A stretch of 64,000 bases of DNA, from positions 1 to 64,000 of IMG/VR virus record IMGVR_UViG_3300042562_002450. One strand, given 5' to 3'. A program made the position numbers and the translations under genes. Every line of letters begins with the position of its first letter. Within the stretch, counting starts at the first letter, position 1. This stretch comes from a virus. Shown here one piece after another: positions 1 to 64,000 of this stretch. The notes below the pieces were generated by a model, which was given only the letters and a program-made list of their open reading frames with translations, made no database searches and had not been told where the DNA came from.

Positions 1-1
1 A

Positions 2-229
2 ACAGAAACTGTTACTAAGTATGTAACTTCATATGCTTTAAAGCATTATGTTGAAAGAACATTAGCTATTCAAACTAATAATGAAATTAATTATGTTTCT
101 AATGAAGAAATTATTAAAGCTATGGATTTAGCTGGATTTAAATGTGTTCCTACTTATAAAGGTTCTATTAATTGTCATTTTAATTTGTCTCGTAGAAGTA
201 TGCTTGAAGTTTTTAAATTAGTTATTTAG
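2..229 (+). CDS. Hypothetical protein, 3' part (truncated by window start)
   Basis: Open frame 2..229 ending TAG; contains SYALKH..YVSNEEIIKAM..AGF, resembling the SYGLKH motif of phage hypotheticals. Confidence 0.6.
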   Translation, partial: TETVTKYVTSYALKHYVERTLAIQTNNEINYVSNEEIIKAMDLAGFKCVPTYKGSINCHFNLSRRSMLEVFKLVI

Positions 230-320
230 TTTAAATATTGAATAAATAATTGTTTTTCTTTTTATTCCATATCAATCCTTGTGTTCCTTCCTTTAGGAAG
301 GTTAATAAATCCAATTTTGT

Positions 321-596
321 TTGGATAACATGGAGGTTTGTATGGGTGATATTAATAAAGATGCTATGTATCCTGAAGGTGTTGATCCTAATCTTGTAGA
401 CGATAGTCATAATGCTAGAGGTCAATGGTCTCCTTATTCTGAAAAACAACGTAAAGCTGCAGCTGTGCTTATTAGGGGATATCAAGCTTCAGGTATGTCT
501 TTGAAGGAAGCTACGGATGAAGCTTTTAAAGTTGTTGGGGAACCTGAGAATATTGATGAAGTTACTCAGGGTAAGCAAAAAAAAGTTAAACATTAA
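321..596 (+). CDS. Hypothetical protein
   Basis: 91 aa ORF; start codon uncertain; no motif recognised. Confidence 0.6.
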   Translation: MDNMEVCMGDINKDAMYPEGVDPNLVDDSHNARGQWSPYSEKQRKAAAVLIRGYQASGMSLKEATDEAFKVVGEPENIDEVTQGKQKKVKH

Positions 597-684
597 GTAA
601 TAAGGGTATTAGCTTTACCTTGGTTAATATTAAATGTGAAGGTATAAAATACACGCCCTTTGTTTTAAATATAAAGGATTTTAA

Positions 685-909
685 ATGAATATTTTTAGAA
701 GAAGAAATGGAATTAAAGAGTTTAATGAAGATGGAGATGAAGTTTTACCTTGTGGTGTTTATGATGAATATGGTGTTTTAGATGAAAGAACTGAGGAAGA
801 AGTCAATCGTGATATTGAAAAATTTAATAAAAGTATTCGTGAAAAATATCAAGTAATTTCTATAAATGATAATGTTAAAGAAATTGAAAAAAACAGTTTA
901 ATGAAATGA
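685..909 (+). CDS. Hypothetical acidic protein
   Basis: 74 aa ORF with AAGGA RBS. Confidence 0.6.
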   Translation: MNIFRRRNGIKEFNEDGDEVLPCGVYDEYGVLDERTEEEVNRDIEKFNKSIREKYQVISINDNVKEIEKNSLMK

Positions 910-931
910 ATTATTTAATTTAGGAGATATT

Positions 932-1156
932 ATGTCTAAGTTGACTGCTTCACATCGTGCTGCATTAAGAGATGAAGATTTTGCTTTTCCTAAAGAAAGA
1001 AAGTATCCGATTTATGATAAAGGACATGCTCAATATGCTATTAAAATAGCTTCTATTCATAAAAGTGATGGGAGTATGAGTGTTAGTAAGTATAATACTT
1101 TAATTAAAAAAATAAATGAAAAGTATGGTTGGAAAGCTAAAATAATAAAAATATGA
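932..1156 (+). CDS. DUF6582-like small phage protein
   Basis: LRDEDFAFPKERKYPIYDKGHA matches the phage DFAFPKERKYP-x-D motif; AGGAG RBS. Confidence 0.7.
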   Translation: MSKLTASHRAALRDEDFAFPKERKYPIYDKGHAQYAIKIASIHKSDGSMSVSKYNTLIKKINEKYGWKAKIIKI

Positions 1157-1251
1157 TAAATAAATTTTAATGATTTATTTGATTTTTATATTTTAATGTT
1201 TTTAAAAAATTAAAATAAGTTAATGTTTTGTATTTTTTATTAGGAAATATT

Positions 1252-1593
1252 ATGAATATTTTGATTATTGAAGATGATGAATTATTACTTGAAGTTATGT
1301 TGTGTGCTTTTGAGGATAAAGAATGTAAAATTTTTACTTCTTATTCTATAGAAGATGCCTATAGTAAACTTCAAGATATTAATGTTGTTATATGTGATTC
1401 TTTTTTAGGAAAAGAATTTTCATTTATAAATTCTTGTAGAGATAAAGGTATGTATTGTATTTATCATACTGGTCGTGCATATATAACTGATGAAGAATAT
1501 TATGTATTTGATTGTGTTATTGAAAAACCAAATATGTCTTTTTTGTTTAAAAAAGTAAATAGTTTAATTAATGATTTTATGATTTGTGTTTAA
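1252..1593 (+). CDS. Stand-alone response regulator receiver (CheY-like) protein
   Basis: MNILIIEDD acidic pocket, VICD phospho-Asp, HTG, EKP; AGGAA RBS before ATG 1252. Confidence 0.8.
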   Translation: MNILIIEDDELLLEVMLCAFEDKECKIFTSYSIEDAYSKLQDINVVICDSFLGKEFSFINSCRDKGMYCIYHTGRAYITDEEYYVFDCVIEKPNMSFLFKKVNSLINDFMICV

Positions 1594-1620
1594 TTTTTTT
1601 ATTTAATATAAGGAATTATA

Positions 1621-1890
1621 ATGAATATTATTAAATATCAAAATACTGAGAGTCTTCGACTCTCTTTTTTATTGCAGCCTTTGGCTGCTGTGTTTTGTTT
1701 TTTCTTTATTCCATTTAAATCTTTTGGAATTAAAATCTTTTTTGCATTTCTTATAAAAAGTTTTGTGTATTCTTTTATTCTTTTTATTAAAGTTTTATAT
1801 TTTTTATTTCACTTTCTTGTTCAAACTGTTTGGTTAAAATGGTTTTGTAACTTGAATTTGAGATTGAAATTGAATATAAAACTTGATTAA
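1621..1890 (+). CDS. Possible hydrophobic hypothetical protein
   Basis: AAGGA RBS; Phe-rich, but this may simply reflect T-rich DNA. Confidence 0.35.
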   Translation: MNIIKYQNTESLRLSFLLQPLAAVFCFFFIPFKSFGIKIFFAFLIKSFVYSFILFIKVLYFLFHFLVQTVWLKWFCNLNLRLKLNIKLD

Positions 1891-1914
1891 ATTTAATTGA
1901 TTTAAGAACTTAAT

Positions 1915-2024
1915 ACTTTGTTAAGCGTTGGTACCCAACTATGCCCAGGTATTGGAAACTTTGCTAAGCGTTGGTTAGTCATAAAACTGGGAAGCTGTGT
2001 TGGGTTTGGTAAGCGTTGGTACCC
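1915..2024. repeat. Three spaced direct repeats, TTTGNTAAGCGTTGGT(ACCC)
   Basis: Copies start at 1917, 1960 and 2005 (periods 43 and 45) with unrelated spacers. Confidence 0.85.
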
Positions 2025-2104
2025 CATATAAATAACGAATAAGTCTATAGGTCATTAAAAGACCTAAGAGCAATTAAGCTCAAAATATAAAATAGGAGTA
2101 TTTT

Positions 2105-2536
2105 ATGAAAACGAACACACTACAAACGACGCTACGCCTTATGATGGTTAAAGAGCCACAAGAGATTGAGAACAAGTGGATTACTAAAGATGGTAAAGAG
2201 CATTCACGTATTCGTGAATCACTAGAGGCTTATCTACTAGGCACTGGAGTTCCTTTGACTCTTATTGATTTGAATATCAATAAATTTCAAAATGGTAAGC
2301 ATTATCGCGATGTTAAGTTAACTGATTTGTTTAAGTCATTCATTAAGAATGAAGATGATCTAAAGACAGGTCGCAAGGTTTTGCTTGCTCATGTTGAGCT
2401 TATTCCAGTAAAGAATAACTTTGCTGAGAACGAATCTATTAACAGATTTGAGCCTTATCTTACTGGTTATGATATTGCTGACGCAACGCTAGTTGATACT
2501 CAAGAAGTTGAGAGTATTCGCCAGTTTGTTGGTTAA
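2105..2536 (+). CDS. Hypothetical protein
   Basis: 143 aa, AGGAG RBS, own terminator. Confidence 0.75.
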   Translation: MKTNTLQTTLRLMMVKEPQEIENKWITKDGKEHSRIRESLEAYLLGTGVPLTLIDLNINKFQNGKHYRDVKLTDLFKSFIKNEDDLKTGRKVLLAHVELIPVKNNFAENESINRFEPYLTGYDIADATLVDTQEVESIRQFVG

Positions 2537-2544
2537 TTGATTTT

Positions 2545-2581
2545 GTGGGTTGTTTCGTATAGAATGCAACCCACGACTTTT
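2545..2581 (+). terminator. Rho-independent terminator
   Basis: GTGGGTTG/CAACCCAC stem followed by a T run. Confidence 0.7.
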
Positions 2582-2608
2582 AATTACTTTTAGCCAATGG
2601 AGGTTAAT

Positions 2609-3142
2609 ATGAATTTCTTAACTCTCCTTCTTCTATTCTTTTCAATTCAAACTTATGCAAGTATTGACATGGAAAAGAAAATAGAGAAGGTCTGCCAAAA
2701 AATGCATTACAAAGACTGCTCACTGGTTAAAGCAATCGTAAAGATTGAATCAAACTTTAACCCTTTAAGTATTGGGGCTGATGGAAAAGGGAGTCTTGGT
2801 CTTACACAGATAATGTGCGATACAGCATGGACGCTTGATAGAATTAATGGAAGAAGAAGCATTAACTGCAATAGACTGTTTATACCAGAAGTAAATATTC
2901 AATATGGAATTGAATATTTAAATCACTTGGAAAGTTTGCTTTCTATTAAGCCAAACTTATATGAACTGCTCTCTGCTTATAATGGTGGTTATGCTTTTAA
3001 TAGAAGAACAAAATCATACGAGGTAAAGAGATGCAACGCTATTAGTCGGAAGAAAGGTAGACTTTGTCGACCTGGTGAGCCATTTAATATTGCATATGCA
3101 AAAAAAGTTATTTCAGTTTATTTAAAAATTAAAGGGGATTAA
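2609..3142 (+). CDS. Lytic transglycosylase (SLT domain) with N-terminal signal/anchor
   Basis: AIVKIESNFNP (catalytic Glu), GLTQIM, AYNGG; hydrophobic N-terminus. Confidence 0.85.
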   Translation: MNFLTLLLLFFSIQTYASIDMEKKIEKVCQKMHYKDCSLVKAIVKIESNFNPLSIGADGKGSLGLTQIMCDTAWTLDRINGRRSINCNRLFIPEVNIQYGIEYLNHLESLLSIKPNLYELLSAYNGGYAFNRRTKSYEVKRCNAISRKKGRLCRPGEPFNIAYAKKVISVYLKIKGD

Positions 3143-3165
3143 TATCCCCTTATAAAGGAGTATTT

Positions 3166-3417
3166 ATGATTAAGCTTATACAAAATAGAACTATAGGATT
3201 ACAGAAAAAAACAATTCAAGATAGTACGACAGTTATTAACTGTAATGCATGTTGTGGAACAGGAATAACCACAATAACATTACCAGCAGGATCTATTCGC
3301 AACCTAAAGGTGAAAAGCCAATTGCTTGTCCTTCAAAATGAATGTGAGAAGTGTGAAAATGGTAAAGTGACTACAAAGCTACGTATTATCAGAAAGAACT
3401 TATTATCTTTGGTTTAA
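3166..3417 (+). CDS. DnaJ-like zinc-finger hypothetical protein
   Basis: CNACCGTG and CEKCENG motifs. Confidence 0.55.
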   Translation: MIKLIQNRTIGLQKKTIQDSTTVINCNACCGTGITTITLPAGSIRNLKVKSQLLVLQNECEKCENGKVTTKLRIIRKNLLSLV

Positions 3418-3418
3418 T

Positions 3419-3709
3419 ATGAACGATTCAATATGGAACTATGTAGACTTTAGTAAGTATGATGATTCATTAGAATTTAAAGGTGCATGTTATACATGCG
3501 AGCCAGTAGCTATGCTTAATCTAGAATTAGATAATCAAAATAAGGATCTTCTAGCTGCACTAGATCTTGCTACCGCTCGCCTTTTATCTGCATGTAATCC
3601 TGATATTTTTACAGACCTAATGGAATCTGCAGCAATAGCTAAAGAGCTTAGGTTAACATTCTTTGGAGTTGATAATGGGAAGCAACAGGAAATCAATATT
3701 CTTCACTAG
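3419..3709 (+). CDS. Hypothetical protein
   Basis: 96 aa ORF in co-directional run. Confidence 0.6.
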   Translation: MNDSIWNYVDFSKYDDSLEFKGACYTCEPVAMLNLELDNQNKDLLAALDLATARLLSACNPDIFTDLMESAAIAKELRLTFFGVDNGKQQEINILH

Positions 3710-4310
3710 TGACTGGCATATTGGTCATGCAAATTCAATAGTTTTTGATGAAAGACCATTCAAAGATATTCAGGACATGCATAAGGGATTGATCAAAAGA
3801 TTTAATGCTAATGTTCCGCCAGATGGTGTTACGTATTTCCTTGGAGATATGGGTGTCTGTGGTAGTACATTAACCTTTGAAGTTATGAACAAATTAAATG
3901 GAATAAAAGTTCTAGTTTTAGGCAATCATGACAAGCAACATAACGCTATGTATGGTTGTGGTTTTGATGTAGTTTTAAATGGAGCTGTTCTCCAAATTGC
4001 AGGGGAACGTGTGACTATGTCTCACTGTCCTTTGATGGGAGTTTTCAGGGAAGATTTAAGTCACATTCCTATAGAAAAACAAGTAGAAAATGCTAACTGG
4101 CATGGCGAACATAAAAATAAACGATTTTCATTTGAAGATGAAGGTCAATTTCATTTGCATGGGCACATACATTCTAGTAACAAAACTAAAAACAAGAAAC
4201 CTATTTTAGGTAAGCAGTATGATGTTGGGGTTCCAGCTCATAATTACTTGCCTGTTTCAATTAGTCAAATAGAGTCATGGATATCTAAATACAAAAAAGG
4301 AATAAAATGA
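3675..4310 (+). CDS. Calcineurin-like metallophosphoesterase
   Basis: SDWH, LGD, GNHD and HGHIH motifs. Confidence 0.85.
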   Translation: MGSNRKSIFFTSDWHIGHANSIVFDERPFKDIQDMHKGLIKRFNANVPPDGVTYFLGDMGVCGSTLTFEVMNKLNGIKVLVLGNHDKQHNAMYGCGFDVVLNGAVLQIAGERVTMSHCPLMGVFREDLSHIPIEKQVENANWHGEHKNKRFSFEDEGQFHLHGHIHSSNKTKNKKPILGKQYDVGVPAHNYLPVSISQIESWISKYKKGIK

Positions 4311-4531
4311 ATAATAGAATTGCATTCGAAATTAAAATGACACCTGATAAGTTATTGGAAATGCTTCAGTACGCCAAAAGTGCTCAAGAACATATGTGCG
4401 AAGGCCAAACATTTAGACTTGAAGTTTCTTATAATGTTGATTTTGTATTTGCTGGATTAAAGCCATTTAAGTCAAATGTTGGCTCATCTCGAGATTCTGA
4501 GATGCTAAGAGACTTACCGGTAATACAATGA
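4307..4531 (+). CDS. Hypothetical protein
   Basis: ATGA overlap with upstream gene. Confidence 0.6.
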   Translation: MNNRIAFEIKMTPDKLLEMLQYAKSAQEHMCEGQTFRLEVSYNVDFVFAGLKPFKSNVGSSRDSEMLRDLPVIQ

Positions 4532-4920
4532 AAGATCAATTAACCGTTGTTCTAGCATTAATAAATTCAATAGATGGAAAGCATTTAGTTATCCATCGTT
4601 TAAAAGAAAACGATTATGGCTTCCCTGGTGGTAAGGTTAAAGAAGATGAAAGCTTAATAGATGCATTAGTTAGAGAGGTTCAAGAAGAAACAGGACTTTG
4701 TTTAAATAAGGAAAACTTTATACTAATCAATGGTTTAGTCCGAAATGAAAATAATAAAGAGCTTACTATTTTTACGTATGCTTATACTGATTTAATTTCT
4801 GATTCTGTAAAACTGACAACTGAAGAAAAGCATATAGATCCAATGTTAATGAATCCAGCTCTTTTTTATTCTCTTACTTCTTTTAAAGAATATTATAAAA
4901 ATTTATATTTAGAATGCTAA
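4528..4920 (+). CDS. NUDIX hydrolase
   Basis: Nudix box GGKVKEDESLIDALVREVQEETG. Confidence 0.9.
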   Translation: MKDQLTVVLALINSIDGKHLVIHRLKENDYGFPGGKVKEDESLIDALVREVQEETGLCLNKENFILINGLVRNENNKELTIFTYAYTDLISDSVKLTTEEKHIDPMLMNPALFYSLTSFKEYYKNLYLEC

Positions 4921-4931
4921 AAGGATTGACT

Positions 4932-5102
4932 ATGAATTTTAACCCAATATCTTATGTAACACTAAGTAGAATGAAAAAACTTACTGCTTCTGCTAACTAC
5001 AATTTAAACGAAAGCAAAAATAAAGACTCAAGATGTCTTTTTATTTTATCTACAATATTTGCTTTAGTTTGTTTTCTTGTTTCAATGTATTTTAGATCAT
5101 AA
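4932..5102 (+). CDS. Small membrane protein
   Basis: C-terminal hydrophobic helix; AAGGA RBS. Confidence 0.5.
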   Translation: MNFNPISYVTLSRMKKLTASANYNLNESKNKDSRCLFILSTIFALVCFLVSMYFRS

Positions 5103-5114
5103 CAATTATTTAGT

Positions 5115-5191
5115 GGGATTATAGCTCAGTTGGTTAGAGCTCCCGGCTCATAACCGGGTGGTCGTAGGTTCAAGTCCTACTGGTCCCACCA
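5115..5191 (+). tRNA. tRNA with CAT anticodon (probably Ile2, otherwise Met)
   Basis: Full cloverleaf, loop CTCATAA, encoded CCA; D and T arms resemble bacterial tRNA-Ile2. Confidence 0.9.
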
Positions 5192-5225
5192 CTTTACAAT
5201 TAAGACAATCTGCAGGAGATAATAA

Positions 5226-5411
5226 ATGAGCACTACGTATATGCAATTACTTGAATCAAATGAAATCTTAAAAAGAACTTTAGAAGTAGTTGAAAGTTCT
5301 TTAAATAATAAAATAGAAGAACTCCAAGGAAAACTTGAAGAAGAAAAACAATTCTATCAAATCTTATCTGAAGAATACAATAAGATTAAGAAACAAGTAA
5401 AACTGTTTTAA
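5226..5411 (+). CDS. Hypothetical coiled-coil protein
   Basis: AGGAG RBS; heptad-like sequence. Confidence 0.6.
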   Translation: MSTTYMQLLESNEILKRTLEVVESSLNNKIEELQGKLEEEKQFYQILSEEYNKIKKQVKLF

Positions 5412-5453
5412 CTATAATTCAAGTAGAGATACTAAAACTCAAGGAGTTGATTA

Positions 5454-5840
5454 ATGGACTTACCAATGCAGTATCCACCAAAATTTAAAGATGTTGGTGG
5501 AATGGAATGTCCTAAGAACTATTACGCTTATGATCAAACAACAAGAGATTGTTCAGTATGTGGGCAAGCTAAGCTATACCAAAGATGTCATCAATATGAA
5601 GACCGCGCCGCTTGTGCTGGTTGGGTTCATCCAATGTTTGGGCCTTTATCTTGTGAAGCTTATGTTGAGCTAGATATGATGATAGATCAAAAGCCAAAAA
5701 CAGCAGAATGTTCTGAATGTAAAAAAACAATACCTGAAGACTTTATGATTATCAAGACTAATGGATTAGTTTGTTATGACTGTGATGATCCAGATTGGGC
5801 AAAAGACATACCGTCTTTTGAAGAAAGAGGTGCAGTATGA
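5454..5840 (+). CDS. Cys-rich putative zinc-binding protein
   Basis: Multiple CxxC pairs; AAGGAG RBS. Confidence 0.6.
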   Translation: MDLPMQYPPKFKDVGGMECPKNYYAYDQTTRDCSVCGQAKLYQRCHQYEDRAACAGWVHPMFGPLSCEAYVELDMMIDQKPKTAECSECKKTIPEDFMIIKTNGLVCYDCDDPDWAKDIPSFEERGAV

Positions 5841-5986
5841 ATGAAGACAAATTAGTAATATATCATTCAGATGAATGGGAACTACTTGTAACTCCACAAT
5901 ATCTTGGATCCTTTTTTGGTTGGCACTCTTGGATTACATGGTCAGTAGATGAAAACATAGCAACAATGAAATGGAGTAAGCTATGA
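5837..5986 (+). CDS. Small Trp-rich hypothetical protein (49 aa)
   Basis: ATGA overlaps on both sides; not in the supplied ORF track. Confidence 0.5.
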   Translation: MNEDKLVIYHSDEWELLVTPQYLGSFFGWHSWITWSVDENIATMKWSKL

Positions 5987-6171
5987 AAGAATTAAGAAAT
6001 TGTCCATTTTGTGGCAGTGAAGCAGATACTAGTTTAGATCATGGGACACCGCAAGTATTCTGTAAAGAAATAGAAAAATGCGGCATTTTTATGCTTGATT
6101 TTGATAGTCCATTCCTAGATGAAGTTATACTTAAATGGAATAAAAGAGCAAAAGATCTCTACGAGGAATAA
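5983..6171 (+). CDS. Lar-family restriction alleviation-like protein
   Basis: LRNCPFCG...C..C...WNKR pattern. Confidence 0.7.
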   Translation: MKELRNCPFCGSEADTSLDHGTPQVFCKEIEKCGIFMLDFDSPFLDEVILKWNKRAKDLYEE

Positions 6172-6172
6172 T

Positions 6173-6475
6173 ATGAAATCATATGAATTGAAAATGAGCA
6201 TGTGTGTTAACCGTGAACATTACCTTGAACAACTTGTTCAGTTACTTAAAGAAGAAAAAGAAGAATTCTTTCAATTAATTAAAATTGCTGGAAGTTTCTT
6301 GGAAGATAGTGAAAACAACTATGAGAAACATGCTCCTAATTGTAATTTCAACAATGGCTGGAGCTCTGAAGGTAAATACTGCACATGTGGTGCATCTGAT
6401 TGGATGATGAAAAGAAAAAAGATAATTTCATTTATTAATGAATCTATTGTAAATGAGTCTTCATATCAAACCTGA
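6173..6475 (+). CDS. Hypothetical protein
   Basis: GAGG RBS; H-x3-C...CTCG motif. Confidence 0.6.
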   Translation: MKSYELKMSMCVNREHYLEQLVQLLKEEKEEFFQLIKIAGSFLEDSENNYEKHAPNCNFNNGWSSEGKYCTCGASDWMMKRKKIISFINESIVNESSYQT

Positions 6476-6737
6476 ACAAAGCAGTATCAAAAGGATAATT
6501 ATGTCTTACGAATCTTGGGGCAATGAATGGAAAGATCATGATGAAATCATTAAACTTAGAGCAGAAAGTGAAAAGTTGAAGCTACAAGTTAGAATAGCAA
6601 CGACAGCATTAGAATGCATTGAAGATCCTCGTAAAATGAATCACTCAGAAAAAGACGATTATACCCAGAAGGCATGCCTAATGAATGTAGCCCATGTTGC
6701 ATTAAAGGTTATGAGGGGTGAGTATGTCGAAGTATGA
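6453..6737 (+). CDS. Hypothetical protein
   Basis: ORF in co-directional run; start uncertain. Confidence 0.55.
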   Translation: MSLHIKPEQSSIKRIIMSYESWGNEWKDHDEIIKLRAESEKLKLQVRIATTALECIEDPRKMNHSEKDDYTQKACLMNVAHVALKVMRGEYVEV

Positions 6738-6842
6738 AAAGATGCGCCTATGGCTAATTGTAATACAGATAATTATTGGTATATATGCTGTAGTCTTTCA
6801 CTTTAAACCAATGCCAATGGCACAAACAGAATGTAGGTAATT

Positions 6843-7124
6843 ATGAATCATATAGTACAAGAGATTGTAATTATATTAGAAGAAAATGCTAAATTAAAAA
6901 GTGCCCTCGGCTTTTATGCTTATGAAGCCAGAGATCATGTTGTAATGGAAATGAATGGTCAAAGAATGTCTGGAATTAAATTTGCTGCTGATGCTTGGGG
7001 CGATAAAGCTCGAGAATGTCTAAAAAGCATAGGACTAAACAAGCATGATTACTTTGAAGAAAAACAAAGAAAAGAAGCTATATTGCAGCACATAGCTCCA
7101 GTGCTTGAAATGAAAAGAAAATAA
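6843..7124 (+). CDS. Hypothetical protein
   Basis: 93 aa ORF. Confidence 0.6.
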   Translation: MNHIVQEIVIILEENAKLKSALGFYAYEARDHVVMEMNGQRMSGIKFAADAWGDKARECLKSIGLNKHDYFEEKQRKEAILQHIAPVLEMKRK

Positions 7125-7163
7125 AAATATTAGATAATCTGTCCAGCCGGTTTCACCATTTTA

Positions 7164-7237
7164 TGGTCTGTAGCTCAACTAGAGCAACGTAACTAATAAT
7201 ACGTAGATGCGAACTTAAGATGTTCGCTAGACCACCA
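7164..7237 (+). pseudogene. Degenerate tRNA-like element
   Basis: Acceptor, D (GCTC/GAGC), anticodon (ACGTA/TACGT, 8-nt loop) and T arms present; T loop TTAAGAT and 3' end non-canonical. Confidence 0.6.
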
Positions 7238-7266
7238 TTTTAAAGGAAATTCTATGCATCCAATAT

Positions 7267-7599
7267 ATGGGAAATGCCATAAAGACTACAGTTCTACAGA
7301 TGCTGATAAATGCGAAGAAAAAGAAACAGGTTGTCCGGCTTGTAAAGATAGACCATGTAAACAAGAATGGTGTCCATTCACTAAAAAGGAAGATTCTAAT
7401 GATAAATGATTTACATGAATTATTAAAAAACAAAGAAAACTACTCAGTTACTATTCGGCTTTGGCCTTTGGATGAAGTTGATATTATTATCATGGATCAG
7501 TCTGAAGTCTATGAACCATCAAAACAAATATTTAGCTGCAATGAAGAAAGTTTAGATGATGCTTTAATTAAAACAATAGATTTCTTGGAGAACCTATGA
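7267..7599 (+). CDS. Hypothetical protein
   Basis: 110 aa ORF. Confidence 0.55.
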   Translation: MGNAIKTTVLQMLINAKKKKQVVRLVKIDHVNKNGVHSLKRKILMINDLHELLKNKENYSVTIRLWPLDEVDIIIMDQSEVYEPSKQIFSCNEESLDDALIKTIDFLENL

Positions 7600-7868
7600 A
7601 TAGAGAAAATATACTAATAGGAATAGAACTACTTAGGTTTGCTGCAAAGATTAATCAACAGATGATTGAATGCGGTGAAGTCTTAACGGGTACACCTTTT
7701 TCAGAAGAAGATGCAAACAAGCTCCAATGCGAAATCATTGCTGCAGTTGAATGTATTGAAATCCTTGAAAACTATATGAAAAATGATATTGCAAAAGAAA
7801 TGATAAAGAATTACATCGGACAGCTATCGCAAGAAGGTGATCATTCAGATCATGACTTTCATGACTAA
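7596..7868 (+). CDS. Hypothetical protein
   Basis: GGAG RBS; ATGA overlap. Confidence 0.6.
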   Translation: MNRENILIGIELLRFAAKINQQMIECGEVLTGTPFSEEDANKLQCEIIAAVECIEILENYMKNDIAKEMIKNYIGQLSQEGDHSDHDFHD

Positions 7869-8034
7869 AGAAAAGCCAAGGATAGGTGATATGATTTCTC
7901 TTTTTAATAATGGAACAAAAATAAATGTTACTGTTTACAAAATGTCTGAACATCATATAACATTCACAATGAAAGATAAAAAGTTGTGGTGCATGACTTG
8001 GAGTGATTTTTTTAATAAAAAAGAAGGATATTAA
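7837..8034 (+). CDS. Hypothetical protein
   Basis: 65 aa ORF; start uncertain. Confidence 0.5.
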   Translation: MIIQIMTFMTKEKPRIGDMISLFNNGTKINVTVYKMSEHHITFTMKDKKLWCMTWSDFFNKKEGY

Positions 8035-8337
8035 ATGACAACAGAAACTGAAGTAAATAAAACCATTAACAAAGTTGTATTCGTAACTGCTCCATGGTGT
8101 CAACCATGTGCCGCTTATAAGCCAAATATTGATTCTGCATCGGCTTCTATTAAGTCTTATGGATATGCTATTGAATACATTAATGCAGATGAAGATAGAC
8201 AATTTTGCAAAGACTATTTAATTCGTGGTGTTCCTTCAACACTAATCTTCCATGGAGATAAAGTTGTTGAGCAATTTGCAGGTAATAAAACAAAAGAAGA
8301 ATTACTAGAAAAGATATATAAAGTTTCAGAAATCTAG
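8035..8337 (+). CDS. trxA: Thioredoxin
   Basis: WCQPC active site; GVPS cis-Pro loop. Confidence 0.85.
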   Translation: MTTETEVNKTINKVVFVTAPWCQPCAAYKPNIDSASASIKSYGYAIEYINADEDRQFCKDYLIRGVPSTLIFHGDKVVEQFAGNKTKEELLEKIYKVSEI

Positions 8338-8529
8338 TGCTTATATTTTTTTAAGTTCTGCTGTAAATGCAGGATACCTTAAAACTTTTATAAGTAATTA
8401 GACCGTCTTGGTCACGCGGATACGAACTGCCCGAAAGGGTCTACTCCCCCTCAGCATTGCGTCTCAGGCCATAGTAGGACCAATTTTATTTAAGTATAGA
8501 TGCTAAAAACATCAACGGTTTTATTAAAT

Positions 8530-8680
8530 GGGGGATTAGCTTAGCTGGTAAAGCAACTATGGATGAAAAAAGAAGTGGCGAAATTCGTAAAGTACTCAAG
8601 AGATAGCTTCTCTTAATAGTCGCGGAAAGTTAACTAGTCTGTAGATAAGATCGGAGGTTCGATTCCTCTGTCCCCTGCCA
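8530..8680 (+). ncRNA. tRNA-like RNA with about 75 extra nt in place of the anticodon arm
   Basis: Acceptor GGGGGAT/GTCCCCT, G+CCA, D arm GCTT/AAGC, T arm GGAGG-TTCGATT-CCTCT; 151 nt. Confidence 0.75.
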
Positions 8681-8742
8681 ATAAAAACCCAGTCACTTTG
8701 GCTCTTTGAGTAAAATTAAATCATACAAATTGGAGTCAGGAG

Positions 8743-8907
8743 ATGAGTAAAACGAATATACTAATATTAAAATTAGCTATGTTGGGTTTTGTATTGGGAA
8801 CAATACTAAGTTACATACTGGGGACTCAGCTCTTTAATATCTCTGCCTACATAGCTATTCCAATAGGAATGCTTGCTGGGATTTGTTCACCTTTTATTGG
8901 AGAGTAG
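8743..8907 (+). CDS. Small two-helix membrane protein (54 aa)
   Basis: AGGAG RBS; two hydrophobic segments; not in the ORF track. Confidence 0.6.
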   Translation: MSKTNILILKLAMLGFVLGTILSYILGTQLFNISAYIAIPIGMLAGICSPFIGE

Positions 8908-8934
8908 TATGAAAAAAATAAATAGGAGAAGAGA

Positions 8935-9228
8935 ATGAGAAAAGGTTGGATAATTACAAAAAATTACTTAGAGTCGCGCAATGAAAAAACATTTACTGAA
9001 GTTTCAATCATTGGACCTTCTCTTACTACTCTTACTAAAGAACAAATAGTACTTGGTCATCCATTCAAAATGTTTGATGATGATGATGTTCTTTGTTATG
9101 AAGGATATCTTTATGCTGATAAAAACTCAGAAGATGGGTTTATGCCATTAGATAACTATGGCACGCCAGATGCTGGGTGTACGTATGTTCAATATAAAAA
9201 TGAAATTGGTGAATGGAAAACATTGTAA
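8935..9228 (+). CDS. Hypothetical phage protein
   Basis: AGGAG RBS; FKMFDDD..LCYEG motif. Confidence 0.65.
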   Translation: MRKGWIITKNYLESRNEKTFTEVSIIGPSLTTLTKEQIVLGHPFKMFDDDDVLCYEGYLYADKNSEDGFMPLDNYGTPDAGCTYVQYKNEIGEWKTL

Positions 9229-9306
9229 TCTATAGAATACAACGCTAATATTTTAATGTGATATTTTTAAATATGTTAAAATTTTCTCTAGGGGAGAAGT
9301 TTTAAT

Positions 9307-10230
9307 ATGATGACACCTGTCGACATTAAAAATGAATTAGATAAATACGTCATAGGTCATGATGAAGCAAAGAAATATCTTTCTATTGCTGGATACAATC
9401 ATCTTAAGAGAATGAATGGCAATAATATTAAAAAAACAAATGTATTATTAATTGGCCCCACAGGGTCTGGAAAAACCTATATGATTACCATGTTGGCAAA
9501 CATATTAGGTGTAAAGTATTCTTCTTTTGATGCAACTCAGTTCTCAGCAATAGGATATGAAGGCAAAGACGTAGAAGACATAATAACTGATTTAGTAAAT
9601 AATTGTGAAAACAATGAAAAAGAAGCAAGTAGATCTATTGTCTACATAGATGAGATTGATAAGATTAGAAAAAAGAAAGTAAGCGGATCGTTTGATATAA
9701 GTGGACTAGGAGTTCAACAATCACTTTTAAAAGTGCTAGAAGGCTCGGACATACCATACGTTTCAAAGTACTCAAATAATGGACAGTATGATGAAAAACT
9801 TAATACTGAAAATATATTATTTATAGCATCTGGAGCCTTTGTTGATTTAACAGAGGTCAGCACAAAAGGTCTTATAGAATATGGAATGATTCCAGAATTC
9901 CTAGGAAGATTTTCAATCACAGCAAAGCTTGAGGCATTAACTCTATCTCATTATGTTAAAATATTAAAAGATTCGGAAGGCTCTATTATCAAATCATATA
10001 AAGAATGGTTTTTGACAGAAGGCATAGAGCTAGTAATACATGAAAGCGCTATAAACTTTTTAGCCACGGAAGCAATGAAAAGAGATCTAGGGGCTAGAGG
10101 CTTACATATTGCACTAGAAGAAGCATTGATAAATGCTCAATTCGAAGCACCCAGTATGGTAATCAAGCCTAAGCAAATAATTCTAAACTCAATAAATATT
10201 AAGACAAAAATTCCTTTCTGGGTTTTTTAA
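9307..10230 (+). CDS. clpX: ClpX-like AAA+ ATPase (no zinc-binding domain, no IGF loop)
   Basis: YVIGHDEAKK, Walker A GPTGSGKT, Walker B IDEIDK, GVQQSLLK, PEFLGRF, GARGL. Confidence 0.9.
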   Translation: MMTPVDIKNELDKYVIGHDEAKKYLSIAGYNHLKRMNGNNIKKTNVLLIGPTGSGKTYMITMLANILGVKYSSFDATQFSAIGYEGKDVEDIITDLVNNCENNEKEASRSIVYIDEIDKIRKKKVSGSFDISGLGVQQSLLKVLEGSDIPYVSKYSNNGQYDEKLNTENILFIASGAFVDLTEVSTKGLIEYGMIPEFLGRFSITAKLEALTLSHYVKILKDSEGSIIKSYKEWFLTEGIELVIHESAINFLATEAMKRDLGARGLHIALEEALINAQFEAPSMVIKPKQIILNSINIKTKIPFWVF

Positions 10231-10413
10231 TATAATCTTTATTCCAATTTAATATTTTTTATTTTATAATAGCTTTAACAATACAAAGGAAAACTTATGT
10301 GTTCTTTTTGTATTAAGCCTTGTGGCAATAATTGGTATTTTCATACAGAAAGAAATTCTATGGAAAATGTACACTATAAAAGCATAGGGTATCTTTTTAT
10401 TTAAAGGTAAGTT

Positions 10414-11145
10414 ATGATACGTTGTATGCACATAAGCGACACTCATCAAGAGAATATCGCAGATATTGTAGTGACTGATCTCAAGACTGAATCTTTTGGG
10501 ACATTAGATCTATTATTTATTTCGGGTGACTTAACCTATAGAGGAGACATTGATAAGCTTAAAAAATGCGCTGATCAGTGTGAAGATTTAGTTAAATACG
10601 GTTACGTTAAAGATATTGTAATAACTCCTGGTAATCATGATAAAACATTTCACAAAGCAAAAATAATAAATGACAAGCCTAGCAATTGGGAAACTCCAGA
10701 AAGAGCCCGCGAATGCTTTGCTCACAAAAAAGGCATACATCTTTTAATTCATCAAGCTATTGAGTTACATGGAATTAAAATATTTGGAAGTCCTTGGACT
10801 CCTGAATTCTGTAATTGGGCATATAACTACTACTGGTATGAAGCAAAATCATTATGGAATCTTATTCCTAATGACACACAAGTATTAATGACACATGGTC
10901 CTCCTGAATTCATCTTAGATGAAGTTCATGAATATATGAAAATTAAATATTGTGGATGCCCTGAGTTAGCAAGACAAATCATAAACAGACCAAGTATTAC
11001 TCATCATTTATTTGGCCATATCCATGAAGGATACGGAACTATAATAAAGAATGGGGTTACTTATATGAATAGTTCCATTATGGATGGATCATACAAACCA
11101 ACAAACAGACCTCAATATTTTGAATTTAACCCAAAGGCAACATGA
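10414..11145 (+). CDS. Calcineurin-like metallophosphoesterase
   Basis: SDTH, GD, GNHD, THGPP and GHIHE motifs. Confidence 0.85.
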   Translation: MIRCMHISDTHQENIADIVVTDLKTESFGTLDLLFISGDLTYRGDIDKLKKCADQCEDLVKYGYVKDIVITPGNHDKTFHKAKIINDKPSNWETPERARECFAHKKGIHLLIHQAIELHGIKIFGSPWTPEFCNWAYNYYWYEAKSLWNLIPNDTQVLMTHGPPEFILDEVHEYMKIKYCGCPELARQIINRPSITHHLFGHIHEGYGTIIKNGVTYMNSSIMDGSYKPTNRPQYFEFNPKAT

Positions 11146-11480
11146 AAACAATTATTTTTACAGTTTTACTCCTCTTATCTTTCAATGGATACTCACAAGA
11201 ATGCAGTGAGAGATATGAAAAAGGCATAGACCTTACAGCTAAAAGCTTAACAATTACTCTTCAATGCAATAATAAAGAAGCAGTGAGAATAAGCGTAGAT
11301 AAATTTGCTAAAAAATTAAAGTTCTGTCAGAAAGGCCCAATCTGTATGATTGTTGGTAAGGCTGGCGTTTATATTGTTCAAAAACAGATCCCATTAGAAT
11401 GGGAATGTAATCCGCAAATTGCCATGAAAGTCCTAGAGTTCGCACTAACTAAAACATGTGAGAAGCTTACAGGACTCTAA
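11142..11480 (+). CDS. Secreted Cys-containing hypothetical protein
   Basis: Signal-peptide-like N-terminus; several Cys. Confidence 0.6.
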   Translation: MKTIIFTVLLLLSFNGYSQECSERYEKGIDLTAKSLTITLQCNNKEAVRISVDKFAKKLKFCQKGPICMIVGKAGVYIVQKQIPLEWECNPQIAMKVLEFALTKTCEKLTGL

Positions 11481-11488
11481 GGAGTCTC

Positions 11489-11854
11489 ATGAAAATCTTT
11501 GCATATCGAAACCTTAATCGCAAAGGTGTAGTGTGGTCATTAAAAGATACTAAAACAAATCTAGTAATAGATAGAGTTAACGTAGCTTATTTTAAAAATG
11601 TGGAATTAAAAGTATCTGAAGCTGGAAGGCAAAGAGTACTTAGGAATAAAAAGAAAAATGTACACGCAGGCGTTAAAGGTCAGCGAATAAAACACATGCC
11701 TAAAGGCATGATCTGGGTACAAGCTAGTTATAATCCTTATAAGCAAAAAGCATTTACAGACCTTAATGGAAATGAAATCCATAAAGCTGACTATGCTATT
11801 TTAAATGTATTTGGATTATCTGTAGCAATAAAGAAGCCGTCTGAAGAGGTATAA
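11489..11854 (+). CDS. Conserved phage hypothetical protein
   Basis: YRNLN...VSEAGRQRVL...KNVHA motif, recalled from large phages. Confidence 0.7.
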   Translation: MKIFAYRNLNRKGVVWSLKDTKTNLVIDRVNVAYFKNVELKVSEAGRQRVLRNKKKNVHAGVKGQRIKHMPKGMIWVQASYNPYKQKAFTDLNGNEIHKADYAILNVFGLSVAIKKPSEEV

Positions 11855-11889
11855 TATAGATAGTGCTCAGTTAGGTGAGAACAAGATTC

Positions 11890-12174
11890 GGATGCCTTGA
11901 CCCAAAAAGTCCTAAACAAGTGGTGATGGTATGCTCCCCTGTTGTCAGTACGGTTGCTGAATGTAACGTAGGCTATTAACGGTTGAATTCCTTAGTGCAC
12001 CTTAAGTGGTTTTTAACTAACTATTCAACGTTCTGCTAATAGGTAAACTGACCCTGTCGACATGTAACATATGGTTCTAGTAGTAATAGAGCAAGTTGTT
12101 AGGTGGCAACGGCTACGTTGCATTCTAAATGAAAAAATAAGCCTATGCGAGTTAAAATCTCGCGGAGTCCAACA
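11890..12174 (+). ncRNA. Candidate large tRNA-ended structured RNA (tmRNA-like architecture)
   Basis: T-arm-like GCGAG-TTAAAAT-CTCGC then GGAGTCC-A-ACA; GGATGCC 5' end; 13-bp helix 11959-71/12113-25. Confidence 0.45.
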
Positions 12175-12192
12175 ATACATTAAAGGTTATAT

Positions 12193-12537
12193 ATGAAATT
12201 TGATTACATGAAGCATAGGACTTGCAGATATGATGGATGTCGTATTGCTCTTAGTTATGTAGAAATATCTAAAATTAAAGAACTTAAAAATAGATATTAT
12301 TGTAGCCATGAGTGTCTTGAGAATCAGTACAAAAGCTTAGGTTTTGATGGAGCTATACATTTAGTACATCAGAAGTTTGGGTCTTTACATCCAGTAACTA
12401 AAAAGATACAAGAGATGAGAGAAGAGCTTGCAACACTTAGAAAAGATACAGACTATGATGAGCGAGCTACAAAGGGTCGAATAAAAGAAGAACAAAATTT
12501 TGCTCGTCTATTAAAAACAAGTGAAAAATGCTTATAA
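12193..12537 (+). CDS. Hypothetical protein with Cys motifs
   Basis: CxxxxC and YCSHEC (TRASH-like) motifs. Confidence 0.6.
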   Translation: MKFDYMKHRTCRYDGCRIALSYVEISKIKELKNRYYCSHECLENQYKSLGFDGAIHLVHQKFGSLHPVTKKIQEMREELATLRKDTDYDERATKGRIKEEQNFARLLKTSEKCL

Positions 12538-12546
12538 GGATTAATT

Positions 12547-13014
12547 ATGAATATCGAATCTATTGTTACAGATACTACAGATGATATATGGAATAAAACA
12601 AATACATCATACCTAGCTTTTAAGCTTGGACGAAAAGCTGATTCCTATAATAGAGCAAGACCTGCAGTGTCTAATGGTAAGATATTTGATGGTCTTGATT
12701 GTGTAGCTTCAAATATTACTTTTGATGGTAATTCAGCTAAAGAAGAAGATCAGGGCCCTGATGGACTAATCCCTAAGATTGGTTCTTGCGTGGCTCTTTA
12801 TGCTTCTAAGTTTAATTCAGGAAACTCATTTTTAAGAACCAGTAATATTCAAGACTTTTATATTCATGGGAATTATGAGGCTTCTAAAGATAAAATTATC
12901 TTAAAGCCAGAAAATGCTGATCTTCTTAAAGGGATTGATTTTCAAGATGGAGATATCCTTCTTAATACAATGAATAGTCTTTATTACTTAAAAGCAATTA
13001 AGAACAATAGATGA
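12547..13014 (+). CDS. Hypothetical protein
   Basis: 155 aa, AAGGA RBS. Confidence 0.65.
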   Translation: MNIESIVTDTTDDIWNKTNTSYLAFKLGRKADSYNRARPAVSNGKIFDGLDCVASNITFDGNSAKEEDQGPDGLIPKIGSCVALYASKFNSGNSFLRTSNIQDFYIHGNYEASKDKIILKPENADLLKGIDFQDGDILLNTMNSLYYLKAIKNNR

Positions 13015-13145
13015 AAACAATATTCTTTTTATTCTTTCTTACTTCTTGTTCAACTATGACTTTTCATGAGCAATCTGCTTATGCATTAAAGACTATGGAT
13101 CCAAACTTTGCATTGGAAGGAGAATCAGATGACACAAGAAGATAA
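13011..13145 (+). CDS. Small lipoprotein (44 aa)
   Basis: MKTIFFLFFLTSC lipobox; ATGA overlap. Confidence 0.5.
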   Translation: MKTIFFLFFLTSCSTMTFHEQSAYALKTMDPNFALEGESDDTRR

Positions 13146-13395
13146 AGATAAAATTATTAAAATAGCTAAAGATTGCTATGACAAAATAGATATTTTAAGA
13201 GTTGAAGATATTGGAATCGAAAAGAAAGCTCAAGCAATTTATGCAGAGCTTCCTGGTATTTATAGGAAACTAGAAGAGATTAAAGTTTTACCTGAGAAGG
13301 TTAACTTCCAAGTCTTTATGGAACTTGTAACTACTAGACTTCAAATTGCAGCTCAAGAAGCACAAATGTTTAGAAACTTTAATGGTTTTGCTTAG
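13129..13395 (+). CDS. Hypothetical protein
   Basis: AGGAG RBS before ATG 13129. Confidence 0.6.
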   Translation: MTQEDKDKIIKIAKDCYDKIDILRVEDIGIEKKAQAIYAELPGIYRKLEEIKVLPEKVNFQVFMELVTTRLQIAAQEAQMFRNFNGFA

Positions 13396-14084
13396 AAATC
13401 ATTAATAGTATTAACAAGACTTGGATCATCAATAAATGGATTTGTATTCCCTTGAATCTCTTTAATTTTTAGATTTCTAATAATTTCAAAAGAATCAACT
13501 GGATCAGATTCATGCCACTTGCGAAATGTAGCTTCTTGCATTGGATCTATACGCATCTTGTAACGTACAGAAAAATAGAACATTGCTCTAGCAACATTAC
13601 CTTTGTGGTGACTTGGTGGTTGAAATGCAGTAATATCTGTATTTGGAATCTTTCCTTTAAAGGATGTCCCACAAACAGTATCTCCATTTTTAATTATAGA
13701 AAAAGGATGATTACCTCTTGCTGAATTAGCAAAAGAAGCAGTTGGATAGAGATGATGAAGATCGGTTTTTTTAATAGCAATTTCATGAGGACCAAATTTT
13801 GATTGAGGCCACGTATGTTCGCAATTAACAAAATTAGGATCTGGTATCTTTCCCTGGCCAACACCATGGCTTGCATTGTAATTATTGTCGCAATAAACGT
13901 CGGTTACAATTCCGTTGTTATAATGAAGTATGCCGAAAAGATATTGTCTCGCAAGAGTATAAGAGACGATTGGAACATGAACTTGAATGACTGAATCATT
14001 TAGATTTTCTTTTTCACTTATCGGTTTACCACAAGCTCCAATAGAAAAGATTAATAAAAGAAATAAGACTAATGTTTTAATCAT
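13392..14084 (-). CDS. Endonuclease I family secreted/lipoprotein nuclease
   Basis: NCEHTWPQS, DLHHL, RGNHPF, KGNVARAMFY, QGNTNPFID; lipobox-like IGAC. Confidence 0.9.
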   Translation of the reverse strand: MIKTLVLFLLLIFSIGACGKPISEKENLNDSVIQVHVPIVSYTLARQYLFGILHYNNGIVTDVYCDNNYNASHGVGQGKIPDPNFVNCEHTWPQSKFGPHEIAIKKTDLHHLYPTASFANSARGNHPFSIIKNGDTVCGTSFKGKIPNTDITAFQPPSHHKGNVARAMFYFSVRYKMRIDPMQEATFRKWHESDPVDSFEIIRNLKIKEIQGNTNPFIDDPSLVNTINDF

Positions 14085-14143
14085 AATTAACTCCAATGTA
14101 TAGTTGAATTATAGCTTACTCAAAAACAAACAGGAAACTAAAA

Positions 14144-14446
14144 ATGAATATATCTGACAAAACTGCTCAGCCTGTGACGCTAAAGCAACTAACTGATTTT
14201 ATTAAAGAAAACTTACATTTAACTTGGTTTCTTGGAGATGGTGGTTGTTTTAAGGCAGTGGGTCAAGAGAAAAAAGGTAGACCAGTTTTCAAGTATTTTT
14301 ATCCAAGTATTGATACAAGAACAATGGATATTTTTCATATTAAAACTGATAGGTATGAAGTTGATTTCAGAGAAGAGTTCGATGGGACAATACTTGATTT
14401 ACTTATATTTAAATATAAAAAAGAATTTGAAAATGAAGATAAATGA
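14144..14446 (+). CDS. Hypothetical protein
   Basis: 100 aa, AGGA RBS. Confidence 0.6.
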   Translation: MNISDKTAQPVTLKQLTDFIKENLHLTWFLGDGGCFKAVGQEKKGRPVFKYFYPSIDTRTMDIFHIKTDRYEVDFREEFDGTILDLLIFKYKKEFENEDK

Positions 14447-14514
14447 ATGCAAGATTTGCTTAGGAATAAGCTATCCTGATTGCAAAACAGAAGATATAAA
14501 AGAGGAGAAAGAAG

Positions 14515-15066
14515 ATGAGTAAATGCTTATTGTTAGTTGGTCCTATTTGTAGTGGGAAAACAATGTTAGCTGAAACATTAATGCAAAGAGGCTTTCTTAG
14601 AAATAGAAGTAACTTTTATGGGATTGAACAATCTAGAAAACTCCTATCTGACGGAACAATGGCCGGAGAGCTTGATGCTTGGGCTGGATTCCTAAGACAG
14701 ATACAATCACCCTCACCTAATGATAATGCCATATACGAGTTCTCAGGAACTGGTAGGCATGTTTATAGTGTCTCATGGGCAATTGGGCATTCAATAAAAG
14801 ACGATCCAAATACACAATGGATTATAGCTTATTGTTTAGCTCCAGAAACTACCATTAGAGAACGATTCCCTAAAAAGGTCTATGACTCTCCTATGCCTTT
14901 TGCAATGGGAAGTCCTCTTAACTCTTTAGCTTTTATGAATGGTGAACTAGAGAAGTCTTATGGCAACTCAAGAGAATGGAATGGCTCAATGAAAATGAAA
15001 TTTAATATGAATGTTGAAAACTATGATGGGATTGCAGATCAAATATCTGCAGCCTTTATTAATTAA
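14515..15066 (+). CDS. P-loop nucleotide kinase-like protein
   Basis: N-terminal Walker A GPICSGKT. Confidence 0.7.
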   Translation: MSKCLLLVGPICSGKTMLAETLMQRGFLRNRSNFYGIEQSRKLLSDGTMAGELDAWAGFLRQIQSPSPNDNAIYEFSGTGRHVYSVSWAIGHSIKDDPNTQWIIAYCLAPETTIRERFPKKVYDSPMPFAMGSPLNSLAFMNGELEKSYGNSREWNGSMKMKFNMNVENYDGIADQISAAFIN

Positions 15067-15075
15067 GGAGTATCT

Positions 15076-15450
15076 ATGTACGAAGCATTACAAGTCTTGG
15101 TTCGCAAGCCTGGTCAATCTGAAAAAGGTTTACCTGAAGAAGTTACTATTGAAACAAAAGAAAATGGCGTTTTGATCGTCTCATCTGTTGATGGAAAATT
15201 TGAAACTGATATTTCAATTTTAGATGCCTTCTATGATATCAAAGAAGAAGTAACTAGTCAGAACCTGCCTATTGTTACAATTAAAGCTCTTGATGAGATA
15301 ATTGGCTTATTTGACGCATATGCTTCAAGCCCAATGCCTTTGCTTGGACTTCAAGTTAAAAACAAACTTGTTGGCTTAAAAGGTACAGTAAATAAGGTTA
15401 GCGGTAATACGCTTGGAGTTCATTCAATCCTTGGTCGTAAGATCAGCTAA
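15076..15450 (+). CDS. Hypothetical protein
   Basis: AAGGAG RBS; 124 aa. Confidence 0.65.
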   Translation: MYEALQVLVRKPGQSEKGLPEEVTIETKENGVLIVSSVDGKFETDISILDAFYDIKEEVTSQNLPIVTIKALDEIIGLFDAYASSPMPLLGLQVKNKLVGLKGTVNKVSGNTLGVHSILGRKIS

Positions 15451-15547
15451 TATTTCCTTACATTACTTTCAAAAGATAGACTCCCAGTAATATTATGGCA
15501 TTATATATGTAATACACTATATAGTGCACTTTATTTTGGGGGTTTAT

Positions 15548-16429
15548 ATGAAAGAATTAATAGTTTTAATTTTTATGGTTTTCTGCATATCTGCACAGAG
15601 TAGTTCTCATTTTTGTTTTCCTCAAAATACGAGATATAATCCAGTAGGATCTAAGTCTGTTAACTCTATAAATAAAGAAGAATTCGCTGACTCTATTGCT
15701 CAAGCAAAAGCAGTTTACTCTCCTATCTTTAAAGAAAAATATAATGCTGAATTAGTTGTTGAAGAAAAATGGGATGACAATACAGTTAATGCCTATGCTC
15801 AGCAATCTGGGAAAAGCTGGAAAGTAACAATGTTTGGTGGGCTTGCAAGAGATCCACTAGTAACAAAAGATGGGTTCACAGCTGTTATCTGTCATGAAAT
15901 CGGTCATCATGTTGGTGGAGCTCCTCGTAAACCAGGTTTTATTGGAACGTGGGCTTCTAATGAAGGTCAATCAGATTACTTCGCAACTTCAAAGTGTCTA
16001 AGAAAGATCTTTGAAAATGAATCTGAATTAAATTTAAAAGTATACAAATCAGAGCTTACTGAAGATCAGAAGCTTGCAAAGAATGCCTGTGAAGGCGTAT
16101 ACAAGAGTGAAGCTGAGGCTGCTCTTTGTTTCAGATTGGCAATGGCTGGTGAATCATTGGCTAAATTATTAGGTTCATTAGGTGGTAATGCAAATGTTAA
16201 GTTTGGTACTCCTGATGTAACAATTGCACCTAAAACAAATCACAATCACCCTAAAGGTCAGTGCCGTATGGATACTTACTTTCAAGGGGCATTGTGCGAT
16301 AAAGATCATGTTGTTTGGCCATCAAGCTCAGATGCTTCTGAAGGCTACTGCACAAGTAAAGAAAATTTCAAAATTGGATTAAGACCACTTTGCTGGTTTA
16401 CTCCATCAGAATATGATTTGAAACGTTAA
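15548..16429 (+). CDS. Secreted zinc metalloprotease (HExxH, M48-like)
   Basis: Signal peptide; VNAYA, CHEIGHH, NEGQSDY; Cys-rich. Confidence 0.8.
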   Translation: MKELIVLIFMVFCISAQSSSHFCFPQNTRYNPVGSKSVNSINKEEFADSIAQAKAVYSPIFKEKYNAELVVEEKWDDNTVNAYAQQSGKSWKVTMFGGLARDPLVTKDGFTAVICHEIGHHVGGAPRKPGFIGTWASNEGQSDYFATSKCLRKIFENESELNLKVYKSELTEDQKLAKNACEGVYKSEAEAALCFRLAMAGESLAKLLGSLGGNANVKFGTPDVTIAPKTNHNHPKGQCRMDTYFQGALCDKDHVVWPSSSDASEGYCTSKENFKIGLRPLCWFTPSEYDLKR

Positions 16430-16454
16430 ATTCGAATCGTAAATATACTCCTAG

Positions 16455-16481
16455 AAAAGCCCCAGAAATGGGGCTTTTTTA
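16455..16481 (+). terminator. Rho-independent terminator
   Basis: AAAAGCCCCA-GAAA-TGGGGCTTTT plus T run. Confidence 0.85.
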
Positions 16482-16498
16482 TTTCCTAAAAGGCTAAT

Positions 16499-16726
16499 AT
16501 GATTAATATATTTTCAGGTGATGTTAAGAAAGATAGTTTGATGTATGGGCAGATTTTTACATTAAAAGGTATTGGCGAAGCGGGTATTGACTTAAGAGGA
16601 AAATTCACCGATATTACGGTTAGTGGTGAAGGTATCAAGTATTATGTATTTAAGATTACTAGTCACAATTCCGAATATGATGAATTCTCAACAGCAATTC
16701 CTAATAATGGAGATATAGTAAAATGA
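16499..16726 (+). CDS. Hypothetical protein
   Basis: 75 aa ORF. Confidence 0.55.
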   Translation: MINIFSGDVKKDSLMYGQIFTLKGIGEAGIDLRGKFTDITVSGEGIKYYVFKITSHNSEYDEFSTAIPNNGDIVK

Positions 16727-17670
16727 AATATTTAGTAGCATTATTTTTGTTAGTTATAATTGGGTGCACAACACCTCAAGATATGACTCCACCTCCTATT
16801 AATCATAACAAGATGACATTAGAAATGGCAGCTTGTGATAAGCAGGAAGTTGGATTACTTGGATGTTTCTATAATCAAGACTTAAGCAAAAATTTAAGAA
16901 TCCCTCTTTGGTATAAAGGTGAGTATCAGATTCGATCAGAAAGATGTAACTTTTTTGAAAATAGTAGATATGAAAATTCTGAAGAATTAGAATTTACATA
17001 TGAAAAGCTACTTGCGAATAAACCAGAAAATGAAAAAACATGTCTATTTAATATAAAAGTATTTATAGATAAATTCGATAATGGGTTTCAAGGTTTTTTT
17101 CTTTTAAGTGAAGGGAATATTAAGCCACTAGAATTCAACCTAAGCAATCAAAATTACTTAGGTTATGCAGGAATTCAGATTAAAGAAGGACAGACATTAC
17201 TTCCAAACATTGCTATTAAAGCAAAAACTAAAGGATTAGTTTTCTGGGAAGGTTGTAGAGTTCGTGGCGAAAAGAAGTATCAATCAAACCCAGTAATTAA
17301 CATCTCTGAGATTATAGGTGATATTGCTTTTCCTCTAGATACTTGTATCTTAACTATTGGTTTAATTCCTAATGATGTGCAATTACCAGTAGAGTTAGCT
17401 AAGATTCATATTAATATCTTTGAAAAAGTTATCGTATCTCTGCCGCAGCCATTTTTAGAATATAAAAATGAAAAACTAAAAGTGAATGCAGATAAAATTG
17501 TTGCCGCAATTGGGATAGGAAATAACCTTTCCATTGAACATGGTAATAGGAAAAAAAGCTACAAGAGAAGTGTAAAAGAAAATGAAGAAGTTGATGTTAG
17601 AATAATGACATCTAATGGACGCTTCATGTTATTGAAAGTTAAAAATGGAGAAATCTTATGGATGAAATAA
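16723..17670 (+). CDS. Lipoprotein of unknown function
   Basis: MKYLVALFLLVIIGC lipobox; Cys-rich. Confidence 0.7.
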   Translation: MKYLVALFLLVIIGCTTPQDMTPPPINHNKMTLEMAACDKQEVGLLGCFYNQDLSKNLRIPLWYKGEYQIRSERCNFFENSRYENSEELEFTYEKLLANKPENEKTCLFNIKVFIDKFDNGFQGFFLLSEGNIKPLEFNLSNQNYLGYAGIQIKEGQTLLPNIAIKAKTKGLVFWEGCRVRGEKKYQSNPVINISEIIGDIAFPLDTCILTIGLIPNDVQLPVELAKIHINIFEKVIVSLPQPFLEYKNEKLKVNADKIVAAIGIGNNLSIEHGNRKKSYKRSVKENEEVDVRIMTSNGRFMLLKVKNGEILWMK

Positions 17671-17906
17671 TGCCTACGATTAAAACAATACTGAAAGGTG
17701 TTGAGAATCCTTGGAAAGCTGGGATCGGAGCTGCACTTGCTTTGTTTGTTTATTTTTTTATTCTTACAATGAAAGGTAAGCTTAGAACAAAAAAAGCAGA
17801 CAACGAAAAAGATGAACAAAAGACTGAATCAAATATAGAACTTGAGAATTCAAATGCAGAAGCCGATATATCGGTATTAGATCGCCTTAATAGGAGATCA
17901 GAATAA
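17658..17906 (+). CDS. Membrane-anchored hypothetical protein
   Basis: One hydrophobic helix and a charged C-terminus. Confidence 0.6.
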   Translation: MDEIMPTIKTILKGVENPWKAGIGAALALFVYFFILTMKGKLRTKKADNEKDEQKTESNIELENSNAEADISVLDRLNRRSE

Positions 17907-17929
17907 AGTCTAACTTTTAGCTCCTCTTC

Positions 17930-18442
17930 ATGAGGAGCTTTTTTTTTGGAGGAATCTTGAAACTCAATAAAGTCTTACCAAAATTTAGTAAAAGATGGGA
18001 AAAAGAAAGAGAATTATCTGGTATCCGAAGTATAGACAATGGTATATACTTAATACTTGAAAATGATAAAATGACAAGTGGTCACGAATCAATTAATCTT
18101 CGAGCATATATGCAATTAAAAGGAGAGGTTGGAAGTAACTACTTCTTTGAACTCTTTAAGTATTTAAAAAGATATCAATCATATTTAATAATGGAGATCG
18201 TTGTACGCCATAAATTTCTTAATACAAAAAAAGAAGTAAGAAATGCAATCAAAGTTCATCTTGTTAAGAATTTTCATAAAATAAAAATTAATGAAACAAA
18301 AGAAAATAAAATTCCCACCTTAACATATTATCTAAAACTTGTAGATGAATGCTTAGATCAAATTGATAGGCATACCAAAATCTCTCTTGTTTTTCAGAAA
18401 AAAATTGGTTATAAGTATTATGAAAATGTCAGATATTATTAG
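17930..18442 (+). CDS. Hypothetical basic protein
   Basis: 170 aa ORF; start uncertain. Confidence 0.6.
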   Translation: MRSFFFGGILKLNKVLPKFSKRWEKERELSGIRSIDNGIYLILENDKMTSGHESINLRAYMQLKGEVGSNYFFELFKYLKRYQSYLIMEIVVRHKFLNTKKEVRNAIKVHLVKNFHKIKINETKENKIPTLTYYLKLVDECLDQIDRHTKISLVFQKKIGYKYYENVRYY

Positions 18443-18450
18443 GAGATAAG

Positions 18451-18720
18451 ATGAAGATCCATGCGACAACAAATAATGTAATTTTAAAAGTTCCCAAGAA
18501 AGTTAAAAGTATAGATGAGTTACTAATTGAAACTGGAGAACAGGAACAAATCCTAATTGGTCATATTGTATCAGTAGGTCCAGATTCTACTGTTTTGGCA
18601 AATTCAGAATGTCTTGCTTGTGCTTACCTTAATAGGGTAGCTTTATTGCCTTGGGCAACAGAGACGGATACATACTATGTTGTAAAAGAAGAAAATATCT
18701 ATGGCATCTTGGAGGCTTAA
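18451..18720 (+). CDS. groES: Co-chaperonin GroES-like protein
   Basis: About 90 aa directly upstream of groEL; GHIVSVGP and YYVVKEENIYGIL patterns. Confidence 0.75.
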   Translation: MKIHATTNNVILKVPKKVKSIDELLIETGEQEQILIGHIVSVGPDSTVLANSECLACAYLNRVALLPWATETDTYYVVKEENIYGILEA

Positions 18721-20316
18721 ATGAGTAAATTAATTGAAATAAAAGATACAAGATCTGTAATACTTAAACCTGTTAAAGAAATGGAAGAGATTGTCTGTTC
18801 AACTATGGGACCACATGGTCAAAACGTAATGCTTCGTAATGAAGCAGATTCTCCTGTGATTACTAAAGATGGTGTTACTGTTGCAAAGTCTGTAAATTCA
18901 GATGATGCATTTGAACAATTGATCTTTGACATATTAAAGCAAGCTGCTGAAAGAACAAACAGTGAAGCTGGAGATGGGACTACAACTGCAACTTCTATTG
19001 CAGCGAATACATTTAAAGAAGGTTTTAAACTTATATCTGCAGATGTTGATCCAATGTCCATTAAAAGAGAAATCGATCTCTTTTTAGAAACATATAAAGA
19101 TGAACTTAAAAAACATCGAGTAATATTTAAAGATAATAGTGACAAGGAAATTCAAGATACTTTATATAAGATAGCAATGATATCAACAAATGGTGATATT
19201 GAAATGTCTAAAGTTATCTCTGAAGCAACTGCTCGGGCTGGACTAAGTGGAATCATTAACATTAAACAAGCAACAGGTGACTATGGCATTACTCAAAGTA
19301 AAGGTGTTAAAATTCCTAATGCTGGTGTTGTTAACTATGATTTTGTTAAAGGCACAGTCGATAAAAAAGTCACTCTTAAAAATGTTTACGTCTTACTGAC
19401 AACTTATGAGCTTGAAAATCCAAGCTTACTAACTGATCTTAAACCAACATTTGAACATATTGGAAAGAATGGATCACTCCTTATTATTTCAAAGAAAGTA
19501 GACAAGGGCTTTTTAGCTCACTTATTGCAATGGAATGCAACTGGTCAACTTAAGAATGCTGCTGTTAGAGCTCCATATTTTGGTGCTGTTGGTAGGGAAA
19601 TGATGGACGATCTAGCCGCCTATCTTGGAACTGTTGTTATTGAGGAAGATAAGAAGCATTCTTTTGCTAAGCTTGAAGCCAATATGCTTGGGCGTGTAGA
19701 AGAAGCTGATGTGACTCCACACTATACAATTTTACGTGGTGTAAATCCAGACAAGGTGCGATTAGCTCAAAGAATTAAACTTCTTGAAGATAAGCTAGAA
19801 ACAATTAAAGATAAACAAAGTGACCCAGATAAAACCCTAGAAAGACTATCGTTACTTAATGGTAAAGTATTTACTATATCTGTTCCTTCTATCTCAGAGA
19901 TTGAAGATAAAGAAAGAATGGATAGAATAGATGATGCTATCAATGCCTGCAAAGGTGCATTGAAGTATGGATATATTCCTGGTGGTGGTATTACACTAGC
20001 TCGTATAGGTAGAGATAGTAAATCTTCTCTTATTCAAAAAATCTTAACAAGTCCATTAAGTAAGATATTAAGCAATGCAGGAAAATCAGAGCATCAAGCT
20101 ATTTGTCTTCTTGAAGATGAACAAGATGTATCTACTTCTTACGACTTAAGAAATGGTATTGAAGGTGATGCGTTAGAGATTGGAGTAATTGATCCTTATA
20201 AAGTAGCTGAGTGTGCAGTAATTAATGGCTTATCTGTTGGCTCAATGTTGCTAACTACAAAAGCAATTATATTGCCAAAACAAACAAAAGAAACCGCATT
20301 CGATATGTCTTACTAA
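18721..20316 (+). CDS. groEL: Chaperonin GroEL
   Basis: TMGPHG, ITKDGVTVAK, AGDGTTTA, IPGGG, GVIDP. Confidence 0.95.
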   Translation: MSKLIEIKDTRSVILKPVKEMEEIVCSTMGPHGQNVMLRNEADSPVITKDGVTVAKSVNSDDAFEQLIFDILKQAAERTNSEAGDGTTTATSIAANTFKEGFKLISADVDPMSIKREIDLFLETYKDELKKHRVIFKDNSDKEIQDTLYKIAMISTNGDIEMSKVISEATARAGLSGIINIKQATGDYGITQSKGVKIPNAGVVNYDFVKGTVDKKVTLKNVYVLLTTYELENPSLLTDLKPTFEHIGKNGSLLIISKKVDKGFLAHLLQWNATGQLKNAAVRAPYFGAVGREMMDDLAAYLGTVVIEEDKKHSFAKLEANMLGRVEEADVTPHYTILRGVNPDKVRLAQRIKLLEDKLETIKDKQSDPDKTLERLSLLNGKVFTISVPSISEIEDKERMDRIDDAINACKGALKYGYIPGGGITLARIGRDSKSSLIQKILTSPLSKILSNAGKSEHQAICLLEDEQDVSTSYDLRNGIEGDALEIGVIDPYKVAECAVINGLSVGSMLLTTKAIILPKQTKETAFDMSY

Positions 20317-20391
20317 TCAGAATATCATTAGACAAAAATCCTAATCAAGCTCATCATATATGTACAGTATAAGAGGGGAAAAAGGAGAATT

Positions 20392-20652
20392 ATGTTATAT
20401 CTTATTTTGATTGTAGAAATATTCTTATTTGGCTTAGTCTTTTATAGACTTGTAACAACTAATCATTGGACAATTGGTAAGAAATTACTTGTTGGTTTAA
20501 GTGCAGGGATTCTAGTAGAAGGATTGGGCTTTATTGCTGCAATGCTTTTTTCTTCAAATCCCATGACTTTAGTATTTATAAAAATACCTAAAATGATCTG
20601 CGGTGCCATTATGGTATATTTCTTTTATCGACATGAGCATGTGGTTCACTAA
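20392..20652 (+). CDS. Multi-helix membrane protein (holin-like candidate)
   Basis: Three hydrophobic segments in 86 aa. Confidence 0.55.
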   Translation: MLYLILIVEIFLFGLVFYRLVTTNHWTIGKKLLVGLSAGILVEGLGFIAAMLFSSNPMTLVFIKIPKMICGAIMVYFFYRHEHVVH

Positions 20653-20664
20653 AAGGTAGATGAA

Positions 20665-20955
20665 ATGGAATTCATAACTCAGATTCTTGCAACAACTGGG
20701 CCAATTGGTTTCGGTGTTGGATTAGTCTTCTTACTGATGGTACTGGCTCTTAAAGTGGTCTGGGAAAGTCAGAAAGAAGAAAGAGAAGCTAGGATTAAAT
20801 CCCTAGATAATAATAATGAGAAGTATGAGAATGTAGTTAGGCAAATGTTTGAGGTAGTAAATGCTAACACTCAAGCCCTAACTGCCCACACGGAAGTATC
20901 AAAAGAATTAAAGAAAAGTATGCGGGAGCTACGGCTCCCGTCCATTCAGAAATAG
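20665..20955 (+). CDS. Membrane protein with coiled-coil C-terminus (holin-like candidate)
   Basis: Single N-terminal TM helix followed by a coiled coil. Confidence 0.55.
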   Translation: MEFITQILATTGPIGFGVGLVFLLMVLALKVVWESQKEEREARIKSLDNNNEKYENVVRQMFEVVNANTQALTAHTEVSKELKKSMRELRLPSIQK

Positions 20956-21134
20956 CATGTCTATACTCTGAGGCAATAGAGGTGTTGCTTAGGATGTCAC
21001 GGGAAGAAGGTTGTTCGACTGTCACGGACGCAATGTCCAAGGTTGTCTAGTCACTTGGCACTAGAGAGAATGCTCCCAGCCAGAGAGAACTCAAAAGGTG
21101 TCTGGTTTAAAACTTAAATTAAGTCCTCAAACAT

Positions 21135-21159
21135 AGGAAGCTTTTAGCTTCCTTTTTTT
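21135..21159 (+). terminator. Rho-independent terminator
   Basis: AGGAAGCT-TTT-AGCTTCCT plus T run. Confidence 0.8.
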
Positions 21160-21173
21160 ATTTTGGAGTACAT

Positions 21174-21530
21174 ATGTCTGAAAATGTTAAACAGAAAAAA
21201 GTAGTAAAAAAAACTGTACAAGTCGGTGGGCAAAAAGTGCCTATGTACATTTGTCCTCCAGGAATGTCTGGTCTAGGTTTAGATCTAGAAAAGCATTTTA
21301 ATCAAGAAGACAAAGAAGAAGCTATCTTCGAAGTTATTGATAACTCACAAGCAGCAGAACTTGTACTTACAGAGGATTATGCTTTTGTAAGAGCTTATCA
21401 AAAATATTGCGATGATGGTGAAGTCGACAATGCAATGGTTGAGGACTTTGTTAATTATAAACAAATAAACAAGTACTATGACCCTGAAAGTGATTTAAAC
21501 AAAGATTTGGTATCAATATTCAATAACTAA
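21174..21530 (+). CDS. Hypothetical protein
   Basis: GGAG RBS; 118 aa. Confidence 0.65.
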   Translation: MSENVKQKKVVKKTVQVGGQKVPMYICPPGMSGLGLDLEKHFNQEDKEEAIFEVIDNSQAAELVLTEDYAFVRAYQKYCDDGEVDNAMVEDFVNYKQINKYYDPESDLNKDLVSIFNN

Positions 21531-21570
21531 AGAACGTGGGGTTCTTTAGCTTTTAATCAAGGAGATTTCT

Positions 21571-21921
21571 ATGTCAACGCTCAAAACTGGAATGGTTTAT
21601 CAACGTACTCTTAAGGGACCAAATTATCTTTGTCTCGGTAAGGCTAGTGTCAATGGTAAGACCATGGTTATTTCTGTAAAAAACGGAAATATTAATGCAA
21701 ATGGTAAGTCACGCACGTTATCAAAAGCTGATGGTGGTGTAGTTATATTTGCTCACATGCCTGAAGACATTGCTCGCGTTCATCAAATTCGTAAAGTAGA
21801 TGTTGGATCTGTCTTTACAAAAGGTGCTGCAAGTACTGCTATTCAAACAACACTTAAACGTCTACTAACTCAAGGTATTGAAACAGCTGGGGAGCTGCCA
21901 TCTCTCGCAGAGCTTCGATAG
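21571..21921 (+). CDS. Hypothetical protein
   Basis: AAGGAG RBS; 116 aa. Confidence 0.7.
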   Translation: MSTLKTGMVYQRTLKGPNYLCLGKASVNGKTMVISVKNGNINANGKSRTLSKADGGVVIFAHMPEDIARVHQIRKVDVGSVFTKGAASTAIQTTLKRLLTQGIETAGELPSLAELR

Positions 21922-21955
21922 TCAAACAAACAAACACTCTAACGAGGAGAAAAAC

Positions 21956-22135
21956 ATGTCTCAAAAAAGAATTATTTTCGGTGAAACATCAGTACCTGTA
22001 CCTGATGCTGTAACTTCAGTAGAACAAGCTCGCGGATTCGCTGCTGCATTCCTTCCAGGTCTTTCAGATTCTGAAGGTTTCATCAATGAAGATGGCGATT
22101 ATGAATTTCGTAAAAAAGCTGGAACTAAAGGTTAA
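21956..22135 (+). CDS. Prokaryotic ubiquitin-like protein (PRTRC protein C / Prok_Ub-like)
   Basis: 59 aa ending YEFRKKAGTKG, the PRTRC-C type C-terminus; GAGGAG RBS. Confidence 0.8.
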   Translation: MSQKRIIFGETSVPVPDAVTSVEQARGFAAAFLPGLSDSEGFINEDGDYEFRKKAGTKG

Positions 22136-22152
22136 TCTTTAGGTCTGAATCC

Positions 22153-22175
22153 AAGGGGGCTTCGGCCCCCTTTTT
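22153..22175 (+). terminator. Rho-independent terminator after the Ubl gene
   Basis: AAGGGGGC-TTCG-GCCCCCTT plus TTT. Confidence 0.85.
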
Positions 22176-22187
22176 AAAAGGCCATAT

Positions 22188-22475
22188 ATGTTAAAGATAG
22201 AAAGACTTGAAAATCATAAGAACTTAGAATCAGTTCTTGAATCAAAAAAAAAGATATTTAATTTAATGGTAAAAGTGAATGGTTCAATGAATACATTTCA
22301 CAAAGAAATTAAAACACTAAGAGAAATCGAAGTGCTTGCCGAAGATTACTTTATTTCAAAAGAAGAAATAAAAGCATTAAAAGAAAAATCTTTTGGCCTA
22401 AATGAATCGTCAGTAATCGAAAAATTAAAAAATATAAAAAATAGTAAAATAGCTGTCTCAATAGACTTTATTTAA
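22188..22475 (+). CDS. Hypothetical protein in Ubl cassette
   Basis: 95 aa, Lys/Glu-rich. Confidence 0.6.
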   Translation: MLKIERLENHKNLESVLESKKKIFNLMVKVNGSMNTFHKEIKTLREIEVLAEDYFISKEEIKALKEKSFGLNESSVIEKLKNIKNSKIAVSIDFI

Positions 22476-22486
22476 AAGGTAAATAT

Positions 22487-23410
22487 ATGGATCAGTTAGT
22501 TATAGAAACAGATATACAAAGAGCTCCTAGTTTTATTAATAGCTCAGAAAATATATTTTTTGATTTAGACTATAGTTATCTCCTTAACTTTTGGTATACA
22601 TCTAAAGTAAATAAAGAAAATAATTATATAAAAAGAAATGGATTACATCCATATTTTCTGTTCAATGAAAACTTAAATTCAAACTCATTTATTACTTCTA
22701 ATGCAGAGGGTAACAGTGTTAATTTGAAAACAGTTTTTTACACTGTATTTAAAATATTCCTTGAGAATGTATTTAAAGATTTTAAAATAAGTAAAACAAG
22801 AGATGTTGAAGAATGGAAACTTTTATTTCCAGCAGATAAGAATGGTTTAGACTCTGAGCAATATCTTAAGTTTAGTTATTGTGAGCATCGTGAACTTAAT
22901 CTATATCCATTAATGCTACAAAGCATAAGGCCAAGATATGGTGTCACTCACCTTCCATCATTTAAAGTTCTTTTAAATAAAAAAGACATTTTACAATCTA
23001 AAGAAATATTTAATTGTTTTAATCAAATAGATGAGGAAGTATCTTCTACTATTGATGAAGGCTTAAAAAGTGTTCTTAATTCTTTACTTGAGCAAATGAT
23101 TTACAGAGATATATTTAAAGTTCCACAAACTTTGATAGCTGAAACAGTTCAGGCGGAAATGGATGCCGACATGGATGATAATGAAGATACAGAAGAATAC
23201 CTCGAGATAGTTGAAGAAAGGGTTCATCGTCTTCTTCCTGTTTGGTCAGCGATTCAAGCAAATGTCCCAGCAATGATTGCAGGGCGGGCTCGTTTTAGCT
23301 TTCTTCTTGCTTATGCTAAAGCGCAACAACCTTCTTTGTTTGATAATATTCAAGACTCAGATGAGAACTATGACGGTATCTCTAGACTAATAAATAATTT
23401 TGCCGCATAG
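22487..23410 (+). CDS. Hypothetical protein in Ubl cassette
   Basis: 307 aa; no motif recognised. Confidence 0.7.
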   Translation: MDQLVIETDIQRAPSFINSSENIFFDLDYSYLLNFWYTSKVNKENNYIKRNGLHPYFLFNENLNSNSFITSNAEGNSVNLKTVFYTVFKIFLENVFKDFKISKTRDVEEWKLLFPADKNGLDSEQYLKFSYCEHRELNLYPLMLQSIRPRYGVTHLPSFKVLLNKKDILQSKEIFNCFNQIDEEVSSTIDEGLKSVLNSLLEQMIYRDIFKVPQTLIAETVQAEMDADMDDNEDTEEYLEIVEERVHRLLPVWSAIQANVPAMIAGRARFSFLLAYAKAQQPSLFDNIQDSDENYDGISRLINNFAA

Positions 23411-23419
23411 GAGGATCTT

Positions 23420-24223
23420 ATGATTAATATTAAAGTTTTAAAAGACTTTGCAGAAGTTAGCTATCAGATCTCAGGATCACAAAAAAAAGAGACAAAGATA
23501 GTAGGTCTTTCCGAAATTCCATTGCTTTTTGATACAAAGATTTCTTTTGATTCTGGTATCTTACCTCTTTTTGGTAATGAGAATGCTTTGGGTATTCAAA
23601 GATTGGTACAGCGAGATAATTACTATTATGTTTTGGTTCAAGGTATTAATCCTTTTCTTAACACAAGACATGTTGCAGGTAATGTTTTTACAGATAAAGA
23701 TTTGAAAAATTTTAAACTGAATCATATTGAGAATACTGATCTTTTGATATCCAAGAAGGGTGATGTGTATGAATATAAGAATGTTTATTATCCAAATCTA
23801 TTAATGTCTTTGATGCTTAAAAAAGAAACAAAGGGCAGTCTTAAAATTGAAAAATCAGGAATACTTGCTTATTCAGATCATTTCATTTCAGAAGATACTC
23901 AACTTTATGAATTTCCATTTTCAAATACACATTCTGGTTCTGTTTATGGACAGATTTGTTGGGGTGGACAAGGGGCTCCACAGCTTGGATCTTTAGCTCA
24001 AAGTGTTGCTATAATGCAAAGTTTCTTAGGTTCAACAATGAATCATGACCTTTACAAGAAGGCATATGTTAATGGACATGCATTAGAAACCTCTTCTGAC
24101 TTACTGACATATTTGTCTTTAAAATCATCAGAGCTTAGTGCATTTCCTTACAAAGATATAGAGATGAAAAAGATAATTAAATACAATGACTTGATGTCTT
24201 ACCTTAATCAAAATTGGAAATAA
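23420..24223 (+). CDS. Prokaryotic E2-like protein (PRTRC protein B / Prok-E2 family D-like)
   Basis: LYEFPFSN...GQICWG with putative catalytic Cys; gene context. Confidence 0.75.
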   Translation: MINIKVLKDFAEVSYQISGSQKKETKIVGLSEIPLLFDTKISFDSGILPLFGNENALGIQRLVQRDNYYYVLVQGINPFLNTRHVAGNVFTDKDLKNFKLNHIENTDLLISKKGDVYEYKNVYYPNLLMSLMLKKETKGSLKIEKSGILAYSDHFISEDTQLYEFPFSNTHSGSVYGQICWGGQGAPQLGSLAQSVAIMQSFLGSTMNHDLYKKAYVNGHALETSSDLLTYLSLKSSELSAFPYKDIEMKKIIKYNDLMSYLNQNWK

Positions 24224-24225
24224 AA

Positions 24226-25557
24226 ATGAGACTACCAAATCCTAAACATTTATCAGAAAATGTACAAGAAAAGCATTTAAATGGTCAGCAAGAAATGTCA
24301 TTACTTGAAAGAGTAAACAAAATAAGAAAACCAGAAACTGCTGTAGTTTCAGTTCAGGATCAGATGAATTTCTGGAACTATCTTAATGATATTCAATATG
24401 GCGCACTTAATAAAGACTTACTAACTAAAGCAAATACTTGGTTGTTAACTAAGGATTCAACATTCCTTATTCAAAAAAATAATACTGGATTCTATGCTGT
24501 TAAGAAAAGTGATGCAGGAATTCCAACATTACCTAAAATCGATTATCCAGATGCCTTCTTTGAATTAGCATATGGTCAAATTCCAAATTCTATTTTAGAA
24601 CAAATCATTGGCTTTTTTAGAGAGATCATGAAGCGTCATAATGATGCAGAAGCTTTCATTCAAGTTTATTGGGATAAGCAAGATAGTCAATATATTGTAA
24701 ACATTCCTAAACAAAGAATCTCAAAAGCATCAGTTAATTATGATGCAACAGAGAACTTAAATTTGAAAGATCCTGCAAGATATTTATTTGCCTATGAGTG
24801 TCATAGTCATAATTCTATGAAAGCTTTTTGGTCAGGTACGGATAATGCAGATGAAAAAGAACTAAGAGTCTATGGTGTGTTCGGTGAGTTAGATAAAGAT
24901 AACTATGCTTCAAAGCATCGCTTCTTTGTTGGAGAAGAGCAAATTGATTGTAACATAAAAGCTATTTTTGATATGCCTAAAGAAGAAGAGAAAAAGTATG
25001 TAGTCACTCATAAGAATAAACAATATTTTGTTTCTGGAAATAAACTACAGCTTGATGAAACTCCTAAGTATATCCTTGAAACAGAAGCAGGCGAAAAGCA
25101 CTATGTTCCATTGGATGGTGTTGTGCTTCATCGTAATGAGGTTGCCTTTCCTGAAACATGGTTTGCTAATATCAATGTTCCTCTTCCAGCTCAAACTCGT
25201 GAAAGATCAAATAACATATCTACTGTCTGGGATCTTGACTTTCCATCATATGGAAAAAAAGATAAAAAGAACGGTCCAAAAGATTTCTTTAATAAAGATC
25301 TTGTTAATCCTTTTTATAGTAGAGACTTTGATACTTTTGATGCTGAGTGGGATTACACTATGGAGCTTGAGCAAATGTCTGAAGAGATTGATGCGATTCT
25401 TGATAGAACAAATGGATTTGAAGATGAAGCATCTACACAGATGTTCCTTGAAAATCTTGAGTTTAAATCTTCTCTAAAAGAACTAGAACTCGCTATTCAT
25501 AATTATCATGTCACTGCCCGTGAAGCAGAGAAGGGGCCATCTGATGGAAGATACTAA
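24226..25557 (+). CDS. JAB/MPN metallo-isopeptidase (PRTRC protein A-like) with long C-terminal extension
   Basis: AEAF...ECHSHNSMKAFWSGTDNADE JAMM motif. Confidence 0.85.
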   Translation: MRLPNPKHLSENVQEKHLNGQQEMSLLERVNKIRKPETAVVSVQDQMNFWNYLNDIQYGALNKDLLTKANTWLLTKDSTFLIQKNNTGFYAVKKSDAGIPTLPKIDYPDAFFELAYGQIPNSILEQIIGFFREIMKRHNDAEAFIQVYWDKQDSQYIVNIPKQRISKASVNYDATENLNLKDPARYLFAYECHSHNSMKAFWSGTDNADEKELRVYGVFGELDKDNYASKHRFFVGEEQIDCNIKAIFDMPKEEEKKYVVTHKNKQYFVSGNKLQLDETPKYILETEAGEKHYVPLDGVVLHRNEVAFPETWFANINVPLPAQTRERSNNISTVWDLDFPSYGKKDKKNGPKDFFNKDLVNPFYSRDFDTFDAEWDYTMELEQMSEEIDAILDRTNGFEDEASTQMFLENLEFKSSLKELELAIHNYHVTAREAEKGPSDGRY

Positions 25558-26449
25558 TCTAGATATTCTTGCTAAGTTATTGCCAGTAGATAAAAAGTTA
25601 TTTGATAAATTAAATAACAAACAGAATAAATTTCAGTCTGTTCTTAATCTGCCATTAACTAGAATAGCTGAAGTTGATACTTACCATTCTAATGTAGATT
25701 TAAATGCCACTCCTATCCAGATCAATATAATTGGTGCTGGAGGGACTGGTGGTTATCTAGTTAGGGATCTTTCTCGTTTTATTTATTCAATAGAAAAAAG
25801 AACAAGTAAGTCTAATATCTCAATTACAATCTTTGATGGTGATAATGTTGAAGAGAAGAATATCTTAAGACAGAATTTTCTTCCTCATGATATTGGCCAA
25901 AACAAAGCTGAAGTATTAGCTCTCCGTCATGTGCGAGCCTTTGGAACAAATATTAACTATGTCCCCGAAATGTTTGAATCAGTTCATACTAGTTCACAGA
26001 AATGGCGTGGATTTAATAATAGCGAAAAAGGTACAATCATCTATGTAGGCTGTGTTGACAATAATGCAGCTCGTAGAGAAATCGCAAAGACAATGGAAAA
26101 CTTCAGGACAGAGAATTGGGGAAGACAATCTCAAGAAATTTGGTGGATCGATTCAGGGAATGAAAGGAAAACTGGACAAGTAATAGCTGGCTCAAATTAC
26201 CTGATGGATGTTACTGACTTTTATCCTGAGATATTACTTCCTGAGTATGATTCTAAAGAAGTTATTAGTTGTGCAGATCGCATGATGGAAGATGAACAAA
26301 ACATGTTTGTTAACCTTACAGCATCTAATCTTATTCTTAATTATTTAAGAAAAATAATTTTAAATGAGCCTATGATCACTAACGGATCTGTCTTTAATAT
26401 CGACAATAAAGTAGACAACTATTACATTTTAAAAGATAACAAAGGTTAA
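25544..26449 (+). CDS. ThiF/E1-like activating enzyme (PRTRC type)
   Basis: IIGAGGTGG, DGDNVEEKNILRQNF, NKAEVLA, CVDN, WIDSGN, C-terminal SCA. Confidence 0.9.
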   Translation: MEDTNLDILAKLLPVDKKLFDKLNNKQNKFQSVLNLPLTRIAEVDTYHSNVDLNATPIQINIIGAGGTGGYLVRDLSRFIYSIEKRTSKSNISITIFDGDNVEEKNILRQNFLPHDIGQNKAEVLALRHVRAFGTNINYVPEMFESVHTSSQKWRGFNNSEKGTIIYVGCVDNNAARREIAKTMENFRTENWGRQSQEIWWIDSGNERKTGQVIAGSNYLMDVTDFYPEILLPEYDSKEVISCADRMMEDEQNMFVNLTASNLILNYLRKIILNEPMITNGSVFNIDNKVDNYYILKDNKG

Positions 26450-26455
26450 GGGTAT

Positions 26456-26788
26456 ATGATCAGAGGACAAAAAGTATTAGCAGCAAATTTGAAAAAGACT
26501 TTTCTTAAAACTGAAATAAATAGTGCAATATCTATAGTTTCAAAAGACAACAAGACTTTTGCAATAAACATAGCTTCTAATCAAGTTGAAAGATCCGATG
26601 GTCTTATCCCTAATTCAGTAATCTTAACTGAGAAACCTATAGAAAACTTTAAAGTAATTTGTAGAGTTTTAACTGAGAATGTAATGTCTACAAGTGTCTT
26701 TGATGGTAACTGCAGAATTATAGCAAATTCAAGAATAGATAAGCTAAAGAGCTATGCAATCCTTAAGGAATTAAAAGATTGCATATAA
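26456..26788 (+). CDS. Hypothetical protein between E1 and RT
   Basis: 110 aa; 6 nt after the E1 stop and 3 nt before the RT start. Confidence 0.65.
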   Translation: MIRGQKVLAANLKKTFLKTEINSAISIVSKDNKTFAINIASNQVERSDGLIPNSVILTEKPIENFKVICRVLTENVMSTSVFDGNCRIIANSRIDKLKSYAILKELKDCI

Positions 26789-26791
26789 GGA

Positions 26792-27643
26792 ATGTCCATG
26801 AAAACTTTCAAAACAATCAATGGGATAAGCTATCATTACATGAAATTTTTCCAAATTAAAAAGAATGGCAAGAAACGCGAAATCAACTCCCCTTGTGACG
26901 CATTAAAAGCCAAACAGAATAATCTTAAAGTTCTTCTAGAACAAGAGATCGATTCCGTACTTCCTCCTTATGTTGTTGGGTTTCGTAAATCCTATAACTT
27001 AAAAAAGAATGGAGATAGTCATTTGGGAAAAAAATGGGTTATAAACCTAGATGTAAAAGATTTTTTTCCAAGTATCAATAAAAAGATACTAGAAAAAGAA
27101 ATGATTGTTTTTAAAGATCTCTTAGAGAAGAATGGATATCTCTTTAGTGACTTTCTTGAATACGTTATTTTAAATAGGGCAATTCCGCAAGGAAGTCCAA
27201 TCAGCCCATTGCTTTCAAATTATATTGGTTACATCAGAATAGATCAAAAGGTTTATCCCTATCTATTAGAAAAATATGGAACAGAGCTATCTTATACAAG
27301 ATATGCAGATGACATAACATTATCTTTTAATTCTTTTTTAAAAAGAGAAGAAGTAATAGAAATGGTAAATGAAGTAATAAAAATAGTTGAAAGTGATGGG
27401 CTCTTTAAAATCAATCCAAAGAAAATCCAAATCATGCATAACTCTCAAAAACAAGTTGTGACTGGTGTGGTAGTTAATCAAAAGACATCATTAGGTAAAA
27501 AAGAAAAATTAAGATATCGGGCGATTGCACACAAACTTAAAAATAAGCAAATCGATATGACAGATGTCCTGCAAGGGAAATTGGCATATATCAATTCAAT
27601 TGATCCCGAATATTATCAAAAACTTAAAAGGAGTTTTTTATGA
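26792..27643 (+). CDS. Retron-type reverse transcriptase
   Basis: KREI..P, NGDSH (region X NAxxH variant), DVKDFFPSI, PQGSPISP, YTRYADD, VVTGVVVN (region Y VTG). Confidence 0.9.
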   Translation: MSMKTFKTINGISYHYMKFFQIKKNGKKREINSPCDALKAKQNNLKVLLEQEIDSVLPPYVVGFRKSYNLKKNGDSHLGKKWVINLDVKDFFPSINKKILEKEMIVFKDLLEKNGYLFSDFLEYVILNRAIPQGSPISPLLSNYIGYIRIDQKVYPYLLEKYGTELSYTRYADDITLSFNSFLKREEVIEMVNEVIKIVESDGLFKINPKKIQIMHNSQKQVVTGVVVNQKTSLGKKEKLRYRAIAHKLKNKQIDMTDVLQGKLAYINSIDPEYYQKLKRSFL

Positions 27644-27981
27644 AAGTTACAGAACTAAAAGTCTATCCAGTAAAAACAGCAGCTGGAAAAGTAAAAGCCA
27701 ATGGCGTTGTCACATTTGAAGAAGCTGTAGATCTTAAGTTCATCGTTATGGCAGGTCCAAAGGGTGACTTTATTTCTTGGGCTGGTGGTAAGGCTTATAA
27801 AAAGAAAGATGGGACTAATGGTTGGGATTCTCCAATTTTCATTAAAGACAAATCTCTTAATGATGATCTTACAGGACAAATCCTAGCAAAATTAAAGGCT
27901 TACTCTTCTGGCAATAACAATAATGCATCAATAGGTCAAACTAATGACGCATCGTTTGCTTCAGATGATATTCCGTTCTAA
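27640..27981 (+). CDS. SpoVG-like nucleic-acid-binding protein with SSB-type acidic tail
   Basis: MKVTELKVY..KVKANGVVTFE..GPKGDFISW SpoVG pattern; ends DDIPF; ATGA overlap with RT. Confidence 0.7.
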   Translation: MKVTELKVYPVKTAAGKVKANGVVTFEEAVDLKFIVMAGPKGDFISWAGGKAYKKKDGTNGWDSPIFIKDKSLNDDLTGQILAKLKAYSSGNNNNASIGQTNDASFASDDIPF

Positions 27982-27985
27982 ATAA

Positions 27986-28147
27986 AAAAATGTGGGGATA
28001 CAGTCGCATTGAATCATATAAGCCGACTTGCTGGGTATCTTAAATGTTAAGCTGAATATGCCCACTTTTAAATAAAACAATAGCTTAAAGCTCCACTTTG
28101 AAACTTAATACTTACTTTATGTTTCAGTGGGGCTAAGTTCTTGTTTT
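27986..28147 (+). ncRNA. Candidate structured RNA downstream of the RT operon
   Basis: Multi-stem domain (GTGGG/CCCAC, GATAC/GTATC, AGTCG/CGACT) plus a 74-nt imperfect hairpin. Confidence 0.5.
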
Positions 28148-28237
28148 TACTATGAAAAGTCTTAAATTAGATAATTGAATTATTTCAGGTTTATCTGTAT
28201 ATTAGTTGTAGAACTATATACACAAGTAAGGTTTCTT

Positions 28238-28831
28238 ATGACAGTACATAAAGGAATCACTTCTCAAAAACGAGCAGATAAGATATCAAAAATCTTAAAG
28301 TATGCTAATCAGATATTGAATATCGAAGTTGAGTTTGTTGATCAAAAAAAATTAGGATCGGATGCCGGTGGCTATGTTGCGCCTAAAGGTCAATGTAAAG
28401 GTAAGATAACAATATCAAACGAATACAATGGTCTTACTACAATATTAATTTTATTACATGAGATAGGACATCATATTGATTTCCTTAAACGTGGATATGT
28501 TGAAGATGAAGATGCAGCTTATCAATACTATCCTGATGTAAGAAATACTTATTGTCCATTAAAGCATAGAAGACTAATTAGAAGTGTAGAAAATTATGCA
28601 ATCAAATATGCATATGAGCTTTCTATTTTTCTAGATTTAAAACTTCCAGCTTTAGCATATTTAAAAGATGAAATTTATACAAAATCATCCTTAGAGCTTA
28701 TCTTTAAAAATGGACCATTGAATAAAGATGAGATGCGTAAATTAAAAAAGAAATCAAAAAAACAAGCTCGCTTATTGCTTCGAACAGAATATGGTAATAA
28801 AAAAATACTACCTTTAATTAAAAAAAGTTAG
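28238..28831 (+). CDS. HExxH metallopeptidase-like protein (ImmA/IrrE-like)
   Basis: ILLHEIGH; downstream Glu in SVENYA. Confidence 0.6.
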   Translation: MTVHKGITSQKRADKISKILKYANQILNIEVEFVDQKKLGSDAGGYVAPKGQCKGKITISNEYNGLTTILILLHEIGHHIDFLKRGYVEDEDAAYQYYPDVRNTYCPLKHRRLIRSVENYAIKYAYELSIFLDLKLPALAYLKDEIYTKSSLELIFKNGPLNKDEMRKLKKKSKKQARLLLRTEYGNKKILPLIKKS

Positions 28832-28910
28832 TTCCCAAGGACATTAAATCGAAACGATTATTTATTGTGCAATAATATTAATTATTATTAATAGAATATT
28901 AAGGTGAGCA

Positions 28911-29225
28911 ATGATAGAAAAATATTATATTTATTTTTTTCCAGAAAGAGATAAAGAAAATCCTGCAATCAAAATTGGTTACAGTAAACATCCACAAAAA
29001 AGAATTAAACAATTACAGACTGGTCATCCAACTAAGATTGGATGTGAAGGTTGGATAGAAGTTGATAGTGAAGATAGTGCTCAAAAACTTGAAGCTAAGT
29101 ATCATGCAACTTTCATTAAAGAAAGAATTAGAAAAAATGGTGAATGGTTTAGATATACAGAAAACATAAAAGTATTCTTAGATCAATTAAGAACACATCC
29201 AAAATTTACAAGATATTATCATTGA
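28911..29225 (+). CDS. T5orf172/GIY-YIG-like nuclease domain protein
   Basis: IKIGYS..PQKRIKQLQTG...EAKYH...GEWF. Confidence 0.8.
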   Translation: MIEKYYIYFFPERDKENPAIKIGYSKHPQKRIKQLQTGHPTKIGCEGWIEVDSEDSAQKLEAKYHATFIKERIRKNGEWFRYTENIKVFLDQLRTHPKFTRYYH

Positions 29226-29250
29226 CGAAAACATAATATTTTACTAGAAT
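29222..29250 (+). promoter_or_regulatory. Sigma70-type promoter
   Basis: TTGACG-N17-TAGAAT upstream of the Whirly-like gene. Confidence 0.7.
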
Positions 29251-29319
29251 AATAGAACGCAAACGCAATGTTTGTTAACTATTTTTAGGGCAAAATTATC
29301 AGCCCGCTATGGAGTTTTA

Positions 29320-29784
29320 ATGTCTACAGTTAAGTATCCCGAGTCTGTTTCTTTTTACAAAAAATCAGCTGAATTACAAGTCAAATTGAAAAAACCAGAG
29401 ACAGATGCCGATGGAAGAATCATTAAAGGCAAAGAAGGCTGTATGTTTTTCGAAGCAGCAAGAGCAATTCCTGGTGATCCAGATGGTCGAATTGATTGGC
29501 CAAGTAAAATCATTATGAAAATTGGCGTTAATGACATTGGGCAATTAGTTGCTTTTTTGTCAGGAAGAGCTGATTCTTGTAAGTTGTTTCACAAAAATGC
29601 ATCAGGTGCATCCTCAACTCTTGAGCTATCAGCTGGAGAGAAAGGTTCAGTCGGAGTTCGTATCGGGAAAAAGCTAGGTGAAAATCAGCAAGTTAGTTCG
29701 GCTCAACTATATTTAAGTGGTCCTGATTCTATCATTTTAGAAGAACTATTAAAAGCATCACTTCCAATCGTACTAGGATACTAA
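29320..29784 (+). CDS. Whirly/PC4-fold ssDNA-binding protein candidate
   Basis: FYKKSAELQV, KEGCMFFE, RIDW..K, DIGQL, SCKLFH parallel plant Whirly motifs (from recall). Confidence 0.6.
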   Translation: MSTVKYPESVSFYKKSAELQVKLKKPETDADGRIIKGKEGCMFFEAARAIPGDPDGRIDWPSKIIMKIGVNDIGQLVAFLSGRADSCKLFHKNASGASSTLELSAGEKGSVGVRIGKKLGENQQVSSAQLYLSGPDSIILEELLKASLPIVLGY

Positions 29785-29793
29785 TCTAAAACA

Positions 29794-29929
29794 AACTGCC
29801 GCTAGGATAAAGCTTAATTGCCCAATATAACTAGCAGTAAACTGAGCTATGGATGCAGAGATCTCGCAAAGAGCGGGGCAAACTGGCATGGGTAGTTAAT
29901 AATAGGGTTACAACCTATTAAGGGCAGTT
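29794..29929 (+). ncRNA. Candidate structured leader RNA upstream of clpP
   Basis: Closing stem AACTGCC/GGCAGTT, three internal stems, complementary loops TTGCCC/GGGCAA. Confidence 0.55.
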
Positions 29930-29950
29930 CTATATCTAAAAGGGATATAA

Positions 29951-30703
29951 ATGAAATACAATTTGAATTACTGGATGAGTCCAAAAAAGCAACAGAATGT
30001 AAATCCTCGTATTCATGAATATGAAGAAGAGAAAGAATCAGCTCCAATGATTGCTTCATTAAGTCAGAACACACATCCAATTTTCTCAAGAGCAATTCTT
30101 TTTGATCAAGAGATTAATGAAATGACTTCAACTGCATTAAGAGCAGAAGTCCTAGCTAAAAGTGCAGAAGACCCATCGGCTCCTATCTATTTATTCTTGG
30201 GATCTCCAGGTGGTGGACTTTACGAATCATTAGCTATCTATGATACGTTCCAATTGATTTCAAATCCTATCATTGCTATCTGCTCAGGCAAGGTTATGTC
30301 GGGTGGTATCTTGATTCTACTTGGTTGTGATATTCGATTATCAACACCAAATAATACTTTCATGATTCACCATGGTCACACAATGCTTAGTGGAAATGTT
30401 GTTCAATTAAAAGAACAGCATAATGAGATTGAATCTTTAAATGATCGTATGCTTGATATCATTATTAAGAAAACTGATATTAGCCGTGAGCAATTAAAGA
30501 CTTGGTTGGTTAAAGATCATTACATGAATCCTGAAGCTGCTTTAAAATATGGATTGATTCATCATCAGATCAGTTCTCTAGATGAAATCATCATTGAAAA
30601 AGAACCAATTCCTGTAGATGCTATTCTAGATAGCGCTGTTCAAAAGCCAAAGAAAAAAGCAGCTAAGAAGATTTCAAAAAAGAAAGTAACAAAGAAAAAA
30701 TAA
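29951..30703 (+). CDS. clpP: ClpP-like protease with Lys-rich tail
   Basis: LGSPGG, AIYD, VMSGG (Ser), FMIHH (His), EAALKYGLI. Confidence 0.9.
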   Translation: MKYNLNYWMSPKKQQNVNPRIHEYEEEKESAPMIASLSQNTHPIFSRAILFDQEINEMTSTALRAEVLAKSAEDPSAPIYLFLGSPGGGLYESLAIYDTFQLISNPIIAICSGKVMSGGILILLGCDIRLSTPNNTFMIHHGHTMLSGNVVQLKEQHNEIESLNDRMLDIIIKKTDISREQLKTWLVKDHYMNPEAALKYGLIHHQISSLDEIIIEKEPIPVDAILDSAVQKPKKKAAKKISKKKVTKKK

Positions 30704-30720
30704 AACAATAGGGGTACAAA

Positions 30721-31143
30721 ATGAATCAACAAAAACTTGAAAATATTGTATCCCATATTGATTATTTAATCTCAGAATTAAAGCATGTAAAAAGTAAGCT
30801 AACACAAGATGAAGGCTTACACTTAAATGTTATTAGTGATGAAATATTTGCTATTGAACTATGGGACACAGATCTTCTGGAACCAAGAATGCTTTGCTAC
30901 AAGCCCGAACCCAAAGCAATTGAGAACTTTGACTATATCAAAGAATGCCAAAAAGCTTTAGATACAATCTTAACTCCAAGGGCTTATAGTAAAACAATCT
31001 ACTGGAATAGTGACATCCCATGGGAAAGTCTAACAGAGCATTATCAAAAACTAGATCAACTATTTAAATTTGAAAAACGAGAGTTAGATGATAATTTAAA
31101 GAGTGTGGTAAAAGGACGAATCGATGCTTTATATAATCTGTGA
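30721..31143 (+). CDS. Hypothetical protein
   Basis: 140 aa ORF. Confidence 0.65.
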   Translation: MNQQKLENIVSHIDYLISELKHVKSKLTQDEGLHLNVISDEIFAIELWDTDLLEPRMLCYKPEPKAIENFDYIKECQKALDTILTPRAYSKTIYWNSDIPWESLTEHYQKLDQLFKFEKRELDDNLKSVVKGRIDALYNL

Positions 31144-31654
31144 GAATAGTAATCAGTATTCAGATACAATAAAAACTATTTGTGAACAAAAATTAAATAT
31201 TTTTGATTATGAACTTTTGGATCCAAGGACTCATAAGCTAGATAGTAGTTTTTCTACTGTTTTGGTTTTAGGTAAGCTTCCAACAAGCCTTAAGATTGAT
31301 GCTAACAAAATATTTGAAACAAAAGCCCCAGATTCAACACTTGGCGCTGAGGACAAAAAAGCTATCTTTGCAAAATTCAAAGAAGCAGTTGATTTTAGTA
31401 GAAATAATTCTTTTAAAAAAGAAATATTAAATACAGACATCCCAAGGCTTGCTGATCTCCAGCAATTCCTAGAGGGTTTTAAAGGTCAAGTAATGGAGCT
31501 AAAGATGATGGATGGCAGATACCTTGGTATCTACCCAGATGGTCAAAAGTTACCTTCAAAGTATTCTTCTGAGTATCATGTCTCTACAATCCTCAATCTA
31601 GCTAAGCTTCAGGGTATATTTAATTTTACCAAACTATCGGTTAAAGATTTATGA
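31124..31654 (+). CDS. Hypothetical protein
   Basis: 176 aa ORF. Confidence 0.65.
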   Translation: MLYIICENSNQYSDTIKTICEQKLNIFDYELLDPRTHKLDSSFSTVLVLGKLPTSLKIDANKIFETKAPDSTLGAEDKKAIFAKFKEAVDFSRNNSFKKEILNTDIPRLADLQQFLEGFKGQVMELKMMDGRYLGIYPDGQKLPSKYSSEYHVSTILNLAKLQGIFNFTKLSVKDL

Positions 31655-31956
31655 TGATAAATCCTGTTGAAATGGTTCTTAAAACAGCTATAAACTATAT
31701 TGCATTTAAAGGTGTAAAAAGTGGAGTAGATTACGTTTGGGATAAAGAAAGAGAACAGTACCAAAACGTTAGAGCAGCTCAGTGTTGCTTCTGTATGAAT
31801 ATCTGGGCTAATAATCCTACTAACTGTCCTCATTGTAACTGCAGGATACTTAAGAAGTTATTTAGAGAATTTGATTACTTTAAAAAACAAGAAGATGAAA
31901 GTCATTTTAATCTTAATCCAAACTTAACAATGGGAGGTAGGAATGGAGCTTACTGA
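31651..31956 (+). CDS. Zinc-ribbon hypothetical protein
   Basis: CCFC...CPHC. Confidence 0.6.
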   Translation: MMINPVEMVLKTAINYIAFKGVKSGVDYVWDKEREQYQNVRAAQCCFCMNIWANNPTNCPHCNCRILKKLFREFDYFKKQEDESHFNLNPNLTMGGRNGAY

Positions 31957-32491
31957 AAGACTACAAGAAAATGAGGCGGAAGTCATTGCGATGGAAGTCA
32001 ATAGAGCTTTAGAATCTGTTGATCTTATTCATTTTGAAATAGAACGAATTGCAAACAATAGAATGCTTTATGGTAAAACTGCAAATCAATGGATTGAGTG
32101 GTTTAATGTAGAAATACATCCACAGCCTGATCCATTACAAATACAAACATATTGCTCTCTCCTTAATCAGCGCTTTAATGAAGCTTATAAGCTAAAGGCC
32201 AAGACCTTGAATCATTTCGCGACTTTTAAAGCAAGTTATGAGGAAGAAAAGGCAAAAGAGATAAGTCGTATAGCCATGAGAAAAGACCGAAAGGTTGTTC
32301 CTTCAGCTGATACCTTGGAGCTTGTCGCAGATAGTCAATTAGGCAATCGCAAAATAATGTATGACCAGTACCAACTTTATATTGATTTTTGGCAGAACAT
32401 CATATATAAATTAAAGGACACGTTAGAACTAATTAGGATTGCTGGTATGAGCAACGGAACTTTATACAAAGCAGAAAGAGGGAGTTATTAA
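31943..32491 (+). CDS. Helical/coiled-coil hypothetical protein
   Basis: GGAGG RBS; 182 aa. Confidence 0.65.
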   Translation: MELTERLQENEAEVIAMEVNRALESVDLIHFEIERIANNRMLYGKTANQWIEWFNVEIHPQPDPLQIQTYCSLLNQRFNEAYKLKAKTLNHFATFKASYEEEKAKEISRIAMRKDRKVVPSADTLELVADSQLGNRKIMYDQYQLYIDFWQNIIYKLKDTLELIRIAGMSNGTLYKAERGSY

Positions 32492-32766
32492 TGACGAACG
32501 AGACAGAAGTAGAAAAAACAACAAGCGAACCAGTAAGAGAATATGGGTTTACTGTAATGGTTGAGAAAGATGGGAACATCAAACTTACACCACACAATCT
32601 TGTTAATGACTTTGAATTTGTAGGCCTAGCAGAGTATGTTAATCAAAAGAAATCAGATGTTGTAAAAACCATCGGTGTTTCAATTGAAACAAGAACTCTA
32701 CATTCAATTGGTCTATTAGCAAAAGCATTAGCAGGAGCAGCCCAGAACGATCTTAAGGTCCAATAA
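32491..32766 (+). CDS. Hypothetical protein
   Basis: TAATG coupling with upstream gene. Confidence 0.65.
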   Translation: MTNETEVEKTTSEPVREYGFTVMVEKDGNIKLTPHNLVNDFEFVGLAEYVNQKKSDVVKTIGVSIETRTLHSIGLLAKALAGAAQNDLKVQ

Positions 32767-32780
32767 TGAAGTAGGACGAT

Positions 32781-33059
32781 GTGAGCCCTGAAGCGAATTT
32801 GCTTTTTGCAATTTTTAAACAAACAATTTTGGACTATATAAAATTAGATCCCGATAGTGATTGTATTTCTGCTGACTTTTATGAGTCAGAGGGTGAAGAC
32901 TACAAAACTGCTGAAAATATAATTTTTAACAGTGGGAAAATATACTACGGGAATCTAATTTTTACATTTCATGATCTTTGTGAATTATTTCAAGAAGTTA
33001 TTCACTTAAGTCCTCGTCAATTAAAATCAGAGATTATTCAAAAAGCTATTCACTTTTAA
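32781..33059 (+). CDS. Hypothetical protein
   Basis: 92 aa ORF, GTG start. Confidence 0.55.
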   Translation: MSPEANLLFAIFKQTILDYIKLDPDSDCISADFYESEGEDYKTAENIIFNSGKIYYGNLIFTFHDLCELFQEVIHLSPRQLKSEIIQKAIHF

Positions 33060-33119
33060 AAAAATATTAAGATATCTATATAGAAAATTATATATAGAAT
33101 TCTATATAAAGGAGAACTA

Positions 33120-34166
33120 ATGGCTAAAAACGTGGCACCTCAAACTGGTGAAAAGAACAAAGCATTAGACTTAGCCTTAGCCGCAATTGAAAAACAATTT
33201 GGCAAAGGTACTGTTATGCGTATGGATCCAACTCAAATCGTGGCTGTGCCCCTACTGAGTTCTGGAATTCCAAGTGTCGATCTAGCTCTTTCAGGTAAAT
33301 ACCCAGGTGGTATTCCCAAAGGAAGGATTGTCGAAATCTATGGACCTGAGTCGTCAGGTAAAACAACTTTAACCCTTCACTTTGCTGCTGAATGCCAACG
33401 TAATGGTGGAACTGTTGCTTTTATCGATGCAGAACATGCACTAGACCCAGTCTATGCTGGTAAGCTCGGTGTTGATGTTCCTAAAATGCTTATCTCTCAA
33501 CCAGATAACGGGGAACAGGCACTAGAGATTGCTGACATGCTTGTAAGCTCAGGATCTATAGATCTCCTTATTATTGATTCAGTTGCTGCTCTAACTCCTA
33601 AAAAGGAATTAGAAGGAGACATGGGTGACTCACATATGGGCTTGCAAGCTCGCATGATGTCACAAGGTCTTCGTAAGCTTACTGGAAATATCTCAAGGAC
33701 AAATTGTACTGTGATTTTCATTAACCAACTTCGTATGAAAATTGGAGTAATGTTTGGAAATCCTGAGACAACTACTGGTGGAAATGCACTTAAGTTTTAT
33801 GCTTCATGTCGTATGGATATCCGTAGAACTGGCCAAATCAAAGATGGAGAAGAAGTTGTTGGAGCTACTAGTAGAATAAAAGTAGTTAAAAATAAAGTCT
33901 TTCCTCCTTTCAGAGAAGCCGAACCAAGCATCATGTATGCTCAAGCAGGATTTGATGTAGTCTCCGACTTACTTGATATTGCAGCCGATAAGGGTGTAGT
34001 TGAAAAAGCTGGAGCTTGGTATAAGTATAAAGGAACGAATATTGGTCAAGGTAAAGCAAATACTGCTCAATTCTTAAGAGATACTCCTCAAGAATTAGAT
34101 AAGATTAAAGCTGACTTGTCCGTCTTTTTTTCGCCAGCTAGCCCTGGTGAGTTACCTCTAGACTAA
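33120..34166 (+). CDS. recA: Recombinase RecA
   Basis: [59 protein letters not shown]. Confidence 0.97.
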
Positions 34167-34235
34167 AGCACATAGGGTCATGCCCTATCCGACGAGTGGT
34201 AATCGTGACAAGGGGTGAGAGAGCCTCACATTTTA

Positions 34236-34312
34236 GGGCGAGTAGCTCAACTGGATAGAGCACCGTCTTTCTAAGGCGGGGGTTTCAGGTTCGATTCCTG
34301 ACTTGCCCGCCA
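34236..34312 (+). tRNA. tRNA-Arg(TCT)
   Basis: Cloverleaf, loop TTTCTAA, encoded CCA. Confidence 0.92.
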
Positions 34313-34599
34313 TTCTTTATAGTATCTATAAAGACAATAATACTTTTAAAACCACCGCTCACTGCCGTTACGTGTCGTGCCTAACTACACTAACGTTCAC
34401 TTAGGTTTTAAAACATGCGACAGCATATTTTTGTTAATTGTATTAAGAGACCCAGTCGACGGTACATACAATAACATAATCAATATAAATGGTTCGCAAA
34501 ACGTTGCACTTGTCCTTAGGACATTTGCTCACCAATCAATGGGGGACAGTGATGTTCCCCAATATGATTTCAAATTAAATAACTAAACAAAAGGTCTAT

Positions 34600-34929
34600 A
34601 TGAAAATTATCGTCACAGGCGGTAGGGATTATTCAGATGCTACCAAAGTCTATTCAACTTTGGATCACTTCAACCCAGATATCATTATTCATGGAGATTG
34701 CAGTGGAGCAGATACTCTTGCTTCAAAATGGGCTAAAAAAAATAACAAACAAGAAATTCCTTATCCATATCCTGGTGAATATGGACGAGCCGGTGGACCT
34801 ATACGTAATAGGCAAATGTGTGAAGAACATCCTGATGCATTACTTCTCGCCTTTCCAGGTGGTAGCGGTACAGCATCTTGTAAAAGAGAAGCAAAATCAT
34901 TAGGCTTAAAAATATATGAGGTACTTTAA
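34600..34929 (+). CDS. SLOG family (DUF2493/YspA-like) protein
   Basis: IIVTGGRDY, IIHGDCSGAD, AGGPIRNRQM, FPGGSGT. Confidence 0.85.
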   Translation: MKIIVTGGRDYSDATKVYSTLDHFNPDIIIHGDCSGADTLASKWAKKNNKQEIPYPYPGEYGRAGGPIRNRQMCEEHPDALLLAFPGGSGTASCKREAKSLGLKIYEVL

Positions 34930-35187
34930 ATGAGTGGGTGTAGTTATGAAACGAGTTGTCCAAATTGTAATAATGAAGTTAGTGAATATAGCGACCATAA
35001 GCCATTCGGTGTTACTATCATCGGACCCTGCCTCAATTGCGGCTTCTATACAACTGTAGATGTTCATTACTTAAATCTTGAAGAGCTAAATGAAGCACGG
35101 GATCAATACAATATAGATTTTGAATATGAGGGAGAAGATATGCTTCTTCCGTTAGTGGAATTACCAGAACAGGATAAAGAATTATGA
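34930..35187 (+). CDS. Zinc-ribbon hypothetical protein
   Basis: CPNC...CLNCG. Confidence 0.6.
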   Translation: MSGCSYETSCPNCNNEVSEYSDHKPFGVTIIGPCLNCGFYTTVDVHYLNLEELNEARDQYNIDFEYEGEDMLLPLVELPEQDKEL

Positions 35188-35555
35188 AAGTAGTGATCAA
35201 TAGATGTCATGGTGGTTTTGGTCTAAGTAATGAAGCATTTGAATGGCTCATTCAAAGTAAAGGCTGGAAGGTAACTAATTATTCAAAAGACGACAAAGTA
35301 TATGAAGACCCTACTGCTCAACTAGTAAATGCTGATAGTTCATTTGGTAATAAGTATTACATGGTTGATAACCATTCCGATAATGAAACAAGAACAAATC
35401 CCGACATCATAGAAGTAGTTGAAACCCTTGGCAAAGCTGCTAATGGAATGTACGCTTCGCTAGGCATCACAGATGTGCCTGATGATGTTGAGTGGGAAAT
35501 AGGAGAATATGATGGAAGCGAATGGGTCCAAGAGCTTCATAGAAAATGGAGCTAA
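35184..35555 (+). CDS. Conserved phage hypothetical protein
   Basis: KVVINRCHGGFGLS...VETLG..ANG...EYDG.EWV motif, recalled from large phages. Confidence 0.7.
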   Translation: MKVVINRCHGGFGLSNEAFEWLIQSKGWKVTNYSKDDKVYEDPTAQLVNADSSFGNKYYMVDNHSDNETRTNPDIIEVVETLGKAANGMYASLGITDVPDDVEWEIGEYDGSEWVQELHRKWS

Positions 35556-35751
35556 ATGTATTCATGCTAACCTAGAGCCTTCTTATGGGTTTGCAGGATC
35601 TAGTGGTTGGAGAGGAATTGGTGTTGGTTACTGGTGTGCAGATTGTCATGCCGTGCCTAGGTTTTATGATGATACCGAGCTATGCTCAAAAGATGAAATT
35701 GAATATAACAAGAATAAACGAGAAAGCACTTTAGAAATAAAGGCTTCTTAA
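35509..35751 (+). CDS. Hypothetical protein
   Basis: CxH..CxxC; start uncertain. Confidence 0.5.
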   Translation: MMEANGSKSFIENGAKCIHANLEPSYGFAGSSGWRGIGVGYWCADCHAVPRFYDDTELCSKDEIEYNKNKRESTLEIKAS

Positions 35752-35761
35752 TTAAAAGGAA

Positions 35762-36151
35762 TTGGTTATGATTTTTTTAGAAATAGTTGCAGTATTACTG
35801 GCGGTTGCCGCTGCATTCTCTATTGCTGTTTATGTATTTAGTAAAAAAAGAAAGAGCTATGATCAAGCAGAAGATATTCTTGAAACTGATCTTCCATGGA
35901 CTATTGTTAAAGCAGCAGAAGAGCGTTTAGGAGAAGTTGTTAGTTTTGAATATGATGACATTAAAGGATGGATCCAAAACTACCCACCGATACCTGAGAT
36001 CAAACAAAAAGAAGTTAGTAAAAAAAAAGTTAGTAAAAAAAAAGTTTCTAAGAAAAAAGTTACAAAAAAAATAAGTAAAAAAGTTTCTAAGAAAAAAGTT
36101 ACAAAAAAAATAAGTAAAAAAGCTTCTAAGAAAAAAGTGAGTAAAAAATGA
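35762..36151 (+). CDS. Membrane-anchored protein with histone-H1-like Lys-rich repeats
   Basis: N-terminal TM helix; KKKVSKKKV repeats. Confidence 0.7.
   Translation: MVMIFLEIVAVLLAVAAAFSIAVYVFSKKRKSYDQAEDILETDLPWTIVKAAEERLGEVVSFEYDDIKGWIQNYPPIPEIKQKEVSKKKVSKKKVSKKKVTKKISKKVSKKKVTKKISKKASKKKVSKK
36004..36147 (+). repeat. Coding tandem repeats (KKKVS/KKKVT units, including a 39-bp duplication)
   Basis: AAAAAGTTTCTAAGAAAAAAGTTACAAAAAAAATAAGTA occurs twice in tandem. Confidence 0.8.
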
Positions 36152-36333
36152 ATTTTTTTACATTGCTAGCAGTCCTATTTATAGGATTAAAATTAACTAA
36201 TTTCATTACATGGTCGTGGTGGCTCGTTCTATTACCGCTTTATGGTGGACTTGGAATTGCTTTTGGCATTATGTTTTTTGGCTTTATTGTTACAGTAATT
36301 TTTGGAAAACCTTCATATAAATTTAAAAGGTAA
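36148..36333 (+). CDS. Small membrane protein
   Basis: LKLT..ITWSWWLVLLP phage membrane motif. Confidence 0.7.
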   Translation: MNFFTLLAVLFIGLKLTNFITWSWWLVLLPLYGGLGIAFGIMFFGFIVTVIFGKPSYKFKR

Positions 36334-36335
36334 AA

Positions 36336-36653
36336 ATGCATTCTTTAGTTGATCTTGTTTTAATGAGAGATAGAACTTTGAAAAGAGATGAAGTTCAAAA
36401 CATCTTAACACTAACGACTGAGGTTGTTCGTGAAAATTTGCAAGAAGGAAGGGATGTTCTTTGGGTTGATCTTTGTACTTTTACTTGGAAAGTTAAAGCT
36501 AAAACAAAGAAAGAGCTTGCTCTTTTTGCAGAAAATCCAGAACTTGCTAGATGTGACAAGATAAGAATTCAGCCCGCTGAAGGCATGGAATCTCTTGATG
36601 CTTTTGGTGGAGTAATCAAAGAATCAAAACGTAAAGTTAAAAAAGTCGAATGA
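36336..36653 (+). CDS. HU/IHF-like DNA-binding protein (divergent)
   Basis: Helix pair then L.EG.DV....LCTF pattern. Confidence 0.55.
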   Translation: MHSLVDLVLMRDRTLKRDEVQNILTLTTEVVRENLQEGRDVLWVDLCTFTWKVKAKTKKELALFAENPELARCDKIRIQPAEGMESLDAFGGVIKESKRKVKKVE

Positions 36654-36689
36654 TCATGACAAGAAGTCATAAAACAAAATGGAGGACAT

Positions 36690-36971
36690 ATGGTTAGACA
36701 ACCGAAACCACGAAAACGCTCAAGAGCTGACTTACTAAGAGATGCTTGCCAAGAAAACTATGATGGATACACTCAGGATTCAACTAAAGAAGAAATTGCA
36801 CGATTAAGCAAAGTTAACTTCTCACTAGTTGAAGACAAGAAAGCTGTAACAAAAAGTATGAATGAAGTAATTAAAGACAATCAAATGAAAGTTGAATATT
36901 TAGTTGAAAAACTAGATGCTTTACGTCATGACGTTGCTGTTGCTTATCATTTAGAACAAGCTGAGTCTTAA
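36690..36971 (+). CDS. Hypothetical coiled-coil protein
   Basis: GGAGG RBS. Confidence 0.65.
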   Translation: MVRQPKPRKRSRADLLRDACQENYDGYTQDSTKEEIARLSKVNFSLVEDKKAVTKSMNEVIKDNQMKVEYLVEKLDALRHDVAVAYHLEQAES

Positions 36972-37166
36972 GTGTCTCAACTCTTATTGTTCCCAGAAAT
37001 GGGAACAAGAGACTTTGTCTCAATAAATAAAGAATATGCCTTAGAGTCTGCAGTTCAATTAATTGAAGATTGCATTATTGGTTTTGATGATTGGAATGAA
37101 TATTACAAAACAGATGAGCTCTATAGAATTATTAATAAACTTAAAGAGTTAAAAAAAGATGACTAA
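36972..37166 (+). CDS. Hypothetical protein
   Basis: 64 aa, GTG start. Confidence 0.5.
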   Translation: MSQLLLFPEMGTRDFVSINKEYALESAVQLIEDCIIGFDDWNEYYKTDELYRIINKLKELKKDD

Positions 37167-37482
37167 AAATGATTATCTAGAATACCACAGGTCTATGTGT
37201 AATAAGATGGTGGAAATTGCTAAAGCAAAAAATGCTGATTACACTGGCGCAATCGAAGACCCCTTTGCAAATTTTAGTAGAGTTAATATTCTTGGAATAT
37301 GTTCTACAGAACAAGGGTTTCTTGTAAGAATGAATGATAAGTTCTCGCGGATTATTTCATTTGTTCAAAAAGGTATTTTTGAAGTAAAAGATGAAAGTGT
37401 CGAAGATACTTTATTAGACTTAGCTAACTATGCCATTTTAATGGCTGGTTATATTAAGTCACAAAAGCAAAAAGCTCATTAA
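37159..37482 (+). CDS. DUF1599 / nucleotide-modification-associated domain 1-like protein
   Basis: KNADY...DPFANF...RMNDKFSR...ESVEDTLLDLANY. Confidence 0.75.
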   Translation: MTKNDYLEYHRSMCNKMVEIAKAKNADYTGAIEDPFANFSRVNILGICSTEQGFLVRMNDKFSRIISFVQKGIFEVKDESVEDTLLDLANYAILMAGYIKSQKQKAH

Positions 37483-38038
37483 TGGGCTTCATTGAAGTTT
37501 TCTTTAATGACTAATAAAAGATGTATGTTTAACTTCCTGTCCTACGGCAGTTCATTAAACATACATGTAATCTTGTGCTGGGCTCTTCGGTACCTTAGGC
37601 CTCTAAGGATACACGGGTTCCGGGATCCTGATCCAGGAAGAATAACTTGCAACTATTAGAAATTAATAGAAGCGATGTCTATCGATTTTGCCTGGTAGCA
37701 TGCGACTGCAGGTGTATGCAATTGGAGCTGGAGACGGCGTGCGGGCGGAGCTGCGCGAGCGCTTCGTACGAGATTACATTCTGAAACTATCAGGGGGAGA
37801 AATCCCCCAAATAGTTTTTATTAGAATTTAGGAAACAATATGTTAGTAACTAGCATATCAGTAAAATTTTCATTCCTTACAACTTTTTGGAAGTGTCTGT
37901 TATAAAAGAAGTTTTATAACATACTCTTCTTCTAGAGGATGTAGGGGGAATAGCTACTACCTGACAAATTTCGCGATGGAGATAGGAATACGTTTCTATC
38001 TCCTAAGGTAGTATTTTTTTTTTAAAAAAGGTGGTTAT
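37483..38038. other. Hairpin-dense 555-bp intergenic region with a GC-rich core (ncRNA or origin candidate)
   Basis: At least eight inverted repeats; GC-rich stretch 37724-37771. Confidence 0.55.
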
Positions 38039-39100
38039 ATGAATGTAAATTTTAAAACAATTTTTTATGAAGAATTGATTGATACAAATTCAGAATATAA
38101 AAAAACAGCAGAAGAAACTATATCAAAGTTTCCAAATGCAAAAATAATAAAAGTAAAATCTCATAATAAAATTAAAGAATTATACGAGATAAATCCCCAA
38201 GAGTGGATTAAATCAAAAAAAGATTATTTAGTTCTTGGTATAAAAAAAGATCTAAAACATCAAGCAAATACAAAGTCCTCAGACTTTATAGCAGCATCAC
38301 ATACTACTGGATGCTTGGCATCTTGTCAGTATTGCTATGTTGCAAGAAATTCCGGCGGATCAAATGTCGCCAAATCTTATGTTAATATAAAAGAAATAAC
38401 TAATTCTATAGATAGTCATCAAAAAGAAATAGGTAAAAAAACGATAAGCAATCAGCAAGACTCAGATTTTTGGGTCTATGATATTGGATGCAATAATGAT
38501 AACAGTCTTGATGCATTCTATTCAAACAATTCAGTTAATTTAATAAATGCGTTTGCAGAAATGAAAAATGCAAAAGCATCTTTTGCTACAAAGTTTGTAA
38601 ATGAAGAAGCTTGGCTATCTGTTGACCCCAAAGGGAAAACAAGGATTAGGTATAGTCTAATGCCTCAAGAGGTATCTAAGTACGTAGATATTAGAACTAG
38701 TCCGATCTCTGATCGTATTAAGTCTATGAATAACTTGGTTGATGCAGGATACGAGGTTCATGCAAACTTTAGTCCTGTTATTGTTTATGGTGGAGACCAG
38801 TGGGCAAAAGACTGGAAAAAACTTTGGGAAGAGATGAATGATGTCTTAAATCAAAAAGTTAAAAATCAGCTAAAGTCAGAAGTTATATTCCTTACACATA
38901 GCCAAAAGCTTCATGAGCTTAATATGGAATGGAATCCAAAAGGTGAAGAATTCCTTTTTGGTCAAATTCATCAACATGAAAAATACAATAAGCCGGATGT
39001 GCTTGTTTATGATTATGCAGAAAAAAAGAAACTAGTAGAGCGATTTACTAATGGTATGAATAAATATATTCCTTATTGCAAGATAAGGTACATTTTTTAA
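38039..39100 (+). CDS. splB: Spore photoproduct lyase-like radical SAM protein
   Basis: GCLASCQYCY cluster motif; FATK, RIRYSLMP, GYEVHANFSPV. Confidence 0.85.
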   Translation: MNVNFKTIFYEELIDTNSEYKKTAEETISKFPNAKIIKVKSHNKIKELYEINPQEWIKSKKDYLVLGIKKDLKHQANTKSSDFIAASHTTGCLASCQYCYVARNSGGSNVAKSYVNIKEITNSIDSHQKEIGKKTISNQQDSDFWVYDIGCNNDNSLDAFYSNNSVNLINAFAEMKNAKASFATKFVNEEAWLSVDPKGKTRIRYSLMPQEVSKYVDIRTSPISDRIKSMNNLVDAGYEVHANFSPVIVYGGDQWAKDWKKLWEEMNDVLNQKVKNQLKSEVIFLTHSQKLHELNMEWNPKGEEFLFGQIHQHEKYNKPDVLVYDYAEKKKLVERFTNGMNKYIPYCKIRYIF

Positions 39101-39114
39101 TTATAGGAGCACAA

Positions 39115-39282
39115 ATGAATACAGATGAAGCATTTAATAATATAGCAATTGTCATGAATGATTGCTATGATGCAGCCGAAAGACTATATAATAATGATCT
39201 TGGTTGGGATGCTGATGCTTACAATGCTATGGGCGATTTATTAAAAAGTGTATTAGAAAAATATTTTCACGCAGAGGTATAG
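39115..39282 (+). CDS. Hypothetical protein
   Basis: AGGAG RBS. Confidence 0.6.
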   Translation: MNTDEAFNNIAIVMNDCYDAAERLYNNDLGWDADAYNAMGDLLKSVLEKYFHAEV

Positions 39283-39283
39283 C

Positions 39284-41980
39284 ATGGATTTCGTTCATCT
39301 TCACTTGCACACAGATTACTCAATGATGGATGGTTGTCAAAAGCCTGACATGGTTTTTGAGCGTCTTAAAGAGTTAGGAATGAATAAGGTTGCTATTACT
39401 AATCATGGTAATGTAATCAACATGCCTTACATAATTGAGAAAGGCGCAAAAGCCGGAATACAAGTTATTCCTGGATGTGAGTTTTATATCTGCTGGGATC
39501 ACTCAGCATTAATAAAAGATACAGACCATAAAAAGGTATATCACATGGTTGTTCTTGCAATGAACAATGTGGGGTATAAAAATTTACTAAAGTTATCTTC
39601 TTTAGGATATTTAGTAGGCAAGTATCATAAGCCAAGAATAGATAGAGAGATGCTTGAGAAGCACTCAGAAGGTCTTATTATTCTTACAGCATGTCTTAAT
39701 GGTACATTGGCTAATCAGATAGGCAAGCAAGGTAAGTGCCCTACAGATCTAAATGCTGATGTTGAATGGTTGAAGGAAGTATTTGGAGATAGGGCATATC
39801 TTGAAATCCAAAGACATCCAGAATTACCTGAAAATGACGTTGCATGTAATGGGATAATTGAACTAAGTAGAATTCATAATGTACCGTTAGTGGTAACCTG
39901 TGATGCTCATTATAGTAGAAAAGAACATTTTAATGCATGGCAATCAATGATGCTGCTCCAGACAAACTTTCGGTTTGGTCATGATCTTCAGAATGATTAC
40001 TATATTAAAAGTGCCGATCAGATGTATGCGCTTTTTCCTGATTATCCAGAAGCTGTTGAAGAAACAGTTAGAATTGGAAATCGTTGTGAGCCTATCACAT
40101 TTGATAAAAGCATTAAGTATCCTGCTTTTAATACAGGAGGCATGAGTCCTCATGAGTATCTAAAAAATCTTTCATATTCTGGATTGGAATCTAGAATAGC
40201 AAAAGGTCAAATTAAAGAAAAAAGAATAAATGAATACAAAGAGAGATTAGAATATGAATGTAATATTTTGGCTGAAAAGAATTTTAGTACATACATGCTC
40301 ATTGTTGCCGATTTCATTACCTGGGCGAAAGATCAAGGAATACGTGTTGGCCCCGGTCGTGGTTCGGGCGCAGGTAGCTTAGTTGCATATCTCACAAGAA
40401 TCACAGAGGTAGACCCACTTAAAGAAAAGTATGATCTAATCTTTGAGCGTTTTATTAATCCTGAAAGAGATAGCTTTCCAGATATTGATACAGATTTTGA
40501 TGATTTACTTCGTACGAAGGTCATTGATTATATGTATGAAAAATATGGAGCAGAGTATGTTTGCAGAATTTTAACTATTGTTGGTATTGCAGCTAAGGGA
40601 GCAATTCGTGAAATTGCTCGTAGATATGAAGTATCACCTGTTGAAGTTAATGCATTATCGAAAATGATACCAGGTCCAATCAGAGGACGGCCCACCGCGT
40701 TAAAAGATGCTGCGGCTTTAAGTGATGATTTTCGAAAAAAAATAGAGAGCGATTCTAAGTATAAGCTAATTTATGATACAGCTCTGGTAATTGAAAACAT
40801 GGCAAAGAGTACAGGTACTCATGCTGCTGGTGTTATCTTGTCTGATGACAAGCCTTTAACAGAACATGTCGGACAGATGATAGATAAAAATGGCAACAGA
40901 ACTTCTTCTGATGACATGAAAGTTCTTGAAAATCTTGGTTTTATTAAGTTTGATTTCTTAGGATTGAAAACTCTTTCTATTATATCAAATACAATTAAGC
41001 GTATAAAAGAAAATCACAAGATAGATATCGATCTAGACATGATTGACTTAGATGACAAAGCTGTTTATAAAGAAATCTTTTCTGTTGGTAAGCTTGCTGG
41101 TGTTTTTCAATTATCTGGGTCAAGTGGATTTAAGAATGTAACTATTCTTTTTAATCCTCGTGATGTTGCAGAAATTTCTGATATCAATGCTGTTTATCGT
41201 CCAGGTCCATTAGATAATGGTTTTGTTGAAAAGTATGCAGAAAATAAACAGAGACTACTGCGCGGGTCGCCACTTGATTATATGATGAAAGTTGATAATC
41301 CGATTAAACAAAAAGAAATTGAGATAATACTCAAACCAACTTATGGTGTTTGTTTATATCAAGAGCAAATTCAATTTATTGCTCAGCGTGTTGCTGGTTA
41401 TACTTTGGGCGGGGCAGACTTGCTTCGTCGAGCTATTGGTAAAAAAAAACCAGAAGAGATGGAAATTCAAAAGAAAGTTTTTGTTAATGGTTGCTTAGCT
41501 AATGGTATCAGTGAAAAATCAGCAGTAGATTTATTTACACAAATTGAAAAATTTGCTGATTACTGTTTTAACAAGTCTCACTCAATTGCATATAGTATAA
41601 TTACTTATCAAACTGCTTGGTTAAAATACTACTATCCTGCTGAGTTTTATGCTGCAAATCTTACATCTGTATCAAATGAAAGAGATAAAACAATTCAATT
41701 TCTCTCTTCATGTAAAGAAGAAGGCATTGTAATTCTTCCTCCTTCAATACAGAGCTCTGCACTGGATTACACTACAACACCAGAAGGTATTCGTTTTGGT
41801 CTTAATGCTATTAAAGGTATTGGATCTTCAGTTATTAACCCTATCGTTAAAGAAAGAACAGAAAATGGTAAGTTTACAAGTTTCTATAATTTCATGCATA
41901 GGGTTCAAGGCAAAGGCGTAGATAAAGCAAGTATAACCGCATTAATTGAGTCAGGTGCATTTTCTGAGCTTGTAGCATGA
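39284..41980 (+). CDS. dnaE: DNA polymerase III alpha subunit, N-terminal part (PHP, palm, fingers, HhH)
   Basis: HLHLHTDYS, GPGRGSGAGS, PDIDTDF, THAAG, KFDFLGL, YCFNKSH; ends at ESGAF. Confidence 0.95.
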   Translation: MDFVHLHLHTDYSMMDGCQKPDMVFERLKELGMNKVAITNHGNVINMPYIIEKGAKAGIQVIPGCEFYICWDHSALIKDTDHKKVYHMVVLAMNNVGYKNLLKLSSLGYLVGKYHKPRIDREMLEKHSEGLIILTACLNGTLANQIGKQGKCPTDLNADVEWLKEVFGDRAYLEIQRHPELPENDVACNGIIELSRIHNVPLVVTCDAHYSRKEHFNAWQSMMLLQTNFRFGHDLQNDYYIKSADQMYALFPDYPEAVEETVRIGNRCEPITFDKSIKYPAFNTGGMSPHEYLKNLSYSGLESRIAKGQIKEKRINEYKERLEYECNILAEKNFSTYMLIVADFITWAKDQGIRVGPGRGSGAGSLVAYLTRITEVDPLKEKYDLIFERFINPERDSFPDIDTDFDDLLRTKVIDYMYEKYGAEYVCRILTIVGIAAKGAIREIARRYEVSPVEVNALSKMIPGPIRGRPTALKDAAALSDDFRKKIESDSKYKLIYDTALVIENMAKSTGTHAAGVILSDDKPLTEHVGQMIDKNGNRTSSDDMKVLENLGFIKFDFLGLKTLSIISNTIKRIKENHKIDIDLDMIDLDDKAVYKEIFSVGKLAGVFQLSGSSGFKNVTILFNPRDVAEISDINAVYRPGPLDNGFVEKYAENKQRLLRGSPLDYMMKVDNPIKQKEIEIILKPTYGVCLYQEQIQFIAQRVAGYTLGGADLLRRAIGKKKPEEMEIQKKVFVNGCLANGISEKSAVDLFTQIEKFADYCFNKSHSIAYSIITYQTAWLKYYYPAEFYAANLTSVSNERDKTIQFLSSCKEEGIVILPPSIQSSALDYTTTPEGIRFGLNAIKGIGSSVINPIVKERTENGKFTSFYNFMHRVQGKGVDKASITALIESGAFSELVA

Positions 41981-42058
41981 AAGATGACTTAGATACAAAA
42001 AAAATATTACAAATAATGGGCATCGTAACTGGTGCCTTTGTAATCATAAAAGGAATTA

Positions 42059-43183
42059 TTGATGGCGAATATCCAATCAAAGAAGTTTCCAGTTTTATAC
42101 AAGAAGACTTCGACTGGCAAAATCCAGACATGGGAGATATGGGTTACAGATAACGTAATGCATTCTGAGTCTGGACAACTAGATGGTAAGAAGATCAAAT
42201 CTGAAGATACAATTAAAGAAGGAAAGAATATTGGCAGAGCCAATCAAACAACTCCCGAAGAACAAGCCATACTAGAAGCAGAAGCTCGTTGGACTGCTAA
42301 GACAAAGAAAGGATATACAATCACTCAAATAGGTGCTGCAGCTGGAAAAGTTGAAGACGTTATTGAGGGTGGGATTAATCCTATGCTTGCTAAGTCTTAT
42401 TCAGATCAAGGAGAAAAGATTCTATTCCCTTGTGCAGTACAGCCTAAGCTAGATGGCATTCGATGTGTTGCTATGGGTTCGAGTCTTTGGACAAGAACTC
42501 GTAAATCGATTAGAAGTGTTCCACACATTGCAAACGCTTTAGATGCACTTGATCTTGGTAAATTAGTTTTAGATGGTGAACTATATAATCATGATTTCAG
42601 AAATGACTTCGAAAAGATAACCACAATTGTTGGTCAAAAAAAAGATGTCGATCCTAATCATAAATTATGCCAGTATCATATCTACGACATGCCGTGTGAT
42701 GGCAACTTTAATCATAGACGTTTTCAGCTTCACAAACTATTCAGTAAGCTTCCAAAGAACTCTCCATTAAAATTGGTAGAGACTATTGAGGTAGCAGATG
42801 AAGTTGAACTAGATGCGGCTTTTGAAAAATTTAAAGCTGAAGGATACGAAGGTGCAATGGTTCGTAACTTAGACTCACCATATGAATATAAGCGATCTAA
42901 TCATCTTCAAAAGATGAAAGAATTTGAAGATGCTGAATTCAAGATCATTGGCGTAGAAGAAGGTCGCGGTAAACTTCAAGGGCACGCTGGTGCTTTTGTC
43001 TGTGTAACAGATAATGGTAATGAATTTAAAGCTAAGATGGCTGGAGAAATCAAACACCTTAAGGATTACTGGACTAATAAACATCAATACATTGGTCAAA
43101 TCCTTACAGTTAAATTTCAAGGCCTTACAAGTGGTAAGGTCCCAAGATTTCCAGTAGGTAAGGCTATAAGAGATTACGAATAG
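42059..43183 (+). CDS. lig: ATP-dependent DNA ligase
   Basis: PMLA, QPKLDGIRC, DGELY, EGAMVR, KMK, RFP. Confidence 0.92.
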   Translation: MMANIQSKKFPVLYKKTSTGKIQTWEIWVTDNVMHSESGQLDGKKIKSEDTIKEGKNIGRANQTTPEEQAILEAEARWTAKTKKGYTITQIGAAAGKVEDVIEGGINPMLAKSYSDQGEKILFPCAVQPKLDGIRCVAMGSSLWTRTRKSIRSVPHIANALDALDLGKLVLDGELYNHDFRNDFEKITTIVGQKKDVDPNHKLCQYHIYDMPCDGNFNHRRFQLHKLFSKLPKNSPLKLVETIEVADEVELDAAFEKFKAEGYEGAMVRNLDSPYEYKRSNHLQKMKEFEDAEFKIIGVEEGRGKLQGHAGAFVCVTDNGNEFKAKMAGEIKHLKDYWTNKHQYIGQILTVKFQGLTSGKVPRFPVGKAIRDYE

Positions 43184-43190
43184 GATTAAT

Positions 43191-43919
43191 ATGTCAAAGA
43201 TAAACAAGAGTGAAGCAATACATGCTCTTAGCAGTATTGTGGAATTGCAAAAGAAGAAAGATGACTTTATTATCTTCATACCTTCTAAAGAAAACCTCTC
43301 CGAAGATGAAATGATGATAAAAGAATTTGAACTTCTAGGTTATTATTTGACTAAGCATCCATTAGATAATTATAAATCCAAACTTGCATCTGTTACCAAG
43401 ATTGGAGATTTGGCAGAATATCCAAGTAGTAAAAGTGTTGTGGTGTGCGGCATTATAGTGGAAAGTAAAGTTATTCAAACAAAAGCAGGAAAGACAATGG
43501 CTTTTTTGCAGCTTGAAGATCTGACAGGCAGAACGGAAATCGTTATCTTTCCATCTACTTATGAAAAGTATAAAACTTACATTTCAAACAATGGGCTGAT
43601 AGAACTAGTAGGCAAAGTTGAAGTTGAGGAGTCCGAATCTGAAAATGAGGATGAGCTACCAGTTAAGACTGCAAAGATACTAGCATCAGGCATTCGACCA
43701 CTGGAAGAAATGTGTAAGATAAGAGAACTTAGATTAAAGTTAAATTGCAAAGAGAATCTAGAACAAATAGCAAGTATTCTTAAATATGAAAGTGGTAATA
43801 TTCCAATTCTTATTGAGTATAGTGATTTTTTACTAGAAACTTCGTTTAGAATATCGCAAAATATAGATATTCTAAATCAATTAAGAGAACTTTGTCTTAT
43901 AAAGGAAATAAAAGAATGA
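43191..43919 (+). CDS. dnaE: DNA polymerase III alpha subunit, C-terminal part (OB fold and CTD)
   Basis: E.ELLGYYLTKHPL, TKAGKTMAFLQLEDLTG..EIVIFP. Confidence 0.88.
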   Translation: MSKINKSEAIHALSSIVELQKKKDDFIIFIPSKENLSEDEMMIKEFELLGYYLTKHPLDNYKSKLASVTKIGDLAEYPSSKSVVVCGIIVESKVIQTKAGKTMAFLQLEDLTGRTEIVIFPSTYEKYKTYISNNGLIELVGKVEVEESESENEDELPVKTAKILASGIRPLEEMCKIRELRLKLNCKENLEQIASILKYESGNIPILIEYSDFLLETSFRISQNIDILNQLRELCLIKEIKE

Positions 43920-45055
43920 AAATTACTAGTACAACGATTACTGGACGAAAGAACATTAAACGTGAGCAACCGTATCGAGCTGACAAAAAAGCAAAGAAAG
44001 TAGCACACGTAGTAAAAAAAGTTCGACCAAACAATGTTGAAGACACAGACCTTATCGACCTGACAAATGAAGTTGATCTAGTTGCACTTAGTTTTGAGGG
44101 AAAAGTAAAACATTCCCCTAAAGATAAAGAAGCTAGAAGAGATGTAGTAAGGATGATGCTTACTGAAATCCAAGAAGCAGCTAAGAAGTATAAGCCTCTT
44201 AGTCTTGGTAAGAAAGCTCCACAAAAGAAAAATGGTGAAAGCCTATGTATGCTTTTTTCAGATTGGCATGTTGGGAAAGTAATCAAAACAAGAAGTGGCA
44301 AACATATCTTTGATAGCGAAATTGCTATTAATCGAATTATGAATGAGATTCCACAACAGTTTGAAGATTATATTTCAAATAGAGTCAGTTCTAAAAACAT
44401 TGAAGAAATTGTAATCTTCTTTGCTGGAGATGTTGTAGACAATGACATTATCTATCCTGGTCAAAGACTTCATGTAGATAATGGTGTTGCTGTTCAATTC
44501 AGAGATGCTATTAATGCAATTCATACAATGATTAGAAAATTCAGAGTAGCTGCAGACAAGCATATTGGAAAAAATATTCCGATTCGTGTTGAATGCATTA
44601 CTGGTAATCATGGTCGTGCTGGTAAAGATTCTGAGACTCCAATTTGTTCATGGGATACTGCGGCTTATGCTGCCTTAGACTTAACAATGAGAGCTTCAGG
44701 AGTTAAAGATATTGAAATTGGTTATTCACTTGAAGATCAAAGAGTAACAAACGTAAGAGGACTAAGAGCTCTTATGATTCATCATCTTCCACCAACTACA
44801 GAAGGCCCATCAGCTAAGAAAACATTCGGTGGTCTCTATGAGATTTTCGATTATGATTTTTGTGTTTACGGTGACTTGCACCATTGGGGTGTTGGTTGCT
44901 GGCAAGGTAAGCCATGTATGATGAATGGATCATTATGTGGTTATGACGATTATGCAATTTCATTAGCACTAAGAGATGACTGGTCACAATTAATGTGGAT
45001 CGTTAAAGACAACGAACCAGTAGAAGAACTAACCCGTTTTAAAAGGATCACATAA
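43916..45055 (+). CDS. Calcineurin-like metallophosphoesterase with basic N-terminal extension
   Basis: SDWH, GDVVD, GNHGR, GDLHH. Confidence 0.8.
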   Translation: MKITSTTITGRKNIKREQPYRADKKAKKVAHVVKKVRPNNVEDTDLIDLTNEVDLVALSFEGKVKHSPKDKEARRDVVRMMLTEIQEAAKKYKPLSLGKKAPQKKNGESLCMLFSDWHVGKVIKTRSGKHIFDSEIAINRIMNEIPQQFEDYISNRVSSKNIEEIVIFFAGDVVDNDIIYPGQRLHVDNGVAVQFRDAINAIHTMIRKFRVAADKHIGKNIPIRVECITGNHGRAGKDSETPICSWDTAAYAALDLTMRASGVKDIEIGYSLEDQRVTNVRGLRALMIHHLPPTTEGPSAKKTFGGLYEIFDYDFCVYGDLHHWGVGCWQGKPCMMNGSLCGYDDYAISLALRDDWSQLMWIVKDNEPVEELTRFKRIT

Positions 45056-45241
45056 GTGATAACAATTTATAATACGAAAGTATTAAATGCAAATGATGTA
45101 AGAGAAGACTCAACTGTCATTCATGGACAAGTCTACTCATTACTTTGTAAAGATACTGCTGGAAATGAATTTGAAGTAGAGACAAACAAAGATACCTTTG
45201 TTCAAGTCTCTAATTTCTTATATAAAATTAAAGAAGTCTAA
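45056..45241 (+). CDS. Hypothetical protein
   Basis: 61 aa, GTG start. Confidence 0.5.
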   Translation: MITIYNTKVLNANDVREDSTVIHGQVYSLLCKDTAGNEFEVETNKDTFVQVSNFLYKIKEV

Positions 45242-45251
45242 AGGAGAAATC

Positions 45252-45659
45252 ATGACTACACCAGAAAGCCCATTAGAAAAAAAAGAATCTAGTGATGAGC
45301 GACCACTAACTGCAGATGAACGCATTAGTCGTCTAGAGATTGCTTTAGAGAATGCATATAATGTATTAGCTAGAGAAAATCATCGAATTCAAATGAAAGT
45401 TGAAGAAGACAATGGGATACTGCAAGGTGATCTCACTCGAACTTTAACTCTAATGAATATGAGTACACTTCAAAATATTGTTTCAATAAGAGTACTAGCA
45501 CAAGAACTTGTAGCTAAAGGATTATTGGATCAAAAAGATATTGAAGCAAAAGTTGCAGCTGAACTAAACACAGCTGTTGAAGCACAACAAAAAGTTATGC
45601 AAGAAGCTAGAGATGCTGCTCAGAAAGCTGCGACTGAGCCAACTGCTGTAGCTCAATAA
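45252..45659 (+). CDS. Hypothetical coiled-coil protein
   Basis: AAGGAG RBS. Confidence 0.65.
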   Translation: MTTPESPLEKKESSDERPLTADERISRLEIALENAYNVLARENHRIQMKVEEDNGILQGDLTRTLTLMNMSTLQNIVSIRVLAQELVAKGLLDQKDIEAKVAAELNTAVEAQQKVMQEARDAAQKAATEPTAVAQ

Positions 45660-46210
45660 TATGATGCTTGGGATATATCAACTGGAAGTAATTCTAGTTG
45701 GTATATCTCTTTTAATTTCTTTATTAAATAATTATATCTCAATCCATATTTTGCTTTTAAATCTTCAAAATCATAACCATAATAAAAATAATCCCTAGCA
45801 AAGCTAATAGAGGCGGGAGTTAATTTGGATTTCAACTCATAGCCATAGATGTATTCTGGAGACACATTAGTCTCAAGATAATTAACATCATCATCAATAT
45901 AGACATGTAGACTTAAGCTAGTGACTAGTTTGAACAGACTGTCTTCATAACTTTTTTTTGATTTATCTTTATTTAATAAATGATTTATTTTAAAATATTG
46001 ATACAAGTCATCATCATGAAAGTAACTTCTAACTTGAAGTAGTTTCACTGCAACCTTTCCATACATCATATTCCAATGACTGGAATATCTAAAAATAAAA
46101 TTAGAACTAAATATTAGATCTAAAAAGTCTTTATCTTTTGCTTTCTCAAATAGATCAGAGTAATGAACAACTGACTGATTAAGTCTTTTTTTCTTTTTCT
46201 TCATAACCAT
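45653..46210 (-). CDS. Hypothetical protein (possible C-terminal HTH)
   Basis: 185 aa; YDFEDLKAKYGL..NYLIKKL. Confidence 0.55.
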   Translation of the reverse strand: MVMKKKKKRLNQSVVHYSDLFEKAKDKDFLDLIFSSNFIFRYSSHWNMMYGKVAVKLLQVRSYFHDDDLYQYFKINHLLNKDKSKKSYEDSLFKLVTSLSLHVYIDDDVNYLETNVSPEYIYGYELKSKLTPASISFARDYFYYGYDFEDLKAKYGLRYNYLIKKLKEIYQLELLPVDISQASYY

Positions 46211-46634
46211 AAATTTCTATAAGAATTTTGGGTTCATTCTTTACGTAGTGTTTAAAGCGATGATCTTCAATTATTTGAGAATCATCTTTATATATGATGC
46301 CATTAAAAGCATCGAATTCAAGTTTCCCACAGTTCTGAACATCTTTCTTACGAAGAGTTCCGAAAGTCCAATGACTAACAATTTTAACTGGCCCAGTATA
46401 TGGCTCAGAATCTCCCCCCACAGCTTTGATTGCAAGGTCTATGAGCTTTTGCTTATAGGCTTTGTAGTCGGCTTTCATAAACATACCTTTAAATCCTTTG
46501 CCTGTATTGGCTGATCTAAAGTATGCATTGTTTGGATTCTTAGCTTCTTCATTGTGCTCAATTCGAGCCAATAAGACTTCAGCATATTCAAGTCCATCAT
46601 CGGCAGTAATTACTTTTTCTTTTGCTTTAGCCAT
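46179..46634 (-). CDS. rusA: RusA-family Holliday junction resolvase
   Basis: KDVQNCGKLEFDAFNGIIYKDDSQI. Confidence 0.75.
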   Translation of the reverse strand: MAKAKEKVITADDGLEYAEVLLARIEHNEEAKNPNNAYFRSANTGKGFKGMFMKADYKAYKQKLIDLAIKAVGGDSEPYTGPVKIVSHWTFGTLRKKDVQNCGKLEFDAFNGIIYKDDSQIIEDHRFKHYVKNEPKILIEIYGYEEKEKKT

Positions 46635-47347
46635 TGTTTCTGCTTTTCGTATTGTTCTTTACGATATATCTTTTGTTTTTCTTTTAAGGAGTTCTTAAAT
46701 GCTTTGCTACTATCTGATTCTAATTTTATTGTTTTTGGCTTATATAGTACCGTCGATTGCCGTTCCCTGTGTTGCTTTTGCTTCAGCTTATTCTTTGCTT
46801 CTTTTTTTTCCTGAAAAGTTAAAAGCGATTCATCTGCAACTAAGCCACTACCGTAACCAATTGAAGAAATTATTTCGTTCAAAGAAAAAACAGAAATGTT
46901 CAAATTGTCAATGCGGATAAGGTTTATTCCTCTATTTGCTAAAAGGATATCTTTTCTTGAATCTCTATTTTTAGATTCATTAAATCCTCCTTTGCTTCCA
47001 TGGAAGAAAGAAGAATAATTGTTGTGTTGAGAGCCATCATATTCAAATGCTAAATTGAATGGAGAACTAATAACAAAATCAACTCTAAGCTTTTCACCCA
47101 ATGGGAATTCTTTATGAATCTTATCATAAGGAAAGATTTCTTTTAATAAATACTCTAACTTAGTTCCGCCTTTAGAATACTCTTTAACTATATTCTGTTT
47201 GGAATTAGAATAAAATTTATTTATATGGTATCTAATTTGGTTATCAGTATAAATATTATCTAGTAGACTGACAATATCTTGTAAGGTAAAAGTCTTCTTA
47301 GATATTAATGATTCAATTTTTTTTGAATGCTCATCTGTTATTTTCAT
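46610..47347 (-). CDS. DUF559/Vsr-like PD-(D/E)XK endonuclease
   Basis: LRVDF..AFEYDGSQH...DSRKD..L...GINLIRI. Confidence 0.75.
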   Translation of the reverse strand: MKITDEHSKKIESLISKKTFTLQDIVSLLDNIYTDNQIRYHINKFYSNSKQNIVKEYSKGGTKLEYLLKEIFPYDKIHKEFPLGEKLRVDFVISSPFNLAFEYDGSQHNNYSSFFHGSKGGFNESKNRDSRKDILLANRGINLIRIDNLNISVFSLNEIISSIGYGSGLVADESLLTFQEKKEAKNKLKQKQHRERQSTVLYKPKTIKLESDSSKAFKNSLKEKQKIYRKEQYEKQKQWLKQKKK

Positions 47348-47392
47348 TACAGTTATAATATAAAATAAAAACAATAAACACAAGGAGCTTGT

Positions 47393-48370
47393 ATGACTTT
47401 TTCTTTATTAGCAAAAGTACAAGAAGAACTAAGAAGAAAGCGCACACGATCACTTGTGAGTAAGAATACACTCTGGCCATCGCAGGCTTCAGTCGTTGGA
47501 GTTAATGGAGACATTATAGGTAGATGCTTAAGGGCGTCATATTATACAAAGACGGGTGAATCTGAAACTAATCCAGTAAGTGATTCTGTAGTTGCGATGG
47601 GATACATGGGGACTAAGATTGAAGATGGTTTAATTGAACTACTTAAAAATCAAGGACTTTGGGAAGCTAATAATATCAAATGGCAAGCTTATGGTATTTC
47701 TGGTGAAGTTGATATTCTAATCAGAACACTAGACACTACCGTTAGTCCACCCCAAGAAAAGAAATATGTTGTTGAGTGTAAGTCTTGCTCTGGCTATTAT
47801 GTAAATAAAGAACTTTTTGGTTACGGTCAAGGTACTGGTGCTAATCGTGTTTACATTAAAGGTAAACCTAAAGATAAGCATTTACTGCAATCGGTTCTCT
47901 ATGCTCATGTAGCTAGAGAAACTGGATTTGAAGGAACTATTCTTTTTTATGTATCTCGCGACGAATCAAAAATGACTGAGTTTTTAGTTACAGTAAATGA
48001 TAATGGTGACATTTTCATTAATGGTGAGATCGAAACTCGCTTTAAAGTTCAAGATATATTATTACGTTATGAGGTATTGCAGTCTGCTATTGACGCAAAA
48101 GCACTGCCTGACAGAGACTACAAGCCATCGTATACAGATGCAGAAGTTGCTCATTTTTATGACACTAAGCTAATATCAAAAGCAGCTCATGATAATCACA
48201 ATAGTAGAAAAGCTTTGTATTGCGATACGGAATGTAATTATTGTGAATTTAAGTTACTATGTTTAGATCAAAAAGTTATTCCTCAGAATCAAACTGAGAA
48301 TCTTTTTAAGACTACAGAACTACCTTCGAACTCAGAAGTACCAGACTATATTGCCTTTGGAAGTTTTTAA
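47393..48370 (+). CDS. Cas4-like PD-(D/E)XK exonuclease
   Basis: GRCLR, SGEVD, ECKS, QxxxY, CNYCEFKLLC. Confidence 0.75.
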   Translation: MTFSLLAKVQEELRRKRTRSLVSKNTLWPSQASVVGVNGDIIGRCLRASYYTKTGESETNPVSDSVVAMGYMGTKIEDGLIELLKNQGLWEANNIKWQAYGISGEVDILIRTLDTTVSPPQEKKYVVECKSCSGYYVNKELFGYGQGTGANRVYIKGKPKDKHLLQSVLYAHVARETGFEGTILFYVSRDESKMTEFLVTVNDNGDIFINGEIETRFKVQDILLRYEVLQSAIDAKALPDRDYKPSYTDAEVAHFYDTKLISKAAHDNHNSRKALYCDTECNYCEFKLLCLDQKVIPQNQTENLFKTTELPSNSEVPDYIAFGSF

Positions 48371-48392
48371 TATTTAATTGGGGAAGAGAAAA

Positions 48393-50801
48393 ATGATTAA
48401 AAATTATGAAGAGGTAATCGAGAAGCTTAAAGAAAAGCTAACCGACTACCTTGAAGATAAAGGGATTAACACAAAAAGAAATTTCTTTTGTTTAAATCCT
48501 AAGCATGAAGACCATCATGCGTCTATGGGGCTTGTGCCTCAATCTAACTTTACAAAAGCTCATTGCTTTTCTTGTGGTCATTTTGCTGATATCTTTGATG
48601 CAGCATATGTCCTAGAAGGAAAACCAAAGAATGGCCCTAATCATATAACTGAAACAGTAATGTATTTAGCAAACAAATATGATATTGCAGTTGAAATGAA
48701 AGAGCTAACTGAAGAAGAAAAATACAGAATAGAAATATTCAATGCTTATAAAGAAGCAGCACACTATATTGCATCTAATCCAAGTAGTTCTGTAATCGAA
48801 GCGATTACGGCAAGAGGTTGGAATCTAGACCAATGCAAAGAAAGACTTATTGGTGGTGTTCCGTCATTCATTGAATATAAGACTCATATGAAAACTCTAG
48901 GGTTCCCTATTGCTTTCCTTGAGGGTATTGATCTTCTTAATGAGAAGATGTTTAATGAAAATACTTTAATATTTACAATAGGAGATCAACACGGAAGGCC
49001 TTGTGGCTTTAGTGCTAGGAACCTTAGGTTTGATCCTAATTCAGATTCTGATATTAAATATCTTAATACTTCTGCTCGTTGTCCTATCTATGAGAAATCA
49101 AAAAGACTCTATAACATACATAATGCCAAAATGGATAAAGGAACAATTTATCTAACTGAAGGCTGTGCTGATACTGAGGGTATGATTCAAGCCGGTGTTA
49201 CCAACACTATTGGAATTTGTGGAACTGGTTTTACTGATAATCATGTTGCTGAATTGGCTCGCTCTGGAAAGACTAATATTACATTAGTTATGGATGGGGA
49301 TAAGCCTGGGATTAAAGCAACAGAAAGAATAATAGAAAAACTTTCAGACCATAGAGACTTTTCTATATATGTTATTAATTTTCCTGATGAATTAGATCCA
49401 GATGATTTCATGAGACAGAGAGGAGTTGATGAATTCTTTAAGCTTAGAAAGTGGACTGCTTTTGAATGGAAATTAGAAACATATGATGACTCTATTGAGG
49501 TATCATTAATTCGTAAAGAAATAATTCCAATCATTGCTAGTGAGACATCTCCAATTGAAAGAGAGAAGATGATTGATACTCTATCTGAAAAGATAGATAT
49601 CTCATTCGATGCAATCAAAGAAGAAGTTCAAAACTTACTTAATGCAAATGAACAGAAAAGAAAGAAGGAAAGAGATAATGTTTTAACTGCATTAATTTCT
49701 GATCTTCGAGCTGATCCAAATAGTTGGAAACACACTTTCTCAGAAGCTCAAGCTAACCTTGAAGCTTTATCTGAAAAGCATGGAGAAGATTCGTTCTCTG
49801 CTAATGTATTTCTTAGTGAAGTGCTACACTTTAAAGAGAAAGAAGAAGCAATAGAGAACTCTACTATGACTTGTAATTTTCACAAGTGGAGAGAGTTCCA
49901 GGAAGCCATTGATGGTAACCACGGATCAACGCTTAATGTTGTTGGCGGTGGTGCTAACTGTGGTAAGACTGCAATGATGTCGAACATGGCTGCAATGCTT
50001 GCTGATATTCCTGAGTCTTTTGATGAAGACTACTTTGTCCTCTTTCATAGTATCGATGATACCTTGGAGCAATTTACTAATAGAATTGTAACTAATTTTG
50101 CAGTTGAGAAATATGCTGGAATTACCTTGAATAAAATCAAGCGTCCATCTAAGTTTCAAGATGCTAAAAGAATCAACGAAGCTAGAGAGTTTGCTTATAA
50201 GAAACTAGAAAAACTAATTAGAGAACAAAGAATTTTAATCAGAGGCGGTGAGAGTGGACGCACTGCTGCTACGCTAACCTATGCTGATGAGATGATTCGT
50301 TTTGCTAAAAAGGTACGCCCAAATTCTAAGATTGTATATTTTGGAGATAACTTTCATCGGTATCGTGATTTCTCGGGAGAGAAAGATGAACGTAATAGAT
50401 TTAAGAAACTTTCAAATGCTGCTAAAGATATGGCTAAGAGACATGACATTCCGGTTTGGTGTACTATGGAATACAATAAGACTGTAGGAACTGGTCGCCC
50501 AACAAATAATTCGATCTCTGAATCTATTGCAATGGAGTATGATGCAAATCTTATTATGCATTTGTATAATGACCTACATGTTAAGAATCAACTAGGTGAA
50601 GATCCAGATCTTTACTTTACGAGACAAGACAGCGAAGGTCGTTCTATTAAGTGTCCACGAATTGAAGCTATTATTGGAAAGAATAAACTGAATTCATTTA
50701 AGGGTTCATTGTATTTTGACTTCTATGCTGATCAATCAAGAATGCAACCAGTTAGTGCCTTTCAAGTTCAGCAAGACTTAGAAACAAAGAAGACGAGATG
50801 A
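48393..50801 (+). CDS. DnaG-type primase fused to DnaB-like helicase
   Basis: Zn finger C..H...CFSC, TOPRIM TEGCAD and DGD, Walker A GGANCGKT. Confidence 0.9.
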   Translation: MIKNYEEVIEKLKEKLTDYLEDKGINTKRNFFCLNPKHEDHHASMGLVPQSNFTKAHCFSCGHFADIFDAAYVLEGKPKNGPNHITETVMYLANKYDIAVEMKELTEEEKYRIEIFNAYKEAAHYIASNPSSSVIEAITARGWNLDQCKERLIGGVPSFIEYKTHMKTLGFPIAFLEGIDLLNEKMFNENTLIFTIGDQHGRPCGFSARNLRFDPNSDSDIKYLNTSARCPIYEKSKRLYNIHNAKMDKGTIYLTEGCADTEGMIQAGVTNTIGICGTGFTDNHVAELARSGKTNITLVMDGDKPGIKATERIIEKLSDHRDFSIYVINFPDELDPDDFMRQRGVDEFFKLRKWTAFEWKLETYDDSIEVSLIRKEIIPIIASETSPIEREKMIDTLSEKIDISFDAIKEEVQNLLNANEQKRKKERDNVLTALISDLRADPNSWKHTFSEAQANLEALSEKHGEDSFSANVFLSEVLHFKEKEEAIENSTMTCNFHKWREFQEAIDGNHGSTLNVVGGGANCGKTAMMSNMAAMLADIPESFDEDYFVLFHSIDDTLEQFTNRIVTNFAVEKYAGITLNKIKRPSKFQDAKRINEAREFAYKKLEKLIREQRILIRGGESGRTAATLTYADEMIRFAKKVRPNSKIVYFGDNFHRYRDFSGEKDERNRFKKLSNAAKDMAKRHDIPVWCTMEYNKTVGTGRPTNNSISESIAMEYDANLIMHLYNDLHVKNQLGEDPDLYFTRQDSEGRSIKCPRIEAIIGKNKLNSFKGSLYFDFYADQSRMQPVSAFQVQQDLETKKTR

Positions 50802-51511
50802 GATTAGATATCGCAGACATTAATCGAATTAATACCTGTGGTATCCTCAAGAAGAATAATTGGGATTACGAACAAGAAAATAGTAGTAATCCCTCTTATT
50901 TGCTTGGTATGAAAGAGATAATTAGATGGCATTATAAAAGGAATAGACCAATTGATACTGTTAACTTTATGGCTTTTATCAGTAAGCTTTACTTAAGAGT
51001 AAAGATAAGTCATGAAGAAAAAATTCAGTTAGAAAAAGCGTTTAGAGAATTTATTAATTCTGCTTTTTATCAAAGAATGAATCAAGTCTTTATTAATTAT
51101 AGTTCTGATATTAAGATTAACAAGCAAGACTATCTTGAATATCAGATACCTGTTTTTATAAATAATAAAGATGAACCTACATTCCTTTATTACAATTTAG
51201 GGAATGAATCTAAAAATTTATTCTTACAGAGATATGAGATAATGCACAATGCTATCTGGTCCTTTTATCATTTAAATAGATTGCCTGTTTTTGTTAATGT
51301 TTGGTTTGATGGAAAGAAAATCAAACATGAGACTATAAAGGTTAATGAAAAGTATATTCAAAAATCCAAAAAAAACCTAATCATTATAGGTAATAATTTA
51401 GATATATTTATCACACCCCCTATTCAAAGATGTATTAGTTGCAGTAAGATAGTAGAGTGTGAACGCTTTAATGAAAAGAAGAGAGGCCGCAATGACCAAA
51501 GATCAAATTAA
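50798..51511 (+). CDS. Hypothetical protein (possible degenerate PD-(D/E)XK fold)
   Basis: N-terminal C and C-terminal CISC...C; ATGA overlap. Confidence 0.6.
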   Translation: MRLDIADINRINTCGILKKNNWDYEQENSSNPSYLLGMKEIIRWHYKRNRPIDTVNFMAFISKLYLRVKISHEEKIQLEKAFREFINSAFYQRMNQVFINYSSDIKINKQDYLEYQIPVFINNKDEPTFLYYNLGNESKNLFLQRYEIMHNAIWSFYHLNRLPVFVNVWFDGKKIKHETIKVNEKYIQKSKKNLIIIGNNLDIFITPPIQRCISCSKIVECERFNEKKRGRNDQRSN

Positions 51512-51719
51512 AAATAAGACAAAAGAAAATCTTCAGAAGAATGCTTATGCTCGTAAGATTGGCAATCAATATGAGTTTTTAAAAAAATGGGATAGTGGTG
51601 CCATGACTGGAATCGAATGCATTGAAGCTATCGAAATGGAAGGTCAAATCTTTAGGATAGATAATGATTTAATTAATTTAAATAAATTTCCACCAATTAA
51701 CCTTCCAAAGAGTACATGA
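51492..51719 (+). CDS. Hypothetical protein
   Basis: GAGG RBS. Confidence 0.6.
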   Translation: MTKDQIKNKTKENLQKNAYARKIGNQYEFLKKWDSGAMTGIECIEAIEMEGQIFRIDNDLINLNKFPPINLPKST

Positions 51720-51871
51720 TGGATGAAATTATCTTTAAAGATATATTAGGTAAAACTAAGATGAAAATAAAAGGTGAAGACCTAATCATCATAGAAGATT
51801 TGAAAAAAAAGAAAAAAGAAAAAGAAAAAAAAGAAGAGAAAAAAGATGAAAACAAAAGTAGTGAAGGCTAA
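51716..51871 (+). CDS. Small Lys/Glu-rich protein (51 aa)
   Basis: ATGA overlap; not in the ORF track. Confidence 0.45.
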   Translation: MMDEIIFKDILGKTKMKIKGEDLIIIEDLKKKKKEKEKKEEKKDENKSSEG

Positions 51872-52295
51872 GTATTATGCTGAAACTGGTGACATCATTC
51901 CTCTAGATCCTCAACCCGTTAGGGTGCAAGGGTTATATAGCTATGCCAGATCAGGAACTGATGAGGCTGGTGAATATGTTGTGATTGATTTTATGACAGA
52001 AGAAGATGTTTACTTCGGATACGATGCAGCAAATCAATTAACTAGTCAACCTTTAGAAATAAATATCACAGAGGACGAATGGAACAAACCAGTGGAAAAC
52101 GATACAGAAACTATGGATATGCAAAACCAAGGAAATGCGGGAAATGCGAATCCACCTACTTTACAAAAGTCTCCTATAATCAATTTAAAGATGAGTCCTC
52201 AGACCTCCTTAACGGTGATAGGGAAATCGACCCCGACCATAAAGCAACGCTTCTCAAATGTTTGGGATGCGATAACCTCGAACTTCCTTCGATAA
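51846..52295 (+). CDS. Hypothetical protein
   Basis: 149 aa; 3' third overlaps the next ORF. Confidence 0.55.
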   Translation: MKTKVVKAKYYAETGDIIPLDPQPVRVQGLYSYARSGTDEAGEYVVIDFMTEEDVYFGYDAANQLTSQPLEINITEDEWNKPVENDTETMDMQNQGNAGNANPPTLQKSPIINLKMSPQTSLTVIGKSTPTIKQRFSNVWDAITSNFLR

Positions 52296-52378
52296 CTTAT
52301 GGCTACGCTAGTGGACTAGAGTTAGAGATAGCAAATGACGTAAGTAAGATACTTGAAAAACGTAAGGCAAAAGTGTAA
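52079..52378 (+). CDS. Zinc-ribbon hypothetical protein
   Basis: CGKC...CLGC. Confidence 0.6.
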   Translation: MEQTSGKRYRNYGYAKPRKCGKCESTYFTKVSYNQFKDESSDLLNGDREIDPDHKATLLKCLGCDNLELPSITYGYASGLELEIANDVSKILEKRKAKV

Positions 52379-52382
52379 CTAA

Positions 52383-52673
52383 ATGGAACTTATTTATCCA
52401 ACAGCTAAGAACAATACTTTTCAGAACTTAAAAGAACTTCCATCCATAAGGGGTGGAGGTTCTAATTACTTCATGCTCTCAACTGTTAAGTCAGGGCTTG
52501 ATATGTATATCTGTTTCTGTAACGCAGAAAGAGATAAAGTTTATATTGAAAAGACTACTTACCTTAATCCTAACAGATACTTGTGTATGGAAGACCTTAC
52601 CTTCGTGGAAAACGAAGAAGAATTCAAACGAATTCATAATTTTTTAATTGAAAAAGGGATACTAGATGGGTAA
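52383..52673 (+). CDS. Hypothetical protein
   Basis: 96 aa ORF. Confidence 0.6.
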   Translation: MELIYPTAKNNTFQNLKELPSIRGGGSNYFMLSTVKSGLDMYICFCNAERDKVYIEKTTYLNPNRYLCMEDLTFVENEEEFKRIHNFLIEKGILDG

Positions 52674-52893
52674 TATAGAGTTCTTTAAGAAAGAGATAAC
52701 ACAGGAATTTAAGAATCATGTTAAAAAAGAGCTAGGGTCTAAAGCCTTAACTTTTATAAAGGATGAAATTAACATCTTTTTAAATAAAAAAATAGAAGAA
52801 CTAAAGAAACCAAAAAATGATTACACAGTCCAGCCACAATACACTAATAGAAAGGATAAAAATCCTAACCAATCTCAATGGGTTAGAGAATAG
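52666..52893 (+). CDS. Hypothetical protein
   Basis: 75 aa ORF. Confidence 0.55.
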   Translation: MGNIEFFKKEITQEFKNHVKKELGSKALTFIKDEINIFLNKKIEELKKPKNDYTVQPQYTNRKDKNPNQSQWVRE

Positions 52894-53218
52894 ATCTGGT
52901 CTATTGTGTGATGTTACAGAATTTCTGTATAGACTAAAATCATTTGATGACTATCAGAGCATGTCAATGCCTGATAATATTTCAGCAGATAACTTTGATA
53001 ATTCAATTACATTTGAATGGATAAAGAAAGACAAACTTAAAATAGATACGCTACTCGTTACATTTCATGGAAATCAGTCTATACAAATAGAAGCGAGCTA
53101 TCCACGAGTGGATCTCAAGCTTGAGAATAGCTTTCCTCTGAATGAAGACATGGCAAACCTTGTTACAACTCACTTAGATAATTTTAAACAACCATTAAAA
53201 AAGAAACGCTACAAGTAA
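52817..53218 (+). CDS. Hypothetical protein
   Basis: 133 aa ORF. Confidence 0.6.
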   Translation: MITQSSHNTLIERIKILTNLNGLENRSGLLCDVTEFLYRLKSFDDYQSMSMPDNISADNFDNSITFEWIKKDKLKIDTLLVTFHGNQSIQIEASYPRVDLKLENSFPLNEDMANLVTTHLDNFKQPLKKKRYK

Positions 53219-53310
53219 GAATCAAGACGTTCCTTATTATTACTAGATAGTCCTACATTTACTTGTAGTAGATTATTTAATTGCTTTTAAAAATTCAACA
53301 AGGTTTAGAT

Positions 53311-54276
53311 ATGGAAAGAATACTAGAGAAAAATGACAAGCGACTCGTCGCGCTACCTATATTGCATCAAGACCTATGGGATATGTATAAGAAATGCATA
53401 GATACTATTTGGTTTGCAGAAGAATTAGATTTAGAGTCCGACAGGACAGATTGGAATAAGCTCAATGATAAAGAGCAATATTTCATTAAAAATATATTAG
53501 CTTTCTTTGCCGCCAGCGATGGAATTGTTAATGAAAATCTTTGTAGTAGATTTGCAAATGAGATTCAACTATATGAAGCCCGATCATTTTATCATCTTCA
53601 GATGACAATGGAAGATATTCATAGTGAAACTTATGCTTTGCTAATTGATACATACATCAAAGACACACAAGAGAAAGAAAGACTTTTCAATGCTATTTCA
53701 ACAATACCATGTGTTAAAGAAAAAGCAGACTGGGCTTTCAAGTGGATAACATCTTCAGAATCCTTTGCTCAGAGATTAATAGCCTTTGCCATAGTGGAAG
53801 GTGTATTCTTCTCAGGCTCATTCTGTGCGATCTACTGGTTAAAAAAACGTGGGTTAATGCCAGGCCTCTGTACATCAAATGAATTTATCTCAAGAGATGA
53901 AGGAATGCATACTGACTTTGCAGCACTTCTTTATAGAAACTATATAGAAAATAAGCTATCAGAGTCTGAAGTTCATTCTATGTTTGCACAAGCAATTGAA
54001 ATTGAAAAAAAATTCATCACAGAATCAATACCAGTATCTCTTATCGGTATGAACTCAGAACTAATGGGTCAGTACTTAGAATTTACTGCAGACTTGCTTC
54101 TTAGGGACTTAGGATACAGATCACTTTTTAATTCTAAAAACCCATTTGAATGGATGGAATTAATTGCACTTGAAGGTAAAACTAATTTCTTTGAAAAAAA
54201 AGTATCAGAATATAAAAAACCAGGCATCGGAGTTGAAGCATCTCAGAATGCTTTTGCCTTAGATGCTGACTTTTAG
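53311..54276 (+). CDS. nrdB: Ribonucleotide reductase class Ia beta subunit
   Basis: FFAASDGIVNENL, EDIHSETY, VEGVFFSGSF, SRDEGMH, NFFE. Confidence 0.95.
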   Translation: MERILEKNDKRLVALPILHQDLWDMYKKCIDTIWFAEELDLESDRTDWNKLNDKEQYFIKNILAFFAASDGIVNENLCSRFANEIQLYEARSFYHLQMTMEDIHSETYALLIDTYIKDTQEKERLFNAISTIPCVKEKADWAFKWITSSESFAQRLIAFAIVEGVFFSGSFCAIYWLKKRGLMPGLCTSNEFISRDEGMHTDFAALLYRNYIENKLSESEVHSMFAQAIEIEKKFITESIPVSLIGMNSELMGQYLEFTADLLLRDLGYRSLFNSKNPFEWMELIALEGKTNFFEKKVSEYKKPGIGVEASQNAFALDADF

Positions 54277-54286
54277 GGGAAAATAA

Positions 54287-56635
54287 ATGTCTTACGTTAT
54301 GAAACGAGATGGAAAGAAAGAGTCAATTAAGTTTGATAAGATTACTTCCCGTATAAAGAAGCAATGCTACAATCTTTCTTCACATATTGATCCCTATATA
54401 GTTGCTAAAAAAGTAATTGAAGGTGTATTCGAAGGGATTAGCACATATGAAATAGATACCCTAGCATCTGAGACAGCTGCTTATATGTCTACTAATCATC
54501 CTGACTACTCTTTGTTGGCAGGTCGTATTGCAATCTCTAATCTTCACAAGCAATGGTCTAAAAAGTTTAGTGATTGCATTGAAGATCTATATAACTATAT
54601 TAATCCAAAAAATAATAAGAGTTCACCTTTAATTTCTAATGAAGTTTATGCTATTGTTCAGCAGCACAAAGACCTACTTGATGCTAGCATTATTCATGAT
54701 CGAGATCTTGAGTATGACTTTTTTGGATACAGAACTTTAGAGAAATCTTATTTACTAAGAACTAATGGAACTCCAAGAGAAACCCCTCAATTTATGATAA
54801 TGAGAGTTGCTCTCGGTATCCATGGAAACAATATTCAAAAAGTATTAGAAACTTATGAGTGGATGTCTCAAGGGTTCTTTACCCATGCAACTCCTACTTT
54901 ATTTAATGCAGGCACACCAAAGCCTCAGATGTCTTCATGCTTTCTTCTTGCAATGAAAGAAGACTCAATTACAGGTATCTATGATACTCTTAAGGATTGT
55001 GCTCTTATCTCTCAGAGTGCAGGTGGGATTGGTGTTCACATTCACAACGTAAGAGCCAAAGGGTCATATATTGCTGGAACAAATGGATCATCTAATGGAA
55101 TACTTCCAATGCTTAGAGTCTATAATGCAACTGCTAGATATGTTGATCAAGGGGGCGGTAAACGAAAAGGTTCGTTTGCTATGTATCTTGAGCCATGGCA
55201 TGCAGACATTCTAGACTTCCTAGATGCTAGAAAGAATTCAGGTAAAGATGAAGTAAGAGCAAGGGATTTATCTTATGCTTTATGGATACCTGATCTATTT
55301 ATGAAAAGAGTTGAGACAAGTTCTCATTGGACATTAATGTGTCCAAATGAATGCCCAGGATTATCAGATGCATATGGTCGAGAATTTGAAACACTTTACA
55401 TGAAATATGAAGCTGAAGGTAAAGGCAAAAAAGTTGAAGCTAGAGACCTTTGGTTCTCTGTTTTAGATTGTCAAATTGAAACTGGTTATCCTTATATGCT
55501 TTATAAAGATTCCATTAATCATAAAACTAATCAGAAGAACTTAGGTACAATCAAGTCTTCAAACCTTTGTACAGAAATAATGCAGTATACTTCTCAAAAA
55601 GAAATTGCTGTTTGTAATTTAGCTTCAATCGCCTTACCTCGTTTTGTCGAGACAGTTAAAGGTGTATCTAAATTCAATTATGAAAAGTTCATGAACTGTG
55701 TTGAAGTTGCCACCTATAACCTAAATCAAGTTATAGATCGTAACTTCTATCCTGTAAAAGAAGCTGAGTATTCCAACAAAAGGCATCGCCCGATTGGACT
55801 TGGTGTTCAAGGATTAGCAGATGTATTTGCAATTATTCGTGTGAGCTTTGATAGCGCAGAAGCTAAAGATTTAAATAAGAAAATATTTGAAGCTCTTTAC
55901 TTTGCTGCATTAAAGCAGTCATTAGAGATTGCAAAAAAAGAAGGTAAGTATGAAAGCTTTGATGGCTCTCCTGCCTCTAATGGTGAACTTCAGTTCGACC
56001 TCTGGGGAGTAGAACCAACACTTGGTCTTGAATGGGATAAACTAAAAAAAGATATTATTAAGCATGGGCTTCGTAACTCTCTATTAGTTGCTCCTATGCC
56101 TACTGCGTCTACTGCTCAGATTCTAGGAAACAATGAATGCTTTGAGCCATTTACGTCTATGATGTATTCTCGACGCGTTCTTTCTGGAGAATTTGCAGTT
56201 GTAAATAAATACTTAGTTAAAGATTTGGTTGGATTAGAACTATGGAATGAATCTCTCAAGAATAAAATCATTGCAGAGAAAGGATCCGTACAGAATATTC
56301 CAGAAATACCTGACTCACTAAAAAGTATTTACAAAACTGTTTGGGAAATTTCAATGAAAGATATTCAGCAAATGGCAGCAGATCGTGGTGCGTTTATTGA
56401 TCAGTCTCAATCAATGAATCTTTGGATAAAAGACCCTAACTATGCGAAATTAAGCTCAATGCATTTCAATGGATGGAAGCTTGGACTTAAGACTGGAATG
56501 TATTACTTAAGAACAAAAGCTTCAACTGCTGCACGATCTATTTTTAGAGAAGATGAAGCGGTTAAGACTGAAGCAGTAGATCAAATCTCTTGCTCTTTAG
56601 ATGCTCCAGAAGATTGCATGGCATGTGGCAGTTAG
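54287..56635 (+). CDS. nrdA: Ribonucleotide reductase class Ia alpha subunit with ATP cone
   Basis: VMKRDG ATP cone, [28 protein letters not shown]-terminal CxxC. Confidence 0.97.
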
Positions 56636-56638
56636 TAT

Positions 56639-56666
56639 TGACTCATGCTTACTTATTAGTATAAAC
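56639..56666 (+). promoter_or_regulatory. Possible sigma70-type promoter
   Basis: TTGACT-N16-TATAAA. Confidence 0.45.
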
Positions 56667-56719
56667 TATAACTCAGATTTACTTCTTCCCGTAACTTAGT
56701 GAATCTTTCAACACCTCTA

Positions 56720-56757
56720 GCCTCTGGCGTTTACCTCCTTTTCGTCAGAGGCCTTTT
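56720..56757 (+). terminator. Terminator-like hairpin
   Basis: GCCTCTGGCG/CGTCAGAGGC stem plus TTTT. Confidence 0.6.
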
Positions 56758-56774
56758 AAATTCAAGGAAATTTT

Positions 56775-57212
56775 ATGACAGAAAAAAATCAATTTGATTT
56801 AAAGATTAATCTATTGCATCAAAAAATTTCAGAACTTCAGAAAGAAGTTGAAAAAACTGAAATTGAAAGAAGAGATAATTATAAAAATTTTAAATCAAAA
56901 GCAAGAGAACAACAACTAAAGCTGTACTCTGAAACCGTAGATGAACTAATTGGTGAACGCTATGGAGATTCTTATTTCGTAACTGCTCTGGCTAAAGTTC
57001 CAGAAGAATGTAGTAATGAAAATGGAGATCACTATACAACTCTTGCCTCTCTTAATTTAAGTAAAGAACAAACAATTAAACTTGTTTATCGACTTGATAG
57101 TTTATTGGTTGCTCATCAAAATGAAGAGGCTGTAGAATCTCAACCAGTTTCTCTATTTAATTTTATGAAGATGTTTAACTTGCCACCTCAAAAAGGCGTT
57201 AAGGCATCTTGA
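56775..57212 (+). CDS. Hypothetical protein
   Basis: AAGGA RBS; coiled-coil N-terminus. Confidence 0.65.
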   Translation: MTEKNQFDLKINLLHQKISELQKEVEKTEIERRDNYKNFKSKAREQQLKLYSETVDELIGERYGDSYFVTALAKVPEECSNENGDHYTTLASLNLSKEQTIKLVYRLDSLLVAHQNEEAVESQPVSLFNFMKMFNLPPQKGVKAS

Positions 57213-58093
57213 TGAAAAGTAATAAAAATGAACTTGAATATCTTAATGCCTTATCCACAATAAGAAATAAAGGTATTCTTGAACCAGACAGAACTGGCAC
57301 TGGGACATTTCGATATCCTGGCATAACAATGAAGTTTGACCTTCAAGACGGCTTCCCTTTACTAACAACAAAGAAGATACTATTTTATCCGATGACAGTC
57401 GAACTACTATGGTTTCTTCAAGGTCGTAATGATCTTAAATGGTTACAAGAAAGGAACTGCAATATCTGGAATTCATGGCATGATGAAAATCATTCTATTG
57501 GAAGAGGATATGGAGTTCAATGGAGAAGATGGGCTAAAGGTGCAATACATTTTGTTGATCAGTTAAAAGAAGTGATCACTACACTTCGGACTAATCCTCA
57601 ATCTCGTCGCATTATAGTCTCAGCTTGGAATGTTGGTGAAATAGAACAAATGGTCTTACCACCTTGTCACTTTGCACATCAATACATTGCCATTAATGGT
57701 ACATTACATATGATAATGCATCAAAGAAGTGGTGATTTTTTTCTTGGTGTTCCTTTTAATATCGCTTCTTATGCTTTACTGTTGCATATTATAGCCAAAG
57801 AAGTTGGAATGAAAGTCGGAACACTAACTCACACTGTTGGTGATGCTCACATATACTCTAATCATATCGATCAAGTAGATGAGCAACTCTCTAGAGAACC
57901 ACTAACACCTCCTGAGTTAATCTTGAGTGATGGTATGTTCTCTCAATCTTGGACAGATAGTAAAGATGAAGCAGGTCTCCTGTGGTGGCTTTTAAATAAA
58001 GCTAGTGAGATCAGTCTTGAAGAAATAAAAGACATGATAAAGTTAGATAACTATCAATGTCATTCTTTCATTAAAGCTCCAGTAGCTGTGTAA
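57209..58093 (+). CDS. thyA: Thymidylate synthase
   Basis: DRTGTGT, ELLWFL, SRRIIVSAWN, LPPCH, QRSGDFFLGVPFN, AHIY. Confidence 0.97.
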   Translation: MMKSNKNELEYLNALSTIRNKGILEPDRTGTGTFRYPGITMKFDLQDGFPLLTTKKILFYPMTVELLWFLQGRNDLKWLQERNCNIWNSWHDENHSIGRGYGVQWRRWAKGAIHFVDQLKEVITTLRTNPQSRRIIVSAWNVGEIEQMVLPPCHFAHQYIAINGTLHMIMHQRSGDFFLGVPFNIASYALLLHIIAKEVGMKVGTLTHTVGDAHIYSNHIDQVDEQLSREPLTPPELILSDGMFSQSWTDSKDEAGLLWWLLNKASEISLEEIKDMIKLDNYQCHSFIKAPVAV

Positions 58094-58182
58094 GAAAAAG
58101 TTAGCCTCTAAAACTTTTACGGCCTCCCCGATCTATGTGATTATTATTATAAGTAGTCATATGAATCTGGGGAGGTTTTTTT

Positions 58183-58395
58183 ATGGCAAAGTCCAGAAAG
58201 TGCAGATGCAATACAATTGCACGAGACGAGGATCGTGACTTCTTACTAACAAACCATCACCCGCAATGTCCAGTGTTCAATCCAGCATCAGAACTTTTTG
58301 ATCTTGAAATGCAATGCCGAAAATTCATGGGCATTATCATAGAGCTTAAAGGTAAGATTAGCGAGATGCAGAATATTGCTGATCGGGTTGATTAA
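58183..58395 (+). CDS. Hypothetical protein
   Basis: GGAGG RBS; CRC..H..C. Confidence 0.55.
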   Translation: MAKSRKCRCNTIARDEDRDFLLTNHHPQCPVFNPASELFDLEMQCRKFMGIIIELKGKISEMQNIADRVD

Positions 58396-58655
58396 TGAAA
58401 AAAATATTACTCTATGTGTTTTTGATAGTTATATCTGATCCATATAGAGGAATTAACTATAATCAAATTAATGTCTATGATGTGAATTACTGTAGTAATT
58501 ATTGCTATAACCAAAACGATAAAGACTATGCATATTTTGACAATGAAGATGTTGAAGAAATAGAAGATGACTATAGAGATGGAGAGGACTCAGAAGATTC
58601 AGAAGACAATATGCCTTTAATCTTTAATCTTGACGATTGGTTGAAAAAAAAATAA
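58395..58655 (+). CDS. Hypothetical acidic secreted protein
   Basis: Hydrophobic N-terminus and Asp/Glu-rich tail. Confidence 0.5.
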   Translation: MKKILLYVFLIVISDPYRGINYNQINVYDVNYCSNYCYNQNDKDYAYFDNEDVEEIEDDYRDGEDSEDSEDNMPLIFNLDDWLKKK

Positions 58656-58829
58656 AATTCAGATGTATGGTTCAGACCGTCCACTAGATTTTATTCATAT
58701 TAGTCACATGAAAATACTTCTATGATTCTGGATTAGGTATCAGTTACTCTTAGGAATGACTAATCCTTTGGCTCGATAGCAGATATTAGATACCCACGCG
58801 AGCGTCTGTAATAGAGCACTTTCAATTTT

Positions 58830-58906
58830 GGTCCCAGGGTCTGCTTGGTGAAGACGCCGGCCTGTCACGCTGGAGATGCCCGGTTCGAATCCGGGTGGGA
58901 CCGCCA
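58830..58906 (+). tRNA. tRNA-Asp(GTC)
   Basis: Cloverleaf, loop CTGTCAC, encoded CCA; G at positions 8 and 14. Confidence 0.88.
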
Positions 58907-58922
58907 TTTTTTAAAGGTATTA

Positions 58923-59132
58923 ATGAAACACATAGATGGTAAAGTTAGAATCCTTCACACTGAAGGAGCAGATGTAATTCTTAAAACTGATTCAGGTTTT
59001 AAATTTCCAGTTCCACTTAATGTTATCATTGGTCTTTTAGATAAAGGCTATGAAGCAATTACTTACAAGAGCTATATAAGAAAAGAATTAATTAAATTAA
59101 ATGTTTTTACCCCACCAGCAGATTTAGTATAA
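58923..59132 (+). CDS. Hypothetical protein
   Basis: AAGG RBS; start reassigned to lie outside the tRNA. Confidence 0.6.
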   Translation: MKHIDGKVRILHTEGADVILKTDSGFKFPVPLNVIIGLLDKGYEAITYKSYIRKELIKLNVFTPPADLV

Positions 59133-59162
59133 TCTAAATCAAATAAAAAAAAAGGACTAGAA

Positions 59163-60032
59163 ATGAAAAAGACTTTATGTCTATTGCTATTGCTATGTAG
59201 TATGTTTGCTTTCGGAACTACAAAGCAAGTAGATGTCATCTACGGAAAAGATAACAGAAAAGATCTCTATGAAGTTACATCAGAGTTATATCTTGAGCTA
59301 GCAAGAAGCACAGCAGGAATGATCTCTCATAGTGCAATTCAACCATTAGCTAATGAGACTTACAAGATTTCAGGAGATCCACTTACTTCTCGTGGTATCT
59401 GTGCTAAAGAAAAATTCTCAAATCAAATCTCAGCTGCTAACTGCTCTGGTTTTTTAGTTGGAGAAGACCTCCTTGCTACTGCTGGTCATTGTATTAGAAA
59501 TGCTACAGACTGTGCATCTTATTCTTGGGTCTTTGATTATGCTTTAACTAGTTCCTCTCAAAAAGAAATTACAGTTCCAAAGAGTAGTATCTACAAATGC
59601 AAAGAAGTCATTAGAACAATTGTGAATCCAACAGATATGATGGATTATGCATTAATTAGACTAGATCGAAAAGCTACAAATCGAAAGCCACTTGAATTTA
59701 GAAAAGCAGGTAGCCCAAAAGTTGGAGACAATCTAGTTGTTATTGGATGCCCTACTGGTATACCCCTTAAAGTTGCAGATGCTGCAAAAGTAAGATCTTT
59801 AAAAGGAACCCACTTTGTTACAAACCTAGATACTTATGGTGGCAATTCTGGTTCTCCTGTCTTCAATGCTGATACTGGTTTAGTAGAAGGCATTTTGGTT
59901 CGTGGTGAAACAGACTACGTTAGAGACCCTTCTGGTTGTGCAGTCTCAAATGTTTGTGCAGATACAGGATGTCGCGGTGAAGATGTAAGCTATTCAAATG
60001 ATCTTAAGAATTTAATTAAGAATACAAAGTAA
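59163..60032 (+). CDS. Secreted trypsin-like serine protease
   Basis: Signal peptide; TAGHC, DYALIRL, GGNSGSP triad. Confidence 0.92.
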   Translation: MKKTLCLLLLLCSMFAFGTTKQVDVIYGKDNRKDLYEVTSELYLELARSTAGMISHSAIQPLANETYKISGDPLTSRGICAKEKFSNQISAANCSGFLVGEDLLATAGHCIRNATDCASYSWVFDYALTSSSQKEITVPKSSIYKCKEVIRTIVNPTDMMDYALIRLDRKATNRKPLEFRKAGSPKVGDNLVVIGCPTGIPLKVADAAKVRSLKGTHFVTNLDTYGGNSGSPVFNADTGLVEGILVRGETDYVRDPSGCAVSNVCADTGCRGEDVSYSNDLKNLIKNTK

Positions 60033-60041
60033 AGAGGCTAT

Positions 60042-60740
60042 ATGTTAAATGAAAATGACTTAGAAATAGAAATCAATAATGCTTTTAATAGTAAAGAAAA
60101 CCTCAGACCTAAAGTCGAGTCTATGTTTGCTATGCAAGATGCATTAAATACTCTAATTGATCCTGATTGGACTTCTCATCAACATTGGGACTTTCAACGT
60201 GCGACTATGGTTGAACTTGTAGAGCTAATGGATCATTATGGTTATAAGTGGTGGAAGAAACAAGAACCTAACTTAGAGCAATGTAAGTTAGAAATTATCG
60301 ATATTGCTCACTTTCATATTTCTTATCTTATTCAGAAATCAATAAGAGAAGGAAATCAATATGACTTTTGTGTTGATGACTTTTTAAGTAAACTTACACC
60401 TATTCAGTATGAAATTAATCCTGAAGTTGTTCGTAGTGTTATTGATGAAGCGGTTTACTTTGCTTCGGTTAAAGAGTTTAGTACAGAAGTCTTAGCTCTT
60501 CTTATGAATGTCTTTGAAATTACGCCTGAAGTATTATGTAATCATTACATTGTAAAGAATACATTAAATATTTTTAGAGCCAAAAATGGATATAAATCAG
60601 GAAGCTATATTAAGACATGGAATGGTAAAGAAGATAATGAAGTATTGCTAGAAGTTTATTCAACAACGAATCAATCTTCTTCAACTCTTGCTGATGATCT
60701 TTATTCTAAACTTGAGGAAGCTTACAAAGAAGTAGCATAA
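60042..60740 (+). CDS. dut: Dimeric all-alpha dUTPase
   Basis: ELVELMDH..YKWWK, EIIDIAHF, KN.LN.FR.KNGY. Confidence 0.88.
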   Translation: MLNENDLEIEINNAFNSKENLRPKVESMFAMQDALNTLIDPDWTSHQHWDFQRATMVELVELMDHYGYKWWKKQEPNLEQCKLEIIDIAHFHISYLIQKSIREGNQYDFCVDDFLSKLTPIQYEINPEVVRSVIDEAVYFASVKEFSTEVLALLMNVFEITPEVLCNHYIVKNTLNIFRAKNGYKSGSYIKTWNGKEDNEVLLEVYSTTNQSSSTLADDLYSKLEEAYKEVA

Positions 60741-60742
60741 GT

Positions 60743-61318
60743 ATGTTCTATCTTTTAGATAATCTTTTCAATAAAGAAGAAGCAAGTGTAATAATAAAAG
60801 AACATTGTGGAGAAGGGAACATTGGGAATAATGAAATCCTAACTTCACAAATTATTTTAAATACTCCACTTGATATTTTGTTAAAGAAACTTAATATTCA
60901 TTTTAAGGATTTAAAATCTGATATTAAAAGAGAGATGTACTACGATAAAGTAATAGCAATAAAGAATCCAAATACAGAAGGGCAAACTCACCCTATGCAT
61001 TTTGATCAATCTGTTAGTCTATATCCTAATGAAGTAGCACTCTCTGCTTTTGTATCTTTAGTCTACTTATCGGGTAGCGAAGACTTTAAGGGTGGACAAC
61101 TCTATTTTCCTTTTCAAAAAAAGATTATAGAACCAGAGGTAGGAAGGATGATTACTTTCCCATCTGGACCACTTTACCCTCATAAGATTTTACCTTTTCA
61201 AGGAAATCCAAGATATCTATTAAGGATCTTTCACATCTTTAATTCTGAACTAGAAATTGATGATAGAGAAGATCTAACAACTGCACTACAAATTAAACAA
61301 GAGAAAAAAGAATTATGA
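60743..61318 (+). CDS. 2OG-Fe(II) oxygenase
   Basis: HxD (MHFD), YLSG..DFKGGQL, FPS..YPH, RY. Confidence 0.85.
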   Translation: MFYLLDNLFNKEEASVIIKEHCGEGNIGNNEILTSQIILNTPLDILLKKLNIHFKDLKSDIKREMYYDKVIAIKNPNTEGQTHPMHFDQSVSLYPNEVALSAFVSLVYLSGSEDFKGGQLYFPFQKKIIEPEVGRMITFPSGPLYPHKILPFQGNPRYLLRIFHIFNSELEIDDREDLTTALQIKQEKKEL

Positions 61319-61581
61319 AAAATCTAATTATTGCCTTTATTGCCTTTGTTGCTTTTAGTACTTACGCAAGCACAGCAGCAATTCCAGTTCAGTGTCGAAT
61401 GAATCTAAGATACGGTGGTATCTTTTATGTTCAATGTCCACGAACAATGGTAGCTCAGGGAACTGACATCTGGATTAGTCCAGGTCCATATCCTAATGCT
61501 CAAGTAAGAGTGCAATGTGCAATACCTGAAATTGTTTGTAATGATTTAACTAAAAAAGATTTGCAAAACAAAAGAAACTAG
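61315..61581 (+). CDS. Small secreted Cys-containing protein
   Basis: Signal peptide; four Cys. Confidence 0.6.
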   Translation: MKNLIIAFIAFVAFSTYASTAAIPVQCRMNLRYGGIFYVQCPRTMVAQGTDIWISPGPYPNAQVRVQCAIPEIVCNDLTKKDLQNKRN

Positions 61582-61704
61582 TTTAATATATTCTTTATGA
61601 ACAAATCACATACACAATCGCAGATCTATTCGGATAATACTGATTATCAATCTGGGGTAAAGTTGTTTGTTTAGAACTAGAATATAAAACAAAAAACTAA
61701 CAAG

Positions 61705-61733
61705 AACCCAGAATAAAATCTGGGTTTTTTTTT
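61705..61733 (+). terminator. Rho-independent terminator
   Basis: AACCCAGA-ATAAAA-TCTGGGTT plus T run. Confidence 0.8.
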
Positions 61734-61742
61734 GCTTAAAGC

Positions 61743-61832
61743 GGAAGATTGGCCGAGTGGTTTAAGGCAGCAGTTTTGAAAACTGCCATCGGTGAAAGCC
61801 GGTCCTGGGTTCAAATCCTAGATCTTCCGCCA
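61743..61832 (+). tRNA. tRNA-Ser(TGA)
   Basis: Class II cloverleaf with long variable arm, loop TTTGAAA, encoded CCA. Confidence 0.92.
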
Positions 61833-61835
61833 TTG

Positions 61836-61902
61836 TTTAACTTGTCACATATGATTAATTAAGGCTGTTTTTGGCTTTAACTTGTCATATATGCTTAATT
61901 AA
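61836..61902. repeat. 27-bp direct repeat pair, period 40
   Basis: TTTAACTTGTCA(C/T)ATATG(A/C)TTAATTAA at 61836 and 61876. Confidence 0.85.
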
Positions 61903-61912
61903 TAAAGGTATT

Positions 61913-62086
61913 ATGATTAGATTTCAAAAGATTAAAGACAAGGATAATGAGTTTGATAATACCGATGTTTTAATAGAAACAATATCTATAACTGTAACTG
62001 ACCTTTTAGAAGACTTTAAGCATTTTTTAAATGCTTGTGGTTATATTATTAATGGGACTTTAGTAGTTGAACCAGATGAAGAATAA
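61913..62086 (+). CDS. Hypothetical protein
   Basis: AAGG RBS; F..FL.ACGY motif. Confidence 0.55.
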   Translation: MIRFQKIKDKDNEFDNTDVLIETISITVTDLLEDFKHFLNACGYIINGTLVVEPDEE

Positions 62087-62173
62087 ATAAAAACAAGGAA
62101 TAAATTATGTTTATAAATTGTAAAAGTTGGAGAACAGGTGTTGATTAAGTAACTTATTACTTAGGAGACAGAC

Positions 62174-62725
62174 ATGTGGATCAACACAGAAGATTACTGC
62201 AGTGATAAGCAGTATAAAAAAATTCAAGAAACTTGGATCAAACATTACCAAGCTGAATTAGAGAAGAGATCCTATTACGAATCTTCTCATGTTCGCTTTG
62301 TAAGAATTCAAGAGTTATATTTTGATGGCAGAATGCGTAAGCGTCTTGAGCTAATGGATTTTAAACAATTCCAAAAGCGGCTGACAAGAAATGAATACAA
62401 CTATTATTACTATAAACGTTGGAATCATAATTGCTTACGTAACCACATTAAATATAATGTACATGGTAGAAAACATCCGGTTGATTATTCTGAAAAGAAA
62501 ATTTTAACGGAAGATCAAATTGCAAAACGTGAGTGGCGCAATAAAGTTAAAGATCCTAGAGATCAGAAGTTTCCGAAGAACTATCGTGGAGCTGTTTCAG
62601 CTTTTAAGCATGACACAAGAAGACTACATAGAGCTTTTGAAAAGCACTGTTTGGTAAATAACCAAGTTGACAAGCTTCATCAACGCACTTGGAAACAAAT
62701 GGCTGATTGGTGGAGTTATGATTAA
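62174..62725 (+). CDS. Hypothetical basic protein
   Basis: AGGAG RBS; Arg/Lys/Tyr-rich. Confidence 0.65.
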   Translation: MWINTEDYCSDKQYKKIQETWIKHYQAELEKRSYYESSHVRFVRIQELYFDGRMRKRLELMDFKQFQKRLTRNEYNYYYYKRWNHNCLRNHIKYNVHGRKHPVDYSEKKILTEDQIAKREWRNKVKDPRDQKFPKNYRGAVSAFKHDTRRLHRAFEKHCLVNNQVDKLHQRTWKQMADWWSYD

Positions 62726-62812
62726 TAAAAAGATAGTGTCACCTACGACGAGCCTCATCTTAGTGGCCGTGCCTAGTGGTGAGTGAGGGGACGCTGCAGC
62801 GAACATATAAAT

Positions 62813-62890
62813 AGGGGTATCGGCAAGTTGGCTTAAGCCAGTGGATTTTGATTCCACGATTCGGTGGTTCAAATCCATCTACCCCTACCA
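62813..62890 (+). tRNA. tRNA-Gln(TTG)
   Basis: Cloverleaf, stem GTGGA/TCCAC, loop TTTTGAT, encoded CCA. Confidence 0.88.
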
Positions 62891-62892
62891 AT

Positions 62893-62978
62893 GGTGTGGT
62901 ATGCAAGTGGTTAAAGCGCGCAGACTGTAAATCTGTTCTCTTCGGGGTTCGTAGGTTCAAATCCTACCCGCACCACCA
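62893..62978 (+). tRNA. tRNA-Tyr(GTA)
   Basis: Class II cloverleaf, loop CTGTAAA, encoded CCA. Confidence 0.92.
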
Positions 62979-62998
62979 TTCTCTAAAGGAGATAAGTT

Positions 62999-63343
62999 AT
63001 GTTGAAACAAGAATATATTTACAATGCTTTAATTACAAATGTTGTAGACGGTGATACAGTGGATCTAATGGTCGACTTGGGCTTCGGGACATATCGACAA
63101 GACAGATTTAGATTAGCAAGAATCAATACTGCTGAATTAAACTCTAAAATTGAAGATGAAAAAAAGCTTGCACAAGATGCTAAGAATTGGATGATGGCTT
63201 TTCTTAATCAGAAAGTTATATTTAAAAGTATGAGAAAAGATAAGTATGGAAGATACTTAGCTGAATTATATTTACCAGATCAAACAGTATCTCTTAATCA
63301 AAGACTTATTGATAGTGGACTAGCTCAATTATATATAGGCTAA
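62999..63343 (+). CDS. Thermonuclease (SNase-like) family protein
   Basis: VVDGDT, RLARINTAE, DKYGRYLA. Confidence 0.88.
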   Translation: MLKQEYIYNALITNVVDGDTVDLMVDLGFGTYRQDRFRLARINTAELNSKIEDEKKLAQDAKNWMMAFLNQKVIFKSMRKDKYGRYLAELYLPDQTVSLNQRLIDSGLAQLYIG

Positions 63344-63394
63344 CAGGGCGCAGGCTCAAAACCTGTATATCCGAACATTTTATAAAAGGAAAGT

Positions 63395-64000
63395 ATGAGC
63401 GAAAAATTAGTTATCAAAGTTAATAAACAGGATGGATTCAGTGATGAGCAATTTAAAAAATACTTAAATGCTATTGAGCTAACTCAGAAAGTTATTAATG
63501 CAAAACGCTTTGAAGAAAAGCTAATGAAATTAAAACTTACTAATACTAATGGATTAACAAATGAAGAAATTTTTAGTAAAATGAGATCAGGTGCTGAAAA
63601 TCTTGATCCTGTAGTGGATAATGAGGTTGATGTTTTTATAACTATGTATTATAAAAATAACAGTACTGTTGGATATACATTTCCTTCAGTTAAGGATACG
63701 TGGGTTAATAGCAAGTTCTTTAACTCATATGAGCCTGCTGATATAGGTTGTAACTTGATTCATGAATGGTTACATAAGCTTGGGTTCGATCATGCTTCTG
63801 CCAAGGAACATACAAGTGTTCCTTACGCAGTAGGGTATTTGGTTGAAGAGTGCATTAGAGAAATGGAGAAAAGTCCTCATCTTTATGATGATGAAATTTC
63901 GCCTCCAGTTTCTAGTCCAGAGACTAAGCCATTACCTACTCCTCTTCCTGAACCTGTGCCAGAACCTGAACAAGTTAAGAAGAAAGTATGTAAAAGATTA
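63395..64000 (+). CDS. Metzincin-type zinc metallopeptidase-like protein (truncated by window end)
   Basis: Open frame from ATG 63395 to the end; HEWLHKLGFDH (HExxHxxGxxH); Pro-rich tail. Confidence 0.75.
   Translation, partial: MSEKLVIKVNKQDGFSDEQFKKYLNAIELTQKVINAKRFEEKLMKLKLTNTNGLTNEEIFSKMRSGAENLDPVVDNEVDVFITMYYKNNSTVGYTFPSVKDTWVNSKFFNSYEPADIGCNLIHEWLHKLGFDHASAKEHTSVPYAVGYLVEECIREMEKSPHLYDDEISPPVSSPETKPLPTPLPEPVPEPEQVKKKVCKRL

What the first reader, a model, noticed from the sequence alone, without database searches (positions are those of the whole stretch)
8530..8680. tRNA shell whose anticodon arm is replaced by an insert containing a 15-codon ORF
Seen: near-canonical acceptor, D and T arms with encoded CCA, but 151 nt long. 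Immediately after the D arm, ATG (8559) opens MDEKRSGEIRKVLKR-TAG (8606). The stop sits in a hairpin AAGAGA/TCTCTT, and ACTAT/ATAGT closes the domain. Known: tmRNA combines a tRNA-like domain with an internal ORF whose stop lies in a hairpin, but it lacks a D stem and has G3:U70 (absent here); the insert is too short for a group I intron. Inference: a mini tmRNA-like RNA, an enzymatically spliced tRNA, or a tRNA decoy for anticodon nucleases.
Basis: partly seen in the sequence, partly recalled or inferred. Interest (0 to 1): 0.72.

Follow-up and report, generated by a model that had tools for sequence, protein, structure and literature searches.

The report
Anticodon-less tRNA-shaped gene in a phage
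A large uncultured phage carries one gene with a flawless tRNA "top half" and CCA end but about 98 ordinary-looking bases where the codon-reading arm should be; it cannot decode, its small reading frame is at chance level, and it is one more orphan among the tRNA-like genes with inserts that recur in phages.

Summary
The tRNA shell at 8530-8680 (+) is real. Rfam's tRNA model scores 32.8 bits, all 16 acceptor, D and T pairs form, the elbow nucleotides are canonical, and CCA is encoded as in the phage's six normal tRNAs.

- An ATG frame of 15 or more codons occurs in 30-40% of 151-nt windows.
- A 6-bp hairpin occurs in 60% of shuffles.
- ACTAT/ATAGT loses to an 8-bp helix (8557-8564/8637-8644, p about 0.9; 3% of shuffles).

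The insert has background composition (36% GC against 34% for the genome and 57% for the shell). It folds no better than shuffles (z -0.4).

No single deletion restores a canonical anticodon arm. The same test restores one in 21 of 31 other phage "long tRNAs" I collected.

It is not a tmRNA: it has G3-C70 and a full D arm, no tmRNA model matches it, and the phage has no SmpB. The phage also has no Ro60, RtcB, Rnl1/2 or EndA, and its genetic code is standard. I found no homologue anywhere.

Best reading (0.45): a non-decoding, tRNA-processed small RNA like T4 RNA C/D. Rivals: a crippled tRNA gene (0.3) and a spliced tRNA (0.1). This scan has noted many such phage RNAs on other DNA. Interest is low to moderate.

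The parts
8530..8536 (+). acceptor stem, 5' strand
   Evidence: Pairs 7 of 7 with 8670-8676 (G1-U72 and U7-G66 are wobbles); RF00005 alignment.
8537..8554 (+). U8 and A9, then the D arm: 4-bp stem 8539-8542/8551-8554 and an 8-nt loop with A14, G15, G18, G19 and A21
8555..8652 (+). 98 nt in place of nucleotide 26, the anticodon arm and the variable loop
   Evidence: 36% GC against 34% for the genome and 57% for the shell. MFE z is -0.4 to -0.5. No canonical anticodon arm can be recovered. No match to the ACAGCAA insert family.
8557..8564 (+). 5' strand of the 8-bp closing helix, which acts as an extended anticodon stem
   Evidence: Pairs with 8637-8644. Pair probability 0.87-0.90 with the shell enforced. 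P = 0.03 in shuffles.
8637..8644 (+). 3' strand of the 8-bp closing helix
8598..8614 (+). 6-bp hairpin with a 5-nt loop that holds the TAG
   Evidence: Pair probability about 0.95, but a hairpin this long occurs in 60% of shuffles.
8559..8606 (+).
   Evidence: Present but at chance level. No Shine-Dalgarno sequence is apparent. The ATG lies inside the closing helix.
8653..8669 (+). T arm: 5-bp stem and the canonical TTCGATT loop
8670..8680 (+). acceptor 3' strand, discriminator G73 and encoded CCA
   Evidence: All six normal tRNAs of this phage also encode CCA.

Best explanation
This is a phage gene for a tRNA-shaped RNA that cannot decode.

Shown here:
- The acceptor, D and T arms, the elbow nucleotides, G73 and CCA are all canonical.
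- In place of the anticodon arm there is a long, weakly structured, A/U-rich arm. It consists of an 8-bp helix, internal loops and a terminal hairpin.

Inferred:
- It is transcribed with its + strand neighbours.
- RNase P cuts its 5' end (there is a U at -1) and 3' trimming stops at the encoded CCA, as for the six true tRNAs. That would leave a stable RNA of about 151 nt.
- It cannot enter translation as an adaptor.
- Any activity comes from its tRNA top half: being bound by, or competing for, proteins that recognise the acceptor end and elbow. It may also simply serve as a processing site between the thioredoxin gene and the downstream genes.

Its experimentally known counterparts are the T4 small RNAs C and D, which come from the T4 tRNA cluster and whose roles are still unknown.
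For: - Shell: RF00005 scores 32.8 bits, 16 of 16 stem pairs form, and U8, A14, G18, G19, T54, T55, C56 and A58 are present.
- CCA is encoded, as in all six phage tRNAs, and -1 is U, as in 5 of the 7 genes.
- Shell GC is 57%, like the true tRNAs (49-68%); the insert is 36%.
- No canonical anticodon arm can be recovered. The same test recovers one in 21 of 31 other phage long tRNAs, against 7% of shuffles. So this is not a simple recent insertion, yet the shell is unblemished.
- The closing helix sits where the anticodon stem belongs (P = 0.03).
- T4 rnaC also ends in a T arm plus acceptor and is an expressed RNA of unknown role (PMC3014915, PMC9697503).
Against: - It is a singleton. I found no homologue, so there is no conservation or covariation evidence.
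- The insert has background composition and folds no better than shuffles. A maintained structured cargo would not be expected to look like this.
- No partner protein is evident; there is no Ro60/TROVE.
- I could obtain no expression data.
Confidence: 0.45

Rival explanations
1. It is a crippled tRNA gene. A once-normal phage tRNA lost its anticodon arm to an insertion or rearrangement and is now functionless DNA that has not yet decayed.
For: - The insert's GC equals the genome background and it has no fold signal.
- No homologue exists. The nearest phages by the neighbouring ATPase gene carry no tRNAs at all.
- The ORF and the hairpin are at chance level.
Against: - A single insertion should leave both halves of the old anticodon arm next to it, and none is recoverable. 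That implies several changes in the middle while not one of the 16 shell pairs or the conserved elbow nucleotides changed.
- The closing helix is longer than chance would give.
Confidence: 0.3
2. It is an intron-bearing tRNA. The insert is removed, by host or unknown enzymes or by itself, to give a decoding tRNA, like the 'enigmatic introns' of Lak megaphage tRNAs.
For: - Inserts in phage tRNA genes are common (PMC6784885).
- ARAGORN in intron mode proposes Ala(CGC) with a 58-nt intron.
Against: - The ARAGORN model needs a mismatched anticodon stem, an intron between nucleotides 32 and 33, and a 22-nt non-canonical variable region.
- No single deletion gives a canonical arm.
- No ribozyme or intron family matches, even at E of 10 or below.
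- The phage has no EndA, RtcB or Rnl1/2.
- The genome uses the standard code, so no suppressor tRNA is needed.
Confidence: 0.1
3. It is mainly a punctuation signal. The tRNA-like top half serves only as an RNase P and 3'-end processing site that separates upstream from downstream mRNAs, and the middle is an unconstrained spacer.
For: - Only the parts RNase P needs are intact: acceptor, T arm, elbow and CCA.
- The middle looks unconstrained.
- It sits between same-strand genes and no promoter or terminator was detected.
Against: There is no direct evidence. Normal tRNAs elsewhere in the genome would do the same job. This reading overlaps with the best explanation.
Confidence: 0.1
4. It is a mini-tmRNA whose 15-codon frame is translated by trans-translation.
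For: It combines a tRNA-like domain with an internal frame whose stop codon lies in a hairpin loop.
Against: - G3-C70 and a full D arm.
- No tmRNA call from ARAGORN or Rfam.
- No SmpB gene.
- The frame is at chance level.
- It starts with ATG 4 nt after the D stem and inside a helix, which from the known geometry of tmRNA is far too close to the elbow to reach the decoding centre.
- The tag would end in KVLKR.
Confidence: 0.02

Closest known systems
Phage T4 small stable RNAs C and D (rnaC, species 1, 139 nt; rnaD, species 2, 119 nt)
   Same: They are encoded among phage tRNA genes, are 120-140 nt long and do not decode. rnaC ends in a canonical T arm plus an acceptor-like stem. Their roles are unknown (PMC3014915, PMC9697503).
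   Different: There is no sequence similarity. rnaC matches tRNA models only weakly (17.5 bits, E 0.85), whereas this element has a complete acceptor, D arm, T arm and CCA (32.8 bits). The T4 RNAs are known to be expressed; this one is not.
Phage tRNA genes with inserts: the 'enigmatic introns' of Lak megaphages (Devoto et al. 2019, PMC6784885) and the long tRNAs collected here (L085-L203)
   Same: Both have a tRNA body, perfect acceptor pairing across an insert of 50-100 nt in the anticodon arm, and a phage origin.
   Different: Most of those keep a complete anticodon arm (21 of 31) and score 40-54 bits on RF00005. This one has none. Its insert does not match the ACAGCAA insert family.
Canonical bacterial and phage tRNA (Rfam RF00005)
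   Same: The acceptor, D arm, T arm, tertiary-pair nucleotides and CCA are all present.
   Different: There is no 5-bp, 7-nt anticodon arm, and the length is 151 nt.
tmRNA (RF00023)
   Same: A tRNA-like domain combined with internal sequence.
   Different: It lacks G3-U70, has a full D stem, has no pseudoknots, has no model match, and is 151 nt against 260-400 nt.
YrlA / bacterial Y RNAs (RF02553; PMC4201824)
   Same: A tRNA-like module that RNase P can cut, in an RNA that does not decode.
   Different: In YrlA the RNA ends lie in the Ro-binding stem, not at the acceptor. There is no RF02553 match. The GNCGAAN0-1G motif is missed by one base. The phage has no TROVE/Ro60 gene.

Membership tests
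tRNA (RF00005) | Acceptor, D and T arms with the conserved tertiary nucleotides | tested here: met
   32.8 bits against a gathering score of 29; 16 of 16 pairs form.
tRNA (RF00005) | Anticodon arm: a 5-bp stem and a 7-nt loop with U33 and R37 | tested here: not met
   The CM skips 17 model positions. No contiguous arm is found.
Intron-containing tRNA | Removing one contiguous insert restores a canonical cloverleaf | tested here: not met
   No solution with one or two nucleotides at position 26 and a variable loop of 3-8 nt. Only non-canonical solutions appear when the limits are relaxed. The same test works in 21 of 31 other phage long tRNAs and in 7% of shuffles.
Intron-containing tRNA | A known self-splicing core, or splicing enzymes encoded by the phage | tested here: not met
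   No Rfam intron or ribozyme match at E of 10 or below. No EndA, RtcB or Rnl1/2 (the Rnl1 search had no positive control).
tmRNA | G3-U70 alanine identity pair | tested here: not met
   G3-C70.
tmRNA | Match to tmRNA models (pseudoknots, tag frame with a resume codon, reduced D arm) | tested here: not met
   ARAGORN's tmRNA mode and Rfam give nothing here. A true phage tmRNA in L172 was detected at 98 bits, so the method works.
YrlA / Y RNA | RF02553 match and a neighbouring Ro60 (TROVE) gene | tested here: not met
T4 RNA C/D-type stable RNAs | A stable, processed, non-decoding RNA made from a phage tRNA region | not testable with these tools
   The architecture is comparable.
ACAGCAA-type insert family of phage tRNAs (seen here) | An A-rich stretch, a 7-8 bp hairpin and the ACAGCAA motif, inserted between nucleotides 28 and 29 | tested here: not met
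   An HMM built from 12 members finds L117 at E 4e-9 but finds nothing in this insert even at E of 1000 or below.

The most novel reading that the evidence does not exclude
The element is a maintained, non-decoding tRNA mimic. Its intact acceptor end and elbow are used either to soak up a host protein that attacks or senses tRNA ends, or as an aminoacylated donor kept out of translation. That would be a phage counter-measure of a kind not yet described.
Probability: 0.15. Interest if true: 0.65.

Novelty: new member of a known kind. Interest (0 to 1): 0.3.

Why it matters
Phage genomes hold many tRNA-shaped genes that cannot decode, or that are interrupted, and not one has an established function; the T4 RNAs C and D have been unexplained for decades. 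This element adds a clean example with a perfect tRNA top half and CCA but no anticodon. It is an orphan with no conservation or expression evidence, so on its own it cannot move that question forward. The more useful by-product is the survey. It shows that many phage tRNAs carry inserts at exactly one place, between nucleotides 28 and 29, drawn from at least two insert families. That points to a common but unknown mechanism of insertion or removal.

Tried and rejected
Searches for a homologue of the element:
- DNA search of 8000-9300 against the phages collection: no match.
- Exact and gapped patterns in viral contigs: nothing relevant. One search gave nothing. One search gave normal tRNA-Lys genes followed by extra T-arm minihelices. 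One search gave one unrelated GC-rich hit.
- 80 loci syntenic by the ATPase gene: no similar element. The 11 closest records hold no tRNA at all.
- DNA polymerase relatives: 32% identity in viral contigs and below 40% in the phages collection.
- Genome contigs, 5' half of the shell: 0 hits.
- Repeats of the insert in its own genome: only short chance matches. The 15-nt match at 128203 lies in coding DNA.

Other attempts:
- Isoacceptor identity of the shell, compared with 797 phage tRNAs: no clear answer.
- Stop-codon recoding, which could explain a need for a suppressor tRNA: rejected, because code 11 gives 82-100% coding cover throughout.
- Folding of the GC-rich patches upstream of this element and of tRNA-Arg, Gln and Asp: no signal.

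Full report
**Context**

The window is the first 64 kb of a 198,626-bp IMG/VR virus record with about 34% GC, estimated 89% complete.
- It is a large tailed-phage-like genome with family B DNA polymerase, GroEL, ribonucleotide reductase and a primase-helicase.
- Almost all genes are on the + strand.
- The genetic code is standard.
- It has six ordinary tRNA genes, all within the window and all with encoded CCA.
- It has no close relative in the collections I could reach. The best DNA polymerase match was 32% identity in viral contigs and below 40% in the phages collection.

**Observation**

All the listed features are present at the stated coordinates.

Rfam's tRNA model matches 8530-8677 end to end at 32.8 bits (gathering score 29). 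The match has 88 nt where the model has its 17-nt anticodon arm.
- The acceptor stem (7 pairs, two of them G-U), the D stem (4 pairs) and the T stem (5 pairs) are all paired.
- U8, A14, G15, G18, G19, A21, T54, T55, C56, A58 and C48 are in place.
- G73 and CCA follow.
- ARAGORN calls the gene only in intron mode, as Ala(CGC) with a 58-nt intron. That model has a mismatched anticodon stem, an intron between nucleotides 32 and 33, and a 22-nt irregular variable region, so it is unconvincing.

**What is and is not beyond chance**

- The 15-codon frame (8559-8606) is unremarkable. 40% of shuffles and 30% of random 151-nt windows of this genome hold an ATG frame at least as long, and another frame of the element holds 17 codons.
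- A 6-bp hairpin arises in 60% of shuffles.
- With the shell enforced, ACTAT/ATAGT has a pair probability of about 0. An 8-bp helix, 8557-8564 with 8637-8644, has about 0.9. A helix that long between the insert's ends occurs in 3% of shuffles. It sits where an anticodon stem should start.
- The 98-nt middle has 36% GC, the same as the genome background, while the shell has 57% and the true tRNAs 49-68%.
- The predicted stability of the middle equals that of shuffles, z about -0.4.

**Can it become a tRNA?**

I removed every possible single segment and asked for a 5-bp stem and a 7-nt loop with U33 and R37. I allowed one or two nucleotides at position 26 and a variable loop of 3-8 nt. There was no solution. 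Relaxed searches gave only non-canonical geometries.

As a control I scanned IMG/VR for a common D arm and T loop separated by 72-100 nt.
- Of the 119 or more hits, 45 have a perfect 7-bp acceptor stem spanning the insert, giving 32 distinct sequences.
- After excluding one artefact made of two adjacent tRNAs, 21 of 31 give a canonical anticodon arm in the same test, against 7% of shuffled inserts.
- Those score 40-54 bits on RF00005.

So phage tRNA genes with inserts are common, in line with the "enigmatic introns" of Lak megaphages (PMC6784885). This element belongs to the minority that has no anticodon at all. Its insert does not match the largest insert family seen in the survey.

- tmRNA fails on every defining feature I could test: G3-C70, a full D arm, no model match and no SmpB in the phage. 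A real tmRNA in locus L172 was detected by the same tool, so the method works.
  - The ATG lies 4 nt after the D stem and inside the closing helix. From the known geometry of tmRNA on the ribosome, that is too close to the elbow to reach the decoding centre. This last point is inference.
- Splicing is unsupported. No canonical product is possible, no ribozyme or intron family matches, and the phage has no EndA, RtcB or Rnl1/2.
- A decoy for anticodon nucleases is unlikely because there is no anticodon loop.
- A Y-RNA reading also fails: no RF02553 match and no TROVE gene (PMC4201824).

**Comparative evidence**

There is none. All of the following failed:
- pattern scans;
- syntenic loci;
- whole records of the nearest relatives, which hold no tRNAs at all;
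- the phage database.

**Interpretation**

The unblemished shell, next to a middle that cannot be explained as one simple insertion, argues mildly for selection on the tRNA top half. The background composition of the middle, its lack of fold signal and its orphan status argue for an unconstrained or dead middle.

- My best reading (0.45) is a non-decoding, tRNA-processed small RNA that works, if it works at all, through its acceptor end and elbow. The experimentally known analogues are T4 RNA C and RNA D. They are expressed from the T4 tRNA cluster and are still of unknown role (PMC3014915, PMC9697503).
- A crippled tRNA gene comes next (0.3).
- A pure RNase P punctuation signal (0.1) and a spliced tRNA (0.1) follow.
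- The tmRNA reading is about 0.02.

The earlier notes of this scan list many tRNA-like phage RNAs with a replaced anticodon arm on other DNA. None shares sequence with this one.

**Verdict**

The feature is real, an orphan, and a new member of a known but unexplained kind. Interest is low to moderate.

Noticed in passing
L161:765-888(-), L182:905-1029(+), L151:6128-6249(-), L190:6854-6982(-), L170:4117-4246(+), L105:2058-2180(+), L172:4101-4226(+), L203:1104-1234(-), L180:11045-11194(+): In unrelated phage contigs, tRNA genes (Lys-UUU, Asn-GUU and others) carry 45-77 nt inserts at exactly the same place, between anticodon-stem nucleotides 28 and 29, and the inserts usually start with TA. There are at least two insert families. 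One has an A-rich stretch, a 7-8 bp hairpin and ACAGCAA. The other ends in GTTACTTC. The pairs 27-28/42-43 covary between L161 and L182. No Rfam family matches these inserts.
   Followed up: partly
window 8400-8486 (core 8427-8450); L216:4145-4168: A patch of 50-60% GC lies 45 nt upstream of the element. It shares a 24-nt identical core, a GNRA hairpin followed by a C-rich tail, with a noncoding GC-rich region of a marine Patescibacteria MAG contig that appears to end in a terminator-like hairpin. The flanks do not align, no Rfam family matches, and there is no fold signal.
   Followed up: partly
window 34167-34235 and 62735-62812: Similar GC-rich noncoding patches (55-60% GC) lie directly upstream of tRNA-Arg and tRNA-Gln. 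They show no sequence similarity to each other and no fold signal.
   Followed up: partly
window 11886-12178: A roughly 290-nt intergenic region with a T-arm-like hairpin near its 3' end and an imperfect acceptor-like closing helix. Its MFE z is -2.4 and no Rfam family matches. Another reader of this scan has also noted it.
   Followed up: partly
window 34313-34400: The stretch directly downstream of tRNA-Arg folds far better than shuffles (z -3.6), including a 9-bp A/U hairpin.
   Followed up: no
L204-L209 (for example L204:4465-4618): In six gut-type phage contigs a normal tRNA-Lys(UUU) is followed immediately by two further T-arm-like minihelices.
   Followed up: no
L172:5605-6001: A phage contig that carries a long tRNA also encodes a full tmRNA (RF00023, 98 bits).
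   Followed up: no
L171:476-606 and 763-889; L161:957-1077(-): Some contigs carry two long, insert-bearing tRNA genes side by side.
   Followed up: no

What the first reader, a model, noticed from the sequence alone, without database searches (positions are those of the whole stretch)
21956..26449. Complete PRTRC-like Ubl/E1/E2/JAB cassette in a lytic-type phage, without ParB
Seen: a 59-aa Ubl ending in Gly, with a strong RBS and its own UUCG terminator (suggesting Ubl excess); E2 with ICWG Cys; JAB with an intact HxH..S..D motif and about 200 extra aa; E1 with GxGGxG and a C-terminal SC. No ParB gene lies in the window. Known: bacterial Ubl conjugation (Bil systems) modifies phage proteins to block virion assembly. 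Inference: here the phage carries the writer and eraser, possibly to tag host proteins or to counter host Ubl defence via the JAB.
Basis: partly seen in the sequence, partly recalled or inferred. Interest (0 to 1): 0.78.

Follow-up and report, generated by a model that had tools for sequence, protein, structure and literature searches.

The report
Phage ubiquitin-like tagging cassette, PRTRC-type
A 199-kb lytic-type lake phage carries a complete, catalytically intact kit for attaching a small ubiquitin-like protein to other proteins; it is a diverged, ParB-less relative of the never-tested plasmid "PRTRC" cassette, and I found no experimental test of what such a kit does in a phage.

Summary
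Window 21956-26449 encodes six co-oriented genes:
- a 59-aa ubiquitin-like protein (Ubl) ending GTKG
- a 95-aa protein with a conserved acidic/aromatic C-terminal tip
- a fast-evolving 307-aa protein
- a Prok-E2_D E2 with an invariant Cys
- a JAMM/JAB peptidase
- a ThiF-type E1

The Ubl models as a beta-grasp. In relatives it occurs as head-to-tail poly-Ubl precursors or with short C-terminal caps, which points to JAB processing and conjugation rather than sulfur transfer.

The whole 198.6-kb record has no ParB and no tyrosine integrase. The gene order matches the annotated PRTRC of Ralstonia phage Dina, which is operon type 6d of Iyer et al. 2006. However, every component scores below the PRTRC family cut-offs or not at all.

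The cassette recurs in many large phages, including cultured Bacillus, Salmonella and Vibrio phages. In this clade it is packed with a retron-type reverse transcriptase and an SSB-tailed protein, and a Whirly ssDNA-binding gene lies 1.3 kb further on.

The target and biological role are unknown.

This scan has already noted the same cassette in at least 17 other genomes, and the RT pairing in at least 15.

I class it as a new variant of a known, untested kind.

The parts
21944..21949 (+). Shine-Dalgarno GAGGAG, 6 nt before the Ubl start codon
   Evidence: Read directly from the sequence.
21956..22135 (+). Ubl: 59 aa, beta-grasp, ending GTKG. A distant relative of PRTRC protein C.
   Evidence: In alignment A3 (26 sequences) the terminal Gly is invariant and K58, G56, F51 and P34 are at least 90% conserved. 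The AF2 model has pLDDT 87.7 and a beta-beta-alpha-beta-beta layout. Nearly all of the top 50 structure matches are ubiquitin-like folds, at Z up to 5.0. 5 of 26 family members weakly hit TIGR03738.
22153..22172 (+). G+C-rich hairpin with a UUCG loop, followed by a U run: a terminator or attenuator, or an RNA-stabilising hairpin, after the Ubl gene
   Evidence: Folds at -23.7 kcal/mol, z -3.3. L051 has a different hairpin at the same position.
22188..22475 (+). p95: small partner protein whose only widely conserved feature is a C-terminal acidic-[F/Y]-[I/V] tip (here IDFI). It is the positional counterpart of PRTRC protein E.
   Evidence: 23 positional analogues, including Bacillus phage WH1 gp212, end in this tip. 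Dina's PRTRC_E ends LDLPI. No family hit.
22487..23410 (+). p307: fast-evolving partner protein in the position of PRTRC protein F
   Evidence: Only 17 representatives among 1.8 billion proteins. N34, F35, W36, K40, K43, R50, G52, P55, F96 and K103 are invariant. The AF2 model has pLDDT 76, with an alpha/beta N-terminal domain and a winged-helix-like C-terminal domain that gives only weak matches. No profile link to analogues elsewhere.
23420..24223 (+). E2-like enzyme (Prok-E2_D) with catalytic Cys180
   Evidence: Pfam PF14460 at 25.3 bits; TIGR03737 at 20.1 bits. N169 and C180 are invariant in 56 of 56 relatives, and the N208-x-D210 motif is conserved.
24214..25557 (+). JAB/JAMM metallopeptidase with N- and C-terminal extensions
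   Evidence: TIGR03735 at 46.9 bits. Complete E...HxH...S..D motif. Shared C-terminal motif around W316.
25508..26449 (+). E1-like adenylating enzyme (ThiF fold) with conserved Cys255. The true start is probably Met13, at 25544.
   Evidence: TIGR03736 at 135.9 bits and PF00899 at 45.1 bits. Conserved residues. A 99%-identical database protein is 301 aa long.
26456..26788 (+). p110: unknown protein between E1 and RT, in the same tightly packed gene block
   Evidence: 49.5% identical homologue at the same place in L051. No family hit.
26792..27643 (+). Retron-type reverse transcriptase (YADD present), packed directly after the cassette
   Evidence: retron_St85_RT at 175.5 bits (cut-off 235) and RVT_1 at 81 bits. 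PADLOC retron RT models at up to 183 bits. An RT sits at +3/+4 genes from E2 in 8 of 28 non-redundant loci.
27640..27981 (+). p113: small protein ending DDIPF, like the C-terminal tip of bacterial SSB. Its start overlaps the RT stop.
   Evidence: Homologues in L051, L017 and L053 end DDIPF, DDLPF and GDLPF.

Best explanation
This is a working phage-encoded ubiquitin-like conjugation and deconjugation system of the 6d/PRTRC lineage.

Inferred steps, by analogy with E1/E2 chemistry:
1. The E1 adenylates the C-terminal Gly59 of the 59-aa Ubl.
2. The E1 takes the Ubl as a thioester on Cys255.
3. The E1 passes it to Cys180 of the E2.
4. The E2 attaches it to lysines of one or a few target proteins.
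5. The JAMM peptidase exposes the terminal Gly where the Ubl is made with a cap or as a poly-Ubl precursor, and removes the Ubl from targets.
6. The two fast-evolving partners, p95 (with its acidic-aromatic C-terminal tip) and p307, most likely act as adaptors or specificity factors.

The genes lie among early and middle DNA-metabolism genes. They are packed with a retron-type reverse transcriptase and an SSB-tailed protein, and a Whirly ssDNA-binding gene lies 1.3 kb downstream of that block. The target is therefore more likely a nucleic-acid-handling protein, of the phage or the host, than a virion part.

Shown: the parts, their catalytic residues, the fold of the Ubl, and the conservation of the module.
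Inferred: every chemical step, and the target.
For: - All catalytic residues are intact and conserved across 56-100 relatives.
- The Ubl is a beta-grasp with an invariant terminal Gly.
- Relatives encode the Ubl as 2, 4 or 5 head-to-tail copies, each ending GTKG, or with 1-23-residue caps. This makes sense only if the JAB trims them to a free Gly for activation.
- The six-gene order is kept in 28 non-redundant loci, and the genes overlap or abut.
- There is one copy of each part in the genome.
- The E1 profile is as close to the NEDD8, UFM1 and ubiquitin E1s as to ThiF.
- The proteins numbered Gp246-Gp249 in the published proteome table of Salmonella phage Arash were detected by mass spectrometry. 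If that numbering follows the GenBank locus tags, they are the E1, JAB, E2 and a 60-aa protein, so such cassettes would be expressed.
- An RT follows the cassette in 8 of 28 non-redundant loci and a Whirly gene in 5 of 28.
Against: - There is no biochemical evidence for any member of this operon type; I found no functional paper on PRTRC.
- E2, JAB and Ubl score far below the family cut-offs.
- No E3-like or target protein can be named.
- p95 and p307 have no recognisable fold or family.
- The link to nucleic-acid metabolism rests on gene neighbourhood only, and 20 of 28 non-redundant loci lack the RT.
- The poly-Ubl of Bacillus phage WH1 is annotated 'virion structural protein', which would point to a virion role instead.
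Confidence: 0.7

Rival explanations
1. Counter-defence. The JAB strips host Bil-type Ubl from phage proteins, or the kit tags and disables a host immune protein, so the cassette is mainly an anti-defence module.
For: - Every bacterial Ubl conjugation system tested so far is an anti-phage defence, according to the abstracts of PMC10557695 and PMC11601603 (listed).
- The cassette lies in an early-type region.
- The two accessory proteins evolve very fast, as arms-race genes tend to.
Against: - The JAB is closest to PRTRC_A and matches no PADLOC defence profile.
- A bare eraser would not need its own Ubl, E1 and E2, yet all are kept, together with poly-Ubl precursors.
- No host or host defence system is known for this phage.
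Confidence: 0.15
2. Virion or assembly role. The Ubl is attached to the phage's own structural proteins, or the kit is packaged and injected.
For: - The penta-Ubl gene gp211 of Bacillus phage vB_BceM_WH1 is annotated 'virion structural protein'.
- In the GenBank record of Salmonella phage Arash, the E1 and E2 genes are annotated 'structural protein'. The published proteome table lists Gp246-Gp249 as detected in particle preparations.
Against: - The Arash 'structural proteome' lists 116 proteins, including RNA polymerase and ribonucleotide reductases, so it is not specific for virion parts.
- The basis of the WH1 annotation is unknown; no paper was found.
- In this phage the cassette lies among replication-type genes, far from the tail and head genes.
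Confidence: 0.1
3. Sulfur-carrier chemistry. The Ubl is thiocarboxylated by the E1, like ThiS or MoaD, to make a thio-cofactor or a modified nucleoside, with no protein conjugation.
For: The E1 has the ThiF fold and weakly hits ThiF models. The Ubl model also resembles MoaD, at Z 4.2-4.3.
Against: - The E2 with an invariant Cys, the JAMM peptidase and the poly-Ubl precursors have no role in sulfur transfer.
- None of the neighbouring genes I scanned matched a sulfurtransferase or a ThiG/MoaE-like partner.
- ThiF equivalog scores are 22-26 bits against cut-offs of 159-275.
Confidence: 0.05

Closest known systems
PRTRC cassette (ParB-Related, ThiF-Related Cassette; NCBIfam TIGR03734-03742), for example as annotated in Ralstonia phage Dina gp02-gp07
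   Same: The order of functions is the same: Ubl (C), large unknown protein (F), E2 (B), JAB (A), ThiF-type E1. The best NCBIfam hits of E1, JAB and E2 are the PRTRC models. The Ubl tail resembles that of Dina's protein C (GTKG against GRKG), and 5 of 26 phage Ubls hit TIGR03738.
   Different: - No ParB anywhere in the record.
- All scores are below the curated cut-offs (135.9/144.75, 46.9/101.8, 20.1/131.45).
- The small tail-motif protein follows the Ubl instead of preceding it.
- p307 shows no similarity to PRTRC_F.
- The JAB is 447 aa, against a 192-position profile.
- The carrier is a large virulent-type phage.
- An RT follows the cassette.
Operon type 6d of Iyer, Burroughs and Aravind 2006 (PMC1779556, Table 1)
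   Same: [quoted passage not shown]
   Different: - The 'absolutely conserved histidine' after the E2 Cys is N-x-D in 53 of 56 phage-type E2s. The window has N-H-D and L051 has N-T-H.
- The extra protein models as alpha/beta plus a helical domain, not all-alpha.
- The paper lists bacteria only.
Bil (BilABCD) and CBASS Cap2/Cap3 bacterial Ubl-type defence systems
   Same: E1, E2 and JAB chemistry acting on a Ubl or a Ubl-like C-terminus. The Ubl model weakly resembles the Ubl of a solved bacterial E1-E2-Ubl complex (8tyz_B, Z 4.0).
   Different: No PADLOC profile matches the Ubl, E2 or JAB, and the E1 gives only 15-21-bit hits to CBASS E1-E2 fusions. Here the system is encoded by the phage, not the host.
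Eukaryotic polyubiquitin genes
   Same: Relatives of this Ubl are encoded as 2-5 head-to-tail units, each with the same Gly-ending tail and often a short C-terminal cap.
   Different: This window has a single uncapped unit. The tail is KG rather than GG, and there is no sequence similarity to ubiquitin.

Membership tests
PRTRC system (NCBIfam) | ThiF-family E1 reaching the TIGR03736 cut-off | tested here: not met
   135.9 bits against a cut-off of 144.75. It is the best family by far, but below the threshold.
PRTRC system (NCBIfam) | PRTRC protein A (JAB) reaching the TIGR03735 cut-off | tested here: not met
   46.9 bits against 101.8.
PRTRC system (NCBIfam) | PRTRC protein B (E2) reaching the TIGR03737 cut-off | tested here: not met
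   20.1 bits against 131.45.
PRTRC system (NCBIfam) | PRTRC protein C (Ubl), TIGR03738 | tested here: inconclusive
   The window's Ubl gives no hit. 5 of 26 aligned relatives hit weakly, best E 0.0015. My Ubl profile finds Dina's protein C at E 2e-4.
PRTRC system (NCBIfam) | PRTRC proteins E and F | tested here: not met
   p95 and p307 hit no NCBIfam model at E<=0.1. hhalign of the p307 profile against Dina's protein F gives probability 0.08%. Only the position, and a hydrophobic C-terminal tip for E, are shared.
PRTRC system (NCBIfam) | Linked ParB-family protein (TIGR03734) | tested here: not met
   No TIGR03734 and no ParB_N match in the 198,626-bp record, which is 89% complete.
Operon type 6d (Iyer et al. 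2006) | Ubl with a conserved C-terminal Gly, plus JAB, E1-like and E2-like genes in one operon | tested here: met
Operon type 6d (Iyer et al. 2006) | E2 lacks the classical His but has an absolutely conserved His after the Cys | tested here: inconclusive
   The classical His is absent (F165-P-F-S-N169). The downstream conserved motif is N-x-D in 53 of 56 relatives and has His in 3 of 56. The window has His209 next to D210.
Operon type 6d (Iyer et al. 2006) | JAB with an N-terminal alpha+beta domain bearing a conserved Arg and Trp | tested here: inconclusive
   An N-terminal extension exists, but no Arg or Trp reaches 50% conservation before the core. The conserved Trp (W316, 63 of 86) lies after the core.
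Bil / CBASS type II defence systems | Match to BilA-D or Cap2/Cap3 profiles | tested here: not met
   PADLOC gives no hit for the Ubl, E2 or JAB. The E1 gives 15-21 bits to the E1-E2 fusion models.
ThiS/MoaD-ThiF/MoeB sulfur-carrier pairs | E1 reaching the ThiF or MoeB equivalog cut-offs, with a sulfur-acceptor partner nearby | tested here: not met
   21.8-26.2 bits against cut-offs of 159-275. None of the neighbouring genes scanned matched a ThiG/MoaE or sulfurtransferase family.
Retron (for the adjacent RT) | RT reaching a retron family cut-off, plus an msr/msd RNA | tested here: inconclusive
   The best model, retron_St85_RT, gives 175.5 bits against a cut-off of 235. No Rfam RNA was found. 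A conserved 77-nt element lies downstream, but only two sequences are available.

The most novel reading that the evidence does not exclude
The Ubl kit and the retron-type reverse transcriptase, together with the SSB-tailed protein and the Whirly ssDNA-binding protein, form one functional unit. Ubl tagging would control or be directed by an RT-made nucleic acid, or by the proteins that bind it. Examples would be marking a host or phage ssDNA-handling protein during early infection, as a new kind of phage take-over or anti-defence device.
Probability: 0.22. Interest if true: 0.85.

Novelty: new variant of a known kind. Interest (0 to 1): 0.66.

Why it matters
Ubiquitin-like conjugation in bacteria has been demonstrated only for host defence systems (CBASS Cap2/Cap3, Bil). 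The 6d/PRTRC operon type was predicted in 2006 and, as far as I could find, has never been tested.

Here the same chemistry is carried by large virulent-type phages. It is conserved across deep phage lineages and sometimes has polyubiquitin-like precursors. That means viruses of bacteria, like those of eukaryotes, may use Ubl tagging for their own ends.

Cultured carriers exist (Bacillus phages vB_BceM_WH1, Edson and KLEB27-3; Salmonella phage Arash; Vibrio phages D69, D181 and D148), so the question can be tested directly.

One practical point: the Ubl tail is ...TKG. Trypsin would therefore leave a single Gly (+57.02 Da) on target lysines, which is easily mistaken for carbamidomethylation, so standard diGly proteomics would miss these conjugates.

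Tried and rejected
Searches for relatives and families
- Megablast of the cassette against 50,697 phage records found nothing.
- PHROGs has no family for any of the six proteins.
- PADLOC gives only weak E1 hits.
- A single-protein scan of viral contigs found nothing; the alignment-based scan worked.
The 53-62%-identical relatives on 180-195-kb contigs could therefore not be fetched, apart from L051, which came through the metagenome scan.

Accessory proteins
- p95-type small proteins show no alignable similarity apart from the C-terminal tip.
- The p307 profile, run through hhalign against 25 groups of positional analogues including Dina's PRTRC_F, gave probabilities of 3% or less.
- Foldseek on the p307 model found nothing at E<=0.001.
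- VIA-align gave only Z<=6 winged-helix matches, including cullin WHB domains, for residues 232-307. That is too weak to use.
- The protein atlas found nothing for p307 or for the JAB tail.

Solved structures and RNA
- PDB sequence searches found nothing for the JAB or for the E2 profile.
- Rfam has no retron RNA or other family near the RT.
- The conserved 77-nt element after p113 could not be found elsewhere.

Literature
- No functional paper on PRTRC.
- No paper on phage-encoded E1/E2/JAB kits.
- No paper on phage WH1.

Rejected idea
- The [F/Y][I/V] tip of p95 is unlikely to be a second E1 substrate, because E1-type enzymes take small Gly-ending tails. This is inference only.


Full report
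**What is in the sequence**

Window 21956-26449 holds six co-oriented, closely spaced ORFs:
- Ubl, 21956-22135, 59 aa
- p95, 22188-22475
- p307, 22487-23410
- E2, 23420-24223, 267 aa
- JAB, 24214-25557, 447 aa
- E1, 25508-26449, 313 aa; the real start is probably Met13, because a 99%-identical database protein is 301 aa long

The E2 and JAB ORFs overlap, as do the JAB and E1 ORFs. After E1 there are only 6 bases before p110 (26456-26788), then 3 bases before a reverse transcriptase (26792-27643). The RT stop overlaps the start of p113 (27640-27981).

The Ubl has GAGGAG 6 nt before its ATG. It is followed by an 8-bp G+C-rich hairpin with a UUCG loop and a short U run, at 22153-22172, folding at -23.7 kcal/mol with z -3.3. 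The closest relative has a different G+C hairpin at the same place, and two more distant relatives have none.

**The host genome**

The window is the first 64 kb of a 198,626-bp virus record judged 89% complete.
- Almost all genes are on one strand, and there are six tRNA genes.
- The large genes are a phage-type DNA polymerase, primase-helicase, ligase, UvsX-like recombinase, ribonucleotide reductase, GroEL and a ClpP-like protease.
- The record has no PRTRC ParB, no ParB_N domain and no tyrosine integrase.
- Each cassette part occurs once in the genome.

**The Ubl**

An iterated profile search of the fetched loci recovered a family of 53-66-residue units that nearly all end in G-T-K-G. In the 26-sequence alignment A3 the last Gly is invariant, and K58, G56, F51 and P34 are at least 90% conserved.

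The AlphaFold2 model has pLDDT 87.7 and a beta-beta-alpha-beta-beta layout with a free tail. Foldseek gave nothing significant for so small a domain. In the exhaustive structure comparison, though, nearly all of the top 50 chains are ubiquitin-like beta-grasp proteins: Raf RBD Z 5.0, Fubi 4.8, ISG15 4.7, MoaD 4.2-4.3, SUMO 4.3, and the Ubl of a bacterial E1-E2-Ubl complex 4.0. The Z values are modest, as expected at 59 residues, but the enrichment is unambiguous.

The strongest argument for conjugation comes from relatives:
- The Ubl is encoded as two (L018), four (L019, L046/L049) or five (Bacillus phage vB_BceM_WH1 gp211) head-to-tail units, each ending GTKG.
- In other loci it occurs as two tandem genes (L055-L057).

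Such precursors need a peptidase that cuts exactly after the Gly, which is what the adjacent JAB is expected to do.

**The enzymes**

- E1. Its best family is PRTRC_ThiF, at 135.9 bits, just under the 144.75 cut-off. The nucleotide-binding GxGGxG, D110, R121, K133, D184 and the S254-C255 pair are conserved in 81-97 of 100 relatives. A profile of the family hits the NEDD8, UFM1 and UBA6 E1s (E 5e-8 to 5e-6) at least as well as ThiF (2e-5) and MccB (5e-4).
- E2. It passes the Pfam Prok-E2_D threshold narrowly, at 25.3 bits against 25. N169 and C180 are invariant in 56 of 56 relatives. The classical His before P-x-x-N is missing, and an N208-x-D210-L motif follows the Cys.
- JAB. It has the full JAMM signature: E146, H197-x-H199, S207 and D210. 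Its common core is about residues 61-255. Residues 256-300 are specific to this clade, and a motif around W316 is shared with most relatives.

No solved structure is related by sequence to the E2 or the JAB.

**Two further conserved partners**

In nearly every fetched locus where my Ubl profile found a Ubl, the stretch between Ubl and E2 holds a small protein (72-133 aa) and a larger one (180-585 aa). A few loci show only the larger one.

The small proteins cannot be aligned with one another. Even so, 23 of them, including WH1 gp212, end in an acidic stretch followed by [F/Y][I/V] at the very C-terminus. Examples are IDFI here and CNFI, EEDFV, DFFFI, VDYI and ESDFI elsewhere. Protein E of the canonical PRTRC in Ralstonia phage Dina ends LDLPI. 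I read this tip as a docking peptide; that is inference.

The larger protein evolves very fast:
- p307 has only 17 representatives among 1.8 billion proteins.
- It has ten invariant residues, mostly in an N-terminal NFW...K..K......R.G..P block.
- It shows no profile similarity to the positional analogues of other clades or to Dina's protein F.
- Its model (pLDDT 76) has an alpha/beta domain, an acidic disordered linker and a three-helix C-terminal domain. That last domain weakly resembles winged-helix domains at Z 6 or less, which is not enough to name a fold.

**Distribution**

E1 relatives at 53-62% identity sit on metagenomic contigs of up to 195 kb.

L051 keeps the whole region gene for gene: GroEL, p118, p116, Ubl, p95, p307, E2, JAB, E1, p110, RT, p113. 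L017 (a 188-kb viral contig) and L053/L054 keep GroEL, p116, Ubl, E2, JAB, E1, RT and p113.

Fifty IMG/VR contigs, many longer than 150 kb, carry more distant versions. After removing near-duplicates, 28 loci have E2-JAB-E1 in this order.

Cultured carriers include:
- Bacillus phages vB_BceM_WH1, Edson and KLEB27-3
- Salmonella phage Arash
- Vibrio phages D69, D181 and D148
- Ralstonia phage Dina, which is temperate-sized

Bacterial genomes hold only relatives at 39% identity or less. Most of these are in Clostridia and have a different arrangement, with JAB-E1 together and the E2 several kb away.

In an E1 tree, phage and bacterial versions interleave. The window groups with L051, L017 and L053, and the three of these with enough flanking sequence are all followed by an RT (midpoint-rooted FastTree, supports not examined).

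**Context with the reverse transcriptase**

The RT is retron-type: 175.5 bits to the St85 family against a cut-off of 235, PADLOC retron RT models at up to 183 bits, and YADD present. An RT follows the cassette in 8 of 28 non-redundant loci, spread over at least three E1 lineages. A Whirly ssDNA-binding protein (29272-29784 here, Pfam 29.8 bits) follows in 5 of 28.

p113 and its homologues end in DD[I/L]PF, like the tip of bacterial SSB. A 77-nt intergenic element right after p113 (27990-28066) is 89% identical to L051 over 53 nt, while its surroundings do not align. It may be an RNA linked to the RT, but two sequences allow no covariation test.

**Comparison with what is known**

The gene order is that of the PRTRC cassette as annotated in phage Dina: E, C, F, B, A, ThiF. 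PRTRC corresponds to operon type 6d of Iyer, Burroughs and Aravind 2006: a Ubl, JAB, E1-like, an E2-like protein without the classical His, and a rapidly diverging extra protein. I checked this in the paper's Table 1.

Formal membership in the NCBIfam PRTRC families fails for every component, and ParB is absent. So this works like a PRTRC/6d system but is a diverged, phage-adapted variant.

It is not a Bil or CBASS system and not a ThiS/MoaD sulfur-carrier pair. I found no experimental study of PRTRC/6d and no paper on phage-encoded E1/E2/JAB kits.

The Arash paper's proteome table lists Gp246-Gp249 as detected in particle preparations. If its numbering follows the GenBank locus tags, these are the E1, JAB, E2 and a 60-aa protein. 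The same list holds 116 proteins, including RNA polymerase and ribonucleotide reductases. At most it shows expression, not virion location.

**Verdict**

- The structural reading, a complete PRTRC-like Ubl/E1/E2/JAB cassette without ParB in a lytic-type phage, is supported, with the qualification that it falls outside the curated PRTRC families.
- The most likely mechanism is true Ubl conjugation with JAB-mediated processing and removal (confidence about 0.7).
- The target is unknown. Gene context favours nucleic-acid-handling proteins over virion parts.
- Counter-defence, a virion role and sulfur transfer remain as rivals, at about 0.15, 0.10 and 0.05.
- Earlier notes of this scan describe the same cassette in at least 17 other genomes and the RT pairing in at least 15. 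I reached the parts list independently. I took from those notes the pointer to row 6d, which I then verified.

Noticed in passing
window 27990-28066 (+): A 77-nt intergenic element just after p113 is 89% identical over 53 nt to L051:10460-10512, while the flanking spacer does not align. It is unique in the genome. The whole spacer 27975-28180 folds at -50.4 kcal/mol (z -4.3). There is no Rfam match. It is a candidate RNA partner of the adjacent reverse transcriptase.
   Followed up: partly
window 27640-27981 (+): p113 and its homologues in L051, L017 and L053 end in DD[I/L]PF, the signature of the bacterial SSB C-terminal tip. The gene start overlaps the RT stop. No Pfam family was found.
   Followed up: partly
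window 29272-29784 (+): A Whirly-family ssDNA-binding protein (Pfam 29.8 bits). Homologues lie 5-8 genes after the E2 in 5 of 28 non-redundant cassette loci.
   Followed up: partly
L131:1742-2668 (Bacillus phage vB_BceM_WH1 gp211): The gene annotated 'virion structural protein' is in fact five head-to-tail Ubl units, each ending QAGTKG, plus a 15-residue cap. It lies upstream of the phage's E2, JAB and E1.
   Followed up: partly
window 21571-21921 (+) and 21174-21530 (+): p116 is conserved directly upstream of the Ubl in L051, L017 and L053. p118 has homologues in L051 and L017. Both are of unknown function and may belong to the module in this clade.
   Followed up: no
window 28175-28831 (+): A 218-aa ORF with an HEIGH zinc-peptidase-like motif and no Pfam hit. 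It is followed by a T5orf172/GIY-YIG-type gene (28911-29225) and a ClpP-like protease (29951-30703).
   Followed up: no
window 18721-20316 (+): A phage-encoded GroEL-type chaperonin (PHROG 5725, 363 bits), kept upstream of the cassette in L051, L017 and L053.
   Followed up: no
L134-L213 (bacterial genomes, mostly Clostridia): The bacterial relatives have another layout: JAB-E1 together, with the E2 4-7 kb downstream. Two of their JAB proteins that I read end in the same kind of hydrophobic tip (AELPF, KDVYI) that the phage module carries on its separate small protein.
   Followed up: no
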